Below, in pieces: positions 1 through 61,235 of a stretch of DNA of 61,235 bases. A model generated the notes under the pieces. The model made no database searches. It was not told the DNA's origin and worked only from the letters and a program-made list of their open reading frames with translations. Every line of letters begins with the position of its first letter. Within the stretch, counting starts at the first letter, position 1. Both the position numbers and the translations under genes were made by a program. The stretch comes from Escherichia phage slur01: the sequence record NC_028831.1; one strand, given 5' to 3'.

Positions 1-127
1 CACAGGCATCCCAGGCTGCACGTCCGGACAACCTATAACCACACCATCGCAGGAACCGCCAAAGTGTCCGCCAGCTTCGCTGATACGGAACTGGTGTCCA
101 TTTTCGTCCTGCTGATAGACCTGCATA
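1..127. repeat. 127-bp terminal direct repeat, identical to 61109..61235 (circular permutation or assembly overlap)
   Basis: Bases 1..127 match the last 127 bases of the window exactly; a minus-strand ORF reads through the junction. Confidence 0.9.
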
Positions 128-429
128 CCTGCCGCAAGAAGCATAGCAATGAAACGCGCTTCTTCCAGATGTCCGCGGTTAAACAGTCGAAGCTGGCGTC
201 CGTCAAACTCTTTGCGTGTAGCCCAGCGATATCCATAGAAAAGCTTGCGTGCGCATTGCTGCCCAATAAGGGAAGCGCCTAAGTGGCTGCGGTTACCGCT
301 TTCAGGGCGATAAGCGTCTTCAATTGTGGGAATGACTACGCCAAGATACTTACGGTAAGTCCCACCCTGATCTTTTTGCACACCGTCATTGATCGCTTGA
401 AGTGTTTTTTCTGCAATATAAATAGCCAT
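1..429 (-). CDS. 5' part of a YqaJ/lambda-Exo-like PD-(D/E)xK recombination exonuclease (ATG at 427..429; continues in 60629..61235)
   Basis: The minus-strand frame is open from the ATG at 429 (MAIYIAEKTLQAINDG...GASLIGQQCARKLFYG...) and joins in-frame to MQVYQQDENGHQF at 126, which equals 61234. The ORF-track 33..266 ORF is in another frame. Confidence 0.7.
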   Translation of the reverse strand, partial: MAIYIAEKTLQAINDGVQKDQGGTYRKYLGVVIPTIEDAYRPESGNRSHLGASLIGQQCARKLFYGYRWATRKEFDGRQLRLFNRGHLEEARFIAMLLAAGMQVYQQDENGHQFRISEAGGHFGGSCDGVVIGCPDVQPGMPV

Positions 430-494
430 TGGAATACCTTAGAAAAATAAGCCGTCTTTCGACGGCTTATGGACACTACAGAGGGAGGGTTATC

Positions 495-1382
495 TTACTG
501 CTGCCACGGCGGGACTGCTGCTTGTGCTGGATGCGGTTCAGCTTGCTGCTGCGGCTGAGCTTGCTGCTGAGGTGCTGCTGCCTGACCCGGCTGTGCTACC
601 TGCTGCGCCCACGGCTGCTGGGCTGCTTCCGGTGCTACTGGCTGTTGTACCGGAGCTTGCTGCACTGGCTGCTGTGGTGCTGCGTTTTGAGCAGGATTAT
701 CCCACGGCTGCGGTGCGGCATTCTGCCACGGTTGTGCTGCTGCGCCCTGCTGTGGTGCTGGTTGCTGCTGCACAGGCTGCTGAACTGGCTGCTGTTGCTG
801 CACCGGAGCTTGCTGCTGTACAGGCGCTTGCTGTTGCTGAGCAAACGGGTTAGCTGCTGGTTGCTGTGGTGCTGCGCCCGGGAAAGCTGGCTGCTGAGCT
901 GGCGCACCTGCACCGAACGGGTTAGCTACTGCCGCTTGAGCACCCATTGCTGGAGCACCTGCTTCTTTTTCTGCGTACTTAACCGGATCGTTGATGTTAG
1001 CATAACCGTTAGGCTCGTTGCTGTCTTCATAACCTTCCTGAGAACGAACTTTCAGACGCAGGTTCAGCGGAATGTTATGCAGTTGAGCAGGAGTATCCCA
1101 GCGAATTACGCCAACCGCATGGGAAAGCGCGCCCAGTTGCTCGTATGCAATACGCACAGTATCTTCGTTGTCGTTGATAACGTTGTAACGAGCAAAGATT
1201 TTACGACCTTTAGCAAAACCATCAATAATGCTAAACGTTACCTGGATCGCCATACCGCCATTTTTGGTCGGTTTAAATTCAGATGCTTCAATTACTGCTT
1301 TATACCAACCTTTCGGCAATGCGCCGTAAGAAGGTGCTTGATAGCTGCTCGCGTCAAAGTGGAAATTAGTTGGCATAGTCAT
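495..1382 (-). CDS. SSB-like ssDNA-binding protein with Q/P/A-rich disordered C-terminal tail (likely Sak4 partner)
   Basis: Globular N-terminal domain of about 140 aa followed by a long Gln/Pro/Ala low-complexity tail; start overlaps the upstream stop (TAATG); sits next to a Sak4-type ATPase. Confidence 0.6.
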   Translation of the reverse strand: MTMPTNFHFDASSYQAPSYGALPKGWYKAVIEASEFKPTKNGGMAIQVTFSIIDGFAKGRKIFARYNVINDNEDTVRIAYEQLGALSHAVGVIRWDTPAQLHNIPLNLRLKVRSQEGYEDSNEPNGYANINDPVKYAEKEAGAPAMGAQAAVANPFGAGAPAQQPAFPGAAPQQPAANPFAQQQQAPVQQQAPVQQQQPVQQPVQQQPAPQQGAAAQPWQNAAPQPWDNPAQNAAPQQPVQQAPVQQPVAPEAAQQPWAQQVAQPGQAAAPQQQAQPQQQAEPHPAQAAVPPWQQ

Positions 1383-2110
1383 TAGTTGATACCTTTCATT
1401 TTGTTGATAACAGAACCTAAGTGTGGGACTTCAACCGCATCTAAACGTCCCGAACGATCCTTAGCGATTGTATTAAAGTCCGGTTGAGTTTGCAAGTAAC
1501 GATACGAGTTACCTTGCTGATCCTTATTTACATTCAGACGAAATACTTCGTCGAAGAAGTAAGGGAGCATTTGCCCCAATTTGGATCCAGGCATAGACGG
1601 AGCATACGCGGTAACACCGGAGACTTCATCTTTGTCTTTGCCCATTTTAGCAGACATATAAACATGTTTGCCAGGAATATCGCGAAATTTACGGATCAGA
1701 TCTTGCATCTTTTCAAGCAAAGTACCATAAGCTTGACGAGGATCTTTCGTTCCCTTTTTCGCGTTGTTTAAACATTGTTCAGCAATTTCGCTCAAGCTGT
1801 CAAGTGCAATAGAATCGAAATACTGTTGGTTAGCTGGAGTTACGCACCACTGATAAGCCGCTTCAACGTCTTCCAGACATTTCACTTCAATTACCGGAAT
1901 ATCGTAAACGATGGGCAAACCCATGTTACCATAAACACGGTTAAGGTTTTCCGCTGCAATAGACAACAGACCGGATTCTGCGCTGATTAAAATTGGTTTA
2001 GGTAATGTGGCTACAAGGCTGGTTTTACCCATACCTGCTTCACCGTAAACCAGAATTTTGACACCTGTGTCCTGCACAACTTGTGAAGACATTTTAATTT
2101 CAATGGCCAT
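1382..2110 (-). CDS. Sak4-like RecA-fold ATPase (single-strand annealing recombinase)
   Basis: Walker A motif GEAGMGKTS near the N-terminus; about 240 aa; RBS AGAGAGG; adjacent to SSB-like and exonuclease genes. Confidence 0.7.
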   Translation of the reverse strand: MAIEIKMSSQVVQDTGVKILVYGEAGMGKTSLVATLPKPILISAESGLLSIAAENLNRVYGNMGLPIVYDIPVIEVKCLEDVEAAYQWCVTPANQQYFDSIALDSLSEIAEQCLNNAKKGTKDPRQAYGTLLEKMQDLIRKFRDIPGKHVYMSAKMGKDKDEVSGVTAYAPSMPGSKLGQMLPYFFDEVFRLNVNKDQQGNSYRYLQTQPDFNTIAKDRSGRLDAVEVPHLGSVINKMKGIN

Positions 2111-2175
2111 TTAACGCCTCTCTTTTAAGTTCGCGCTCATTGTAACGTAATATACTTTGAACCCTCAATTACTTT

Positions 2176-3102
2176 TTAATCTAAAGCCTGATCACTTTCA
2201 TCGCGGAAATGCATAAAGTTTGCAAAACGCGGTTTATCTTTCACGCCATGAGGGAAGTGTTTATATGAAATAGTCCGACCTTTAATTTTGTCAGGGTTAT
2301 TCCAATAATAAATCTTATCCTCTTGCGTTAGTTTACCAGGACTAACGTTGATTGTATTGCCCGTCTTAACGTCTTTACAAACCAACGTCCCGATCATACC
2401 GTTAGGAACTTTATTTTCCTGATGCGAAGATCGTGTAGTCCTGCCCAGCTCGTTAACAGTAGCTTCATTAAGGTTAGTTTCACCCTCAATAATATCAAGG
2501 ACAATAGCGTCTTCCTGAATAAATCGTTTAATACGAAGATATCCACCTTCACGAACTGTGCCGCGCCCATGTTTATAAGGCTTGTCAGGATCACGGATAA
2601 TAATACCTTCATAACCCATATCAAGCCAGATATTTTCCCAGTAGAGCAGCTCTTGTAAAGACTTAACCACATGCATCTCTACCACTTTCAGGTCGAACAA
2701 TTCACCCTTCGCGTGCTGTGTGGTTATAAAGTCTTTCATCATGTTGTAGCGAGCTTCATACCCCAGCTCTGCTACACTTTCTGCACACAGATCAAAGATG
2801 TGCCATATTAGCAACGGTTCACCTTCAATTGTATTTACCGCACTGGTTGTTTTACGACACAGGTCTGGATCTGTTTCCAACCCTGCTGCAAGTTCACCGT
2901 CATAGCCCATGTACTGGGGACCGCTGAAAATTGCGCTTGTATGGCGGTTTTTAAACAGCTTTAAGCTTCGCCCTACTATCTGCCCGTCCGGATTTAAACC
3001 GCGCACACCGTCGATTTTAGGCAGTATACAGCACGGAAACTTAATCTTTTCTTCAACCGCGTCAGTTGCTAAATGTGGTTTAAATGCCATTGTTAACCTC
3101 AT
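2176..3102 (-). CDS. ATP-dependent DNA ligase
   Basis: Nucleotidyltransferase motif I KIDGVRG (adenylated lysine); start overlaps the RNase H stop (ATGA). An alternative ATG 12 nt downstream has a better RBS. Confidence 0.8.
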   Translation of the reverse strand: MRLTMAFKPHLATDAVEEKIKFPCCILPKIDGVRGLNPDGQIVGRSLKLFKNRHTSAIFSGPQYMGYDGELAAGLETDPDLCRKTTSAVNTIEGEPLLIWHIFDLCAESVAELGYEARYNMMKDFITTQHAKGELFDLKVVEMHVVKSLQELLYWENIWLDMGYEGIIIRDPDKPYKHGRGTVREGGYLRIKRFIQEDAIVLDIIEGETNLNEATVNELGRTTRSSHQENKVPNGMIGTLVCKDVKTGNTINVSPGKLTQEDKIYYWNNPDKIKGRTISYKHFPHGVKDKPRFANFMHFRDESDQALD

Positions 3103-3725
3103 TCATAATAATCATGTTGATAAGAACTGCTACGCATACCGTAACAACGTTCTAAAAGTGTTGCAGCTTTTTGAGCTTTCTCTTTCATACGAGTATTGCG
3201 ACGTAAATGCCCGCTACCCTTTTTAGGTCTATTTTCCTTTTTCTTTGCTTCGGAAATAAGCTCTTTGCATTCCTGCAAACGGATTTTGCTTCTTTCCAAT
3301 CGCATAGCAGAACGCGCACGTTCATCGCAGAATCTTTGTGCTTTACTACGTTGGTCTTGCGTGCTCGTATGACCTTTAACGTGGCGGAACTCAATAGTTA
3401 GATTATATTTACGCAATTGATCGTTCAACCATTTGAAAGCTACACCTTCCTGTTCACTTTTCCAGCTTGCTTCTTTATACACTTTAATAGCTGTTGAACA
3501 ATCTGTTTGCACAATTAAATGATCGCCTGGATGGATTAATTTAGCCTTCATTCCCTCCCAAATAACATTACAGATTGCCATTGTTTCAGCTGCATTATTA
3601 TCAGGAGCGCCCCGTAACGGTCCACCGTTAGCGTTATTTCCACGGTTGCAGACTACCCAGCCCCCATATCCCGCGGCTTTTGTATTTGGACAAAAACTTG
3701 CATCAGATATAATTGTTACTCTCAT
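3099..3725 (-). CDS. Ribonuclease H
   Basis: N-terminal IISDASF and HVKGH motifs typical of RNase H; basic C-terminal extension. Confidence 0.7.
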   Translation of the reverse strand: MRVTIISDASFCPNTKAAGYGGWVVCNRGNNANGGPLRGAPDNNAAETMAICNVIWEGMKAKLIHPGDHLIVQTDCSTAIKVYKEASWKSEQEGVAFKWLNDQLRKYNLTIEFRHVKGHTSTQDQRSKAQRFCDERARSAMRLERSKIRLQECKELISEAKKKENRPKKGSGHLRRNTRMKEKAQKAATLLERCYGMRSSSYQHDYYE

Positions 3726-3735
3726 TATTTATCCT

Positions 3736-3760
3736 TAATAAAAAGGGGTCTGTTGACCCC
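3736..3760 (-). terminator. Rho-independent terminator (minus strand)
   Basis: Hairpin GGGGTC-AACA-GACCCC followed by TTTTTATT on the minus strand, downstream of 3767..3997. Confidence 0.6.
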
Positions 3761-3766
3761 TTATAG

Positions 3767-3997
3767 TTATGCAGGAATGGATTCTTCCGGTGCTTCCGGA
3801 ATAACAATCTCGATCTCTTCCTCATTCTGGAAGGTTAGTCGAAACCCGTCTCCTGGACGCCCGAAAGCAAAGGTAAGGGCTATCGTATTATCCTGCTCGT
3901 AATGACAGATACTTTCTACTTTCATTTCGTTACCGTAAAAGTCACGGTAAATCATTCCAGGTAGCGCATCGGTCGCTTTGATCTTTCTTACAGCCAT
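3767..3997 (-). CDS. hypothetical protein
   Basis: 76-aa ORF with RBS GGGGGAA; compact minus-strand operon context. Confidence 0.5.
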   Translation of the reverse strand: MAVRKIKATDALPGMIYRDFYGNEMKVESICHYEQDNTIALTFAFGRPGDGFRLTFQNEEEIEIVIPEAPEESIPA

Positions 3998-4008
3998 TAT
4001 TCCCCCGT

Positions 4009-4800
4009 TTACAGTTTGTCTTTGAACTCTTCGATATATTGCTCGATCGGATACTGCTTACGCTTGAAACGATCAAACAAGATTTTAGCAGATTCTACGT
4101 CTTCGTCGCTCTCTTTACTTGCGCCCGGTGCCATAAAATCACGCCATGTAAAACCGTTCAGATTATGCATCTTAGCGATGTGCTTGTTGTAACGGCTTTC
4201 CCAGTCCACACGCGGACCTTCCATCTTGCGTAAACCGCGCCCAAGCACCTGTACATACAAATCTTTCTGACGTTGTACAGCTTCACCATTATAAGGTCCG
4301 GTTTTAAACTCAACAACACTACCGTTAAGATCTGCACCATCCGCAAAGTTGTGTAGCATAGTTTCAATAACGTCATTCAATGTTGGAACCGTCACTTTGC
4401 CCTGGGCAATGCCTGCCAAATAACCGACGTTTTCTTCACCGTACAACTCGATCAGTTCTTTCTTGGTTGCTTCTGCTTCTTTGTTTGCGGACAAAGCCAA
4501 CATCTGTTGTTCGAACATGTGTTCCTGTTCCAGGAAGTGAGCATAGCGCTCTTCGTCTACTTTGCACACAATCCATTTATATTCAACATCCTTGCTGAAG
4601 TCCGGATACTGATCTACTTCTACTACTTCCGTAGTAAAGAACTTGCCGTTATATTGAATAACAACTGTATCGCCCGGCTGCAATTCGTCACTTTCCAGAG
4701 CACGGTAGGTATAAAGACGGCCACCTGCTTCAAACTTAACTTTGACAGTTACAACGCCTTTTAACAGAGCATGATAAGCTTTCTGAAATTCTTTACGCAT
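4009..4800 (-). CDS. hypothetical protein
   Basis: 263-aa ORF with RBS AGAGGA; no motif recognised. Confidence 0.6.
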   Translation of the reverse strand: MRKEFQKAYHALLKGVVTVKVKFEAGGRLYTYRALESDELQPGDTVVIQYNGKFFTTEVVEVDQYPDFSKDVEYKWIVCKVDEERYAHFLEQEHMFEQQMLALSANKEAEATKKELIELYGEENVGYLAGIAQGKVTVPTLNDVIETMLHNFADGADLNGSVVEFKTGPYNGEAVQRQKDLYVQVLGRGLRKMEGPRVDWESRYNKHIAKMHNLNGFTWRDFMAPGASKESDEDVESAKILFDRFKRKQYPIEQYIEEFKDKL

Positions 4801-4841
4801 TTTAGTTTCCTCTTGGGCGGATTGACCGCCCGTTAATGTGG

Positions 4842-5252
4842 TTAGGCTTTATTCGGCACAATTTCCAGAGACGCGGAACCAACTTTTGATTCAACGCACT
4901 GGTTAAAGACTGCGGCTTGCTCCGCTGTAAGTTTACGCCAAGCCGCAACTTTCAACACAGGTTTATTTTCCACAAGCTGATCAACGTTAACACCAACTTT
5001 AATCAGATCGCCCAGGATTCCGTTAAGGCTTGGAAGATCAATCTTGCGATCAATCTTGTGTGTCATTTTCATAACCCCGCCAGTAATTTCAACTTTATTA
5101 GTCCCTTCTGATGGAGCAGGGAAATAGGACTTAATAATCTTTTCGCGTAGTGCTCGCTCGCGAGCTTGAAGCTTTTGTAATTCTGCTTTGGTTTTATACC
5201 ACTCAATAACATCTGCTTCGGTTGCTTGTACTGCTTTATCTGCGTCGAACAT
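4842..5252 (-). CDS. hypothetical protein
   Basis: Start re-picked at internal ATG (MFDADKAVQ...) preceded by AGAGGA; the ORF-track start at 5312 lacks an RBS. Confidence 0.5.
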   Translation of the reverse strand: MFDADKAVQATEADVIEWYKTKAELQKLQARERALREKIIKSYFPAPSEGTNKVEITGGVMKMTHKIDRKIDLPSLNGILGDLIKVGVNVDQLVENKPVLKVAAWRKLTAEQAAVFNQCVESKVGSASLEIVPNKA

Positions 5253-5493
5253 TTTTCTATCCTCTGTTGTGTTTCGATGTATGTATAATAGCACATCCAT
5301 GTGACAGGGCAAGACTCAATTTGTATCAATTAATCTTTTTAAACGGATTAGTAATCTAGCAACCTTCCTCCATTCGGCATCCTCCATTAATGGTGAAGGC
5401 TTATACGCTTCAGGTATCGGACAAGGTATATAGGGTTCCATGTCAGATATTACTTGCTTTGATAACTTTTTCTTCCGTTTACCCATAAATAGC

Positions 5494-6147
5494 CTATTTC
5501 AAATAGCGGGAAGTCATAATTGGATGCAAAGACACTTCTTCCTCAGATGTAACCACATCAGTCGCAGGTACAAAGTTGTTGGACTGCTCGTCTCCAAGTT
5601 TCCACCCTTTGCCGTTACCCTTTTTAAGTTCGCCCGTACCAGTGGACCCAAAGCCATTGGCACCGCGCTCAGTGCTCTTAAGCTCGTCCACTTCTACCAG
5701 TTGCACGCTGGGCAGCTTAATAAGCATAGCTTGCGCAATGCGATCACCATGATTGACAGTAAAACTACCATCGTTATCAATAGTAATCTTAACCTTAAGT
5801 TCCCCAGTGTAGTCGCTATCAATGACGCCCACGCAGTTTGCCAAACGCACGTCATTTTTGAATCCGTGCCCGCTACGGGAATAGACCATAAGCGCGTAAC
5901 CTTCAGGAATATCAAACGCTAACCCTGTGCGGAATATGTGCTCGTAAGAGAAAATAATTTGCTCACATCCATCTTCACTTTTAAGATCCGCGTGCAGGTC
6001 AAAGCAAGCAGCCCCAGCACTGGCAAACGATGGCAGGATTGCGGTGTCTGTTAAGCGTTTTACCCCTAACCGCTTGCAAGGTCTATGGGAAAGAATGTTA
6101 CTCTTTACACCTACATTTCGCATTTCGCTAATAATAATATCCTTCAT
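5494..6147 (-). CDS. dut: dUTP diphosphatase (dUTPase)
   Basis: dUTPase motifs AGAACFDL, RSGHG, GVIDSDYTGE, GDRIAQ and GFGSTG in canonical order; RBS AGGTG. Confidence 0.85.
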   Translation of the reverse strand: MKDIIISEMRNVGVKSNILSHRPCKRLGVKRLTDTAILPSFASAGAACFDLHADLKSEDGCEQIIFSYEHIFRTGLAFDIPEGYALMVYSRSGHGFKNDVRLANCVGVIDSDYTGELKVKITIDNDGSFTVNHGDRIAQAMLIKLPSVQLVEVDELKSTERGANGFGSTGTGELKKGNGKGWKLGDEQSNNFVPATDVVTSEEEVSLHPIMTSRYLK

Positions 6148-6156
6148 AATTTCACC

Positions 6157-6624
6157 TTATTGGATTGAACCGCGATCAATTAACCATTGTTTCGCGTGCG
6201 CTTTAAAAATAATGCGGTAGTCATCAAGACTAATTTCCGCGCGGATGGAATCTTTAACTTCATACCACTGCCATTCACCATTACTGAAGACAACTGGGTT
6301 AAGTGGCAAAACAACCTTCCATCCTTTACGTTCTATTTTATACATCAGAACTGGATATCTGCCAAGCTCTTTAGCAGATTGAACAGTCTGCTTCCACCAT
6401 GTGTTTACTTGTGGCGTAGCGTGGTTTTTTACTTCAACCGCATGGTGGCATGTATTGCTAATGTCGCAACCACCGACCGCACTTTGATTCTGGTTACGCT
6501 GAGCAATAGGTTTTTCCGGTAACTGCATCCCCAGCTCTGCGTAAATTTCGGCATAAATTGCATTAAAGAAATCACATACTTCCCGCTCACCGCGTTGACC
6601 TTTAGCGCGAATATTTACTGCCAT
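6157..6624 (-). CDS. Putative PD-(D/E)xK nuclease, Hjc-like Holliday junction resolvase
   Basis: N-terminal GQRGEREV and downstream VEVK resemble the Hjc/archaeal resolvase catalytic core; start re-picked at ATG with GGAG RBS (track uses a GTG at 6654). Confidence 0.45.
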   Translation of the reverse strand: MAVNIRAKGQRGEREVCDFFNAIYAEIYAELGMQLPEKPIAQRNQNQSAVGGCDISNTCHHAVEVKNHATPQVNTWWKQTVQSAKELGRYPVLMYKIERKGWKVVLPLNPVVFSNGEWQWYEVKDSIRAEISLDDYRIIFKAHAKQWLIDRGSIQ

Positions 6625-6696
6625 GTTTGTCTCCATAACTTTAATGTAAAACACTTCATAAAGAATTTTATATTAAAGTTATGTTGATCGCAAGGA

Positions 6697-6729
6697 ACAA
6701 AAAAGCCCAGGCATAAGGATTCCTGGGCT
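6697..6729 (-). terminator. Rho-independent terminator (minus strand)
   Basis: Stem GCCCAGG/CCTGGGC followed by TTTTTTGTT on the minus strand. Confidence 0.6.
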
Positions 6730-7040
6730 CTCTTGATTGTCGGATAGCTTACTTTGACTGCCGTCTTCGTCTATCCTGGCCTACTTGTACAGCCTCGCCA
6801 AAGGCTGGTGACGGTTTGGTACATCTGGCGCCGTCGCGTTAAACATCGTTCACATCGTTCAGTAAGTTGCGGGTTTACCCTGTCCGCTCCAGGAAGCCTA
6901 GCGAAAGTAGTTGCTGTAAGGAGGTACAGCTACCGCTTTCAAGGGCTGAGTTAAGCATCGTTCACTAAGTTAATGTTGTTAAATTGTTAAACCTCGTTAA
7001 CTGTGGTTATCTTAAAGGATGCAGTCTTGAATGGCAAGCT

Positions 7041-7346
7041 TCAATTTTGCGCGGTTCCCTTTGCCGCTTTTGGTGCTAAAGTACCATCATTTAACATCAA
7101 CTCAAAACCTTGTACTTCATAAGTTGGAACAATAGCATAGCCCATGATTGTAAGTACAATAGATTCATCCTCACGACGCGGATAATAAATATGACACCAA
7201 TGAGGAAAAGCATTGTCGTGACGAATCTCTGCATAAGTTTTATGATCAACCAAAATCTTTTGGATTTGGTTATTGTCCTCATTATTTACATTTTCACGGA
7301 TAAGCTCCGCATAAATTGCTTCACAGATAGTATTTACAATGCTCAT
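7041..7346 (-). CDS. hypothetical protein
   Basis: 101-aa ORF with strong RBS GGAGGTG. Confidence 0.55.
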   Translation of the reverse strand: MSIVNTICEAIYAELIRENVNNEDNNQIQKILVDHKTYAEIRHDNAFPHWCHIYYPRREDESIVLTIMGYAIVPTYEVQGFELMLNDGTLAPKAAKGTAQN

Positions 7347-7585
7347 TTTAACACCTCCAACGGACGAAGTAGTTTATAGTGATTTGTTGCAACCCCGCCA
7401 GTGTTATTATATTTCTTCATAACACTGATGAACCCTTTTTGCCGAAGACTTCTTATACAGCTTGATATCATTGTCTGTTGCAATCCTGTAATTTTAGCCA
7501 ATTTTGCATAACTTATGACAATCTCGTTATTAACACGAGGAGCAAATTTTAATGCTTTATATACTAAAATATCATAAGGACACAT
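7343..7585 (-). CDS. Small winged-helix/HTH DNA-binding protein
   Basis: HTH-like segment ISYAKLAKITGLQQTMISSCIRSLRQKGF; start re-picked at ATG preceded by GAGGTG (track ORF runs to 7759 with no RBS). Confidence 0.45.
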   Translation of the reverse strand: MCPYDILVYKALKFAPRVNNEIVISYAKLAKITGLQQTMISSCIRSLRQKGFISVMKKYNNTGGVATNHYKLLRPLEVLK

Positions 7586-7826
7586 TTCACACCTCATAGA
7601 ATGTACATAAACCAGAAATAACCAGCTACGAAAATAGCACCCGCAAATAATTTTAAAAGCTCGAACATTGTTCCCTCCGTCAACTTTATGCTGTAAGTAT
7701 AGCAGGACTTGCGATGTATGCAACAACTTTAGACTTGAAATACATCTATGAAATAGCACGATTTGCCTTTACCTCTGATCCGTCTAGCTGTACTATTAAC
7801 CCATAAACAGAGCGGAGGATTACAAA

Positions 7827-8051
7827 ATGGTCATGCTGAATAAAGTATATAGCACAATGGGCGCGGATTATAAAGTTGTACGTCACCCGCGTACTGGTAA
7901 ATTTGAAGCATACATCCGTCCAATGGGTGAAGGTTGGATGTATTACGGTACTTATGATGATGCTGAGCAAGCTTATAAAGAAGCGGAAAGTGCCGCGGAA
8001 GCATCCGAAATTATGGCAAGGTACGACGTCGATGATTACTACCTTAACTAA
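7827..8051 (+). CDS. Stand-alone AP2-like DNA-binding domain protein
   Basis: YKVVRHPRTGKFEAYIRPMGEGWMYYGTYDDAEQAYKEAE fits the AP2 pattern (R-x-x-GK-W-x-A-x-I...G-T-F-x-x-x-E-x-A); RBS GGAGGA; plus-strand gene inside a minus-strand block, followed by a terminator. Confidence 0.55.
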   Translation: MVMLNKVYSTMGADYKVVRHPRTGKFEAYIRPMGEGWMYYGTYDDAEQAYKEAESAAEASEIMARYDVDDYYLN

Positions 8052-8055
8052 CAAT

Positions 8056-8083
8056 AAAGGGCCTTTCGGCCCTTTATTTATTC
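8056..8083. terminator. Bidirectional rho-independent terminator
   Basis: AAAGGGCC-TTTC-GGCCCTTT hairpin flanked by A-run and T-run; lies between the convergent AP2 and primase genes. Confidence 0.7.
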
Positions 8084-10420
8084 CTCTTCTCCTAAGTTTG
8101 CCATAATACCTTCAACATCTTGCGTAATGCGCCAAGCTGCGCCAGTGAATCCCAGTTTGATAGTCTCCTCCCGTGTTACCGGAACAAGTGCACCCATAGC
8201 AACCATTTCCTTGATCGTAGACTCGATCGCTGCGGACAATCCGTGGTGATAGTTTTTAAACGCGGACTTACTTGCAAGACGAGTAGTAATATCACCCCGC
8301 GTGATAATGCCTTCCTTACGCAGATCTACACGTTTAACTTTGACCCAATCTTTAGTTAGATAATTCACACAAACCTGGCACATAGTACGGATACGAGCTT
8401 CGTCATTAGTACCGATACCCCCACTATGCCATTCCTTCATAATGATATCCTGTCCATGACGCACAAAGTCCAAGGCCCATTGAACATGATAGGTCTGCAC
8501 AACCGGATTGATCCAGTTTTCTCCCACAGCTAACAGGGCGGATAGACGTAACACCTTCAGGTGGGCACGGTTCCAGGGCTGACGGATTGCTTCGTCTTTG
8601 GTTGCGTTAATATTACGGTCACATTCGTCGTTAAACTGATCACATAATGCTTCCGCTTCTGGACTAAACTGCACTTCAATACTTTGATGCTTTGCCATTG
8701 CGACTAAGGTGTGGTTAACAAGATGGCACACCATATCCCGCAAATGCTGATCCATTGTAGTCTGCTGGTTCTTGTTTAAAGGTGGTCGATCCCCTTCATA
8801 GCGGACAACATGGAAACGGGATAAGAAACCGTCCTCCATCATTTCACGGGTTAATGCTTCAAAGAACGTATCCGGTGTCGTTTCGCCCATGATGCTATAG
8901 GCCACACCTTGTTGAGCTTCCGTATTATTAGCCTTATCAGAATAAGACATACCACCGACAATAGACATCTGACCGGACTTTTGATAAACATCGGTAAGGT
9001 CGTTCTTGAAGCTTTGCATCGGTGAACCTGCTGGCGCCGTAGCCATTGCTTTAATAATCTTACCAAACTCACCGTTCAAGTTGATAAAAGATTGTTTGTC
9101 CGCAAAAGATTTACGCAGTGCAGAGCCGGAAGCACATCGGTCAAAAGATACAAAGCTATGAATCTGCGGAAACGGTTCCTGAAGCTGGCTAACTATATTA
9201 GATAAGCCACTGTTCAACGTTTCTTTACCAACACCAGAACGAGCAATAAGGACAAAATATCCATTAAGACCAGATTGCGGAATCTGCCAGACCTTGCCGC
9301 ATACACCGGCCATAAATCCTAGTGCCGTCACAATAGAAATTTCTTTCACTGGTCGGACGGATGCTTTGTAGATATACTTCGCAAGCTCCCCAGCAAGCCC
9401 CGGCGGCCAGTCAATGGCGGTTGCATCAATAGACGTACTTTCTGCAACTACGGTCTGCCCCTGTGTTGTTTCAACAGTTACGGGCATTTCCGCTACCTGT
9501 TGCATTGCACTGTGTGCCGCTTGCATACGGGCAGCATAATCCCGCGCCAGCGCCGCTACGTTTTCCTGGGCAATGCGCTCACGCTCCATGCGACCGCGAC
9601 ACATACGCAAGCAACGGTCAATATGAACATTGTTCTTATTAGCCTTCTCACGTTTGCCCAGTGCGCTATAACGGAACAGACGACGACATTGCTCATTACT
9701 TTCCGTGTAGAATGCATACATAGAAATAAGGGCAAGGTCTGCTTCAGACTGGGAAGGGAATCCCATTTCAACCCATTCACCGTTAAATAACCGTGCATAC
9801 TTATCGCCGTTATCTGCTTCAAGCGCACGCTGATGAATAGTTGCATCATCTTCTACCGGATCTTTTTCTACCAGTTCAATTTCATATGTCTTGCGCTGAA
9901 GATCAATTTCATTCACAAGCATAGTAAGGTAATGATCACGTTCTGCAACTGGTTTGTTGTAGACGGGATTGCCCGTGCAGATAATAAAACGCTCCTGACT
10001 ATAAACCTCGACACCATCACGTCGACGACCTTTACCGATGTTACCTCTTAACCACAGGTGGACACCCAGGCCTGAGCGACTCACTTCGGTGTAAGTATCG
10101 AATGCAGTCATGATCTGTTCGAAGCGGCGCAACTGTTCCGGCGTCGTGTGCTTTTTGGGATCCGGTTCATTGGTTGCGTTCTTCACATCCAGGTCGATGC
10201 AGGTGAACGGGTCTTGTGCAGTAAGCACGAATCCAATATAAGGTTTATTGAAATGAGCGGCGCAACCTTTGGCAGCTTCAAACGTCATAAGCATATCCGG
10301 ATCGGTAACGTCCGCCGCCATCAAACGTCCAATATCGTTATCCCATACGAGCGGCTTCTTGTCCGCATCGGCCACCGCCCATTGTGGGAAAGCTTTAATT
10401 TCAGCGGGAAACAGTTCCAT
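8078..10420 (-). CDS. Putative DNA primase/replicative helicase (primase-polymerase-like N-terminal domain)
   Basis: 780 aa; N-terminal region resembles bifunctional prim-pol domains; central GYFVLIARSGVGKE P-loop-like segment; strong RBS AGGAGG. Confidence 0.5.
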   Translation of the reverse strand: MELFPAEIKAFPQWAVADADKKPLVWDNDIGRLMAADVTDPDMLMTFEAAKGCAAHFNKPYIGFVLTAQDPFTCIDLDVKNATNEPDPKKHTTPEQLRRFEQIMTAFDTYTEVSRSGLGVHLWLRGNIGKGRRRDGVEVYSQERFIICTGNPVYNKPVAERDHYLTMLVNEIDLQRKTYEIELVEKDPVEDDATIHQRALEADNGDKYARLFNGEWVEMGFPSQSEADLALISMYAFYTESNEQCRRLFRYSALGKREKANKNNVHIDRCLRMCRGRMERERIAQENVAALARDYAARMQAAHSAMQQVAEMPVTVETTQGQTVVAESTSIDATAIDWPPGLAGELAKYIYKASVRPVKEISIVTALGFMAGVCGKVWQIPQSGLNGYFVLIARSGVGKETLNSGLSNIVSQLQEPFPQIHSFVSFDRCASGSALRKSFADKQSFINLNGEFGKIIKAMATAPAGSPMQSFKNDLTDVYQKSGQMSIVGGMSYSDKANNTEAQQGVAYSIMGETTPDTFFEALTREMMEDGFLSRFHVVRYEGDRPPLNKNQQTTMDQHLRDMVCHLVNHTLVAMAKHQSIEVQFSPEAEALCDQFNDECDRNINATKDEAIRQPWNRAHLKVLRLSALLAVGENWINPVVQTYHVQWALDFVRHGQDIIMKEWHSGGIGTNDEARIRTMCQVCVNYLTKDWVKVKRVDLRKEGIITRGDITTRLASKSAFKNYHHGLSAAIESTIKEMVAMGALVPVTREETIKLGFTGAAWRITQDVEGIMANLGEEE

Positions 10421-10426
10421 ATTAAA

Positions 10427-10630
10427 TTAAGACCTCCTACGCTTATCGCCTTGCATTGCTATAAGTGCTGGCTCAGCAATTTCGCGCACGTATACAAATA
10501 CGTTAGCGATACGAACAGCTCCAGGAAGTATATCTCGATTGCGGCACAACTTATAACGACTAACCCCGAAACGGGCTTCAATCTCTGATGTGGTTATATA
10601 CTTAGCATCAAACTCGTCTTGTGCAGTCAT
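10427..10630 (-). CDS. Small HTH DNA-binding protein (AlpA/excisionase-like)
   Basis: ITTSEIEARFGVSRYKLCRNRD helix-turn-helix; RBS AGGAGG. Confidence 0.55.
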   Translation of the reverse strand: MTAQDEFDAKYITTSEIEARFGVSRYKLCRNRDILPGAVRIANVFVYVREIAEPALIAMQGDKRRRS

Positions 10631-10691
10631 AGCTCCTCCTTTGTCCGCACACTATACACAGATAAGAGGAGCCATTGCAACCAAATTTGCA

Positions 10692-11474
10692 TTATTGCGC
10701 AGCAAAGTTCGCATATCCCATAACGCATTCATATACCTCTTCAGGAGTGCGACCTTCCCGTAGATTTATCATCCATTCGTCCAATTGTCCAAGGCGTTGC
10801 TGAGCCTTCGTGATGTCATGAAACGCTTGCCATGGAAAAAAGTTTCCCCCAGCTAGTGCAACCTCTATGCCCGTAGCGGCGTTGCCATATGCCTTGAGCT
10901 TGCAAACAGGCCAACGTCCACGATTATCCCAAATTACGGGTTCCACGTTTTTATCCGGTCGCGAATACCATCTATTTTTAAGAGATGTGATTTCTTTTTC
11001 CGTTAACTGCTCACCCTTCGCACGCTCATTCTTGGCAAGCCAAACTTTAAACACAGACTCATTATTTTTATCCTTTGTTTGGCAAACCTTAAAAGCATTC
11101 TCATATGGTGCTTCCGGCCCAAACCGTTTGTAGTAGTCAAACTTGCCGCGGAACTTTGCAACTTCTTTAGTTGTAAGTTCACGATTTTCTTTTTCCTTTA
11201 TTTGTTCGCGCACCCATGCCATAAACTTATCACGCTCAGGGTTTTCTTTTTTTGCAGCAGCTTTTCCATGTTTAACTTTAGGCGTCACATCTTGTGCGCT
11301 ATCAAAATAATCCTCAACCATCTTAAGAGCCTGCTCTTTAGTTACCTTTCCGCGAATACGGGAGCACGCTTGCACGACCCAGGCCGCGAAGCACAAATCC
11401 TTAACCACATTTGAGTTGGTGCTGGTCGGCTGTTCCTCCGCCACCGCGTTATTGTTAGTCAGCTCTGTATTCAT
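10692..11474 (-). CDS. hypothetical protein (adjacent to iteron array)
   Basis: Start re-picked at ATG (MNTELTNNN...) preceded by GGAGG; the track start at 11534 is a TTG inside the repeat array. Confidence 0.55.
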   Translation of the reverse strand: MNTELTNNNAVAEEQPTSTNSNVVKDLCFAAWVVQACSRIRGKVTKEQALKMVEDYFDSAQDVTPKVKHGKAAAKKENPERDKFMAWVREQIKEKENRELTTKEVAKFRGKFDYYKRFGPEAPYENAFKVCQTKDKNNESVFKVWLAKNERAKGEQLTEKEITSLKNRWYSRPDKNVEPVIWDNRGRWPVCKLKAYGNAATGIEVALAGGNFFPWQAFHDITKAQQRLGQLDEWMINLREGRTPEEVYECVMGYANFAAQ

Positions 11475-11482
11475 ATAGCCTC

Positions 11483-11770
11483 CGATAGGGTATTGCCTTA
11501 ACCCTATGGTAAGACCCTCCCTATTAAATTGCAAGAGTTATTGTAAAACAATAGGTATAGGGTGCAATACAGGGTTCATATAGGGTAACCCTATAAACAC
11601 CCTATAAAATACCCTCCCTATGCAGCTTTCTAAATTTATAGTTTTAGTTTACCCCTTGCGCCCCCGCAGAAAAACTAAAGATAGGGGTACTAGGGTATAA
11701 CAATGGCAAATACCCTATACCCTACTCCCTATACTATGATTCTAAAAAATTTGGTGTATACCCCTATAAA
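11483..11770. repeat. Array of at least 12 CCCTATA/TATAGGG heptamer iterons in both orientations
   Basis: Repeated TATAGGG and CCCTATA in direct and inverted arrangements, e.g. TATAGGGTAACCCTATA; followed by an AT-rich tract (11771..11940). Confidence 0.7.
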
Positions 11771-12106
11771 CTTATAAACTTTCAGTCAACTAACTAAAAT
11801 AAACCTAATTAAACTAATATTAATAATAACTATAAATATATATAAAATAAGGATTTATTATTATTGTATATAGTACCTATTGGTATTATGTGATGAGTTT
11901 ATAGTCACTAAATAAACTCTATAAATTTTAATAAACCTGAACGGATGCAGATCAAAAATGAGAAGTCAAGTGCTTTTGAGGGAAATTTATTGAACTATTG
12001 TGATCGGATGGTATATCAAGCTATAATGCGCTTAATCGCGGGATATTGGAGGAGGACTTTATTGCGCGGTTAACCGGACCAGTAGGAGGGCTGGCCCGGA
12101 AGTAGT

Positions 12107-12433
12107 TTAGAGTTGTACAGGTGTGAAGTGGGCTAGCGTATCGTCGGACATAATACCCGACAGTTTTTCGCTTACCCATTCGGACCAAATACTATCCGGT
12201 TCCTGGCGGTGTACAAACCAGATCTCGGATGTGCCTTCTTTGCGCATCGGTTGCACTTCTGCAAGGAACTTGTCCTGCATGAGGCGGGTGAAGCAGACGC
12301 TGGTCATTGGAACTGGCTTTTCGTCTTTATTGTAATAAGGGACCAATATTTTATTTCCGAAGTCGGCAACTTCATAAACCGTTCCTTTACGTAGACCTCT
12401 GATGTCTGTGTAAGAGCGGATAAATGTTCTCAT
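12107..12433 (-). CDS. hypothetical protein
   Basis: Start at ATG with AGGAG RBS (track uses an upstream GTG at 12439). Confidence 0.5.
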   Translation of the reverse strand: MRTFIRSYTDIRGLRKGTVYEVADFGNKILVPYYNKDEKPVPMTSVCFTRLMQDKFLAEVQPMRKEGTSEIWFVHRQEPDSIWSEWVSEKLSGIMSDDTLAHFTPVQL

Positions 12434-12483
12434 GTTCACTCCTAGGGCTCCCGCAGAAGCCCGTTGGTTGATGTGGTTATGGA

Positions 12484-13098
12484 TTATGCGTCCAGTCCGT
12501 TATATTTGCGCCAGGCGTAGAACTGAATGGCGACCGTTGTCCCGTTGTAAGAAGGCATTGCAGCTTTCATTTCTTTCAGCTCCGGCGTGCGGCCCAGTTC
12601 GGCTAAAAGTTTATCGCCCATTGCCCACACGTCGGCGGTTTTTCCTTTCAGAGGCTTGCGAGCGCCATTTTTGAAATCACAGCGAGCAGCTTTTGCATCC
12701 TGTTTTGGTGCGGCAGCTTTTGGCTCTTCAATTTTGATCTCAGAAACCTGCGTGGCAGCTTTTGCGTGTTTCATATCTTTCTCTTCCTCCTGCTCCAGAG
12801 CTTCGAGGCAGCTTTTGACAATTTCCGGATTTACCATTGGGCGCAGTACCGAGACGCTGGCAGCGGGCGCGGCGGTTGGTGCCGGGACTTTCTGCTCCGG
12901 CTGTTGCGCTTTCTTATGGTCGCGCAGCACCTGAAGCACTTCCTTTTCGACGATGTAAAAACCGATCTCGTCCTGATGGATTAACTGTTCGTGTGCGTCG
13001 CGTGCAACCTGGCCCCAGCGAGTTTTGAGGGCGCGGCGTGCATTCGTTTTCATGGTGTAGCGCATTTTGTCCTGTTCGCGGTGAGTTACTTTAGACAT
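12484..13098 (-). CDS. hypothetical protein
   Basis: Start re-picked at MSKVTHREQ with GGAG RBS; Ala/Pro-rich linker in the middle. Confidence 0.5.
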   Translation of the reverse strand: MSKVTHREQDKMRYTMKTNARRALKTRWGQVARDAHEQLIHQDEIGFYIVEKEVLQVLRDHKKAQQPEQKVPAPTAAPAASVSVLRPMVNPEIVKSCLEALEQEEEKDMKHAKAATQVSEIKIEEPKAAAPKQDAKAARCDFKNGARKPLKGKTADVWAMGDKLLAELGRTPELKEMKAAMPSYNGTTVAIQFYAWRKYNGLDA

Positions 13099-13171
13099 GG
13101 TATAGCTCCTTTCGTTAATATTAGTTTGCTTATTACTGCCCACCGTAATGATGAGCAGTGTATAAGAAAAC

Positions 13172-13420
13172 TTATTGCACGATTGCTACGAAATCGGCGG
13201 TTGCGATATCCATGCTTGCGAAAGCAACGATGCTATAGTCGGTGTCGTTGTCCGCGTTAAAAGCTTTGAGGAACTGCTGCACCGCTGCTTTATGGTTAAG
13301 AGTTACGTCGATAGCATAGTCCCAGCTATAGACTTTGCGCTTGCCAAAACCTTTAACTGCAATGCGAGCGCTTTTAGTGTTGGTTGGTGCCAAAAATTTG
13401 GTGACGATAGAAGTAGCCAT
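13172..13420 (-). CDS. hypothetical protein
   Basis: 82-aa ORF with RBS GAGGA. Confidence 0.5.
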   Translation of the reverse strand: MATSIVTKFLAPTNTKSARIAVKGFGKRKVYSWDYAIDVTLNHKAAVQQFLKAFNADNDTDYSIVAFASMDIATADFVAIVQ

Positions 13421-13451
13421 GATGTAATCCTCGTTTTGTTTAAGTTGACTT

Positions 13452-13480
13452 ATTATTGCCCAGTCAGATCAACTAGGCAA
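13452..13480 (-). promoter_or_regulatory. Putative sigma70-type early promoter (TTGCCT-17-AATAAT) for the leftward operon
   Basis: On the minus strand, hexamers TTGCCT and AATAAT with a 17-nt spacer about 30 nt upstream of the 13420 start codon. Confidence 0.3.
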
Positions 13481-13958
13481 GATATAAATCACTTAATTTG
13501 TACTAAATCGTATTCCTTGTAGATGTCGCTAATGTACATATCAAACTGACCCATTAAGAAGATTTCGGCCTCCTCCCAGCTTGGGGCAGATACATAACCA
13601 GCTATTTACCGGAGGCGAGTTCCACTAATTTGAATTCCATGATGCAACCTTAATGTGGTTAAGCAGTATTGCTTTGTTGAAGTAATAATAGCCTTGCATC
13701 GTGATATTGAATAGGCCAAAAGTGCTCTTTTAGAATTGTTTTGCATCTAGTGAAAAATACGCTTGCCCTGCATGTTTAGCACTAATGGCCTAACTAACAT
13801 CACATTATCTGGAGTATTCGCGCGGGCGCACACATACATATAAAGCTGCCAAAATATTTTTATAAAAAGATGCAAAAAGGTGTAGACATATGATCGGTCT
13901 AGCATTACTATATACACATACCGCAAGGTACTACAAATTAACTTAAAGGGTACACATT

Positions 13959-14243
13959 ATGTCCATCGTCACTATGTCGTTCTTCGACCATTGCAATAAC
14001 GAAAAACAAATTATCGTTAACCTGCAAAAAGGGTTTGTTGTCGCACGCAATGCTAACCGCCAATGCATCGCGCTAACCGATTTTGCTTTCCGCCTTAACG
14101 TGGACAACACCACCGCTAAAAATATCGTTCACGATACAGCGTTGGAAGCTGCTCACGCTGCGAAGGATAAAGGTATCCGTGCCGCACGCGAGATTATGCA
14201 CAAGGCGCTCGGCGTCACGTTCTTCGTTGGGATTAAGGGGTAA
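13959..14243 (+). CDS. hypothetical protein (first gene of rightward block)
   Basis: 94-aa ORF at the head of the plus-strand block after a divergent intergenic region. Confidence 0.5.
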   Translation: MSIVTMSFFDHCNNEKQIIVNLQKGFVVARNANRQCIALTDFAFRLNVDNTTAKNIVHDTALEAAHAAKDKGIRAAREIMHKALGVTFFVGIKG

Positions 14244-14248
14244 CTACT

Positions 14249-14392
14249 ATGTCACGCAAATACACGCTTACACGCGCACAGCACGCGTTATTATTGCAGG
14301 TTATGCGCATGGAGTACGAAGAGACTACATGGGCACAAGCTATGCAGACAGGGCGCGAGTTCTACGCGCAACTAATAGCACAAAATGCCTAG
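14249..14392 (+). CDS. hypothetical small protein (47 aa)
   Basis: ATG preceded by AAGGGG; below the ORF-track size cutoff. Confidence 0.3.
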   Translation: MSRKYTLTRAQHALLLQVMRMEYEETTWAQAMQTGREFYAQLIAQNA

Positions 14393-14451
14393 ACAACATG
14401 ATCGGTCTGGTGGATACTACACACATCAACCAAACAACGGGGGTAAACAAA

Positions 14452-14679
14452 ATGCGTAGTTTCAAATGTGTAAGCGTAAATACTACTGGTAACGGTCTGT
14501 TCACGGCAGGTAATGTATATGACTTCAACATGGAAAGTTATAAAGACACAACGCTTACAGGTGTAATGTTCGGTGGCGCTCGTGTCGTTCGCTGCCATTT
14601 AAACAAGAACACGGAAAATGAATATACCCTTATCAGTCGCTACACGGGCGAGCCGTTAGCTGTGTTCCATGCAGCTTAA
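14452..14679 (+). CDS. hypothetical protein
   Basis: ATG preceded by GGGGG; the track's longer 14083..14679 ORF has no plausible upstream start. Confidence 0.45.
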   Translation: MRSFKCVSVNTTGNGLFTAGNVYDFNMESYKDTTLTGVMFGGARVVRCHLNKNTENEYTLISRYTGEPLAVFHAA

Positions 14680-15143
14680 GCTATAACGCACACAGCGCCG
14701 CGCTAGCGAGCTAATGTACATAGGTAATGGTAATGCATTAGCTCGGGCGAAACAGGCGCACAGCGTCGCGCACAGCTCGCACAGCGCACACAGACCCACG
14801 CAGGCCCAGCCGCGCAACCCGACCCATCCTTTTCCAGGTACTTGGATCGCTGGGGCGTGCCCTGTCCATCCTGATAGTATCCTTGTTTGAAAATCTAACT
14901 CGTCAACTATGTTGTTGCCGACATACGCACCCATCACATCCCTGTCCACCTACATCCATGACCCCACCTACCTTCTTTTTGAATATATTACACTCATCCT
15001 TTCTAAATATATGGATTTTGGTAGTAAATTCTGAGTCGTCAACGTATAATTCGTCTTGTAGCTGCTCCATAGCTATCATCTTTAAGCGGATGCAACCAAT
15101 TTCTATCAATTCTTACCAGTTTTACAGCATCAAGGAGGTATTT

Positions 15144-15401
15144 ATGTGCGACTCCAGTGCAAGCGCTACACCCAGCACCTCCAGCAATGTGGTTACAGAG
15201 GTAAATGCAATGCGATTAGGTCCATATCGCGGCTATTATGGTCGGGCAGCATGGAATGACGCTACTCAACGTTTTGAAGGCTGGATTATCTGTCCGGAAC
15301 GTGTTAAATTTCACTCCGTAAAAGAGAAAAATATCGTTCTTAATTTTCAAAAATGTGTCACTAAATATGTAGAGGAGCAAGAAGAATGTCTTATCAATTA
15401 G
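15144..15401 (+). CDS. hypothetical protein
   Basis: ATG preceded by AGGAGG; the track start at 14883 lies in a non-coding repeat region. Confidence 0.55.
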   Translation: MCDSSASATPSTSSNVVTEVNAMRLGPYRGYYGRAAWNDATQRFEGWIICPERVKFHSVKEKNIVLNFQKCVTKYVEEQEECLIN

Positions 15402-15748
15402 CTTTAGAAGCTGCCGGATGCGAAGTATTAGATTATGTTGAATACGGCTGCTATCAAGGTGAGTGGCTTGCATTGATCCGCAAGGACGGCGCTTTGGGAG
15501 TTTGCGAAGGGTCTTATGGTTCCTGCTTAGGTTGCGATGCATTTGAGGCTGAATTTGGTTATTTAGATGATGAGGAAGCGGATTACCAGAAACGTCTTGC
15601 AGATTTTGGAGAAGGTTACTTACCCGCAAATACTTTTGAAGAGATGATTGCTAAGCTTCAGAAGGATGTTGAAAACTATTCATACGATGACGATTATAAG
15701 TCAATGTTGAATACAGTTATTAACTGGCAAAAGCAATACGGGGTTTAA
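15386..15748 (+). CDS. hypothetical acidic Cys-containing protein
   Basis: 120 aa, acidic, with GSYGSCLGCDAFE segment; RBS GAGGAG. Confidence 0.55.
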   Translation: MSYQLALEAAGCEVLDYVEYGCYQGEWLALIRKDGALGVCEGSYGSCLGCDAFEAEFGYLDDEEADYQKRLADFGEGYLPANTFEEMIAKLQKDVENYSYDDDYKSMLNTVINWQKQYGV

Positions 15749-15749
15749 G

Positions 15750-15989
15750 ATGCGTTTAAAGTATAAGCAAAAGATTGTAGAATACTTCGGGATGCAACTT
15801 GTTGTCCCTGAATGGGTTAAATGGCTTGCTGTCGATGGTGATGGGGAGCTGTACGGTTACGAATGCGAGCCTGATATCTTAGTTGATGAACCGTGGGACG
15901 AATGGTACACAGAAGAAGGTAAATGTTACCGCATTACAGAAGTAGTTCTTGAAGAACATTGGTCTGAAACCTTAGTGGAGCTTTTCTAA
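15750..15989 (+). CDS. hypothetical protein, small paralog family member
   Basis: Shares W-x-AVDGDG...Y-x-x-x-P and W...TL motifs with 16333..16629 and 55631..55885. Confidence 0.55.
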   Translation: MRLKYKQKIVEYFGMQLVVPEWVKWLAVDGDGELYGYECEPDILVDEPWDEWYTEEGKCYRITEVVLEEHWSETLVELF

Positions 15990-15990
15990 A

Positions 15991-16281
15991 ATGCACATAG
16001 AAGAGATTGTTGAAGGCAAAGAGTATCGTTTACTGACCGATATTGGTGGTGTTGGGTATACTCCGGATGATGCGGCTTGTTTTAACGTCCTTCCGCAAGG
16101 TGCTATCGTGACAGTTAACAAGGTCGTTACCGATTTATACAGTGTTCATGACGGCAGATGGCCACATGCAGTTATTGTCACCTTCGGTAAAGATGGTTAT
16201 GTGGACCTTGATGGCGAAGACGATACTTACGAAGTTGCGTATACAGGTCTGGTAAGTCCCAATTTCCTGGAAGAAGTATAA
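15991..16281 (+). CDS. hypothetical protein
   Basis: 96-aa ORF, tightly packed with neighbours. Confidence 0.5.
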   Translation: MHIEEIVEGKEYRLLTDIGGVGYTPDDAACFNVLPQGAIVTVNKVVTDLYSVHDGRWPHAVIVTFGKDGYVDLDGEDDTYEVAYTGLVSPNFLEEV

Positions 16282-16332
16282 TTATCAATCTATAATGGGC
16301 TCTACGGAGCCCTTAATTATCTGGAGGCTGTT

Positions 16333-16629
16333 ATGCTGTATTTAGGAATGGACGAAACTGGACACGCGATCCCTTCTGTTAACAAGGAGACGCAAGTATT
16401 TACAGACTATTACGGGTCTGCTATCCCTGTAGAGCCCTGGGCAAACTTTATTGCTGTAGACGCAGACGGTAAAGTTCATTGTTATGACGCCAAACCTTCT
16501 TGCTATGAATCTGGTAAGCAATGGATGCTTGGCGTATACGGTTTGCATGTCCGCTACTGCGGCGAAGTTGACATTGAAGGTGTGGACTGGCGCGATACGT
16601 TGAAGGAGATTAAAGATGTCCGCGGCTGA
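16333..16629 (+). CDS. hypothetical protein, small paralog family member
   Basis: ANFIAVDADGKVHCYDAKP...DWRDTLKEI matches the family motif. Confidence 0.55.
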   Translation: MLYLGMDETGHAIPSVNKETQVFTDYYGSAIPVEPWANFIAVDADGKVHCYDAKPSCYESGKQWMLGVYGLHVRYCGEVDIEGVDWRDTLKEIKDVRG

Positions 16630-16705
16630 AGTTACGACATTTATAATAGCTTTTGCTGTTGCTTTATTCCTTATAGCTAAGTTAGATTTAATGATGGGAT
16701 AGTTT

Positions 16706-16930
16706 ATGCGCTTACTCATGGTGTTAGGTGTTATACTTGCCGCTTTCGTTGTATTTGCAATTGTAGACTCTAAAGAAATGGAGCGGCAAAACTGCCAACG
16801 TACTGGTAACAGCCGGGATGATATTATTTGGCAATATATTTACGATGCAAAAGGTAATGTTATGTCAATGTATCCTCAGGTTATTACTAAGTATGAATAT
16901 AAATGCAATGACCGTAACAGGTGGAGATAA
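16706..16930 (+). CDS. hypothetical membrane protein (one N-terminal TM helix)
   Basis: Hydrophobic N-terminus LLMVLGVILAAFVVFAIV. Confidence 0.5.
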   Translation: MRLLMVLGVILAAFVVFAIVDSKEMERQNCQRTGNSRDDIIWQYIYDAKGNVMSMYPQVITKYEYKCNDRNRWR

Positions 16931-16932
16931 TA

Positions 16933-17286
16933 ATGGAAGTTACTGAAGCTGCTAAACGCATGGTAAAATTCTATGTCGGTTCTGATGCACCTTTAATTCG
17001 CGCTTTTGGTCAGGAACTTTATGTTTTCCAGGGCGATCGAGAGGAGGCTGAAGAAATTGCTCAGGCAATCCTCGATCTGCAAGCAAAAGCGGATCGTGCG
17101 GAAGCCCTTGAAGCCGAATGGCGTGCTCAGGAAGAACGTGCCGAAAATGCTGAAACTGAATTAGTCGACTTGCGTGATCGCTATAGTCAATTGGAAGCTG
17201 TAGCAAAGGACTTCCTGCGTCGTAATAAATATGGTCCTTTGTTCTATCGTGATCTGTATAACCGTTTTAAGGAGATTGTAAAATGA
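16933..17286 (+). CDS. hypothetical coiled-coil protein
   Basis: ATG preceded by GTGGAG; Glu/Ala/Arg-rich heptad-like region. Confidence 0.5.
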   Translation: MEVTEAAKRMVKFYVGSDAPLIRAFGQELYVFQGDREEAEEIAQAILDLQAKADRAEALEAEWRAQEERAENAETELVDLRDRYSQLEAVAKDFLRRNKYGPLFYRDLYNRFKEIVK

Positions 17287-17552
17287 TTACTGCTCAAGAA
17301 GCTCGTGAATTAAGCGATAAGCTGGATATTAGCGAAGATATTGAATTTATCAGTGACAGCATTCGCGTAGCTGCTACAAAGGGATACAATAAAGTATCAC
17401 TGGTAACCAAATACGGCGCTGTTGGCAATCCTGACACTCAAGACCCGACCACTATGAAGATTGCTAAATGGTTAGCTGATTCTGGTTTTACGGTGTTATA
17501 TTATCCTTCAATGGACCAACGTGATAACGAGCGTACTGAGGTAGCATGGTGA
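17283..17552 (+). CDS. hypothetical protein
   Basis: 89-aa ORF; start overlaps the upstream stop. Confidence 0.5.
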   Translation: MITAQEARELSDKLDISEDIEFISDSIRVAATKGYNKVSLVTKYGAVGNPDTQDPTTMKIAKWLADSGFTVLYYPSMDQRDNERTEVAW

Positions 17553-17619
17553 TTGAAGAAAATATCAAATATTGGAAAGGCTTTATTGACGAAATGTTGA
17601 AACCATTGGAGAAGAAATA

Positions 17620-18012
17620 ATGCTATTAGTCGTCACCGGAGGTCGAAATTTTAAGCATGTGGAGTATATTTATGCTCAATTGGATAAGCTGCATATGCAA
17701 AGAAGGATAACCACACTTCGCCACGGTGACGCTGACGGTGTTGACCGCATTTGTGCACAGTGGGCAGAGCGCAACGGTATTAAGACAGAAGCGTTCCCTG
17801 CCCCGTGGGACAATCTTTCCTTACCAAATACCAAGATACGGTATAACGCCAAGGGTGCTTATAATGCACAAGCTGGCGCATACCGTAACCAATTAATGCT
17901 GGATACTGATCCTAAACCAGATCACGCTATTGTGTTTCCTGGCGGAGCTGGTACTATGGATATGTACAGACGGATTAAAGCATCCGGTATCCATTACACA
18001 TTAGCGGAGTAA
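17620..18012 (+). CDS. SLOG/DUF2493-like Rossmann-fold protein
   Basis: Motif series VVTGGRNF, HGDADGVDR, WAERNGI, VFPGGAGTMDM resembles YpsA/DprA-LOG (SLOG) superfamily proteins. Confidence 0.45.
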   Translation: MLLVVTGGRNFKHVEYIYAQLDKLHMQRRITTLRHGDADGVDRICAQWAERNGIKTEAFPAPWDNLSLPNTKIRYNAKGAYNAQAGAYRNQLMLDTDPKPDHAIVFPGGAGTMDMYRRIKASGIHYTLAE

Positions 18013-18015
18013 ATA

Positions 18016-18486
18016 ATGGCTGACGTTAAAACTATTGTTGATGCAATGGACGAATCCAAAGACTGCCAACTGAAGAAGTCGTTTGAAGTAAAACAGGTTA
18101 CAGAGACTCAGTTGGTCTGTAATTTTGCGCGTTATTGTGGACTGGGGCGCGGGAAAGACTGGAACGGGCTTATTGTTATGCCCACATCACAAATCCTCGT
18201 TTACGTTCGCAATATTCTTGAGGATTTATTATATCTTCAGATTGATATCGGTGATGTAGAAATCAATATGACTGCGAGCTCTACCATTGTGGTTAAATGG
18301 CAGTCGGGCGAGACACTGCGTTTGGAAGCGTGCCATTGTGCTAAGAGCCTACACCACCTGCGCGGTTGTCATTACCAGTTCGTTGGGTTTGTACATCCGC
18401 AAGGGTTAAGCGAGCGTACGGCGCTTGTAGCGCGTTTGCTTCTGCGTCCTTATAATAACGAGCCGGAAGTTATATACGAGGCATAA
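18016..18486 (+). CDS. hypothetical protein
   Basis: 156-aa ORF; no motif recognised. Confidence 0.5.
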   Translation: MADVKTIVDAMDESKDCQLKKSFEVKQVTETQLVCNFARYCGLGRGKDWNGLIVMPTSQILVYVRNILEDLLYLQIDIGDVEINMTASSTIVVKWQSGETLRLEACHCAKSLHHLRGCHYQFVGFVHPQGLSERTALVARLLLRPYNNEPEVIYEA

Positions 18487-18487
18487 A

Positions 18488-18913
18488 ATGTCAGTAAATT
18501 TTGTCAAACAGCCAACTTTAAATACATGCGTTTCTGCGTGTTTGGCAATGATCCTTAATAAACCTGTCGAAAAGGTCATTAAGGAATTTCACAGTCGTTA
18601 TTATAACAACTGGGAAATCACTATCAGCGAATATTTGACTAAAAACGGCGTCCCGCATCATTGTTCAGAAGGTGGTGGGCGTGAAACTTTGCATATGGGA
18701 GGTTTGTTCCTGTGCACGGTGCCAAGTCTTAATATTCCTGGCGCATTGCACCAGATTGTGATTGATATGACAGATCACAAGTTTATTGTGCATGATCCAA
18801 TTAAAGGATGGGAAGGTAAAAAGTTCTATGTTGGTCCGGATCAAGATCCTGAAGAGCCTGGAGCTTTTATCATTCATACTTGGGTCAAAGACGTTGAAAT
18901 CCTGCCTTATTAA
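18488..18913 (+). CDS. Putative papain-like (C39-like) cysteine peptidase
   Basis: N-terminal QPTLNTCVSACLAMIL (Gln-Cys arrangement as in C39 peptidases) with a downstream His in FIVHDP. Confidence 0.35.
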   Translation: MSVNFVKQPTLNTCVSACLAMILNKPVEKVIKEFHSRYYNNWEITISEYLTKNGVPHHCSEGGGRETLHMGGLFLCTVPSLNIPGALHQIVIDMTDHKFIVHDPIKGWEGKKFYVGPDQDPEEPGAFIIHTWVKDVEILPY

Positions 18914-18975
18914 TTTTCTTGCTATCACATAACCCTTCATTGTATTGTGTACCCATCGAATAAGAGGGGTACACA

Positions 18976-19161
18976 ATGACCAAACTATACGCCGGATTGT
19001 TTTTATTTGCGACGTTGATGTTCGCTGGGCTTTATACCTATACAGTAGTCGAACAACCTTCCACGGTTATCCGAATCTTTGCAAGTACAGGGCTTTGCAT
19101 CTGTCTTATTCTATTTGTTTTATGCATTGTTATTATCCAAGACCAAAGGAAAATTAAATGA
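18976..19161 (+). CDS. Small membrane protein (two TM helices)
   Basis: Two hydrophobic segments separated by a short loop; RBS GAGGGG. Confidence 0.5.
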   Translation: MTKLYAGLFLFATLMFAGLYTYTVVEQPSTVIRIFASTGLCICLILFVLCIVIIQDQRKIK

Positions 19162-19622
19162 CCACAATTGCGTTTGATGGAAAAGTATTAGCTGCGGACC
19201 GTGGAGTTATGCGCGGGGAAGCTGTGACTGCTTATAAGAAAGTTCATAGCGTGAATGGACATCGTGGACGGTTTTTACTGGGCTTGTGCGGCCTTACAGC
19301 ATTTACCGATCAGGTGTTGCGTTATTTTAATAGCGCGGAACCTGTTAAGTTCCCTGATATTAAACTTTACAGCAAAGATGATGATTACGGGCAAACTTGC
19401 GGTCTTGCTGTCACTCCGGAAGGTACTTGCCATTTTATTTATAATGATGGTACTTTGAGCGAGCCCATGCTGGATGGATGGGGGTCTGAGGGTAGCGGTT
19501 GTGTGTTTGCTGCTGGCGCGTTAGCTGCTGGTGCAAGTGCGAGCGAAGCTATTGAGTTGGCAATTAAACACACCACATGCGCATTCCTGGGAGTTGATAC
19601 AATATCATTTGAGGGTTTTTAA
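19158..19622 (+). CDS. HslV/proteasome-like Ntn-hydrolase peptidase homolog
   Basis: Starts MTTIAFDGKVLAADRGV (Thr directly after Met, as in HslV TTIV...); GWGSEGSGCVFAAGALAAG parallels the HslV GSGG segment. Confidence 0.5.
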   Translation: MTTIAFDGKVLAADRGVMRGEAVTAYKKVHSVNGHRGRFLLGLCGLTAFTDQVLRYFNSAEPVKFPDIKLYSKDDDYGQTCGLAVTPEGTCHFIYNDGTLSEPMLDGWGSEGSGCVFAAGALAAGASASEAIELAIKHTTCAFLGVDTISFEGF

Positions 19623-19623
19623 A

Positions 19624-20115
19624 ATGGAATGGTCTTCCATATTCACTTATTTGGATGGAAAGCTGTTCTGGAAAACTTCTAGAGGTGGTAGAGTTATACC
19701 AGGAGCACTTGCTGGTCATGCTACAAAGAGGGGTTACGTCAAAATACGATGCGGTTGTAGTTTCTATCTAAGGCATCGTATAGTATGGGAAATGCATAAT
19801 GGTTCCATTCCCGAAAATATGCAAATAGATCATATTAATCACGTTCCTGGAGATGATAGGATAGAGAATCTTAGATTAGTTACAAGTACATTAAATAATA
19901 GGAACGTAACCAGATCTAAGCTTAATAAGTCTGGTGTTACTGGTGTTTGCTATCACAAAAGAAATAAAAGATGGATAGCTTATATTAATACACAGGTCGG
20001 TCAAGTAAGACTTGGCTCTTTTATTAATTTTGAAGATGCTGTCAATGCTCGTAAAAATGCTGAGATTGTATATGAATACCACGAGAATCATGGAACTGAA
20101 CGTAAGAGTTTTTGA
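19624..20115 (+). CDS. HNH homing endonuclease with C-terminal AP2 domain
   Basis: HNH core HRIVWEMHNG...IDHINHVPGDDRIENL followed by AP2 segment SGVTGVCYHKRNKRWIAYI...GSFINFEDAVNARKNAE; start re-picked at ATG with GAGGG RBS. Confidence 0.75.
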   Translation: MEWSSIFTYLDGKLFWKTSRGGRVIPGALAGHATKRGYVKIRCGCSFYLRHRIVWEMHNGSIPENMQIDHINHVPGDDRIENLRLVTSTLNNRNVTRSKLNKSGVTGVCYHKRNKRWIAYINTQVGQVRLGSFINFEDAVNARKNAEIVYEYHENHGTERKSF

Positions 20116-20359
20116 TGTTTTACCTTCACAATTAAACTGGAGGATAAAAGATTTTTATAACTATGTCCAAGTGAACGATGATATTTTCTTCACTGATTGT
20201 GAGGAGGTAGCTATTGCGATTATTGATAGTCTGCAAACTAATGGCCTTGTTATCTTTTGGGATGGGGTTAACGATTACTCAGTATATTCAGAAAAGTATC
20301 TTGGCGAAGGGAACTCATTATTCGCTAAGTCCTGCGTTCTGGCATTCCTTAATAGATGA
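20090..20359 (+). CDS. hypothetical protein
   Basis: Start uncertain; chosen as the first ATG not deep inside the HNH gene. Confidence 0.35.
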   Translation: MELNVRVFDVLPSQLNWRIKDFYNYVQVNDDIFFTDCEEVAIAIIDSLQTNGLVIFWDGVNDYSVYSEKYLGEGNSLFAKSCVLAFLNR

Positions 20360-20444
20360 TCCGTCATATCCAATTCAGCTTGCTCCTCTTGATCAAAGCC
20401 TGTTAATATTATCAAGCCTAAATCAAGCGGAGGAGGCTTTATCT

Positions 20445-20882
20445 ATGGCACTTCAACCTCGTGGTATTCGTAATAACAATCCAGGCAATATTCGCTGGGG
20501 TGACAATTGGCAGGGCTTAGTTCCTGCTGATAAGCGAACCGATAAATCTTTTGCGCAATTCACGCAACCGATTTACGGCATTCGTGCACTAGCGAAAATC
20601 CTGACAAACTACACCAAACGTGAAGGCTTACCCAATGTGGGTAAGAAAAACATCGATACTGTACGTGAAATCATCGCTCGCTGGGCACCGCCTAACGAAA
20701 ACGATACGGAAGCGTATATTCGCTCTGTTGCCAAAGCAATTGGTGTTCAACCTAACGATCCAATTAATGTCTTCGACAAGGCAATTATGTCAGGATTGGT
20801 GAAAGCAATCATTCGTCATGAAAATGGCATGATGCCCTATACCGACGACGTAATTAACCGCGCTATTGCAATGGTACTTTAA
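20445..20882 (+). CDS. Putative endolysin (peptidoglycan hydrolase, fold unassigned)
   Basis: Strong RBS GGAGGAGG; conserved-looking GIRNNNPGNIRWGDNWQG motif; sits immediately upstream of holin and spanin genes. Confidence 0.4.
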   Translation: MALQPRGIRNNNPGNIRWGDNWQGLVPADKRTDKSFAQFTQPIYGIRALAKILTNYTKREGLPNVGKKNIDTVREIIARWAPPNENDTEAYIRSVAKAIGVQPNDPINVFDKAIMSGLVKAIIRHENGMMPYTDDVINRAIAMVL

Positions 20883-20884
20883 CT

Positions 20885-20909
20885 GACGGGGCGTTAGCCC
20901 CTTTTATTT
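20885..20909 (+). terminator. Rho-independent terminator
   Basis: GGGGCGTTAGCCCC hairpin followed by TTTTATTT. Confidence 0.55.
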
Positions 20910-20918
20910 GGAGGGAAC

Positions 20919-21263
20919 ATGTTCAATTCACCCAACGAACATTGGGCAGTTCTAGCGGGGTTTGCGTTTATCTCCCTCATTGGGGGAGCTCTCGGTTATG
21001 TCATGCGTACAATAGACGCTGGTAAGAAAGTACGGGCGAGCATTGCATTTCTTGAAGGCTTATCCGCCGCTTTCTTTGGCGTTATAATGTATGCGATCTA
21101 CAGGGAGTTTAACATCAGCCTTTGGTTCGCTTTTGGCCTTGCTGGCCTATTTGCTTGGGCAGGTTCACGTGCTACGCTAAAAGCCCTAACGTCGCTTATA
21201 GCTTCACGGACAGGGATCAAACTCGATTCAGGGGACTGCAAACATGAAAACGATTCTAAATAA
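20919..21263 (+). CDS. Putative holin (multi-TM membrane protein)
   Basis: Three to four hydrophobic helices and a charged C-terminus; directly upstream of the spanin pair. Confidence 0.5.
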   Translation: MFNSPNEHWAVLAGFAFISLIGGALGYVMRTIDAGKKVRASIAFLEGLSAAFFGVIMYAIYREFNISLWFAFGLAGLFAWAGSRATLKALTSLIASRTGIKLDSGDCKHENDSK

Positions 21264-21720
21264 CTTCTTCGGTTTTATAAAAACTAAACCGCGTCTGTTT
21301 ATCGAGTATTTGATGATCGGCGCGGTTGTGTTTTTATGCGGGGTGGCTGCATACTTGTGGTCACAGAACGAGCTCAGCAAAACTAATTTAAATCATGCTG
21401 AGCAAAGACTAACCGTTGTAGAACGGGACAATGCAAAGCTGGGCGAAGCTGTTGTATTTCTTGCATCCCAACGGGAGAAGGATACTGAATCCTATCGAAA
21501 ATTGGCTTCAGCGATTGAAAGTGAGCAACATAACCACAGGTTGCTTCAGGACAAATTAAAAGCACTGGAGAAAAGCAATGCCGACGTCAAAGCTTATCTT
21601 AATGAGCGTGTTCCTGATGATTTGCGCAGGCTGCTCGACGGAGATACAACCTCCACCACCGCCGCAGATAGTGAAGATAAAACTTCCGGCCCATCTGTTG
21701 GTAGAATGTCGGGAAGTTGA
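21244..21720 (+). CDS. Inner-membrane spanin (Rz-like i-spanin)
   Basis: N-terminal TM helix followed by a coiled-coil periplasmic region; the o-spanin gene overlaps its 3' end in another frame. Confidence 0.6.
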   Translation: MKTILNNFFGFIKTKPRLFIEYLMIGAVVFLCGVAAYLWSQNELSKTNLNHAEQRLTVVERDNAKLGEAVVFLASQREKDTESYRKLASAIESEQHNHRLLQDKLKALEKSNADVKAYLNERVPDDLRRLLDGDTTSTTAADSEDKTSGPSVGRMSGS

Positions 21721-21883
21721 TAAATATCCTTTGGTTTATACAAGGGACATTATCCAACGTTTGCAGGATACAGAAACAGCTCTGACTGAATGTAAACTGA
21801 GGGTTAAGGAAATCATACGCTATGAAGCTGAAAATGTTTCGCTTGATTTTGTAGGATCAAGCAATTATATTCAGCCTAAATAG
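21578..21883 (+). CDS. Outer-membrane lipoprotein spanin (Rz1-like o-spanin)
   Basis: Lipoprotein signal with lipobox LMICAGC|S and a Pro-rich stretch; overlaps the i-spanin out of frame. Confidence 0.6.
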   Translation: MPTSKLILMSVFLMICAGCSTEIQPPPPPQIVKIKLPAHLLVECREVDKYPLVYTRDIIQRLQDTETALTECKLRVKEIIRYEAENVSLDFVGSSNYIQPK

Positions 21884-21903
21884 CAATAAGAAAGGGGGCT
21901 TCC

Positions 21904-22461
21904 ATGAACGGGGCAAGTCAAGAGCAATATGATCGTGACTGGACGAATTACATCCAGTATGCAAATAGCTTGTCCGCTGAAGAGATGGCAATACGTGACA
22001 AAGTTGTTGCTGAGTACATGTTCGACTACAATTGGACTAACGCTTGCATGAGATGCGGGTTCAATGCTATGTTTGCACAGGAGCTTGGCCAACGCTTTGC
22101 CACGGACTGTTATGTTCGATGGAAGCTCAAGGAGATTGAAAGATCCCGTGTTCAACGTACTTCTGAGCAAGCTAACATTGAAGCAGACCTTGAGCGTCAG
22201 CATATCATTGAAGCATTAAAACGTGAAGCTCATTATACAGGACCGGGATCTTCTCAAGCTGCTAGAGTCGCCGCATTGGGCAAGCTTGCACAAATTTATG
22301 ATTTGGATGCTCCCAAGAAGGCTAAGATTGATGTTACTAACAGAGGCGGCGTAATGATAGTCCCTGCTGTAGCAAATATTGACGAATGGGAAAAAACTGC
22401 ATCCGAGTCTCAACAACGACTAGTTAAAGAGACTGAAGATGGAGCTAAACCGACAACCTGA
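21904..22461 (+). CDS. Terminase small subunit
   Basis: 185-aa protein immediately upstream of the large terminase; RBS AAGGGGG. Confidence 0.55.
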   Translation: MNGASQEQYDRDWTNYIQYANSLSAEEMAIRDKVVAEYMFDYNWTNACMRCGFNAMFAQELGQRFATDCYVRWKLKEIERSRVQRTSEQANIEADLERQHIIEALKREAHYTGPGSSQAARVAALGKLAQIYDLDAPKKAKIDVTNRGGVMIVPAVANIDEWEKTASESQQRLVKETEDGAKPTT

Positions 22462-23998
22462 TAACATGCCGCGAGTCGTCTGGAAACCACATCCAGGTTC
22501 ACAGACACTCGCTCTATCCTGCCCCGCTGATATTATCCTATACCACGGAACTCGCGGTCCTGGAAAAACGGACTGCCAGCTTATGCGTTTCCGTAAGAAT
22601 GTTGGTGTAGGGTACGGTAAATTTTGGAAGGGTATTATATTCGACCGTGAATATAAAAACCTTGATGACCTTGTAACTAAATCCCAGCGTTGGTTTCCTG
22701 AATTTAAAGACGGGGCTAAATTCCTTAGCTCTAAGTCTGATTATAAATGGGTTTGGCCTACAGGTGAAGAGCTACTTTTCCGCGTTGCTTGTAAAGAAAA
22801 GGATTACTGGTCTTATCACGGTCACGAATACCCATTTATCGGATGGAACGAATTAACAAAATATCCGGACGGGCGTTTGTTTGAAGCTATGATGTCCTGT
22901 AACCGTTCATCTTTCTTACCAGAAGATAACCCAATTATTAATCCAGATGGTACGGTCACATATTTACCGGATATCCCTCTTGAAGTGTTTGCTACCAGTA
23001 ACCCGTTTGGTGCGGGGCATAACTGGGTTAAGAAACGCTTCATTGACGCTGCACCGATGGGTAAAATACTCAGGAAGACTACGCGAGTGTTTAACCCGAG
23101 GACGCAGAAAGACGAAGATGTGGTTACGACGCAATGCCATATCTTTGGTTCGTACCGTGAAAACAAAAACCTAAGTCCAAAATATATTGCAGAACTTATG
23201 TCTATCACAGACCCGAACAAGCGTGCTGCATGGTTGGGCGGGAGCTGGGATATTACATCCGGTGGTATGTTCGATGATCTGTGGCGTAGCACTGTTCACA
23301 AAGTACGACCATTCCCAATTCCAGCAAGTTGGAAGATTACACGTTCGTTTGACTGGGGTTCTTCAAAACCTTTCTCTGTCGGTTGGTGGGCCATTAGTGA
23401 TGGTTCGGATGTTGTGCGCGAAGACGGCACTACATTCTCCACGGTCCGCGGTGACCTGTTTAGGATTAACGAATGGTATGGGACCAACGGTAAGACAAAC
23501 GAAGGTCTACATTTGCTGGACTCAGAAATTGCAAGCGGTATACTGGAGCGGGAATTGGCCTGGGGTATACACGATCGTGTAGTTCCTGGTCCTGCGGATA
23601 ACTCCATTTGGGATCTGGAGAACAATAACTCCACCGCTGCAACAATGGCGAAGAAAATTCGTCTTAACGGGAAGTTATACGACGGTATACATTGGAAGCG
23701 CAGTGATAAGTCTGCTGGGTCGCGTAAACGGGGCTGGCAGAAAATGCGTGAGTTCCTTAAAGCTGCACTGCGGGAAGATGCGAACGGTAAACCTTTGCCC
23801 GGTCCGCGCGAGAATCCAGCAATGTACATTTTTGATAACTGCAACTATTTCTTTGAGCTGGTTCCAAGTCTACCTCGCGATGAAGTAGATCAGGACGACG
23901 TTGATACGGAATGTGAAGACCATATGGGTGATGAAGTTCGTTATATGGTTCTGGATCAAGCTGTTTATACAGGTGTTGGCAAAACTATCGGTATTTAA
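22439..23998 (+). CDS. Terminase large subunit
   Basis: N-terminal Walker A-like YHGTRGPGKTD and a C-terminal nuclease-like region; about 520 aa; followed by the portal gene. Start could instead be the ATG at 22466. Confidence 0.8.
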   Translation: MELNRQPDNMPRVVWKPHPGSQTLALSCPADIILYHGTRGPGKTDCQLMRFRKNVGVGYGKFWKGIIFDREYKNLDDLVTKSQRWFPEFKDGAKFLSSKSDYKWVWPTGEELLFRVACKEKDYWSYHGHEYPFIGWNELTKYPDGRLFEAMMSCNRSSFLPEDNPIINPDGTVTYLPDIPLEVFATSNPFGAGHNWVKKRFIDAAPMGKILRKTTRVFNPRTQKDEDVVTTQCHIFGSYRENKNLSPKYIAELMSITDPNKRAAWLGGSWDITSGGMFDDLWRSTVHKVRPFPIPASWKITRSFDWGSSKPFSVGWWAISDGSDVVREDGTTFSTVRGDLFRINEWYGTNGKTNEGLHLLDSEIASGILERELAWGIHDRVVPGPADNSIWDLENNNSTAATMAKKIRLNGKLYDGIHWKRSDKSAGSRKRGWQKMREFLKAALREDANGKPLPGPRENPAMYIFDNCNYFFELVPSLPRDEVDQDDVDTECEDHMGDEVRYMVLDQAVYTGVGKTIGI

Positions 23999-24009
23999 CT
24001 GGAGGGTAT

Positions 24010-25506
24010 ATGGGTATTGATGCAACTCACCCGCTATATGACAAGTGGAAGGATGCATGGGTCAAGTGCAACGACTGCTATGAGGGTGAAGATAAAATTA
24101 AGGAAGAAGGTGTTAAATATCTACCGCCTTTAGCTTCCATGATTATTGATGGGATGAATAATCCTAATGATTTGGGCTTTCAACGTTGGCTCGCTTATCG
24201 TCTGCGTGCTAACTTCCCTGACGATTATTCAAGTGCGGTTACAAACAATTTAGGTCTGCTGCACCAGAAGCCTCCTACAATCCAGCTTCCACCTGAAATG
24301 GAATACATGCGGGAGCTGTGTACTGCGGACGGTGAAGACATTATTGCTCTGCTACGTCGCATCAATGAAATGCAGTTAAAAAATGGACGTTTGGGCCTGC
24401 TGCTGGACTTGCCGAAAGGTGAGGATGTAAATAACAGACCTTATATTAGCGTTTATGATGCTTTATCCATTATCAACTGGGATGATGGTAAAGATGAATT
24501 GGGCAATATCAACTTGAACATGGTTGTTCTGGATGAAAGCGGTCCTGTACGTGTCAATCAGTTTGACTGGAAAGAAGAGAAGCGTTATCGCGTTCTACAA
24601 TTAGGTCCAATGGACACAGATGAAGTAGCAGGTGGAGCGGTCTACTCCCAACATCTGTTTATTAACAATACCAATTATGATGAAGGGCAAATGATTGCTC
24701 CTTATTATAAAGGTAATACGCTGGATGAAATTCCTTTCCAGTTTGTCAATACAACAGATATTACCCCAGCACCGGAAGCGCCGCCATTGTTGGGTCTTGC
24801 TAACATTTGTCTAAGCATGTACCGAAGTGACGCGGATTACCGCCAATGCTTGCATATGCAGGGTCAGGATACTTTAGTTGTTGTTGGTGGTTCCATGGAA
24901 AATGGAGATAAAGCCCCTCAGCGTATTGGTCCTGGTGCAGTCATTAACGTTTCTCAGGGAGGTGACGCTAAATATGTAGGTGTTAGCGGTGACGGTTTGT
25001 CCGAGCAACGTCTTGCACTGGCAGCGGATAAGCAAGAAGCCCAAATTAAAGCCGGGCAAATGGTAAACAACACCAAGAGCACGCAGGAATCAGGCGAAGC
25101 TATGAAAACGCGTATTGCTGCGCGTACAGCTAGTTTGATTCGAATTGCGTATACTGGTGCGGCTGGTTTGGAGAACTTGCTGAAGGTTTGCGCTAAGTGG
25201 ATGGGTGCGGATCCCGAGAAAGTTGTGGTTAAGCCTAATCTTGAATTTACCAAGAGCATGTTTAACGGTCAGGACTTTGTTCAAATTATTACTGCACGCA
25301 ACCTTAAGGCTCCGATTAGCTTGCAGTCTATTCATGGCTGGCTTGTTGATCAGGGCTTAACCACACTAAGCTTTGAAGAAGAAATGGCAATTCTTGAAGA
25401 AGAGCTTAAGAAGTGGCCTCTGCCCGATGATGCTAAAGCTGATTTAAACGCAGAGCAGCAAGTAAGCAAAGATCCTAAGGAAGACGACGCTTCCGATAAA
25501 GAATAG
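24010..25506 (+). CDS. Portal protein
   Basis: 498 aa, between terminase and scaffold genes, acidic C-terminus; RBS GGAGGG. Confidence 0.7.
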   Translation: MGIDATHPLYDKWKDAWVKCNDCYEGEDKIKEEGVKYLPPLASMIIDGMNNPNDLGFQRWLAYRLRANFPDDYSSAVTNNLGLLHQKPPTIQLPPEMEYMRELCTADGEDIIALLRRINEMQLKNGRLGLLLDLPKGEDVNNRPYISVYDALSIINWDDGKDELGNINLNMVVLDESGPVRVNQFDWKEEKRYRVLQLGPMDTDEVAGGAVYSQHLFINNTNYDEGQMIAPYYKGNTLDEIPFQFVNTTDITPAPEAPPLLGLANICLSMYRSDADYRQCLHMQGQDTLVVVGGSMENGDKAPQRIGPGAVINVSQGGDAKYVGVSGDGLSEQRLALAADKQEAQIKAGQMVNNTKSTQESGEAMKTRIAARTASLIRIAYTGAAGLENLLKVCAKWMGADPEKVVVKPNLEFTKSMFNGQDFVQIITARNLKAPISLQSIHGWLVDQGLTTLSFEEEMAILEEELKKWPLPDDAKADLNAEQQVSKDPKEDDASDKE

Positions 25507-25601
25507 TTGCAACTTCCAAGTTGATTGGTTTATATTAACGAACACGGGGCTGGGACGGCTCAGCTCCAAAAACGTCACACGGGTGACAACGGAGATAAGA
25601 A

Positions 25602-26474
25602 ATGAAAAAGAGTTCTGTAGCTATTAGTGTTGGTATGGCTTTAATTAATCCACGCGCTCGCGGTGAAGGTGATGTGGAACTGGAATACGAATATGCATCT
25701 GCGGAAGAGATCCCGGCAGAGTTTGCAACTCTTTACGCAGAGCAGGGCGGTAAATACGTTCTTGCAAAAGTTAAAGGTGTAGCCCCTGCTGATAGCGTTC
25801 GTCGTCTGGAAAGTGCATTGGCAAAAGAACGTAACGACCATCGTCAGGTGAAGCAACAGATTAGCGCACTTGGGCGTCCGGTTGAAGAAGTCCTTGCGGA
25901 CCTTGATCGTATCCCTCAACTGGAAGCTGCCGCTAACGGTAAAGGTACTCCGGAAGACATCGAAAAGATGGTTAAAGCTCGTCTTGCTCCGCTCGAGCGT
26001 CAATTGCAAACTGTAGCAGCTGAACGCGATTCCGTTAAGCAGGAAATTGAAGGCTACCGCACTCGCGAAACTAAAGCGAAGATTAAAGACGCAGTTATTG
26101 CTGCTGCATCCGGTGCTAAGCTGCGTCCGTCTGCTATCGAAGATGCGGTGACTTATGCACAGTTGCAAATGACCGTCGACGAGAACGGCAATGTGGTTAC
26201 GAAAGATGGGGCGGGTGTAACTCCATACCTAACCCCGGCGGATTGGCTTAACGAGATCCTCCCGAAACGTCCTCACTGGGTTGAGGGTTCTGCTGGTGGC
26301 GGTGCATCTGGTCCGGGCGCTGGCGGTCATCACGGTGAAGACCCATACAGTCACGACGGTTGGAACATCTCTAAGCAGATGAATCTCTGGAAAACTAATC
26401 AATCTTTAGCTAAACGCTTAGCTGAAAAGAATGGCGTAGATCCGCTGAAGCCTGTACGTCCTGCTAAGAAATAA
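25602..26474 (+). CDS. Head scaffolding protein
   Basis: Coiled-coil-rich, charged 290-aa protein immediately upstream of the major capsid gene. Confidence 0.6.
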   Translation: MKKSSVAISVGMALINPRARGEGDVELEYEYASAEEIPAEFATLYAEQGGKYVLAKVKGVAPADSVRRLESALAKERNDHRQVKQQISALGRPVEEVLADLDRIPQLEAAANGKGTPEDIEKMVKARLAPLERQLQTVAAERDSVKQEIEGYRTRETKAKIKDAVIAAASGAKLRPSAIEDAVTYAQLQMTVDENGNVVTKDGAGVTPYLTPADWLNEILPKRPHWVEGSAGGGASGPGAGGHHGEDPYSHDGWNISKQMNLWKTNQSLAKRLAEKNGVDPLKPVRPAKK

Positions 26475-26475
26475 G

Positions 26476-26504
26476 TTGACATCCCGACGTCCCTGATGTT
26501 AAGT
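26476..26504 (+). promoter_or_regulatory. Putative sigma70-like promoter TTGACA-17-TTAAGT upstream of the major capsid gene
   Basis: Consensus -35 TTGACA, 17-nt spacer, -10 TTAAGT; overlaps a 10-bp inverted repeat (26490..26520). Confidence 0.4.
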
Positions 26505-26596
26505 TTCAACACATCAGGGACACGGGTTCCTAAACAGCCTTCCACGGGGAAAGGCTACCAACAGTAAACAAATCAATCCTTTTCCTGGAGACAAGT

Positions 26597-27658
26597 ATGT
26601 CTAAATCTAAAATTATTCTGCCATTTGGTCGTGGTGAAACTGACCTGACTCGTTTGACGGATGTCATTGTCCCTGAGATCTTCACTGGTTATGTGCAGAC
26701 GCAGACCGCTGAACTTTCTGCTCTGATTCAATCCGGTGCGGTTGTAATGGACGAGCGTTTATCTGCTAACCTTGCTGGTGCAGGTCTGACTTTTAACGAG
26801 CCGTTCTATAACGACCTGAAAGATGAAGACGAAGATATCGCGGTTGATAAAGGTAATCCGTCAAAACCGTCTAATATCACTACCGGATCTGAAGTTCAGG
26901 TTCGTATGAGTCGTTCAAAATCCTGGGGTTCTGCGGATCTGGTATCAGCTTTGATTGGTAACGACCCAATGACCGCTATCGGTAACCGCGTGTCTGCGTG
27001 GTGGGTCCGCCGTCTGCAAGCTGCATACATCGCAACCTGGAAAGGTGTATTTGCTAATGCGAAGAAATCTCATAACGACGATTTGACTTTCGACATCTCT
27101 GGTTCTTCTTTTGTAAATAACCAGACCAACTTTACCGCGTCTAACTTCATCAACGCAACTGCAACGATGGGTGATGCTGCTCGCGGTCTGACCATGATTA
27201 TGGTACACTCTACCGTTCGTAACCGTATGCGTCAGTTGAACCTGATCGACTTCATTCCGGATGCTCGCGGTGAAACTCAGTTTGAGTATTATCAGGGTCT
27301 GCGTATTATTGAAGACGACTCCATGCCGCACGATCCGTCTACTGGTGTGTTTGAAAGCTGGCTGTTCGGCCCGGGCGCAACTGCAATGGGTGCTGGATCA
27401 CCGAAAGTTCCGACCGCTGTGGTGCGTGACGAAGCCGCTAACCAAGGCGCTGGTGAAGAAGTTCTTCACAACCGTGTTGAATGGATTCTGCATCCGGTTG
27501 GCCATGCTTGGGCTGCTGCTCAAACTGCTAAAGGTGGTCCGTCTAACGCTGCTACCACTAACAACCTGGCCCATGAAGATTCCTGGCGTCGTGCGTTCCC
27601 TGAGCGCAAGCAGCTTAAAGTTGCACGCCTGATTACTCGTGAGTATCAGGGTTCCTAA
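26597..27658 (+). CDS. Major capsid protein
   Basis: 353 aa, follows the scaffold gene, followed by a strong terminator. Confidence 0.75.
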   Translation: MSKSKIILPFGRGETDLTRLTDVIVPEIFTGYVQTQTAELSALIQSGAVVMDERLSANLAGAGLTFNEPFYNDLKDEDEDIAVDKGNPSKPSNITTGSEVQVRMSRSKSWGSADLVSALIGNDPMTAIGNRVSAWWVRRLQAAYIATWKGVFANAKKSHNDDLTFDISGSSFVNNQTNFTASNFINATATMGDAARGLTMIMVHSTVRNRMRQLNLIDFIPDARGETQFEYYQGLRIIEDDSMPHDPSTGVFESWLFGPGATAMGAGSPKVPTAVVRDEAANQGAGEEVLHNRVEWILHPVGHAWAAAQTAKGGPSNAATTNNLAHEDSWRRAFPERKQLKVARLITREYQGS

Positions 27659-27689
27659 GGCTTCACTCAACGCCGCGCTGTAGTATTTT

Positions 27690-27716
27690 GGGGACATCTT
27701 ATGTCCCCTCTTTTTT
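27690..27716 (+). terminator. Rho-independent terminator after the major capsid gene
   Basis: GGGGACAT-CTT-ATGTCCCC hairpin followed by TCTTTTTT. Confidence 0.8.
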
Positions 27717-27728
27717 AGGAGAACAACC

Positions 27729-28052
27729 ATGCGTTATCAACGTTATGAGCGACATGACTTGATGGAAAAATCGTTGCAGGTGGAGCCAATTTCGATTACT
27801 CTCGATCCTGCTACGATTGACACCACAACTTCAGAAGTAAAAACGGTTACTGTTAAAATAAACTTTGTCCCAGGCGGAACTACAAACAAAGCGTATAGCG
27901 CGTCAGTTGACGGTTCCTCTGCTACAATTAAAGACAACGGGGACGGTACAATTACTGTGACCACAACCGAAAGCAGTGGTACTTCAAACTTGACAGTAAC
28001 GTCCAAGGCAAAGGATAGTGTTACTGGTACATGTGTTATTAATGTGACCTAA
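27729..28052 (+). CDS. Ig-like domain protein (probable capsid decoration protein)
   Basis: Thr/Ser-rich beta-strand pattern (TVTVKINFVPGG...TITVTTTESSGTSNLTVTSKAKDSVTGTCVINVT) typical of bacterial Ig-like domains; sits directly after the capsid gene. Confidence 0.5.
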   Translation: MRYQRYERHDLMEKSLQVEPISITLDPATIDTTTSEVKTVTVKINFVPGGTTNKAYSASVDGSSATIKDNGDGTITVTTTESSGTSNLTVTSKAKDSVTGTCVINVT

Positions 28053-28069
28053 AAAATAAGGATTAAACA

Positions 28070-28723
28070 ATGAAGACATTAATTGAAGCATTGTTAGAAC
28101 TTGATCCGGATAACCCGAATCATTGGACTAGCGACGGTCTACCTAAAGTAGACGCTCTGCGTTTCGCTACCGCTAACCCGTCTTTAACCCGCGACGATAT
28201 TACGACTGCTGCCCCTCTATTCACCCGCGATAACCGCGTGCTGGAAGAGCCCGAGCCTGTGGAACCCGTTAAATCTGCTGATCCAGTTTTACATGAAGCA
28301 GTTAAACAGGAGAAAGCTCATGAAGAACAAAAGAAAGTCGCGGTTGCAACGATGCAAATCGAAGTTAAGATTAGCGAAGCACTGCGTGCTCTTCTGGAGC
28401 CGGAAAAAATCGGTGACGCTTCCAGCTTAACCGATGAAGAACTGAAAGCGAAGCGCGAAAAGCTTAGCAATGTGGTTAAAGAGATTGCCCACACTAAGCA
28501 CGCGCTGGAGCTTGCTATTGCCGACGTTCAAGCGGATCTGGATAAGATTATCGTTGAGCAGGAAAGTCGTCGTCCTAAGTCCGGGCTTACTGCAACTCAG
28601 ATGTATCTTGAAGCGCAGAAAAAACGTAAACCTGAAGACATGCTTTCTGACCATCTCTTCCAGAACCCTATTGACGATCCGGTCGCCCGTATGGTTGCGC
28701 GTAATATGATGCGTCGAGGTTAA
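28070..28723 (+). CDS. hypothetical structural protein
   Basis: 217 aa, charged and helical; head-to-tail module position. Confidence 0.5.
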   Translation: MKTLIEALLELDPDNPNHWTSDGLPKVDALRFATANPSLTRDDITTAAPLFTRDNRVLEEPEPVEPVKSADPVLHEAVKQEKAHEEQKKVAVATMQIEVKISEALRALLEPEKIGDASSLTDEELKAKREKLSNVVKEIAHTKHALELAIADVQADLDKIIVEQESRRPKSGLTATQMYLEAQKKRKPEDMLSDHLFQNPIDDPVARMVARNMMRRG

Positions 28724-28776
28724 CCATGGAAATGAGCCATAGACAATATGTGTTGTGGCTCCTCCGACGTAATAGA

Positions 28777-28808
28777 AAACGGCGTCAAGAAGACGCCGTT
28801 TCTGTTCC
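28777..28808 (+). terminator. Possible rho-independent terminator or attenuator
   Basis: Perfect 10-bp stem AAACGGCGTC/GACGCCGTTT with loop AAGAA, followed by CTGTTCC (weak T-run). Confidence 0.35.
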
Positions 28809-28861
28809 TGAAGAAGAGCTCCCGCCGCTTATCCCTACAACCATCGCAATGAGGAAGAAAG

Positions 28862-29368
28862 ATGGAGATTCCACTGATAGTTGAAGATGGTACTGGTGTA
28901 CCGGACGCCAACAGTTATGTTACCATTGAACAAGTCCGCATGTATGCAGCAATGCGAGGTATTGTACTTCCAAGTGAAGACGAAGATCTAAAGACAAAGA
29001 TCTTTGACGCTATGGATTTTGTGGAAGGGTACAGCCAACGCTTTAAAGGTTATAAAATTAACCCACAGCAACCGCTAAATTGGCCACGCTACGGGGTGTT
29101 TGTGGACGGGTTCGAGCTACCCCAAAGCCCCTTACCAAAGGCGCTTATAAACGCTGTTTGCCAGCTTACAGCGGACTCAGCTACTGGCGGTCCTCTTAAT
29201 GGGAAAACTACTGCATATGCAGTCAAAAGAACTAAAGTAGAAGGTCTTGAGATTGAATACGCAACTGGTAGCACAGCACAGTCAGGTCCAGCAAAAACAT
29301 ATGATAAAGCTATGACGTTTTTATCACCTTTGCTGGGTTATCAAATGGGTAACAGATTAATACGGTGA
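28862..29368 (+). CDS. Putative head-tail adaptor/connector protein
   Basis: 168 aa; position between head and tail genes. Confidence 0.4.
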   Translation: MEIPLIVEDGTGVPDANSYVTIEQVRMYAAMRGIVLPSEDEDLKTKIFDAMDFVEGYSQRFKGYKINPQQPLNWPRYGVFVDGFELPQSPLPKALINAVCQLTADSATGGPLNGKTTAYAVKRTKVEGLEIEYATGSTAQSGPAKTYDKAMTFLSPLLGYQMGNRLIR

Positions 29369-29371
29369 TTT

Positions 29372-29752
29372 ATGAGCTTTCCTTATGAGCAGTTAGTTGA
29401 AGCTGCAAAGCAAATGATCAACGACGCTGGCGTTAACTGTACCCTTGTTGTTATGGAGCAAGGGGAAGGTCAAGATGAATGGGACGATCCGAGCGTTGAA
29501 AAACGATACCCATTCATTGGAGCTTTCCTTTCACCGAAGGAAAAGATGATTGGCGGCAGTCTTGTTTCTGCTGGTGAACTGAAAGTGTTGACTTACCCAA
29601 TGACACCTCCATTGACTCGCGATAAAGCAATGACTGCACGCATTGAGCGTGTGTCACCGGATGGGGAACTGGAAGTGTGGACAATAAATGAGTTTGTTGA
29701 TACACGACCAGCTAACGTTTCTGTTCTTTACACTTTTAAGGTGACGCGATAA
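29372..29752 (+). CDS. Putative head closure/neck protein
   Basis: 126 aa; start overlaps the upstream stop; position. Confidence 0.4.
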   Translation: MSFPYEQLVEAAKQMINDAGVNCTLVVMEQGEGQDEWDDPSVEKRYPFIGAFLSPKEKMIGGSLVSAGELKVLTYPMTPPLTRDKAMTARIERVSPDGELEVWTINEFVDTRPANVSVLYTFKVTR

Positions 29753-30159
29753 TGGGATTCGGGGCGGATATTCGACGTGCAAGTCAGAAGGTACTTGTTC
29801 AGACAAGCGAACAGGCCAAAAAAGTCGTTGTCAAGTTCACAGAGAACGTGATACAGGATACTCCTGTTAAGACCGGACGCACAAAAGGTGGTTGGCGGTC
29901 ATCCATTGGTGCGCCGTATGCAACGGAAACTATCCGCCTCGATCCTACTGGAGAGATGGCTAAAGCTGAAGCCCGAGTTATTGCACGCAAACTACCTAAT
30001 GATAAAGACTGGACTTTCTATTTTAGCAACCTGACACCATATGCTGGCAAACTGGAGTTCTTAGGTTGGTCACAGCAAGCCCCGAACGGTATGGTTCGTA
30101 TTAACGTAGCGAAGCTTCCAATGTTGATACGTCAAGCTATAGCAGAAGGAAAACTATAA
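29752..30159 (+). CDS. HK97 gp10-like tail component (neck/tail completion)
   Basis: DTPVKTGRTKGGWRS matches the HK97 gp10-family PVDTGRLRGSW motif. Confidence 0.6.
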   Translation: MGFGADIRRASQKVLVQTSEQAKKVVVKFTENVIQDTPVKTGRTKGGWRSSIGAPYATETIRLDPTGEMAKAEARVIARKLPNDKDWTFYFSNLTPYAGKLEFLGWSQQAPNGMVRINVAKLPMLIRQAIAEGKL

Positions 30160-30608
30160 TGCTTGGATACGATTTCATTAATGATGCATTTAATAAGATG
30201 CTACGCGAAGCAGTTGGACCGGATATTGGTATAGCGTGGAAGAATAAGAAGTTTACACCTAAAGCTAACCAGATGTGGTTAAAGGCAATCAATGCTCCCG
30301 CTTCCACTTACGCTGCAACGCTAGGTGATAACGGTCTGAATGAAATTCCAGGCTTCTACCAAATCACAGTATATAGTCCTTTAAACACTGGAACGTCTAA
30401 GCAGAATCAAATCTTGGATTCTATTCGGAAAAAGTTTAAACTGGGCTTGCGTATCCCGTGCCCGGATGACCACACGTTACGGATTGTCAGTTTAGACTTT
30501 TCGCAAGGTGGACAAACTTCGCTGAACGATTTTACCAAAGGCGGGGTTGAAGATAACTGGGACGTTAACTTTATCACAATCTATTGGTCGGCTCGTGAGC
30601 CGAGGTAA
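30159..30608 (+). CDS. Putative tail terminator/completion protein
   Basis: 149 aa, immediately upstream of the major tail protein. Confidence 0.4.
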   Translation: MLGYDFINDAFNKMLREAVGPDIGIAWKNKKFTPKANQMWLKAINAPASTYAATLGDNGLNEIPGFYQITVYSPLNTGTSKQNQILDSIRKKFKLGLRIPCPDDHTLRIVSLDFSQGGQTSLNDFTKGGVEDNWDVNFITIYWSAREPR

Positions 30609-30622
30609 GAGAGGATCTAAAT

Positions 30623-31546
30623 ATGGCTACAGGTTCACGTTATTCGTGTTACTACGTCAAAGAAGATGTAAGCAACACTACGCCAGCGAGTGCGAAGTTT
30701 ACTCCGTTCCGTGTGACCAGCTCCGGTCTGGACATTAATATTGCAACGCTGGAATCTGAAGAACTGCGCGATGACGCTGAAACTGCGGACTTCCGCCTCG
30801 GTGCTCGCAGTGTTGAAGGTACAGTAACGGGCGAAATGTCCTTCGGCACCTTCGATGATCTTATTGCTGCTGCACTTCGTGGGGAGTGGCAAGACAACGT
30901 CCTTAAAGGCGGTATTATCCGTCAGTCGTTTACTTTCGTAGACTATAACGCAGATCTACCGTCAGGTAAATATACAATTTATCGCGGTTGCGAAGTTAAT
31001 AGCATGACTTTCTCATTGTCTGCTGAAAACATGACCACAGTGGAATTCGGTATTGTTGGTCGCTCGATGGAGATTGCGGAATCGCTTCCATCTGGTGCAA
31101 CTATCAAAGAGCGTACGACTACTTCACCGATGGATGGTTTCTCCGGCCGCTTGCTGGAAAACGACGAAGAAATCAGCGTTATTACGGAAATCGGTCTTAC
31201 CGTTGAAAACGATATTGCACCACGCTTTGTTGTTGGTTCTAAGTTCTCCATTGAACCGTCCGCTGGTCGTCGTGCGGTAACTGGTACAGCTAACGTGTAC
31301 TTCCTGGATAACAAGCTGCGTATGAAGTATCTGGATGAAGTGGAAACTTCAATCAAGTTTGATCTGATTGACCCAAGCAATCCGGAACAAAAATACACTG
31401 TGGAAATCCCTCGCGTGAAGTTCACTGAAGCTCCACGTCCTATTAACGGCGAAGGGGATATCATGCTTAATATGGGCTACCGCGGATTGCTGGACCCAAC
31501 AACCGCAAGTTCCATCAAAATTACCCGCGTTCTAGCGGCAGCCTAA
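30623..31546 (+). CDS. Major tail (tube) protein
   Basis: 307 aa, directly upstream of the chaperone-frameshift-tape measure unit. Confidence 0.65.
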   Translation: MATGSRYSCYYVKEDVSNTTPASAKFTPFRVTSSGLDINIATLESEELRDDAETADFRLGARSVEGTVTGEMSFGTFDDLIAAALRGEWQDNVLKGGIIRQSFTFVDYNADLPSGKYTIYRGCEVNSMTFSLSAENMTTVEFGIVGRSMEIAESLPSGATIKERTTTSPMDGFSGRLLENDEEISVITEIGLTVENDIAPRFVVGSKFSIEPSAGRRAVTGTANVYFLDNKLRMKYLDEVETSIKFDLIDPSNPEQKYTVEIPRVKFTEAPRPINGEGDIMLNMGYRGLLDPTTASSIKITRVLAAA

Positions 31547-31555
31547 GGATAAGAA

Positions 31556-31963
31556 ATGACCGACACCAAAAAAGCCAAAGTTGTAGTAGCTAAAAGCTTC
31601 CGTGATTTTAAAACTGTGAGCCGGGCCAACGACCCGGCAAACACTAAGCCTATGAATGTGGTTATTCCTGGTGTAGGCGACACTGGCGAAAAACTCTACA
31701 TTCGTAGCCGCTACTGCACAGAGTACCGTGATGCTGAACTGAAAGCACAGCGTCAACTGTTGGCTCTTATGCAGGGTAAAGACGGTGAAGTAACGGATGC
31801 TATGAAGGAAGATATCCTTACCCGTTCACTGTGTAACCTTGTAGCAGGTTGGACTTTTGACGAGCCACCGACTGTTGACAACGTGTTTGAGTTCTTAACG
31901 GAGAACCCAACTGTCCGAGAAGATCTTAACGTATTTGCCGCTAAAGATAGTAATTTTTTCTAA
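31556..31963 (+). CDS. Tail assembly chaperone (G-like, 0-frame product)
   Basis: 135 aa between major tail and tape measure genes; ends with slippery heptamer T-TTT-TTC just before the stop. Confidence 0.7.
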   Translation: MTDTKKAKVVVAKSFRDFKTVSRANDPANTKPMNVVIPGVGDTGEKLYIRSRYCTEYRDAELKAQRQLLALMQGKDGEVTDAMKEDILTRSLCNLVAGWTFDEPPTVDNVFEFLTENPTVREDLNVFAAKDSNFF

Positions 31964-32361
31964 AAGCGCGCAGACAGTTAATTGATAAGAAGATCCTCCA
32001 ATGGGAACTAAATAGCAAAGTCCCCGGCGGGGGATCTTCTTTATTATCGCAACTGCAAAAGGTTGAGGAACAGTCTGGTAAGACGCCACCTAAGCTTAAA
32101 GAATATCGGGAAAAGGAAATACCGGTTTGCTTTGAATACCTGTCTACTTTATTTGATGACATTTACACTGGAGGGGATTTTAGTTATACAGAATTGCACA
32201 GCTATCAGGTAACAATGGGCTTACATCTTCAACCGTACGAATGCGAAATACTGCGACAGCTATGGCTTGAAAAGCGCGTGTCTGAAGCTGAACAAAATGC
32301 TAAACTCATGGAAAGTCAAATGCAAAATCAGAATAAAGGTAGAAGGAAAAGGAGAAGGTAA
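31556..32361 (+). CDS. Tail assembly chaperone frameshift product (GT-like; programmed -1 frameshift at 31954..31960)
   Basis: The -1 frame after the slippery site TTTTTTC is open for 133 codons with no ATG and ends at a TAA overlapping the tape-measure ATG. Confidence 0.6.
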
Positions 32362-35300
32362 TGGCCGAAACTGCTTCGCTAGTAATCAGGGTTGACGCGA
32401 AAGGGATTAGCACAGCGGACTCCATGCTGCGTAACCTTGCGCGTACAGGTGACACAGCGGAGCGTTCCGCTCAACGTGTCACATCCAGCTATAAAACATT
32501 GTCTAACACATCTAACGAACTTGCAACTGTCACAAGTCGTTTAGATGCTGCAATTGTAGGAATGATCAGCGTTGACACCATTAACCGTGTTATTTCGCTA
32601 TCGGACTCCTGGACTATCCTCACCAACAAACTTGAACTGGCTCGTACGGGTAATGAAACCGTTGCGGATGCACAGCAACGCGTGTTTGATATTGCCCAGC
32701 GGTCACGTACAAGCTTGGAAGCAACTGCAACTCTATATTCCCGTCTCCAGCGTGCAATGAAGAATACTGGTATGACGGGTATGGAGCTTGGACGTATCAC
32801 TGAAACAATTAACAAAGCGATGATTGTTTCCGGTGCAACGTCACATGAAGCAAGCGCTGCTCTTATTCAGTTTTCGCAAGCAATGGCATCCGGTGTTTTG
32901 CGCGGGGATGAATTCCGTTCTGTTGCAGAACAAGCCCCGCGCTTAACTCAAATCATGTCCGATGCGTTAGGTGTTACCATTGGACAATTGCGTGAAATGG
33001 CTTACAGCGGCAAGTTGAGCGCCGATGTGGTTATCAAATCGTTGTCTGGTGCTGCGGATACAATTGATAAAGAATTTAGCCGCACTATGCCAACGTTTAA
33101 CCAGCAATGGACGGTTGCAACAAACAACTTGACTAAGTTCATGGGCGAATCCCAAAAGACTCAAGGTGCGGTTGCTGCATTGGGACAGACGTTTGTTGCG
33201 TTATCCGAAAACTTAGGAACGGTTGTAACAGTTGGTTCAGCTTTAGCCACAGTGATTACCGCCCGTATCATTACGGCAATGCTTGCTAAGACTAAAGCGT
33301 CTATAGCTGCTGCAAAAGCATCGCAGATGGAAGCTGCACAAACGGCGGCAACTACTGCGGTGATGCAAAGCTCTATTGGCGTTACCGCGCAGAAAGCGGC
33401 TGCGGATCGTGCTGCCTCTCTTGCAGCGTTACAGGTTGCTCGCGGGTCATTAGCGGTTGCTAAAGGTACGGCAGCGGAAGCAGGCGCACGTCTTGCGCTT
33501 ATTAACGCTACCCGTGCGCATTCTGCGGCAATTATGGCGGACGTACAAGCGCGGCAAGCGCTCAATGCTGCGCTTAATGCAACTGTACCAGCCGCAAGCC
33601 GAGCAGCTACAGCAATGAGCGTGCTGCGCGGTACTATGGGGTTAATTGGCGGTCCTGTTGGTGTAGCAATGCTGGCAGCGGGTGCAATTTACTCCTATAA
33701 AGCGTCGTTGGAAGCTGGTCGTGCGGAAAACAATCAGTTTGCGGATAGTGTTGATTCTGTACGCGAGAAACTGATGCAGATGACAGAAGCTCAGTTGGCA
33801 GCTAACGCAGTTAAAGCTCGCGCAATTCTCCCCGAACTTGAAGAGCAAATGAAGCGGGAGCAAACTGCTCTTAAATCTGCAACGGAAACGCAGAAGTTCT
33901 ATGAAGCACAATTAAAACGTCGCGCTGCGTCCGGTCGTAATACAGCTAGTGCCGAGAAGAATTTACAGATTGCTACGGATAACGTCAAGCTTGCTGCTGA
34001 ACGTGCTGAAGAAGCTCAACGCCGTTACAACAATGTCTTAGAAATGACAAGCCCTGCTATCGAGAAGATAATTCCGTTAGCTCGTCAGCTTGCAGCGGAT
34101 ATGAAAGCAGTGCTTAATATCAAATCCGGTCCGCTTATTGACGAGAAAGTGCTTGATCGTTTTAAAGGTCAGTTAGGTGACGTTAACCGTGAGATTGACG
34201 TTAACACGGTTAAAGGTGCTGGTAATGCTCGCCAGGCTGCAATCCTTAGTGGGCTGTATCAAACTCTGGGCAAAGATGCAGACACCTACGGAAGTCTAAT
34301 TCGCAAAGTAGCTATGGGGCAGGATGTTAGCTCTGAAGCAACAAGCGAGTCCGCAAAAGAACTTGTTAAATATGCTCAAGAGCTAGCGGAAGCTTACGGC
34401 AAGAATTATGATCTTGAAGAAGCGGAGAGAAATCGAACCAAAGCTACAAAAGACGCTATTAAGGCGGATCAACAGAACGCCAAAGTTATTGACGATTTAC
34501 GCAACAAGCTTAACGAAGTAACCACAGGGGTTAAGGAAAACGCTAAAGCTAAAGCGCAAGCTGTAGCACTCAATAAGTTAAATGCGTCCGCAACGGCTGC
34601 GGAAAAAGCAGAAGTTGTTAGTCTTGCTGCTGCAATTTACGATGCAGAAGAAGCTCAAAAGAAACTGGACGAGCGTAAGAAGAATCGTAAGTTTGCTCAG
34701 GGTCTGTTAGATGAAGGTATGACAGACTACGCGCAAATTGAATACGAGATGCAAGAAAAGATTATGAAGCTTCACAGGGATCAACAAGCGGATGATCTTG
34801 AGCATTATAAGCTCTACGAAGATGCAAAGACGCAAGTCCTGAAGAAAGCAAGTATGGAAAGAGAAAATCTGGATAAAGTTCTTATGAACCGAATGATATC
34901 TTTTTCTCAGGAATCCTTAGGCATTATAATGGATGGCCTGTCACAGGCTGTAAGCCAGCAGAACTTCTTTTATAAAGCTATGTTTGCAGCACAGAAAGCA
35001 ATGCAAATCCCATCAATCCTTGCCAACACGGAAACGGCAGCATCTGCGGCGCTTGCATGGGGTACACAGCAAGGAGGTGCTACGATGGGTGCAACAATGG
35101 CAGCTATAGTGAAAACTATGGGTTATGCGTCCGCTGCTACTGTGGGTGGCTTGGCGATCGCTGGTATGGCTCACGACGGTATTGATAACGTTCCGCGTGA
35201 AGGTACATGGCTGCTGGATAAGGGTGAACGTGTACTTAATGCTCCGTCTAATGACAAGTTAAATCGCTTCCTGGATAGCCAAGCTTCACAACAAGGTGGC

Positions 35301-35477
35301 GTGAATATGTCCGGTGGTGTTAGCATTGTTCAGTATATCACGGTGCAAGGGAATGGCGATGCAGCACTCACACAAGCCATGCAAAAAGCGGCCCGTGATG
35401 GCGCTGAGCAGGGATATAATAAAGTTCTCAATGACTTTGCATCCCGAGGAACAATTCGTAGAACTGCAATGGGGTAA
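32361..35477 (+). CDS. Tail tape measure protein
   Basis: 1038 aa, Ala-rich helical, after the chaperone frameshift unit; RBS AAGGAG. Confidence 0.85.
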   Translation: MAETASLVIRVDAKGISTADSMLRNLARTGDTAERSAQRVTSSYKTLSNTSNELATVTSRLDAAIVGMISVDTINRVISLSDSWTILTNKLELARTGNETVADAQQRVFDIAQRSRTSLEATATLYSRLQRAMKNTGMTGMELGRITETINKAMIVSGATSHEASAALIQFSQAMASGVLRGDEFRSVAEQAPRLTQIMSDALGVTIGQLREMAYSGKLSADVVIKSLSGAADTIDKEFSRTMPTFNQQWTVATNNLTKFMGESQKTQGAVAALGQTFVALSENLGTVVTVGSALATVITARIITAMLAKTKASIAAAKASQMEAAQTAATTAVMQSSIGVTAQKAAADRAASLAALQVARGSLAVAKGTAAEAGARLALINATRAHSAAIMADVQARQALNAALNATVPAASRAATAMSVLRGTMGLIGGPVGVAMLAAGAIYSYKASLEAGRAENNQFADSVDSVREKLMQMTEAQLAANAVKARAILPELEEQMKREQTALKSATETQKFYEAQLKRRAASGRNTASAEKNLQIATDNVKLAAERAEEAQRRYNNVLEMTSPAIEKIIPLARQLAADMKAVLNIKSGPLIDEKVLDRFKGQLGDVNREIDVNTVKGAGNARQAAILSGLYQTLGKDADTYGSLIRKVAMGQDVSSEATSESAKELVKYAQELAEAYGKNYDLEEAERNRTKATKDAIKADQQNAKVIDDLRNKLNEVTTGVKENAKAKAQAVALNKLNASATAAEKAEVVSLAAAIYDAEEAQKKLDERKKNRKFAQGLLDEGMTDYAQIEYEMQEKIMKLHRDQQADDLEHYKLYEDAKTQVLKKASMERENLDKVLMNRMISFSQESLGIIMDGLSQAVSQQNFFYKAMFAAQKAMQIPSILANTETAASAALAWGTQQGGATMGATMAAIVKTMGYASAATVGGLAIAGMAHDGIDNVPREGTWLLDKGERVLNAPSNDKLNRFLDSQASQQGGVNMSGGVSIVQYITVQGNGDAALTQAMQKAARDGAEQGYNKVLNDFASRGTIRRTAMG

Positions 35478-35480
35478 TAT

Positions 35481-36065
35481 ATGCTCACTTGGCCCGAAGA
35501 AATTAGACCGTCTGAGATGGAATGGTATCTAGTTTCAAACTCTGTAGAATTTACAAGCCCCTTCAATGGGGCTTCCCAAACTGTGTCCTATCCTGGATCA
35601 CGATGGGAAGCAACGTTGACATTTAGTAATTTAAATGACTGGCAATCCAGAAAGCTTGAATCAACATTAGCTAAGCTTGATGGTAAAGCTGGTCGAATCA
35701 TGCTCCAGGATTTTGGTCGTTGGGGACGTGCACCGATTGGATCACCTGTGGTTAACGGTGCAAACAATACGGGGACAACTTTATCAACTAAAGGTTGGAC
35801 ACCTAATAGAAAGGTTTTATGGGAAGGGGATTACATCGCAGTAAACAATGAATTAAAATTAATAACCGAGGATGCTTGGAGCGATTCTTCTGGCAACGTG
35901 ATATTAAATATCGCCCCGATGCTAAGGACTATTCCACCGAATGGGGCTAAAATCGAAACTCAAAAGCCACAAGGGGCTTTCCGGTTAGCGGAAAATACTA
36001 ACGGGGTTAAGCGTCAGCCAGCTTTTAATAATTCATTCACTCTAAAATTCTCGGAGGCGTTCTAA
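35481..36065 (+). CDS. Minor tail protein (lambda gpM-like position)
   Basis: First gene after the tape measure in a lambda-like tail-tip cassette. Confidence 0.45.
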   Translation: MLTWPEEIRPSEMEWYLVSNSVEFTSPFNGASQTVSYPGSRWEATLTFSNLNDWQSRKLESTLAKLDGKAGRIMLQDFGRWGRAPIGSPVVNGANNTGTTLSTKGWTPNRKVLWEGDYIAVNNELKLITEDAWSDSSGNVILNIAPMLRTIPPNGAKIETQKPQGAFRLAENTNGVKRQPAFNNSFTLKFSEAF

Positions 36066-36649
36066 TGCTATTCAGTCCTTTCAGCGATACGCTTCTCAAC
36101 GCAATGGAGCAGTCGAACGTTAGTCTGGTACTTGCTGCGGAAATTGACTTTCCTTCTGGTGTAACGCGTGTGCATACTGGGACAGGGGTTGTTGTTATTA
36201 ATGGTCAGACTTTCCTTGGCGTTGGTACTCTTGGGGACGTTGGGTCCGTGACTGAGGAAAACAGCACTAGCTCCAGCACAATGTCCATGGCGCTTAGCGG
36301 TCTGGACATGAGTCTTGTTGGGGAGACATTAAACGAAGAAGTTATCGGGCGTAATGTTGTTTGCTATATTGCAGTGATGAGCGATCAAGGTAATGTCATT
36401 GCTGCTAATATTTTATTTGAAGGTTTTATTACAGACACCGCATTACAAGCAGGTCAACAGAATGCCTTGAGTTATGTTATTTCCAACGTGTTTGAGCGTT
36501 GGTCACAAGGTTTACCGGATCGCTATACAGATGAAAGTCAACAGCGTTTATATCCAGGCGACCGTTTCTTTAGATACATTGCACAAATGGCTGAACGTTC
36601 AATCTTTTGGGGGAGTAAGAAAGATGCGCCAGGGTTCTCCTATGAGTAA
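36065..36649 (+). CDS. Minor tail protein (lambda gpL-like position)
   Basis: Second gene after the tape measure; RBS GGAGG. Confidence 0.45.
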   Translation: MLFSPFSDTLLNAMEQSNVSLVLAAEIDFPSGVTRVHTGTGVVVINGQTFLGVGTLGDVGSVTEENSTSSSTMSMALSGLDMSLVGETLNEEVIGRNVVCYIAVMSDQGNVIAANILFEGFITDTALQAGQQNALSYVISNVFERWSQGLPDRYTDESQQRLYPGDRFFRYIAQMAERSIFWGSKKDAPGFSYE

Positions 36650-37058
36650 GTTGCCGGGCTGGCAGACACGTTTATTAACCACAGTAAAGGAGTTGTCATC
36701 GACTCCTTTTTCTTGGGGTGAAAATGATTGCTGCACCTTCGCGGCTAAATGTGTTGATGCGCAATACGGCACAAATATCTACGAACAAGTTGCTGGAAAA
36801 TATAGTACCGAGCTTGGAAGTAAAAAGTTCACTATTGAAAGAGTTGGAACCGCTTACCTTCCATTGTTATTGGATACTTACCTCAGCGAACGAGTTGACA
36901 AGAACTATGCGCAAAGAGGCGATGTGGTTACATTTGAGGGAGCATTGGGCTTAACTGCTGGCATATTATGGACTGGATATGTATGGGCTATGGGTCCGAA
37001 CGGTGTGGAAACATTCCCGCTTAATAAGATCAAAATTACGGATATTTGGAGGGTCTAA
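36624..37058 (+). CDS. Tail assembly protein with NlpC/P60-like cysteine peptidase motif (lambda gpK-like)
   Basis: FSWGENDCCTFAAKCV resembles the NlpC/P60 catalytic Cys region; start re-picked at ATG with GGGAG RBS. Confidence 0.5.
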   Translation: MRQGSPMSKLPGWQTRLLTTVKELSSTPFSWGENDCCTFAAKCVDAQYGTNIYEQVAGKYSTELGSKKFTIERVGTAYLPLLLDTYLSERVDKNYAQRGDVVTFEGALGLTAGILWTGYVWAMGPNGVETFPLNKIKITDIWRV

Positions 37059-46948: not shown

Positions 46949-47242
46949 CTAGCCCCCAAAAGTACCCATATGATCAAGGGTTCTAATGCGCTGCTCCAGC
47001 CAACGTGCGTTCTTTTCAAAATGTTTATTGGTACGCGCTGCTTTGCACGCATCAATAATACCTAACTCACATCCAAGCTGCGTTTGTCCCATCACGTAAG
47101 AATGGGTCAACATGCTGGATACAAGCTCTTCACATTGTAACTTAATAGGATGGTCTTGGCATAGTTTCTTTGCTGCATCTTTTAAATCCACAGCTTGGAC
47201 ACCAGGCGCTATCAGCAAAGTTACGAGTAATAAACGTTTCAT
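46949..47242 (-). CDS. Secreted/periplasmic hypothetical protein
   Basis: Sec signal peptide MKRLLLVTLLIAPGVQA; four Cys. Confidence 0.5.
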   Translation of the reverse strand: MKRLLLVTLLIAPGVQAVDLKDAAKKLCQDHPIKLQCEELVSSMLTHSYVMGQTQLGCELGIIDACKAARTNKHFEKNARWLEQRIRTLDHMGTFGG

Positions 47243-47526
47243 TATGCTTTCCCTTTACGACATAAGGCTTGAAGTTCCAGAAGCGCATCAATGTCTTCCT
47301 GTGGAGTTACACCAACGTGAATTGGATATTTAGCGCGGCATTCGTTGCCGACTTCAACAGTGTGGTTAATGTAGCCGTAAACACATCCGCCAATAACAGT
47401 GAAGATAAGCGCAACAATCATTGTAAGGTACTTACCTTGTTTGCGTTCTTCATTTTGTTTATTAAGCTGACGGTTAAGTTCTACCGCGTCGATTTTACCT
47501 TTATTGTAATCGTCTACTAAGCTCAT
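47242..47526 (-). CDS. hypothetical membrane-anchored protein
   Basis: Start re-picked at ATG with GAGGAG RBS; one TM helix LTMIVALIFTVIGGCVYGYI. Confidence 0.45.
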   Translation of the reverse strand: MSLVDDYNKGKIDAVELNRQLNKQNEERKQGKYLTMIVALIFTVIGGCVYGYINHTVEVGNECRAKYPIHVGVTPQEDIDALLELQALCRKGKA

Positions 47527-47552
47527 TTTGTATCTCCTCTTGTTGTATGCAT

Positions 47553-47580
47553 ATATTAAAACAGACCCGCGAAGGGTCTG
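47553..47580 (-). terminator. Rho-independent terminator after the DNA polymerase gene (minus strand)
   Basis: CAGACCC-GCGAA-GGGTCTG hairpin followed by TTTTAATAT on the minus strand. Confidence 0.7.
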
Positions 47581-47590
47581 CAAGTAGAAT

Positions 47591-49576
47591 TTAGGCGTAT
47601 CCCATGTCTTCGAGATACTTCTCTGCTTTAGCTATATAAGCATCATAATCTATGTCGTCCGGTATTTTATCCGGTAGCGTCATAATCGGGACGCCTCCCG
47701 CGCTACCAGCTACACGGTTGCCCGAGTTAGCATAGATTATTTCAGGTGTTTCTTCATTAGTGCTTAAGTACCAGCGTACAACCTTACCCAAAAATTCGCC
47801 ATTCCATACCGCGCCACCTTTTACCGCACGTAGGATAATGAATTTTCTAATATCGTTGCAATTGCGTATAGTACGAGAAACAGGCGTACCGTGGGCCAAA
47901 CATTCACATACAGCTTCCATAATGATCTCACCAGTACAGTTCTTTTGAAGACCTGTCTTTGCGAACCACCCTTTACGTTTAATTTCAACATTTCCTTCCT
48001 CGTCAGGTTCTTTTACTGCAACATAGTTATTGACGTTAGCGCTGTACAGCTTGTCATAGTAGTTGGACTCCATTACAAAACCTGTTACGGATTCCCACCA
48101 CTTGATCATATTATCAACGAAGTCCTGCATGTGGTCCGGATACTTAAGCACAATGCCGTCCGTGTTGGCTGAAATTACTTTAACTCCGTTCAGCTCAAAC
48201 GCTTCAATAAGCATTAACAGCGATAACTGCCCAGTTAATGTAACTTGTATCAATAATTGCGGAGCGTACAGTACAGACCACATTGATCCCAACTTACCGA
48301 ACGATCCGTTGATTACGATCTTCAGAGTATTGGCTGTGTTCTTGTCCCCTGACTGCTTAGCTGCAATACGGCGGTCTACAATGCTTTTATAAACACGAAG
48401 AAACGCTGGTCCCAACTGTTCTGGATATAAGCCCTGATTAAGAATGATTGTAGGATAATAAGACGTTACGTCAATGTCCCGCTTTTTGATACCAGGCTCT
48501 TTACCGTGGCCAGCACACTCTTCGGAGCTGTGCAAACCACCAATACCCATACGGTAGACACCGTCCGCAATCTTGATCTCAAGACCTGTTAATGCAGGAG
48601 GTAAGCTGACACCACCGTTATCGCTAACAATAAAGCGACAGTCCCGAACAATATCCAAAACACTATTCATCAGAGGTGTTTGAAAACGAATAAAGTCCGG
48701 TATGTTATATGCATATTTAGTTCCAGGATAAACTTGTGGACGCTGCGGACGCACGCCCGTTAACGCTTGAATTTCGTGTTTAATCACGTCTTCTGCAATC
48801 TGCGCATCAGAACGTGAACGCAGATCCACACCGTATTCTTTCGACATAATTTCACGAAGATGTAAAGGTTCCTGTAATGCAATAAAACATTCTTCCGTCT
48901 GTACAAGGTCGTTAATACAGTACCAGCGTACAATCAACATCTGGTCCTGCGTCAGCATTGTATTTGGCTTGAACGGTAAATCCTGCATACGGCGAGTATG
49001 TACACGTCCGCCATATTGTTTCAAACCACCGGACCCAGGCAGCACTTCCATAATATCGATGTGGTTAACGTTCTGCATACGCTTGAGACGGTAACTCTTC
49101 AATACATCCGAAGGACGCCAGTCTTCAACGATTATTTTATCAGTTGCGTCTTTAAGCTGAGCATTAGAGCAGCCGTTAAGCGCAAGCGTAGCAATGGGCA
49201 TATCGTACCCGTTACCGTTAAAGCTTACGATAAGGAAGTTTGTCATTACCCAGTTAAGTAATAAGCAATTCAAACTACAACCGTGATACATCTCGAAGTA
49301 GACAACTTTCTTAGTTCGCACTCCGCGAAATGCAATTAAGAAATAATTTGGATAACATTCTATATCATATACAAGCGGTTCGCGGTTAATCCATGCTTGA
49401 ATAAGTTCGTCCTGTGTGTACAGGTTGTATTGGAAGTTCCGCGCTTCCTCAAGGTTAGGCAAATAATCCGGGCGCTCCCAAGTTCGCTCCGGCGGTAAAC
49501 GTTTAACCTTTTCTTTCTTTGCTTTTGGCTCAGGCGGTAAGTCCTGCCAAAAGAAACCAATAGCATCTGTCCGCAT
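47591..49576 (-). CDS. DNA polymerase with N-terminal 3'-5' exonuclease domain
   Basis: Exo-I-like YDIECYPNYF; polymerase motifs DVTSYYPTII, KIVINGSFGKLG, ANTDGIVL; start chosen at ATG overlapping the upstream stop (TAATG). The track ORF extends to 49630. Confidence 0.85.
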   Translation of the reverse strand: MRTDAIGFFWQDLPPEPKAKKEKVKRLPPERTWERPDYLPNLEEARNFQYNLYTQDELIQAWINREPLVYDIECYPNYFLIAFRGVRTKKVVYFEMYHGCSLNCLLLNWVMTNFLIVSFNGNGYDMPIATLALNGCSNAQLKDATDKIIVEDWRPSDVLKSYRLKRMQNVNHIDIMEVLPGSGGLKQYGGRVHTRRMQDLPFKPNTMLTQDQMLIVRWYCINDLVQTEECFIALQEPLHLREIMSKEYGVDLRSRSDAQIAEDVIKHEIQALTGVRPQRPQVYPGTKYAYNIPDFIRFQTPLMNSVLDIVRDCRFIVSDNGGVSLPPALTGLEIKIADGVYRMGIGGLHSSEECAGHGKEPGIKKRDIDVTSYYPTIILNQGLYPEQLGPAFLRVYKSIVDRRIAAKQSGDKNTANTLKIVINGSFGKLGSMWSVLYAPQLLIQVTLTGQLSLLMLIEAFELNGVKVISANTDGIVLKYPDHMQDFVDNMIKWWESVTGFVMESNYYDKLYSANVNNYVAVKEPDEEGNVEIKRKGWFAKTGLQKNCTGEIIMEAVCECLAHGTPVSRTIRNCNDIRKFIILRAVKGGAVWNGEFLGKVVRWYLSTNEETPEIIYANSGNRVAGSAGGVPIMTLPDKIPDDIDYDAYIAKAEKYLEDMGYA

Positions 49577-50529
49577 TAGACACGTTCTCCAATTAATACA
49601 CCGCGAAGATTTTCCCCAAAGAATGCACAAGGTTGCGGATATAAACTAAAGTCCGCAGTCTTAACCACATTTTCGAGTAATAACAGGATGTCGATATTGT
49701 AAACTCCTGTTATTGATCTGTCCTGCAATACGAAGCTTGCACCTTCTGCATCATCGTAATGAGTACGTGCTAGACCGTTTTCAATATATACGCGAGGACG
49801 ATCTTCCGCAAACGGTTTGATTTTATGCAGACCCTCAAAAAGTCCTGGATCAACAGGATGTGCATTGCATTGAACATTTAAAATACGACGTATATCAGGC
49901 CACTCCGCATCAATAAGCTGTGTCCGCAACCAGCGACCTTCCGGATAATGAAACGTGACATTGTTCTTGCTAACCTGAATATGTGTCGGGTTAGATTTAA
50001 TACGCAGTATTTCTTTAATAGCAACAGACGGTATTATGCAGTCAATAGGGAATTGATTACCGAACCAATATTCCGCAATGGTGACGTTATTTGTAGCAAA
50101 CAGGCTACCGTTATTAATCAGAATACCGCAAGCCCACGGGCGGGATGCATCTGAGCCTACAAACGGAGCAACGGACTTCACACCGTGTACGAAGCGAGCA
50201 CCGTCTATTTCGTATAACTCCCCTTCAGGGAATACGTGAGGCGTTTCCTTGTCAATGCAGCGTATAGCAACACGAAAAGGCCCGGACTTGATATTAAGTT
50301 TACCGTTAGCCATCATTGTTAGCTGCACTGTTTCATCGCAGTTCGAAATAGCTTTAATCATAGGGCCAGCTTCGGGCTTGCAATCAATATCCAGCTCAAT
50401 AGGGCTACCCAGTGCAATAACACCGTTAAAGCCCTGTACCTGTCCGTCACGAATAAGAAAACTGGTAAGCCCTTCTACCAGTTCCTTTTTAGCGACCGAG
50501 CCTTGAACAAATTTAAGAGCGTCTAACAT
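49576..50529 (-). CDS. hypothetical protein, possibly sliding-clamp-like processivity factor
   Basis: 317 aa, translationally coupled to the DNA polymerase gene; N-terminus loosely resembles beta-clamp starts. Confidence 0.3.
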   Translation of the reverse strand: MLDALKFVQGSVAKKELVEGLTSFLIRDGQVQGFNGVIALGSPIELDIDCKPEAGPMIKAISNCDETVQLTMMANGKLNIKSGPFRVAIRCIDKETPHVFPEGELYEIDGARFVHGVKSVAPFVGSDASRPWACGILINNGSLFATNNVTIAEYWFGNQFPIDCIIPSVAIKEILRIKSNPTHIQVSKNNVTFHYPEGRWLRTQLIDAEWPDIRRILNVQCNAHPVDPGLFEGLHKIKPFAEDRPRVYIENGLARTHYDDAEGASFVLQDRSITGVYNIDILLLLENVVKTADFSLYPQPCAFFGENLRGVLIGERV

Positions 50530-50756
50530 TAGCGGTCCTCGATTGCTCTAATTGTGGTTAAATCTAATTCACAGGTTGGAGGGTATCCATAAAGTCCAAT
50601 TTGTTTTCCTTGTGCATTAAACCATGTACCTGACGGATCCTGCCACTGCTTAGGTGTCTTGTGGAGAAATACTACTCTGTTTTCACCGTAATAATTAATT
50701 CTTACACCTGTGTGAGTATATTTACGTTTACCTTTTGGTCTTCTTAAGTTAGCCAT
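50529..50756 (-). CDS. hypothetical protein
   Basis: 75-aa basic ORF coupled between dpdA and the downstream gene. Confidence 0.45.
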   Translation of the reverse strand: MANLRRPKGKRKYTHTGVRINYYGENRVVFLHKTPKQWQDPSGTWFNAQGKQIGLYGYPPTCELDLTTIRAIEDR

Positions 50757-51676
50757 CAGAACAACTCCATTACACGATCACGGAATGTGCCGTCATGGGT
50801 GGCGTTAATGTTTGCAGCAATTACACCATACGCCCATAAGTTGAAGGCAGCACGTGATTCATAGATTGTTGATAAACGTTCGTAAGTGAAACCGTTTTGC
50901 TCAAGGTATTTAAGGACAGCGTCTTGTTCAATTTCAGTTAATGTTGAAACATGCTTACCAAAATGGTGGCGGTCCGGCGACTTATCTGATACGCGCATTG
51001 GGCCCCACGGAGGAGTAACCACACTTCCAAACGCTGCTGCTTGAATCCAGGAGGATGAGTCACAGCTATACCACGGATAACGCTCCATAATGGTTGTGGA
51101 CGTAATACCAAACGCATGAAGTTTAATCTTAGCACGTCCGCTACCGTCGCAAATATATTTGTCCCACATGCGGTCAAGCCAAGTTTTAAGCGTGTCTGTG
51201 GAACGCCCTACCATGCCACCGATGGTGATATATTCGTAGTTCTTCATGTAGTATTCAAGATAGCGGAAGTCCTCCCCAAAGTGAAAGCAAGGTAACGGTT
51301 TAGCACCGCGTGCTTCCATTTCAAGTTGGTTACGGTAGGTTTGCAACGGATCACCGATACCATCGAGCACCGACGCCATTACTGCGCCATCTTCTACGCG
51401 AAGGATGTCTTTGTTGCGCTTGATGTATTCGCAGTATTCAACAATATCAATGTGAGCACCTAACGAGTGCGCGGAGAATGCACCGGAGTCGAGAAACACT
51501 TTAGCCCCGTCCGCACGCATCTGATCGACATACTTCTGACGCCCAACGTAGTGGTATGATTCCAAAATATGGGGCAGATTGCGCGTGATATTTTTCTCAT
51601 GCTCAGACAGCTTTTCATAACGCTGCTGGCCAGGCATATAGCCGTTAGTATACACAGCCGCCATGAATACATTCAT
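50756..51676 (-). CDS. dpdA: DpdA-like DNA-guanine transglycosylase (TGT superfamily)
   Basis: 306 aa with FLDSGAF and ITIGGMVGRS segments, encoded next to the folE-queD-queC-queE cluster; RBS GGAGG. Confidence 0.6.
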   Translation of the reverse strand: MNVFMAAVYTNGYMPGQQRYEKLSEHEKNITRNLPHILESYHYVGRQKYVDQMRADGAKVFLDSGAFSAHSLGAHIDIVEYCEYIKRNKDILRVEDGAVMASVLDGIGDPLQTYRNQLEMEARGAKPLPCFHFGEDFRYLEYYMKNYEYITIGGMVGRSTDTLKTWLDRMWDKYICDGSGRAKIKLHAFGITSTTIMERYPWYSCDSSSWIQAAAFGSVVTPPWGPMRVSDKSPDRHHFGKHVSTLTEIEQDAVLKYLEQNGFTYERLSTIYESRAAFNLWAYGVIAANINATHDGTFRDRVMELF

Positions 51677-51697
51677 ATCTTAAATAAACCTCCAATG

Positions 51698-51736
51698 ACT
51701 AAAAAGCCCATACCAGTATTATGACCGATATGGGCT
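51698..51736 (-). terminator. Rho-independent terminator (minus strand)
   Basis: AGCCCATA...TATGGGCT hairpin followed by TTTTTAG on the minus strand, downstream of the HNH gene. Confidence 0.55.
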
Positions 51737-51755
51737 TGATCTGTAAAGCTATCTA

Positions 51756-52214
51756 TTATTTAAAATTAGCTTTCTTAGTTTCGCTAATTTTACGTTTGGT
51801 TTCCTCTGTATGATGTTTCCCGTACATTGGATTCAGTTCACCATATTTTTGATACATTGGGTTATCTTTCCCAAACCGTGGACGTGTCCTTGCCCTCCCT
51901 CTAACTTTCTTATCCAACCCGTTTTGTTTTTGATCTCCTAAATATAAATGATCTGGGTTAATGCAAGACGGATTATCACATGTATGCAGAACGCACCCTG
52001 TAGCGGAATCAGGTAAACCAATTTCTCCTTTGTACAGTTTATAGCTCTCGCGATGCGCAAAACTAAAAATTCGTTCACCTTTGGAACCACTAATCATTCT
52101 ACCGTAACCGTCTTTATCCTTACTACCAGTCCAGTTCCAGCAACCAGTAGAAGGGTCTATAACGTATTTGCTTAGTCTTTCGGACATCGGCTTTTTAGTA
52201 TAGACCCTTGGCAT
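51756..52214 (-). CDS. HNH homing endonuclease
   Basis: GCWNWTGSKDKDGYGRM and HTCDNPSCINPDHL HNH_3-type motifs; inserted between folE and dpdA. Confidence 0.75.
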   Translation of the reverse strand: MPRVYTKKPMSERLSKYVIDPSTGCWNWTGSKDKDGYGRMISGSKGERIFSFAHRESYKLYKGEIGLPDSATGCVLHTCDNPSCINPDHLYLGDQKQNGLDKKVRGRARTRPRFGKDNPMYQKYGELNPMYGKHHTEETKRKISETKKANFK

Positions 52215-52215
52215 A

Positions 52216-52875
52216 TTAACGAATCCGTTGATAATTAGTAGCAGATTCTAAAAATTCTTGGCGCCATTGTTTACCAATATCACTACCATGTTCCAGCTCT
52301 GTAGCTCCACGGAAAGCTTTCGTAATAGTGCTCGAGCCACAAACCTGCTTGATTCCTCTTGCCTCCATGCACATATGCTTAGCGTCAATATAAACACATA
52401 CAGCTTTCGGGTTTAAATGCTCCTGAATAGCGTCTGCAATCTGGTTAGTAAGACGTTCCTGAACTTGCAGTCGACGACTAAAAGCATCCACAACGCGAGA
52501 CAGCTTACTAAGCCCAACAATCTTCCCATTGGGGACATAACCAACAACAGCACGACCGATGATAGGAGCCATGTGATGCTCACAATGACTGTATACAGGA
52601 ATATCACGGACAATGACCATTTCATTGGTGTTTTCCGCCCCATCCTCAAAGGTTTTAAACAGTCCAGCAATATCTACATCATAGCCCCCGAACCACGTCT
52701 GGTATGCTTTAGCAACACGATATGGAGTCTCTTCCAAACCTGGACGTAATTCAATGCAATCTTCAATACGAGTTAGTAAAGTACGCACAGCTCGAGTAAT
52801 ATCAAATTGAGTAGCTTCGTTATCAATAGTAAATTTTGGCATGGTTTGCAGTTTCCTTGTTGTTAATGTGGTCAT
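52216..52875 (-). CDS. folE: GTP cyclohydrolase I
   Basis: Signature SHCEHHMAPI and HMCMEARG motifs. Confidence 0.9.
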   Translation of the reverse strand: MTTLTTRKLQTMPKFTIDNEATQFDITRAVRTLLTRIEDCIELRPGLEETPYRVAKAYQTWFGGYDVDIAGLFKTFEDGAENTNEMVIVRDIPVYSHCEHHMAPIIGRAVVGYVPNGKIVGLSKLSRVVDAFSRRLQVQERLTNQIADAIQEHLNPKAVCVYIDAKHMCMEARGIKQVCGSSTITKAFRGATELEHGSDIGKQWRQEFLESATNYQRIR

Positions 52876-52876
52876 A

Positions 52877-53371
52877 TTACAGGCTATAGTTTACGTGACA
52901 TTTCGAAGTTTCTTCGATGGTGCATTCTACAAGTTGAACACCATGTTCGTCAAGCAGTTGTGGCCCAATTACGTTGACCATATATGCAGCTAAGTTTTCC
53001 GCAGTTGGGTTGAATGGTAAAGATACCAATGAGCTTAAGAAATGCTCATGGTCTTCATGTTCCAGAGGACAACTCGGGCGACTTGCTGCAATTTTCAAAG
53101 CGTCAATCAAATTATCACGATTCCAATGCAGGAACTTATGATCCCAATTATCTTCCAACCACTGGCAGAGCGTAGTTTTAACCACACTGAAGTCGATAAC
53201 CCGCCCAACGTCGTCCAGCAAGTTACTATTGATTTCTTGAAACCCTTTTTTCGGCGCAACCTTAAAGTGAAACTTATAGTTGTGACCGTGAAGGTGACGA
53301 CACTTACTTTCATGACCCACAACGCGGTGACCAGCGCAAATTTCATGTGAACGAATTACTGTATAACTCAT
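52877..53371 (-). CDS. queD: 6-carboxy-5,6,7,8-tetrahydropterin synthase
   Basis: Zn-binding CxxxHGH pattern (CAGHRVVGHESKCRHLHGHNY); T-fold size. Confidence 0.85.
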   Translation of the reverse strand: MSYTVIRSHEICAGHRVVGHESKCRHLHGHNYKFHFKVAPKKGFQEINSNLLDDVGRVIDFSVVKTTLCQWLEDNWDHKFLHWNRDNLIDALKIAASRPSCPLEHEDHEHFLSSLVSLPFNPTAENLAAYMVNVIGPQLLDEHGVQLVECTIEETSKCHVNYSL

Positions 53372-53925
53372 TTTAATACCTCTTTAGACTGTTCAATTTC
53401 TAACGCACGCTGCGCCGACGCAATAATGTCTTTCAAATCTTCTACAAGACTTTTATGACCGCGTTCGCCAGGCTGCAACGCCTTTTTAATCAAATGTTGT
53501 AAAGCTGGGTTAGTTGTCTTCCAAGCTTCCAAGACATCATAGACGTCCACGATGCATTTTACAACATTCCCGTTTTGATCTTTACCATAAATAACTTTCT
53601 GATATTTATTCATGGGAATTTTAGACGGTTCGTATTTCATAAAAATTGCGGTTTTGTCAGTTCGCCAATTGGGTAAATTCCCTTCAATAGCTTGCTTGGC
53701 ATAATCCTCCGCAACGATATATCGCCAGGCTATAATATCTTGAATTTTATAAGGGCTATTCTCATCCATAGCTGAACGCCCTTCTACAGCCCAATCCCAT
53801 CCATCTAATAGATTCTTAACGTGTGTGCCGTTGCGCAAACGAACTTCAAACTTTTCATTGCGAAGAAAGATAGGCATTCCTTTCCCATCGTGCTGGTGCC
53901 AAATTTTATTCAAATTATCTTTCAT
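53368..53925 (-). CDS. hypothetical protein inside the 7-deazaguanine cluster
   Basis: 186 aa from the ATG 2 nt after the upstream stop; no recognised motif. Confidence 0.5.
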   Translation of the reverse strand: MKDNLNKIWHQHDGKGMPIFLRNEKFEVRLRNGTHVKNLLDGWDWAVEGRSAMDENSPYKIQDIIAWRYIVAEDYAKQAIEGNLPNWRTDKTAIFMKYEPSKIPMNKYQKVIYGKDQNGNVVKCIVDVYDVLEAWKTTNPALQHLIKKALQPGERGHKSLVEDLKDIIASAQRALEIEQSKEVLK

Positions 53926-53927
53926 TT

Positions 53928-54407
53928 TTACACTCTCGCTGTACGTGAATGAACTTCGTAAACAATCCAAAGGATAGCGGACGCTGTGAACTTACTTAAG
54001 CTCATTGCTACCATAGATCCTGGATTAACAATACCTATAATACTTAAGAACACAATGGAATCAATTGGTACAGCTACCAAAGAGCTGATAAATACACGTT
54101 GATGAAACGGCTTCTTAGTAATCGTGTATACCGCATAGTCCGCAAACTCGCTAAGAGCAAAGGATGCAACGGATGCAACTACAACCGCAGGATTACCGAA
54201 CACCCAGCTAAGGATGCAACCAACAATCATTGCCGGGATGACGCCTTTACCAGCGTTACGCTGTGCGTAATCACGCAGGACAAAGATAATGCCTACAAAG
54301 AAAGCCATCATTGGGACTACGCCAAGTGGCGTGTTAAGCATTGGAAGGTAGGAAAATCCCAGATTTACGAATATGATTGCAGCCAAGTAAGCAACGATAA
54401 ATTTCAT
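53928..54407 (-). CDS. Integral membrane protein, candidate queuosine-precursor transporter
   Basis: Four to five predicted TM helices; encoded inside the que cluster. Function is inferred from context only. Confidence 0.35.
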   Translation of the reverse strand: MKFIVAYLAAIIFVNLGFSYLPMLNTPLGVVPMMAFFVGIIFVLRDYAQRNAGKGVIPAMIVGCILSWVFGNPAVVVASVASFALSEFADYAVYTITKKPFHQRVFISSLVAVPIDSIVFLSIIGIVNPGSMVAMSLSKFTASAILWIVYEVHSRTARV

Positions 54408-54527
54408 ACTTTTGTTCTCCAGTTTTAACAGCGCTATTCGCTGGTTGTTGGGTTTAAAAGCTTTAGTAGTATAGTTGGGTTACCGCACCCTAAACAATGC
54501 GCTAGCGGTGCGGTTTTCGCGGTAAGA

Positions 54528-55235
54528 TCAAGCTTTGCTGATAAATTCGCTATAGCCTTTAGCGCGAAGTTTACACGCCGGGCATTCCCCGCAACCGTAT
54601 CCCCAGTCATGCAGAGTGCGACGGACGCCATTATAGCACGTATGGGACTGCTCAATTACTGTGGTTAAGAAACCAACCTTATCCGCCAGCTCAAACGTTT
54701 CTGCTTTATTTAAACGCATAAGCGGAGTAACAAAATGGATATCTGTTTCATATCCAACGTTTAATGTAGCTTCAAGAAGGTCTACAAACTGCTGACGGCA
54801 ATCCGGATAACCGCTATAGTCCGTTTCACAAACGCCCGTAACCACATATCGGGCTCCAACCTTCTGCGCGTAGGCGTGCGCGGTAGTCAGGAAAAGAGCA
54901 TTACGGTTGGGCACAAAGCTTGCCGGAAGGTTGTTGTGCTGTTCGTGATGTTCGTTAACATCACCTTCGTTCCCGATTAAAGCACTATTGCCGATCTGTT
55001 TCAAAGCAGGTAATTCAAAGACAACAAACGGGACATTGTGCTCTTTACAAATTTGATTAGCACAAGCCAGCTCAATGTTATGACGTTGACCGTATGCAAA
55101 ACCAATAGCGTACACCTTATCATAGTTATTAAGCGCAAGACCCAAACAGGTCACGCTGTCCTGGCCGCCAGACAGGACGACAACGGCGGAGTTATGATTT
55201 TTTACAGGGAATACCAGTTTATCTAATTTATTCAT
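54528..55235 (-). CDS. queC: 7-cyano-7-deazaguanine synthase
   Basis: PP-loop VLSGGQDS and C-terminal Zn motif CGECPAC; 235 aa with no amidotransferase fusion. Confidence 0.9.
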   Translation of the reverse strand: MNKLDKLVFPVKNHNSAVVVLSGGQDSVTCLGLALNNYDKVYAIGFAYGQRHNIELACANQICKEHNVPFVVFELPALKQIGNSALIGNEGDVNEHHEQHNNLPASFVPNRNALFLTTAHAYAQKVGARYVVTGVCETDYSGYPDCRQQFVDLLEATLNVGYETDIHFVTPLMRLNKAETFELADKVGFLTTVIEQSHTCYNGVRRTLHDWGYGCGECPACKLRAKGYSEFISKA

Positions 55236-55236
55236 T

Positions 55237-55425
55237 TTAGAAACCTTTAAGGCTAATATTAAGGTTAATGACTACTTGTTCAACTACAGCTTCAGAGGTT
55301 ACCTGACGCTGGTGTATCTCAAGCTCCGTATGTATTTTCTTGGATGCAGCACGACAAATAGCGTCATTCAACTCGTCTTGTAAACGTTGAATTTTCTGCA
55401 TAAGGATTACAGTTTCTTCATTCAT
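55237..55425 (-). CDS. hypothetical small protein in the que cluster
   Basis: 62-aa ORF between queC and queE. Confidence 0.4.
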   Translation of the reverse strand: MNEETVILMQKIQRLQDELNDAICRAASKKIHTELEIHQRQVTSEAVVEQVVINLNISLKGF

Positions 55426-55630
55426 TTACTTCACCTTTAATATCACAAGGGTTGATTGTTACGTTAGACATTACAATTGGATGATTGCGCGCTCCAATTG
55501 TGCTAACGTGATTAATATCTAATTCTACATGCACGCCCTGCATAGTAGCGTGAGCAATTGAAGAATTAAGTTTTTCTACCAGCTCAGTAATCATTTCCTG
55601 ATGCTGTTTCGCTTCTTCCAAAGTGATCAT
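55418..55630 (-). CDS. hypothetical small protein in the que cluster
   Basis: 70-aa ORF; shares a loose pattern (hydrophobic-H-x-EL-x-I-x-H...V-x-x-N-x-x-I) with 55237..55425. Confidence 0.4.
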   Translation of the reverse strand: MITLEEAKQHQEMITELVEKLNSSIAHATMQGVHVELDINHVSTIGARNHPIVMSNVTINPCDIKGEVNE

Positions 55631-55885
55631 TTAAACCTCCGTTAATGTTTGAGTCCAGTCTAAGCCTTCAAGATCTACATCAGCTATTTCATCGTACTCG
55701 TAAGCTTCCGGATCTGCTGGCAACCATCTATCAAAGCGATGGCTAAGTTCTGGAGGAATTGCTTCATACCCCCAAACCTTCCCATCCTTGTCGGCTGCCA
55801 GATAATCAACTCGACTTGGAACGGTTAAAGTGACACCACAAAAATTAACATCTTTAGTATGCACAACCTGGCTTAACACACGCAT
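55631..55885 (-). CDS. hypothetical protein, small paralog family member
   Basis: YLAADKDGKVWGYEAIPPE...DLEGLDWTQTL matches the family at 15750..15989 and 16333..16629. Confidence 0.5.
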   Translation of the reverse strand: MRVLSQVVHTKDVNFCGVTLTVPSRVDYLAADKDGKVWGYEAIPPELSHRFDRWLPADPEAYEYDEIADVDLEGLDWTQTLTEV

Positions 55886-56592
55886 TATTCCACTCCGATA
55901 TATTTGTGAACCTGAAGCTGCAACGTGTAACCGTGTTTCATACAGCTTTGGACAACGGCTTGGATATTACTGTGGTTAAGGTCTTCATCCTGCTCGTCCA
56001 TTGGCTGTAAATATATCTTACCCTTGAAACCCTTCGGAGGTCTAGCGATAAATGGCGTAGCTTGATGATCTAATGCCTGAAGCGGCAAACCATCTTCCAC
56101 GTTTACACAGCACGCTTTAAGTACATATTTAAATGCATTAGCGCGGCGCAGCACAGAAGGATGAATCTTTGAGGTCTTGGGACTACATACAATTACAGGT
56201 AACTGGGAAAAGTTCTTAGGTAAAGGCATAGACCCATTAGTTTCAATTTGCACCAAATACCCGCGCGATAACAGTTGTTCAATAAACGGGTTAATTTGCT
56301 GACGGAACGGTTCACCCCCAGTGATAACCACAAGTGAGGTGCTATTACCTGATTCCAGCTTACGGCTTTCGATTAAACGCATAATATCGACAATATGATA
56401 AAGACTACGACCAACAGTATAATCCGTATCACAGCCAGGACATTGCAGGTTGCACCCAGCAAGACGCACAAATACAGCAGGTTGTCCGCAGAATGGACCT
56501 TCACCCTGAATGGTAGAGAATACCGAATGCACGTCTAAATACATATCGTTTTCTTTAGAACGAGACTCGGGAGCTTGTTGATTAATATTCAT
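55885..56592 (-). CDS. queE: 7-carboxy-7-deazaguanine synthase (radical SAM)
   Basis: Radical-SAM cluster motif CNLQCPGC; 235 aa; coupled to the downstream gene. Confidence 0.85.
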   Translation of the reverse strand: MNINQQAPESRSKENDMYLDVHSVFSTIQGEGPFCGQPAVFVRLAGCNLQCPGCDTDYTVGRSLYHIVDIMRLIESRKLESGNSTSLVVITGGEPFRQQINPFIEQLLSRGYLVQIETNGSMPLPKNFSQLPVIVCSPKTSKIHPSVLRRANAFKYVLKACCVNVEDGLPLQALDHQATPFIARPPKGFKGKIYLQPMDEQDEDLNHSNIQAVVQSCMKHGYTLQLQVHKYIGVE

Positions 56593-56606
56593 CTTAAATC
56601 CTCTAG

Positions 56607-56634
56607 TGAAAAAGAAAGCGCCTCATTGGGCGCT
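56607..56634 (-). terminator. Rho-independent terminator (minus strand)
   Basis: AAGCGCC-TCATT-GGCGCTT hairpin followed by CTTTTTC on the minus strand. Confidence 0.6.
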
Positions 56635-56661
56635 TTCATTATAACGTGATATGTTTTGATA

Positions 56662-57465
56662 TTACAAGCCGTTCAGGGCTTCCGGTACTGGCATAGGTAC
56701 GCGACCAGTTACACCATTAAACTTCTTCCAACGTGCATACTGAGTTTTAACGGTATCTTCGTTCAGACCGTGGCGACCAGCCAGATTCAGAACATAAGAG
56801 ATCGGAGCAGGCTGACCCAGCGTAGCGCTAATCTGATCCATCAGAGCCCAGGCACGACCGCAGGAAGTTTCAGGTTGTGGACGACGAACACCATTCTGTT
56901 CAGGCATACGGTTCGCTTCTTTCGCTTTTTCACGTTCAGCTTTTTCGCGGGCTTTTTCAGCAGCCTTTTCAGCCTGTTTAGCAGCGCGGATCTTGTCTTT
57001 GAAGCCTTTGATAAACGAATCCAGTTCGTCAACCATGCTCTGAGCAGCACTTACTGCACCGGACAGATCTTCATCTTTGGATTTTTTAACAACTGCTTTC
57101 AGCTCTTTCAGTTTATTCTTAAAAAGCTTCAGCTGTTCAGAACCCTGAAATTCAGCTACCGTAATCTCTTCAATAGTGCCTTTATCGGCAACATCGGATA
57201 AAACAGACCTCACGGTTTCAACTCCGCGGGAAAGAGCGGTAAATTTATTTTCCGCTACAGCACGAATTTCAGCTTGTTTCTTTTCAGCGGCAGCTTTTTT
57301 CTCTGCTTCTTTTTTCTCTTTTGCTACGCGTGCAGCTTCAGCGGCAGCGGCTTTTTTAGCTTCTGCATCGTTAGCAGTAACTTCTTTCTTTGCAGGCTTA
57401 GCAGATTTTGCAGCGGCAGCAGCGGCTGCGGCAGCAGCGGCTTTCTTATCTTCAATATTACTCAT
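56662..57465 (-). CDS. Ala/Lys-rich histone-H1-like protein with a globular C-terminal domain
   Basis: N-terminal AAAAAAAAAAKSAKPAKK and AEKKAAAEKK repeats; start re-picked at ATG with GGAG RBS. Confidence 0.55.
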   Translation of the reverse strand: MSNIEDKKAAAAAAAAAAAKSAKPAKKEVTANDAEAKKAAAAEAARVAKEKKEAEKKAAAEKKQAEIRAVAENKFTALSRGVETVRSVLSDVADKGTIEEITVAEFQGSEQLKLFKNKLKELKAVVKKSKDEDLSGAVSAAQSMVDELDSFIKGFKDKIRAAKQAEKAAEKAREKAEREKAKEANRMPEQNGVRRPQPETSCGRAWALMDQISATLGQPAPISYVLNLAGRHGLNEDTVKTQYARWKKFNGVTGRVPMPVPEALNGL

Positions 57466-57592
57466 TTTCTTCACTCCGAATTATTATGGGTTCGTTTGTT
57501 ACCAACGGGGTTAAATGTACCAAAGGATTTTGTGACACGCAACCACTTACATAAACATTTTTAAAAATATTTTTGATCAGGGTTAGAACTTA

Positions 57593-58087
57593 TTAGCTCT
57601 TCGCACCTCTGCCCGGTGTCCATGCGGCTTGCAATGCGGGTTGCTCACAAATGACCCTGGCACCGGAAATAATACCACCCTCCCGTTCAGCATCGTATTT
57701 GACACGGGCAGGTTTCCAAAGTCCTTCATCCATTGACGGTACGTATTGCCCAAGTTGAGGCGAGCAAAAGCCCTGGATATCATATTCCACACAGAATTCG
57801 GCTTGTGCGCTAATTTGGGCGTGATCCAGGATTGTTTCTGGAAGTTGCGTAAAGTAATCAGACAAAATGCGCTCAACGATTTCCCGTTCATATGGTGCAG
57901 CTCCTAAATTTTCTGTCAGGTTAATATAAAGCATTTGAAGATCAACATCTTCAAGATCTTTTAAATCGTTTACTGGTGTTACCAGTGTTGACTCCGGACA
58001 ACAGATAATTCCAAGTTGGTGTAGTGTCAACCAATTGGGATGTTTTGCCAAGAGTTCAAATTTATCTGTATCAATTAGGACGTACAT
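57593..58087 (-). CDS. hypothetical protein
   Basis: 164-aa ORF; preferred over the overlapping 57583..57891 ORF in another frame. Confidence 0.5.
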   Translation of the reverse strand: MYVLIDTDKFELLAKHPNWLTLHQLGIICCPESTLVTPVNDLKDLEDVDLQMLYINLTENLGAAPYEREIVERILSDYFTQLPETILDHAQISAQAEFCVEYDIQGFCSPQLGQYVPSMDEGLWKPARVKYDAEREGGIISGARVICEQPALQAAWTPGRGAKS

Positions 58088-58146
58088 TGCAATCCCCTAT
58101 AAATAAGTAATGCCCCAATAGTAGGGGCATTAGATGTTGAAGTCAA

Positions 58147-60123
58147 TTAGAAAGGAACGTAATCCGGATCGTCTACTTGCACAGGGTTAACCACATTGTT
58201 CACCGTTATACCTTGCGTATTCTGCGAAACAATATCGTCCCAACTTACATCATCGTTATAGCTCGGACCTTCTGTTGTTCCATCCTGACCGTATACTTTA
58301 ACCTGAATAGCTTCGTCGTCCTGTGGAGCTTCAAACTTACCGAAACAAGTACCGTCATAATCATAGTTCAATATCTCAGGCCATTTCTTATTGGTATGAA
58401 CTTTGATGTATTTTGGTGTTTTAAGCATTGCAGCAACATCAAGAGCTTCTTCAATAGTTTGTGGTAAAGGTAAATGTGTCCTTTTCTTCCACCATGCGAC
58501 AGCTTTACGACCTGCCCAGTCCCCATGAAGCAGAGCTACCCATTCACTGAATATTTTACTACCGCAATAATAAGTCACCTTCATTGTTGGAGGTTTAGAG
58601 CTGTCATTGCGTTTAGTATGCTTTGCATAAGTAACATGCGTAACTTTGAAGTCTTCAACTACTGGAATATCCTGCTTGATCAGGGCTTCCGTACTTGCAG
58701 CTTTCTTGAGTTTGGTCTGGAACTTAAACTCATGACCGCAAAAGCCTTCTTTAACGTAATCCGTCCCGCGTAGCCTAAATCCTTTCAGATATAATTGTTG
58801 AACTTGTTCCTGTGTGACGCTGTCCATTGGGATTGGTGCGAAGCCACCGCAATAGCGAGCGGATGCATGATTATACGACCCACATACATCGCATTCTTTA
58901 ACCGGAGCAGTGCCAGCACCTTTTTCGCCCGGGCGCTTGGGTTTAACAGGGTCGTTAATAGGGCCCAAACGGCGCGTATTACCGCTGAAATCCAGTACAA
59001 GGCAGTTCTGCTTGGGGCTTGCCGCAATAGCTTGTAAGCGTCCCTCCTGCGTGGAAAGATCAAAGCCCTCCGCGTACACCGGACGCGTACCGCGACCCAG
59101 CATCTGAACCCATAGCACCGCCGACGCAGTGGGACGGAGCATGATAATTAAGTCCAGCATTGGATGATCAAAACCTGTGGTTAAGACGTTATTGTTAGTT
59201 AATGCTCGAAATTCACCGCGCTTGAATTTTTCAATAATCTCGTCACGTTCTTTTGCATCAAGCTTAGAGTGAATACATCCACAGCTAATACCCATATCGT
59301 TCAGCATATCGCACGCGTCTTTAGCGTGTTCAATGCCAGAACAAAATATAAGCCAGCTTTGACGGTCTTCACCACATTCAATTGCTTCCTCAAGTGCGCG
59401 GAGTGTTGCGTCATCGCGGTTTACCGCACTTTGCAGCTCACTCTGAATAAATTCACCGCCGCGTTTACCTACCCCGTTGAGGTCTAGTTCCATCTTAGTA
59501 CGCTTTGGCACAACCGGAAGAAGATAACCTTGTTCCAGAAACCAGTTGAAGGCTTCCGGAGTAGTTGCATCAAACGTTACCTTATCAAATAACGCATCAT
59601 CGTCTTCGTTTTCCTTAACAATTGAACCATACCCCAGTCGATAAGGTGTAGCAGTAAGACCGATGATTTTTAAGTAAGGGTTAACTTCACGCAACGCTGC
59701 AAAGAACTTCTTATACATTGTTGCATCACGCGGACTAATAAGATGCGCTTCGTCCACAAAAATAAGATCAACTTTGCCGAACTTTTTCGGATGCTTAGCA
59801 ACGGACGCAATTCCTGCAAAGGTAATAAGATTGTAGACTTCTTTACGCTTCAAACCCGCGCTGTAAATACCTGCTGGCGCTTCGGGCCAGACTTTCATTA
59901 ATTTATCATAGTTTTGTGCAATTAACTCTTTGACGTGAGTTAACATCATTACGCGCTGGTTTGGATACCATTTGTAAAGCAGATCGAGGAACCCCGCGAT
60001 AACGAGCGATTTTCCTGTCCCTGTTGGTAACAGGATCAAAGGGTTCCCCGCGTTACCCTTTTCAGCATCAAAATAGCGGAATACGCTATAAACTGCTTCC
60101 TGTTGATAATCTCTTAATTTCAT
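58147..60123 (-). CDS. Superfamily-2 DEAH-box DNA helicase with C-terminal extension
   Basis: Walker A LLPTGTGKS, DEAH box FVDEAHLIS, motif III GLTATPYR, motif VI QMLGRGTR; about 250 extra C-terminal residues with Cys cluster CDVCGSYNHASARYCGG. Confidence 0.85.
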   Translation of the reverse strand: MKLRDYQQEAVYSVFRYFDAEKGNAGNPLILLPTGTGKSLVIAGFLDLLYKWYPNQRVMMLTHVKELIAQNYDKLMKVWPEAPAGIYSAGLKRKEVYNLITFAGIASVAKHPKKFGKVDLIFVDEAHLISPRDATMYKKFFAALREVNPYLKIIGLTATPYRLGYGSIVKENEDDDALFDKVTFDATTPEAFNWFLEQGYLLPVVPKRTKMELDLNGVGKRGGEFIQSELQSAVNRDDATLRALEEAIECGEDRQSWLIFCSGIEHAKDACDMLNDMGISCGCIHSKLDAKERDEIIEKFKRGEFRALTNNNVLTTGFDHPMLDLIIMLRPTASAVLWVQMLGRGTRPVYAEGFDLSTQEGRLQAIAASPKQNCLVLDFSGNTRRLGPINDPVKPKRPGEKGAGTAPVKECDVCGSYNHASARYCGGFAPIPMDSVTQEQVQQLYLKGFRLRGTDYVKEGFCGHEFKFQTKLKKAASTEALIKQDIPVVEDFKVTHVTYAKHTKRNDSSKPPTMKVTYYCGSKIFSEWVALLHGDWAGRKAVAWWKKRTHLPLPQTIEEALDVAAMLKTPKYIKVHTNKKWPEILNYDYDGTCFGKFEAPQDDEAIQVKVYGQDGTTEGPSYNDDVSWDDIVSQNTQGITVNNVVNPVQVDDPDYVPF

Positions 60124-60626
60124 AAAGGTCTCACTGTTCCATGATTCTTGTTAAACCCGTATGTAATTTCAGCCTCTTTTCTTGTCTTTATTGCGTCTTG
60201 TAGACTTTCAAAATAACCAAGATGCAGCCGAATACCGTATACATCAATTTGAGCTTTCCATTTCTTATTTGCCTTAGCCCATGTCACTCCAGGACAACCG
60301 CTCTTATTATTCGATGGTAGTTTTCTATTATGGTTGTTATGGTATTTATTACTTTTATTTAGATTAGTTTTCCAATTATGCGTACCATCACCATCATCAT
60401 GATCAATATATTCAGGTTCTTCATCATAGAGCATTTTCCAGATTATACGGTGTGCGTAATAATTAAGACCGTTCATAAAAACCATAATATAGGTTTTACC
60501 ATGATTAAAAGTAACTTCACTCCCTGCAATTTGACCGTTATGGTTCCAAAATAAGTTACCGCTATCTTCGCTATAGCTAAAAATCCTATTGAGTTCTTCT
60601 TGCGTCGGTAACGGCAACCTTTTCAT
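60120..60626 (-). CDS. HNH homing endonuclease with C-terminal AP2 domain
   Basis: HNH segment HRIIWKMLYDEEP...IDHDDGDGTHNW and AP2 segment SGCPGVTWAKANKKWKAQIDVYGIRLHLGYFESLQDA; start at ATG (track uses a TTG at 60632). Confidence 0.7.
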   Translation of the reverse strand: MKRLPLPTQEELNRIFSYSEDSGNLFWNHNGQIAGSEVTFNHGKTYIMVFMNGLNYYAHRIIWKMLYDEEPEYIDHDDGDGTHNWKTNLNKSNKYHNNHNRKLPSNNKSGCPGVTWAKANKKWKAQIDVYGIRLHLGYFESLQDAIKTRKEAEITYGFNKNHGTVRPL

Positions 60627-60628
60627 AA

Positions 60629-61235
60629 TCAATCTTTCCCGTAATAATTAGCTACTTGATAGTTTTGACAACCAACTTTCTGTCCTTGCGTATCCACTGC
60701 GGCGGAATGGAAATTGCAATACCATGTTCCATCTTCTTTTGGTTCAAGGAATTGACATGTGCGGCAGTTTACTTCCGGCATAGTTTTACGCCAGCATAGT
60801 GAGGAGTGATCGCACCATTTACATTCGAAGAAAGTGGAATCTTTAAATGCGCGGTCCGGAATATCTGTAGCAATAGCAATCTGCACACCACGATCAATAT
60901 ACATGTCCGCGGTAACAGGATCAAACGGAATAATTTCTGCGTAAACTTCATCGTCATTCTTGTTTACAGCAAGATATAACGCTGCGCCAAGACCTAGTTT
61001 TCGCATGTACACGTTCATCTGTACATAGTGCTCAGGTTTGGCTTCTTTAACACCTTTAGCTTTCAGCTTTTTAAAAGACTTATCGTTATGCGTCTTCATT
61101 TCGGTGAGCACAGGCATCCCAGGCTGCACGTCCGGACAACCTATAACCACACCATCGCAGGAACCGCCAAAGTGTCCGCCAGCTTCGCTGATACGGAACT
61201 GGTGTCCATTTTCGTCCTGCTGATAGACCTGCATA
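60629..61235 (-). CDS. 3' part of the YqaJ/lambda-Exo-like PD-(D/E)xK exonuclease (5' part at 1..429 across the junction)
   Basis: In frame with the 1..429 segment through the terminal repeat; C-terminal Cys cluster CKWC...CWRK...CRTC; total about 302 aa. Confidence 0.7.
   Translation of the reverse strand, partial: MQVYQQDENGHQFRISEAGGHFGGSCDGVVIGCPDVQPGMPVLTEMKTHNDKSFKKLKAKGVKEAKPEHYVQMNVYMRKLGLGAALYLAVNKNDDEVYAEIIPFDPVTADMYIDRGVQIAIATDIPDRAFKDSTFFECKWCDHSSLCWRKTMPEVNCRTCQFLEPKEDGTWYCNFHSAAVDTQGQKVGCQNYQVANYYGKD
61109..61235. repeat. 127-bp terminal direct repeat, identical to 1..127
   Basis: Exact identity with the first 127 bases of the window. Confidence 0.9.

What the first reader, a model, noticed from the sequence alone, without database searches (positions are those of the whole stretch)
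53928..54407. Integral membrane protein embedded in the deazaguanine cluster
A 159-aa protein with several TM helices is encoded between the cluster hypothetical and queC. A transporter for a queuosine precursor would let the phage salvage host or environmental precursors. Its presence in a biosynthetic phage operon is unusual.
Basis: inference. Interest (0 to 1): 0.5.

Follow-up and report, generated by a model that had tools for sequence, protein, structure and literature searches.

The report
Phage YhhQ-like preQ0 transporter gene
The 159-residue membrane protein is a real, short, phage-type relative of the bacterial queuosine-precursor (preQ0) transporter YhhQ, but the same gene is already annotated as such and has been deleted experimentally in the sister phage CAjan, so the finding is correct and ordinary.

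Summary
The ORF at 53928-54407 (minus strand, 159 aa, ATG start, GGAG ribosome-binding site 9 nt upstream) is real. It lies between queC and a conserved hypothetical gene in the folE-queD-queC-queE-dpdA cluster.

The window is Escherichia phage slur01, a Seuratvirus. There the protein is labelled "hypothetical". Orthologs 96-98% identical in CAjan, Greed, Skure and the BASEL phages are annotated "preQ0 transporter YhhQ".

Evidence for the family assignment:
- The protein is a minimal six-helix member of the Vut_1/COG1738 family. Pfam scores 26.8 bits against a cutoff of 27.2.
- Profile-profile comparison with E. coli YhhQ and cellular relatives gives 99.6% probability, E 9e-24.
- Nine residues are invariant across phage and cellular members.
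- dN/dS is about 0.03-0.04.
- In 65 of 80 viral contigs carrying this short form, a DpdA DNA transglycosylase lies within 10 kb. In 48 it is directly adjacent.

The most likely function is import of preQ0, or a close 7-deazaguanine base, to feed DpdA. Transport has never been shown for the phage protein. A CAjan yhhQ deletion keeps normal DNA modification.

Novelty: already known. Interest: low.

In passing, the 8-mer TAACCACA occurs 47 times genome-wide against about 2 expected, and the queC-yhhQ spacer is unusually conserved.

The parts
53928..54407 (-). CDS of the 159-aa short-form Vut_1/YhhQ-like six-helix membrane protein (putative preQ0 transporter); stop codon TAA at 53928-53930
   Evidence: ORF. 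Pfam Vut_1 26.8 bits. hhalign 99.6% to the YhhQ alignment. AF2 model. Exact sequence is YP_009201623.1 of phage slur01.
54417..54420 (-). GGAG ribosome-binding site, 9 nt upstream of the ATG
   Evidence: Read directly from the sequence.
54408..54527 (-). 120-nt queC-yhhQ spacer (leader). It holds a GC-rich hairpin (54482-54514) and a second 5-bp hairpin just upstream of the ribosome-binding site. Function unknown; possibly a promoter, attenuator or RNA stability element.
   Evidence: 98-99% identical among five Seuratviruses, while flanking coding DNA is 89-95%. Fold z-score is only -1.8. No Rfam match. No consensus terminator or promoter in the spacer.
54528..55235 (-). queC (7-cyano-7-deazaguanine synthase), immediately upstream gene
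   Evidence: Pfam QueC 7e-75.
53368..53925 (-). Conserved hypothetical gene immediately downstream (185 aa from ATG 53925). Also a neighbour of the transporter gene in related loci.
   Evidence: phrog_23361 1e-111, function unknown. No Pfam or PDB match. Homolog within 10 kb of vut in 5 of 80 IMG/VR loci.
52877..53371 (-). queD (6-carboxytetrahydropterin synthase)
   Evidence: Pfam PTPS 1.4e-23.
52216..52875 (-). folE (GTP cyclohydrolase I)
   Evidence: Pfam GTP_cyclohydroI 8e-63.
50756..51676 (-). dpdA (DNA 7-deazaguanine transglycosylase), the enzyme the imported base would feed
   Evidence: phrog_887 8e-96. 100% identical to CAjan DpdA.
55885..56592 (-). queE (7-carboxy-7-deazaguanine synthase, radical SAM)
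   Evidence: Pfam Radical_SAM/Fer4_12. Annotated QueE in CAjan and WildeMaa.

Best explanation
The gene encodes a minimal (159 aa, six membrane helices, N-in/C-in) member of the Vut_1/COG1738 (YhhQ, 'QPTR') family. These proteins resemble solitary S-components of ECF vitamin transporters.

Proposed mechanism: the gene is expressed with the phage's early DNA-metabolism operon and the protein inserts in the host inner membrane. There it imports free 7-cyano-7-deazaguanine (preQ0), or a very close 7-deazaguanine base, from the medium or from neighbouring lysed cells. This adds to the pool made by phage FolE-QueD-QueE-QueC. DpdA then exchanges preQ0 for guanine in phage DNA, producing dPreQ0, which protects against restriction.

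What is shown: the ORF, its membrane character, family membership at the profile level, purifying selection, and linkage to DpdA.

What is inferred: the substrate, the direction of transport, and operation without an ECF energising module.
For: Family membership:
- Vut_1 is the only Pfam hit (26.8 bits, E 7.8e-6).
- All 45 sampled short-form relatives hit Vut_1.
- hhalign of the short-form family against E. coli YhhQ plus cellular 'queuosine precursor transporters' gives 99.6%, E 9e-24, over residues 1-126.
- D46, G53, S67, A78, S79, D90, S108, D116 and F120 are invariant across phage and cellular members, E. coli YhhQ included.

Structure:
- The AF2 model is a six-helix bundle.

Selection: dN/dS 0.03-0.04.

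Genomic linkage:
- 65 of 80 IMG/VR loci with this short form carry DpdA within 10 kb. In 48 of 80 it is directly adjacent on the same strand. 69 of 80 have at least one deazaguanine gene.
- DpdA calls were validated as phrog_887.
- DpdA-like genes occur in only 240 of 50,697 GenBank phage records.
- The complete genome of Vibrio phage PS25B.1 has the transporter plus DpdA but no detectable folE, queD, queC or queE.

Literature:
- E. coli YhhQ is required for preQ0 salvage and has six transmembrane helices. E. coli K-12 has no ECF module (PMC5372724).
- The CAjan ortholog is treated as yhhQ (PMC7544227).
Against: - No phage member has been assayed for transport.
- The CAjan yhhQ deletion had wild-type modification levels in rich medium (PMC7544227), so the gene is not needed when the synthesis genes are intact.
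- The score falls 0.4 bits below Pfam's gathering cutoff and far below the TIGR00697 equivalog cutoff (21.9 against 50.95).
- Pairwise BLAST to E. coli YhhQ is not significant.
- COG1738 subgroups differ in substrate (preQ0, preQ1, queuine; PMC5372724), so specificity cannot be read from homology.
- The host already has its own YhhQ.
Confidence: 0.7

Rival explanations
1. It is a Vut_1-family transporter, but for a different substrate: preQ1, queuine, another purine-like base or a vitamin. On this view the link to DNA modification is indirect.
For: COG1738 splits into subgroups that track preQ0, preQ1 or queuine salvage, and no residue is universally conserved (PMC5372724). The phage form is a separate short clade that misses the equivalog cutoff.
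Against: Seuratvirus DNA carries dPreQ0 and DpdA uses preQ0 (PMC7544227). The transporter's most constant neighbour across viromes is DpdA itself. Some phages carry only the transporter plus DpdA.
Confidence: 0.15
2. It moves the base outward or buffers it. For example, it could export excess preQ0, or the guanine released by base exchange, rather than import.
For: The direction of transport has not been measured for any phage member. The deletion has no effect on modification level.
Against: Characterised family members and S-component-like proteins are importers (PMC5372724). Export of an expensive precursor is hard to reconcile with a phage that replaces about a quarter of its G. Phages that have the transporter plus DpdA but no synthesis genes need import.
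Confidence: 0.05
3. It is a membrane protein with a non-transport role: a holin, a superinfection-exclusion factor or a membrane anchor.
For: It is small and very hydrophobic. Weak, non-significant BFVD matches to holins exist (E 0.87 or worse).
Against: It has six helices and clear Vut_1 homology with conserved intramembrane polar residues. It lies in the DNA-metabolism operon, not beside an endolysin. It is linked to DpdA in unrelated phages.
Confidence: 0.04
4. It is a dispensable remnant with no current function.
For: The CAjan deletion mutant is viable and fully modified.
Against: dN/dS is 0.03-0.04 at dS about 0.4. 17 positions are invariant across 45 relatives down to 38% identity. The gene is retained across several phage genera.
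Confidence: 0.03

Closest known systems
CAjan gp41 'yhhQ' (YP_009196835.1) and orthologs in Seurat, Greed, Skure and the BASEL phages (e.g. WildeMaa bas23_0042 'preQ0 transporter YhhQ')
   Same: 96-98% identical, same length, same position between queC and the hypothetical gene, and the same 120-nt upstream spacer.
   Different: Nothing of substance. The slur01 record simply calls it a hypothetical protein.
E. coli YhhQ (COG1738 / Pfam Vut_1 PF02592 / TC 2.A.88), the preQ0/preQ1 importer
   Same: Six-helix topology. Shared invariant D, G, S, AS, D, S, D and F positions. Association with deazaguanine genes (PMC5372724).
   Different: About 18-22% identity and 159 against 221 residues. The phage form lacks the N- and C-terminal extensions and the insertions in loops 2-3, 3-4 and 5-6. 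It fails the TIGR00697 equivalog cutoff. Its transport activity is untested.
Solitary ECF-type S-components (RibU, ThiT, FolT, BioY, BtuM)
   Different: No sequence similarity. Foldseek is not significant. The host has no ECF module (PMC5372724).
QueT/QrtT ECF S-components for preQ1
   Same: Same proposed physiological role, salvage of a queuosine precursor.
   Different: No Pfam match to QueT at E <= 0.01. No preQ1 riboswitch upstream.

Membership tests
Vut_1 / COG1738 (YhhQ, queuosine precursor transporter family) | Passes the curated Pfam PF02592 gathering score | tested here: inconclusive
   26.8 bits against a cutoff of 27.2, E 7.8e-6, and the only family hit. All 45 short-form relatives match at E <= 0.01, best 3e-9. 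Close homologs carry a precomputed PF02592 label.
Vut_1 / COG1738 (YhhQ, queuosine precursor transporter family) | Profile-level homology to experimentally characterised E. coli YhhQ | tested here: met
   hhalign of alignment A1 against A2 (E. coli YhhQ plus cellular members): 99.6%, E 9e-24, phage residues 1-126 aligned to YhhQ 11-171. Pairwise BLAST alone is not significant.
Vut_1 / COG1738 (YhhQ, queuosine precursor transporter family) | Six transmembrane helices with the C-terminus in the cytoplasm | tested here: met
   AF2 helices, hydropathy and the positive-inside charge pattern. This is a prediction only. YhhQ topology is taken from PMC5372724.
Vut_1 / COG1738 (YhhQ, queuosine precursor transporter family) | Family-wide conserved polar and small residues retained | tested here: met
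   D46, G53, S67, A78, S79, D90, S108, D116 and F120 are invariant in a joint alignment of 10 phage-type and 11 cellular members. No residue has been functionally tested in any member.
Vut_1 / COG1738 (YhhQ, queuosine precursor transporter family) | Genomic association with queuosine/7-deazaguanine genes | tested here: met
   The gene is inside the folE-queD-queC-queE-dpdA cluster here. DpdA lies within 10 kb in 65 of 80 viral loci and is adjacent in 48.
Vut_1 / COG1738 (YhhQ, queuosine precursor transporter family) | Transports preQ0, preQ1 or queuine | not testable with these tools
   No assay of a phage member was found in the literature. The CAjan deletion shows no change in modification (PMC7544227), which neither supports nor refutes transport.
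NCBIfam TIGR00697 'queuosine precursor transporter' (equivalog) | Score at or above the equivalog cutoff of 50.95 bits | tested here: not met
   21.9 bits, covering only residues 69-134. The protein is therefore a divergent subfamily, not an equivalog by NCBI's criterion.
ECF-transporter S-component fold | Structural similarity to solved S-components | tested here: inconclusive
Holin | Small protein with 1-4 transmembrane helices next to an endolysin, with holin-family homology | tested here: not met
   Six helices, no holin family hit. BFVD holin matches are at E 0.87 or worse. The gene sits in the DNA-metabolism operon.
QueT/QrtT | Pfam QueT match, or a preQ1 riboswitch upstream | tested here: not met
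   No QueT hit at E <= 0.01. No Rfam match at E <= 10 other than two chance RAGATH hits.

The most novel reading that the evidence does not exclude
The short form (about 155-165 aa) may be a virus-specific clade of the YhhQ family whose true functional partner is DpdA rather than the preQ0 synthesis enzymes. The two genes would form an 'import-and-insert' module that lets phages without any synthesis genes hypermodify their DNA from scavenged 7-deazaguanines. In Seuratviruses the gene might also be controlled by the unusually conserved 120-nt structured leader, which could be an undescribed ligand-responsive or attenuator RNA.
Probability: 0.2. Interest if true: 0.45.

Novelty: already known. 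Interest (0 to 1): 0.15.

Why it matters
A phage-borne importer for a DNA-hypermodification precursor would mean that anti-restriction DNA modification can be fuelled by scavenging as well as by synthesis. That bears on how phages lacking the synthesis genes modify their DNA, and on precursor exchange in dense communities. The idea and the annotation are already published. What remains open is the biochemical proof and the condition under which the gene pays for itself.

Tried and rejected
- Pairwise BLASTP to E. coli YhhQ was not significant (E 1.3 and 13). Profile methods were needed.
- hhalign of the family against the single YhhQ sequence was weak (probability 2%, E 0.023). It became decisive only with a YhhQ-side alignment.
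- The PDB sequence search gave one chance hit, a PTS EIIC at E 0.021.
- The afdb50 fold library was unavailable.
- Foldseek against the PDB gave nothing significant.
- An Rfam search of the upstream spacer for a preQ1 riboswitch found none. A whole-window Rfam search and a tRNA scan were both empty.
- The consensus scan found no terminator. Promoter-like sites were no more frequent than in shuffled sequence, and none lay in the spacer.
- The spacer's folding energy is not significant (z -1.8).
- The spacer hairpin and the -10-like box are not repeated elsewhere in the window.
- A literature search for the over-represented 8-mer returned only unrelated papers.
- The holin and QueT readings were rejected for lack of any family match.

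Full report
**Observation.** The window is the complete 61,235-bp genome of Escherichia phage slur01. The exact 159-aa sequence is YP_009201623.1, labelled "hypothetical protein". DNA identity to SLUR75, Greed, Seurat, CAjan and the BASEL Seuratviruses is 91-96%.

The ORF 53928..54407 on the minus strand is as described. It has an ATG start with no alternative start upstream in frame. A GGAG lies 9 nt upstream, and the TAA stop comes 2 nt before the next gene's ATG. queC (54528-55235) is upstream. A conserved hypothetical gene is downstream; its real start is probably 53925, not the overlapping TTG at 53970. queD, folE, an HNH endonuclease and dpdA follow, and queE lies further upstream.

**What the protein is.** Pfam gives one family, Vut_1 (PF02592), at 26.8 bits. 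This is 0.4 bits under the gathering score. NCBIfam gives only TIGR00697 "queuosine precursor transporter" at 21.9 bits, well under its equivalog cutoff of 50.95. PHROGs places it in phrog_4899, function unknown.

A database search returned 118 relatives. Those below about E 1e-24 are 143-191 aa, mostly 155-165. A second tier consists of cellular proteins of 164-201 aa, mostly 183-193, named "queuosine precursor transporter". A full HMMER scan with the family profile found 1,357 cluster representatives at E <= 1e-3.

Sequence evidence for membership:
- All 45 sampled short-form members hit Vut_1 individually.
- Pairwise BLAST to E. coli YhhQ is not significant.
- Profile-profile comparison of the short-form alignment with an alignment of E. 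coli YhhQ plus cellular members gives 99.6% probability and E 9e-24. It aligns phage residues 1-126 with YhhQ 11-171.
- In a joint alignment, D46, G53, S67, A78, S79, D90, S108, D116 and F120 are invariant in all 21 sequences.
- Relative to E. coli YhhQ, the phage form lacks both terminal extensions and the insertions in loops 2-3, 3-4 and 5-6. It is a stripped-down core.

**Structure.** The AlphaFold2 model (pLDDT 83.4, pTM 0.71) is a bundle of helices at 2-20, 33-70 (bent at the RDYAQR...GKG turn), 73-97, 101-124 and 129-158. Together with the hydropathy profile and the alternating basic loops, this indicates six spans with both termini inside. That is the topology reported for YhhQ (PMC5372724).

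**Evidence for function.**
- Selection. dN/dS against CAjan and two metagenomic orthologs is 0.03-0.04 at dS about 0.4. 17 positions are invariant down to 38% identity. The protein is clearly in use.
- Context. I fetched 80 IMG/VR loci encoding this short form and searched their six-frame ORFs with iterated HMMs seeded from the window's genes.
  - 65 of 80 have a DpdA within 10 kb.
  - In 48 of 80 the DpdA is directly adjacent on the same strand.
  - 69 of 80 have at least one deazaguanine gene.
  - Only about 20 of 80 have the synthesis genes nearby.
  - Of 34 loci with at least 5 kb on both sides, 29 have DpdA. Fourteen of those have no synthesis set in range.
  - After dereplication at 90% identity, 40 of 53 clusters have DpdA.
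- Validation and background. The DpdA calls were confirmed as phrog_887. DpdA-like genes occur in only 240 of 50,697 GenBank phage records.
- Complete genomes. Vibrio phage PS25B.1 has the transporter and an overlapping, unannotated DpdA, but no detectable folE, queD, queC or queE. Arthrobacter phage Aoka has the membrane protein two genes from an annotated DpdA-like gene. My HMMs detected no synthesis genes there, but they also missed that DpdA-like gene.
- Other arrangements. In Rhizobium, Aminobacter and some Vibrio phages the gene sits in the replication module instead.

This pattern is what a precursor importer serving DpdA would show.

**Literature.** E. coli YhhQ is required for preQ0 salvage, and for preQ1 salvage at higher concentration (PMC5372724). 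Hutinet et al. noted that some phages encode YhhQ homologs (PMC6884629), and yhhQ occurs in bacterial dpd clusters (PMC5699537).

Kot et al. describe the CAjan cluster as folE, queD, queE, queC, yhhQ and dpdA. They deleted yhhQ with CRISPR-Cas9. The mutant's DNA stayed modified and restriction-resistant like wild type, whereas folE, queC and dpdA deletions lost the modification (PMC7544227). Olsen et al. again call it a putative preQ0 transporter (PMC10484667). I found no direct transport assay of a phage member.

**Most likely mechanism.** The protein is a solitary S-component-like importer that brings in preQ0, or a close analogue. This tops up the pool DpdA needs to replace roughly a quarter of the G residues in each progeny genome. 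The supply appears limiting: folE and queC mutants that rely on host synthesis reach only one twelfth of the normal level (PMC7544227).

The ORF, the family assignment, the selection and the DpdA linkage are shown. Substrate, direction and energetics are inferred. I put about 0.95 on "Vut_1-family transporter" and about 0.7 on "imports preQ0 for DpdA". The rivals are a different substrate, export or buffering, a non-transport membrane role, and a relic. Each is less well supported.

**Novelty.** However, the gene is already annotated and has been studied genetically in near-identical phages, and its presence in such clusters is common rather than unusual.

The modest additions from this analysis are three:
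- The phage form is a distinct minimal subfamily that narrowly misses the curated cutoffs.
- Its most constant partner across viromes is DpdA.
- It is under strong purifying selection despite being dispensable in the laboratory.

**Side observations.**
- The 120-nt queC-yhhQ spacer is 98-99% identical among five Seuratviruses whose flanking genes are 89-95% identical. It contains two hairpins and has no Rfam match. More distant relatives have a different GC-rich hairpin at the same place.
- The 8-mer TAACCACA/TGTGGTTA occurs 47 times in the genome against about 2 expected. It is by far the most over-represented 8-mer. It occurs on both strands, in several reading frames and with no flanking conservation. 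It is equally enriched in CAjan and WildeMaa but not in distant phages. It contains GGTT, the context for which Kot et al. reported partial nanopore signal. From memory, it is one mismatch from the DnaA-box consensus. I could not explain it.

Noticed in passing
whole window (47 sites, e.g. 36, 2664, 2719 ... 59176, 61144): The 8-mer TAACCACA/TGTGGTTA occurs 47 times against about 2.1 expected. The 9-mer TTAACCACA occurs 25 times against 0.71 in dinucleotide shuffles (maximum 4). The 5' neighbour is T, A or G but almost never C.

There is no flanking conservation. Sites lie on both strands at a median spacing of 1.2 kb, and 43 of the 47 lie inside ORFs in several reading frames. 24 of the 26 coding-strand TGTGGTTA copies read xxT GTG GTT Axx.

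The motif is equally enriched in CAjan, WildeMaa and two IMG/VR Seuratviruses, and weak or absent in distant phages. It contains GGTT, which Kot et al. 2020 reported as partially 'modified' in nanopore data. From memory, it is one mismatch from the DnaA box TTATNCACA. It remains unexplained.
   Followed up: partly
window 54408-54527 (-): The 120-nt queC-yhhQ spacer is 98-99% identical among slur01, CAjan, WildeMaa and two IMG/VR phages, while adjacent coding DNA is 89-95% identical. It holds an 8-bp GC-rich hairpin (54482-54514) and a 5-bp hairpin just 5' of the ribosome-binding site.

It has no Rfam match and no consensus terminator or promoter. Distant relatives (L010, L012, L017) have a different GC-rich hairpin directly upstream of their transporter gene, followed by a T-run in L010 and L017. 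It may be an attenuator or another regulatory RNA.
   Followed up: partly
window 51756-52214 (-): A 152-aa HNH/NUMOD3 homing-endonuclease-like ORF is inserted between dpdA and folE. CAjan and WildeMaa have a small hypothetical gene at this position instead.
   Followed up: partly
window 60120-60632 (-): A 170-aa ORF between the helicase and the exonuclease-like gene has no Pfam hit at E <= 0.01. By eye, its C-terminal part (GVTWAKANKKWKAQIDVYGIRLHLGYFESLQDAIKTRKEAE) looks like an AP2-type DNA-binding domain, which is typical of phage homing endonucleases. WildeMaa has no gene between the corresponding helicase and exonuclease.
   Followed up: no
window 53368-53925 (-); L014 upstream of vut: The conserved hypothetical gene next to the transporter (phrog_23361) has no Pfam or PDB match. 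Its C-terminal roughly 90 residues match several other PHROGs of unknown function. A homolog lies beside the transporter in related loci, but upstream of it in L014, so the adjacency survives a change of gene order.
   Followed up: partly
L089 (Vibrio phage PS25B.1) 36105-36872; IMG/VR loci L022-L087: A short DpdA (about 228-260 aa, MIHYHGTP...DNGAF...IPDV...FGSSG...ASADS) lies immediately downstream of, or overlapping, the short transporter gene in 48 of 80 viral contigs. In PS25B.1 it is annotated only as 'conserved protein of unknown function'. That complete genome has no detectable preQ0 synthesis genes.
   Followed up: partly
window 56662-57474 (-): A 270-aa Ala/Lys/Glu-rich low-complexity protein with internal direct repeats (57278-57453). 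It has no Pfam hit. The CAjan homolog is annotated as containing a 'transcriptional activator FtrA domain'.
   Followed up: no
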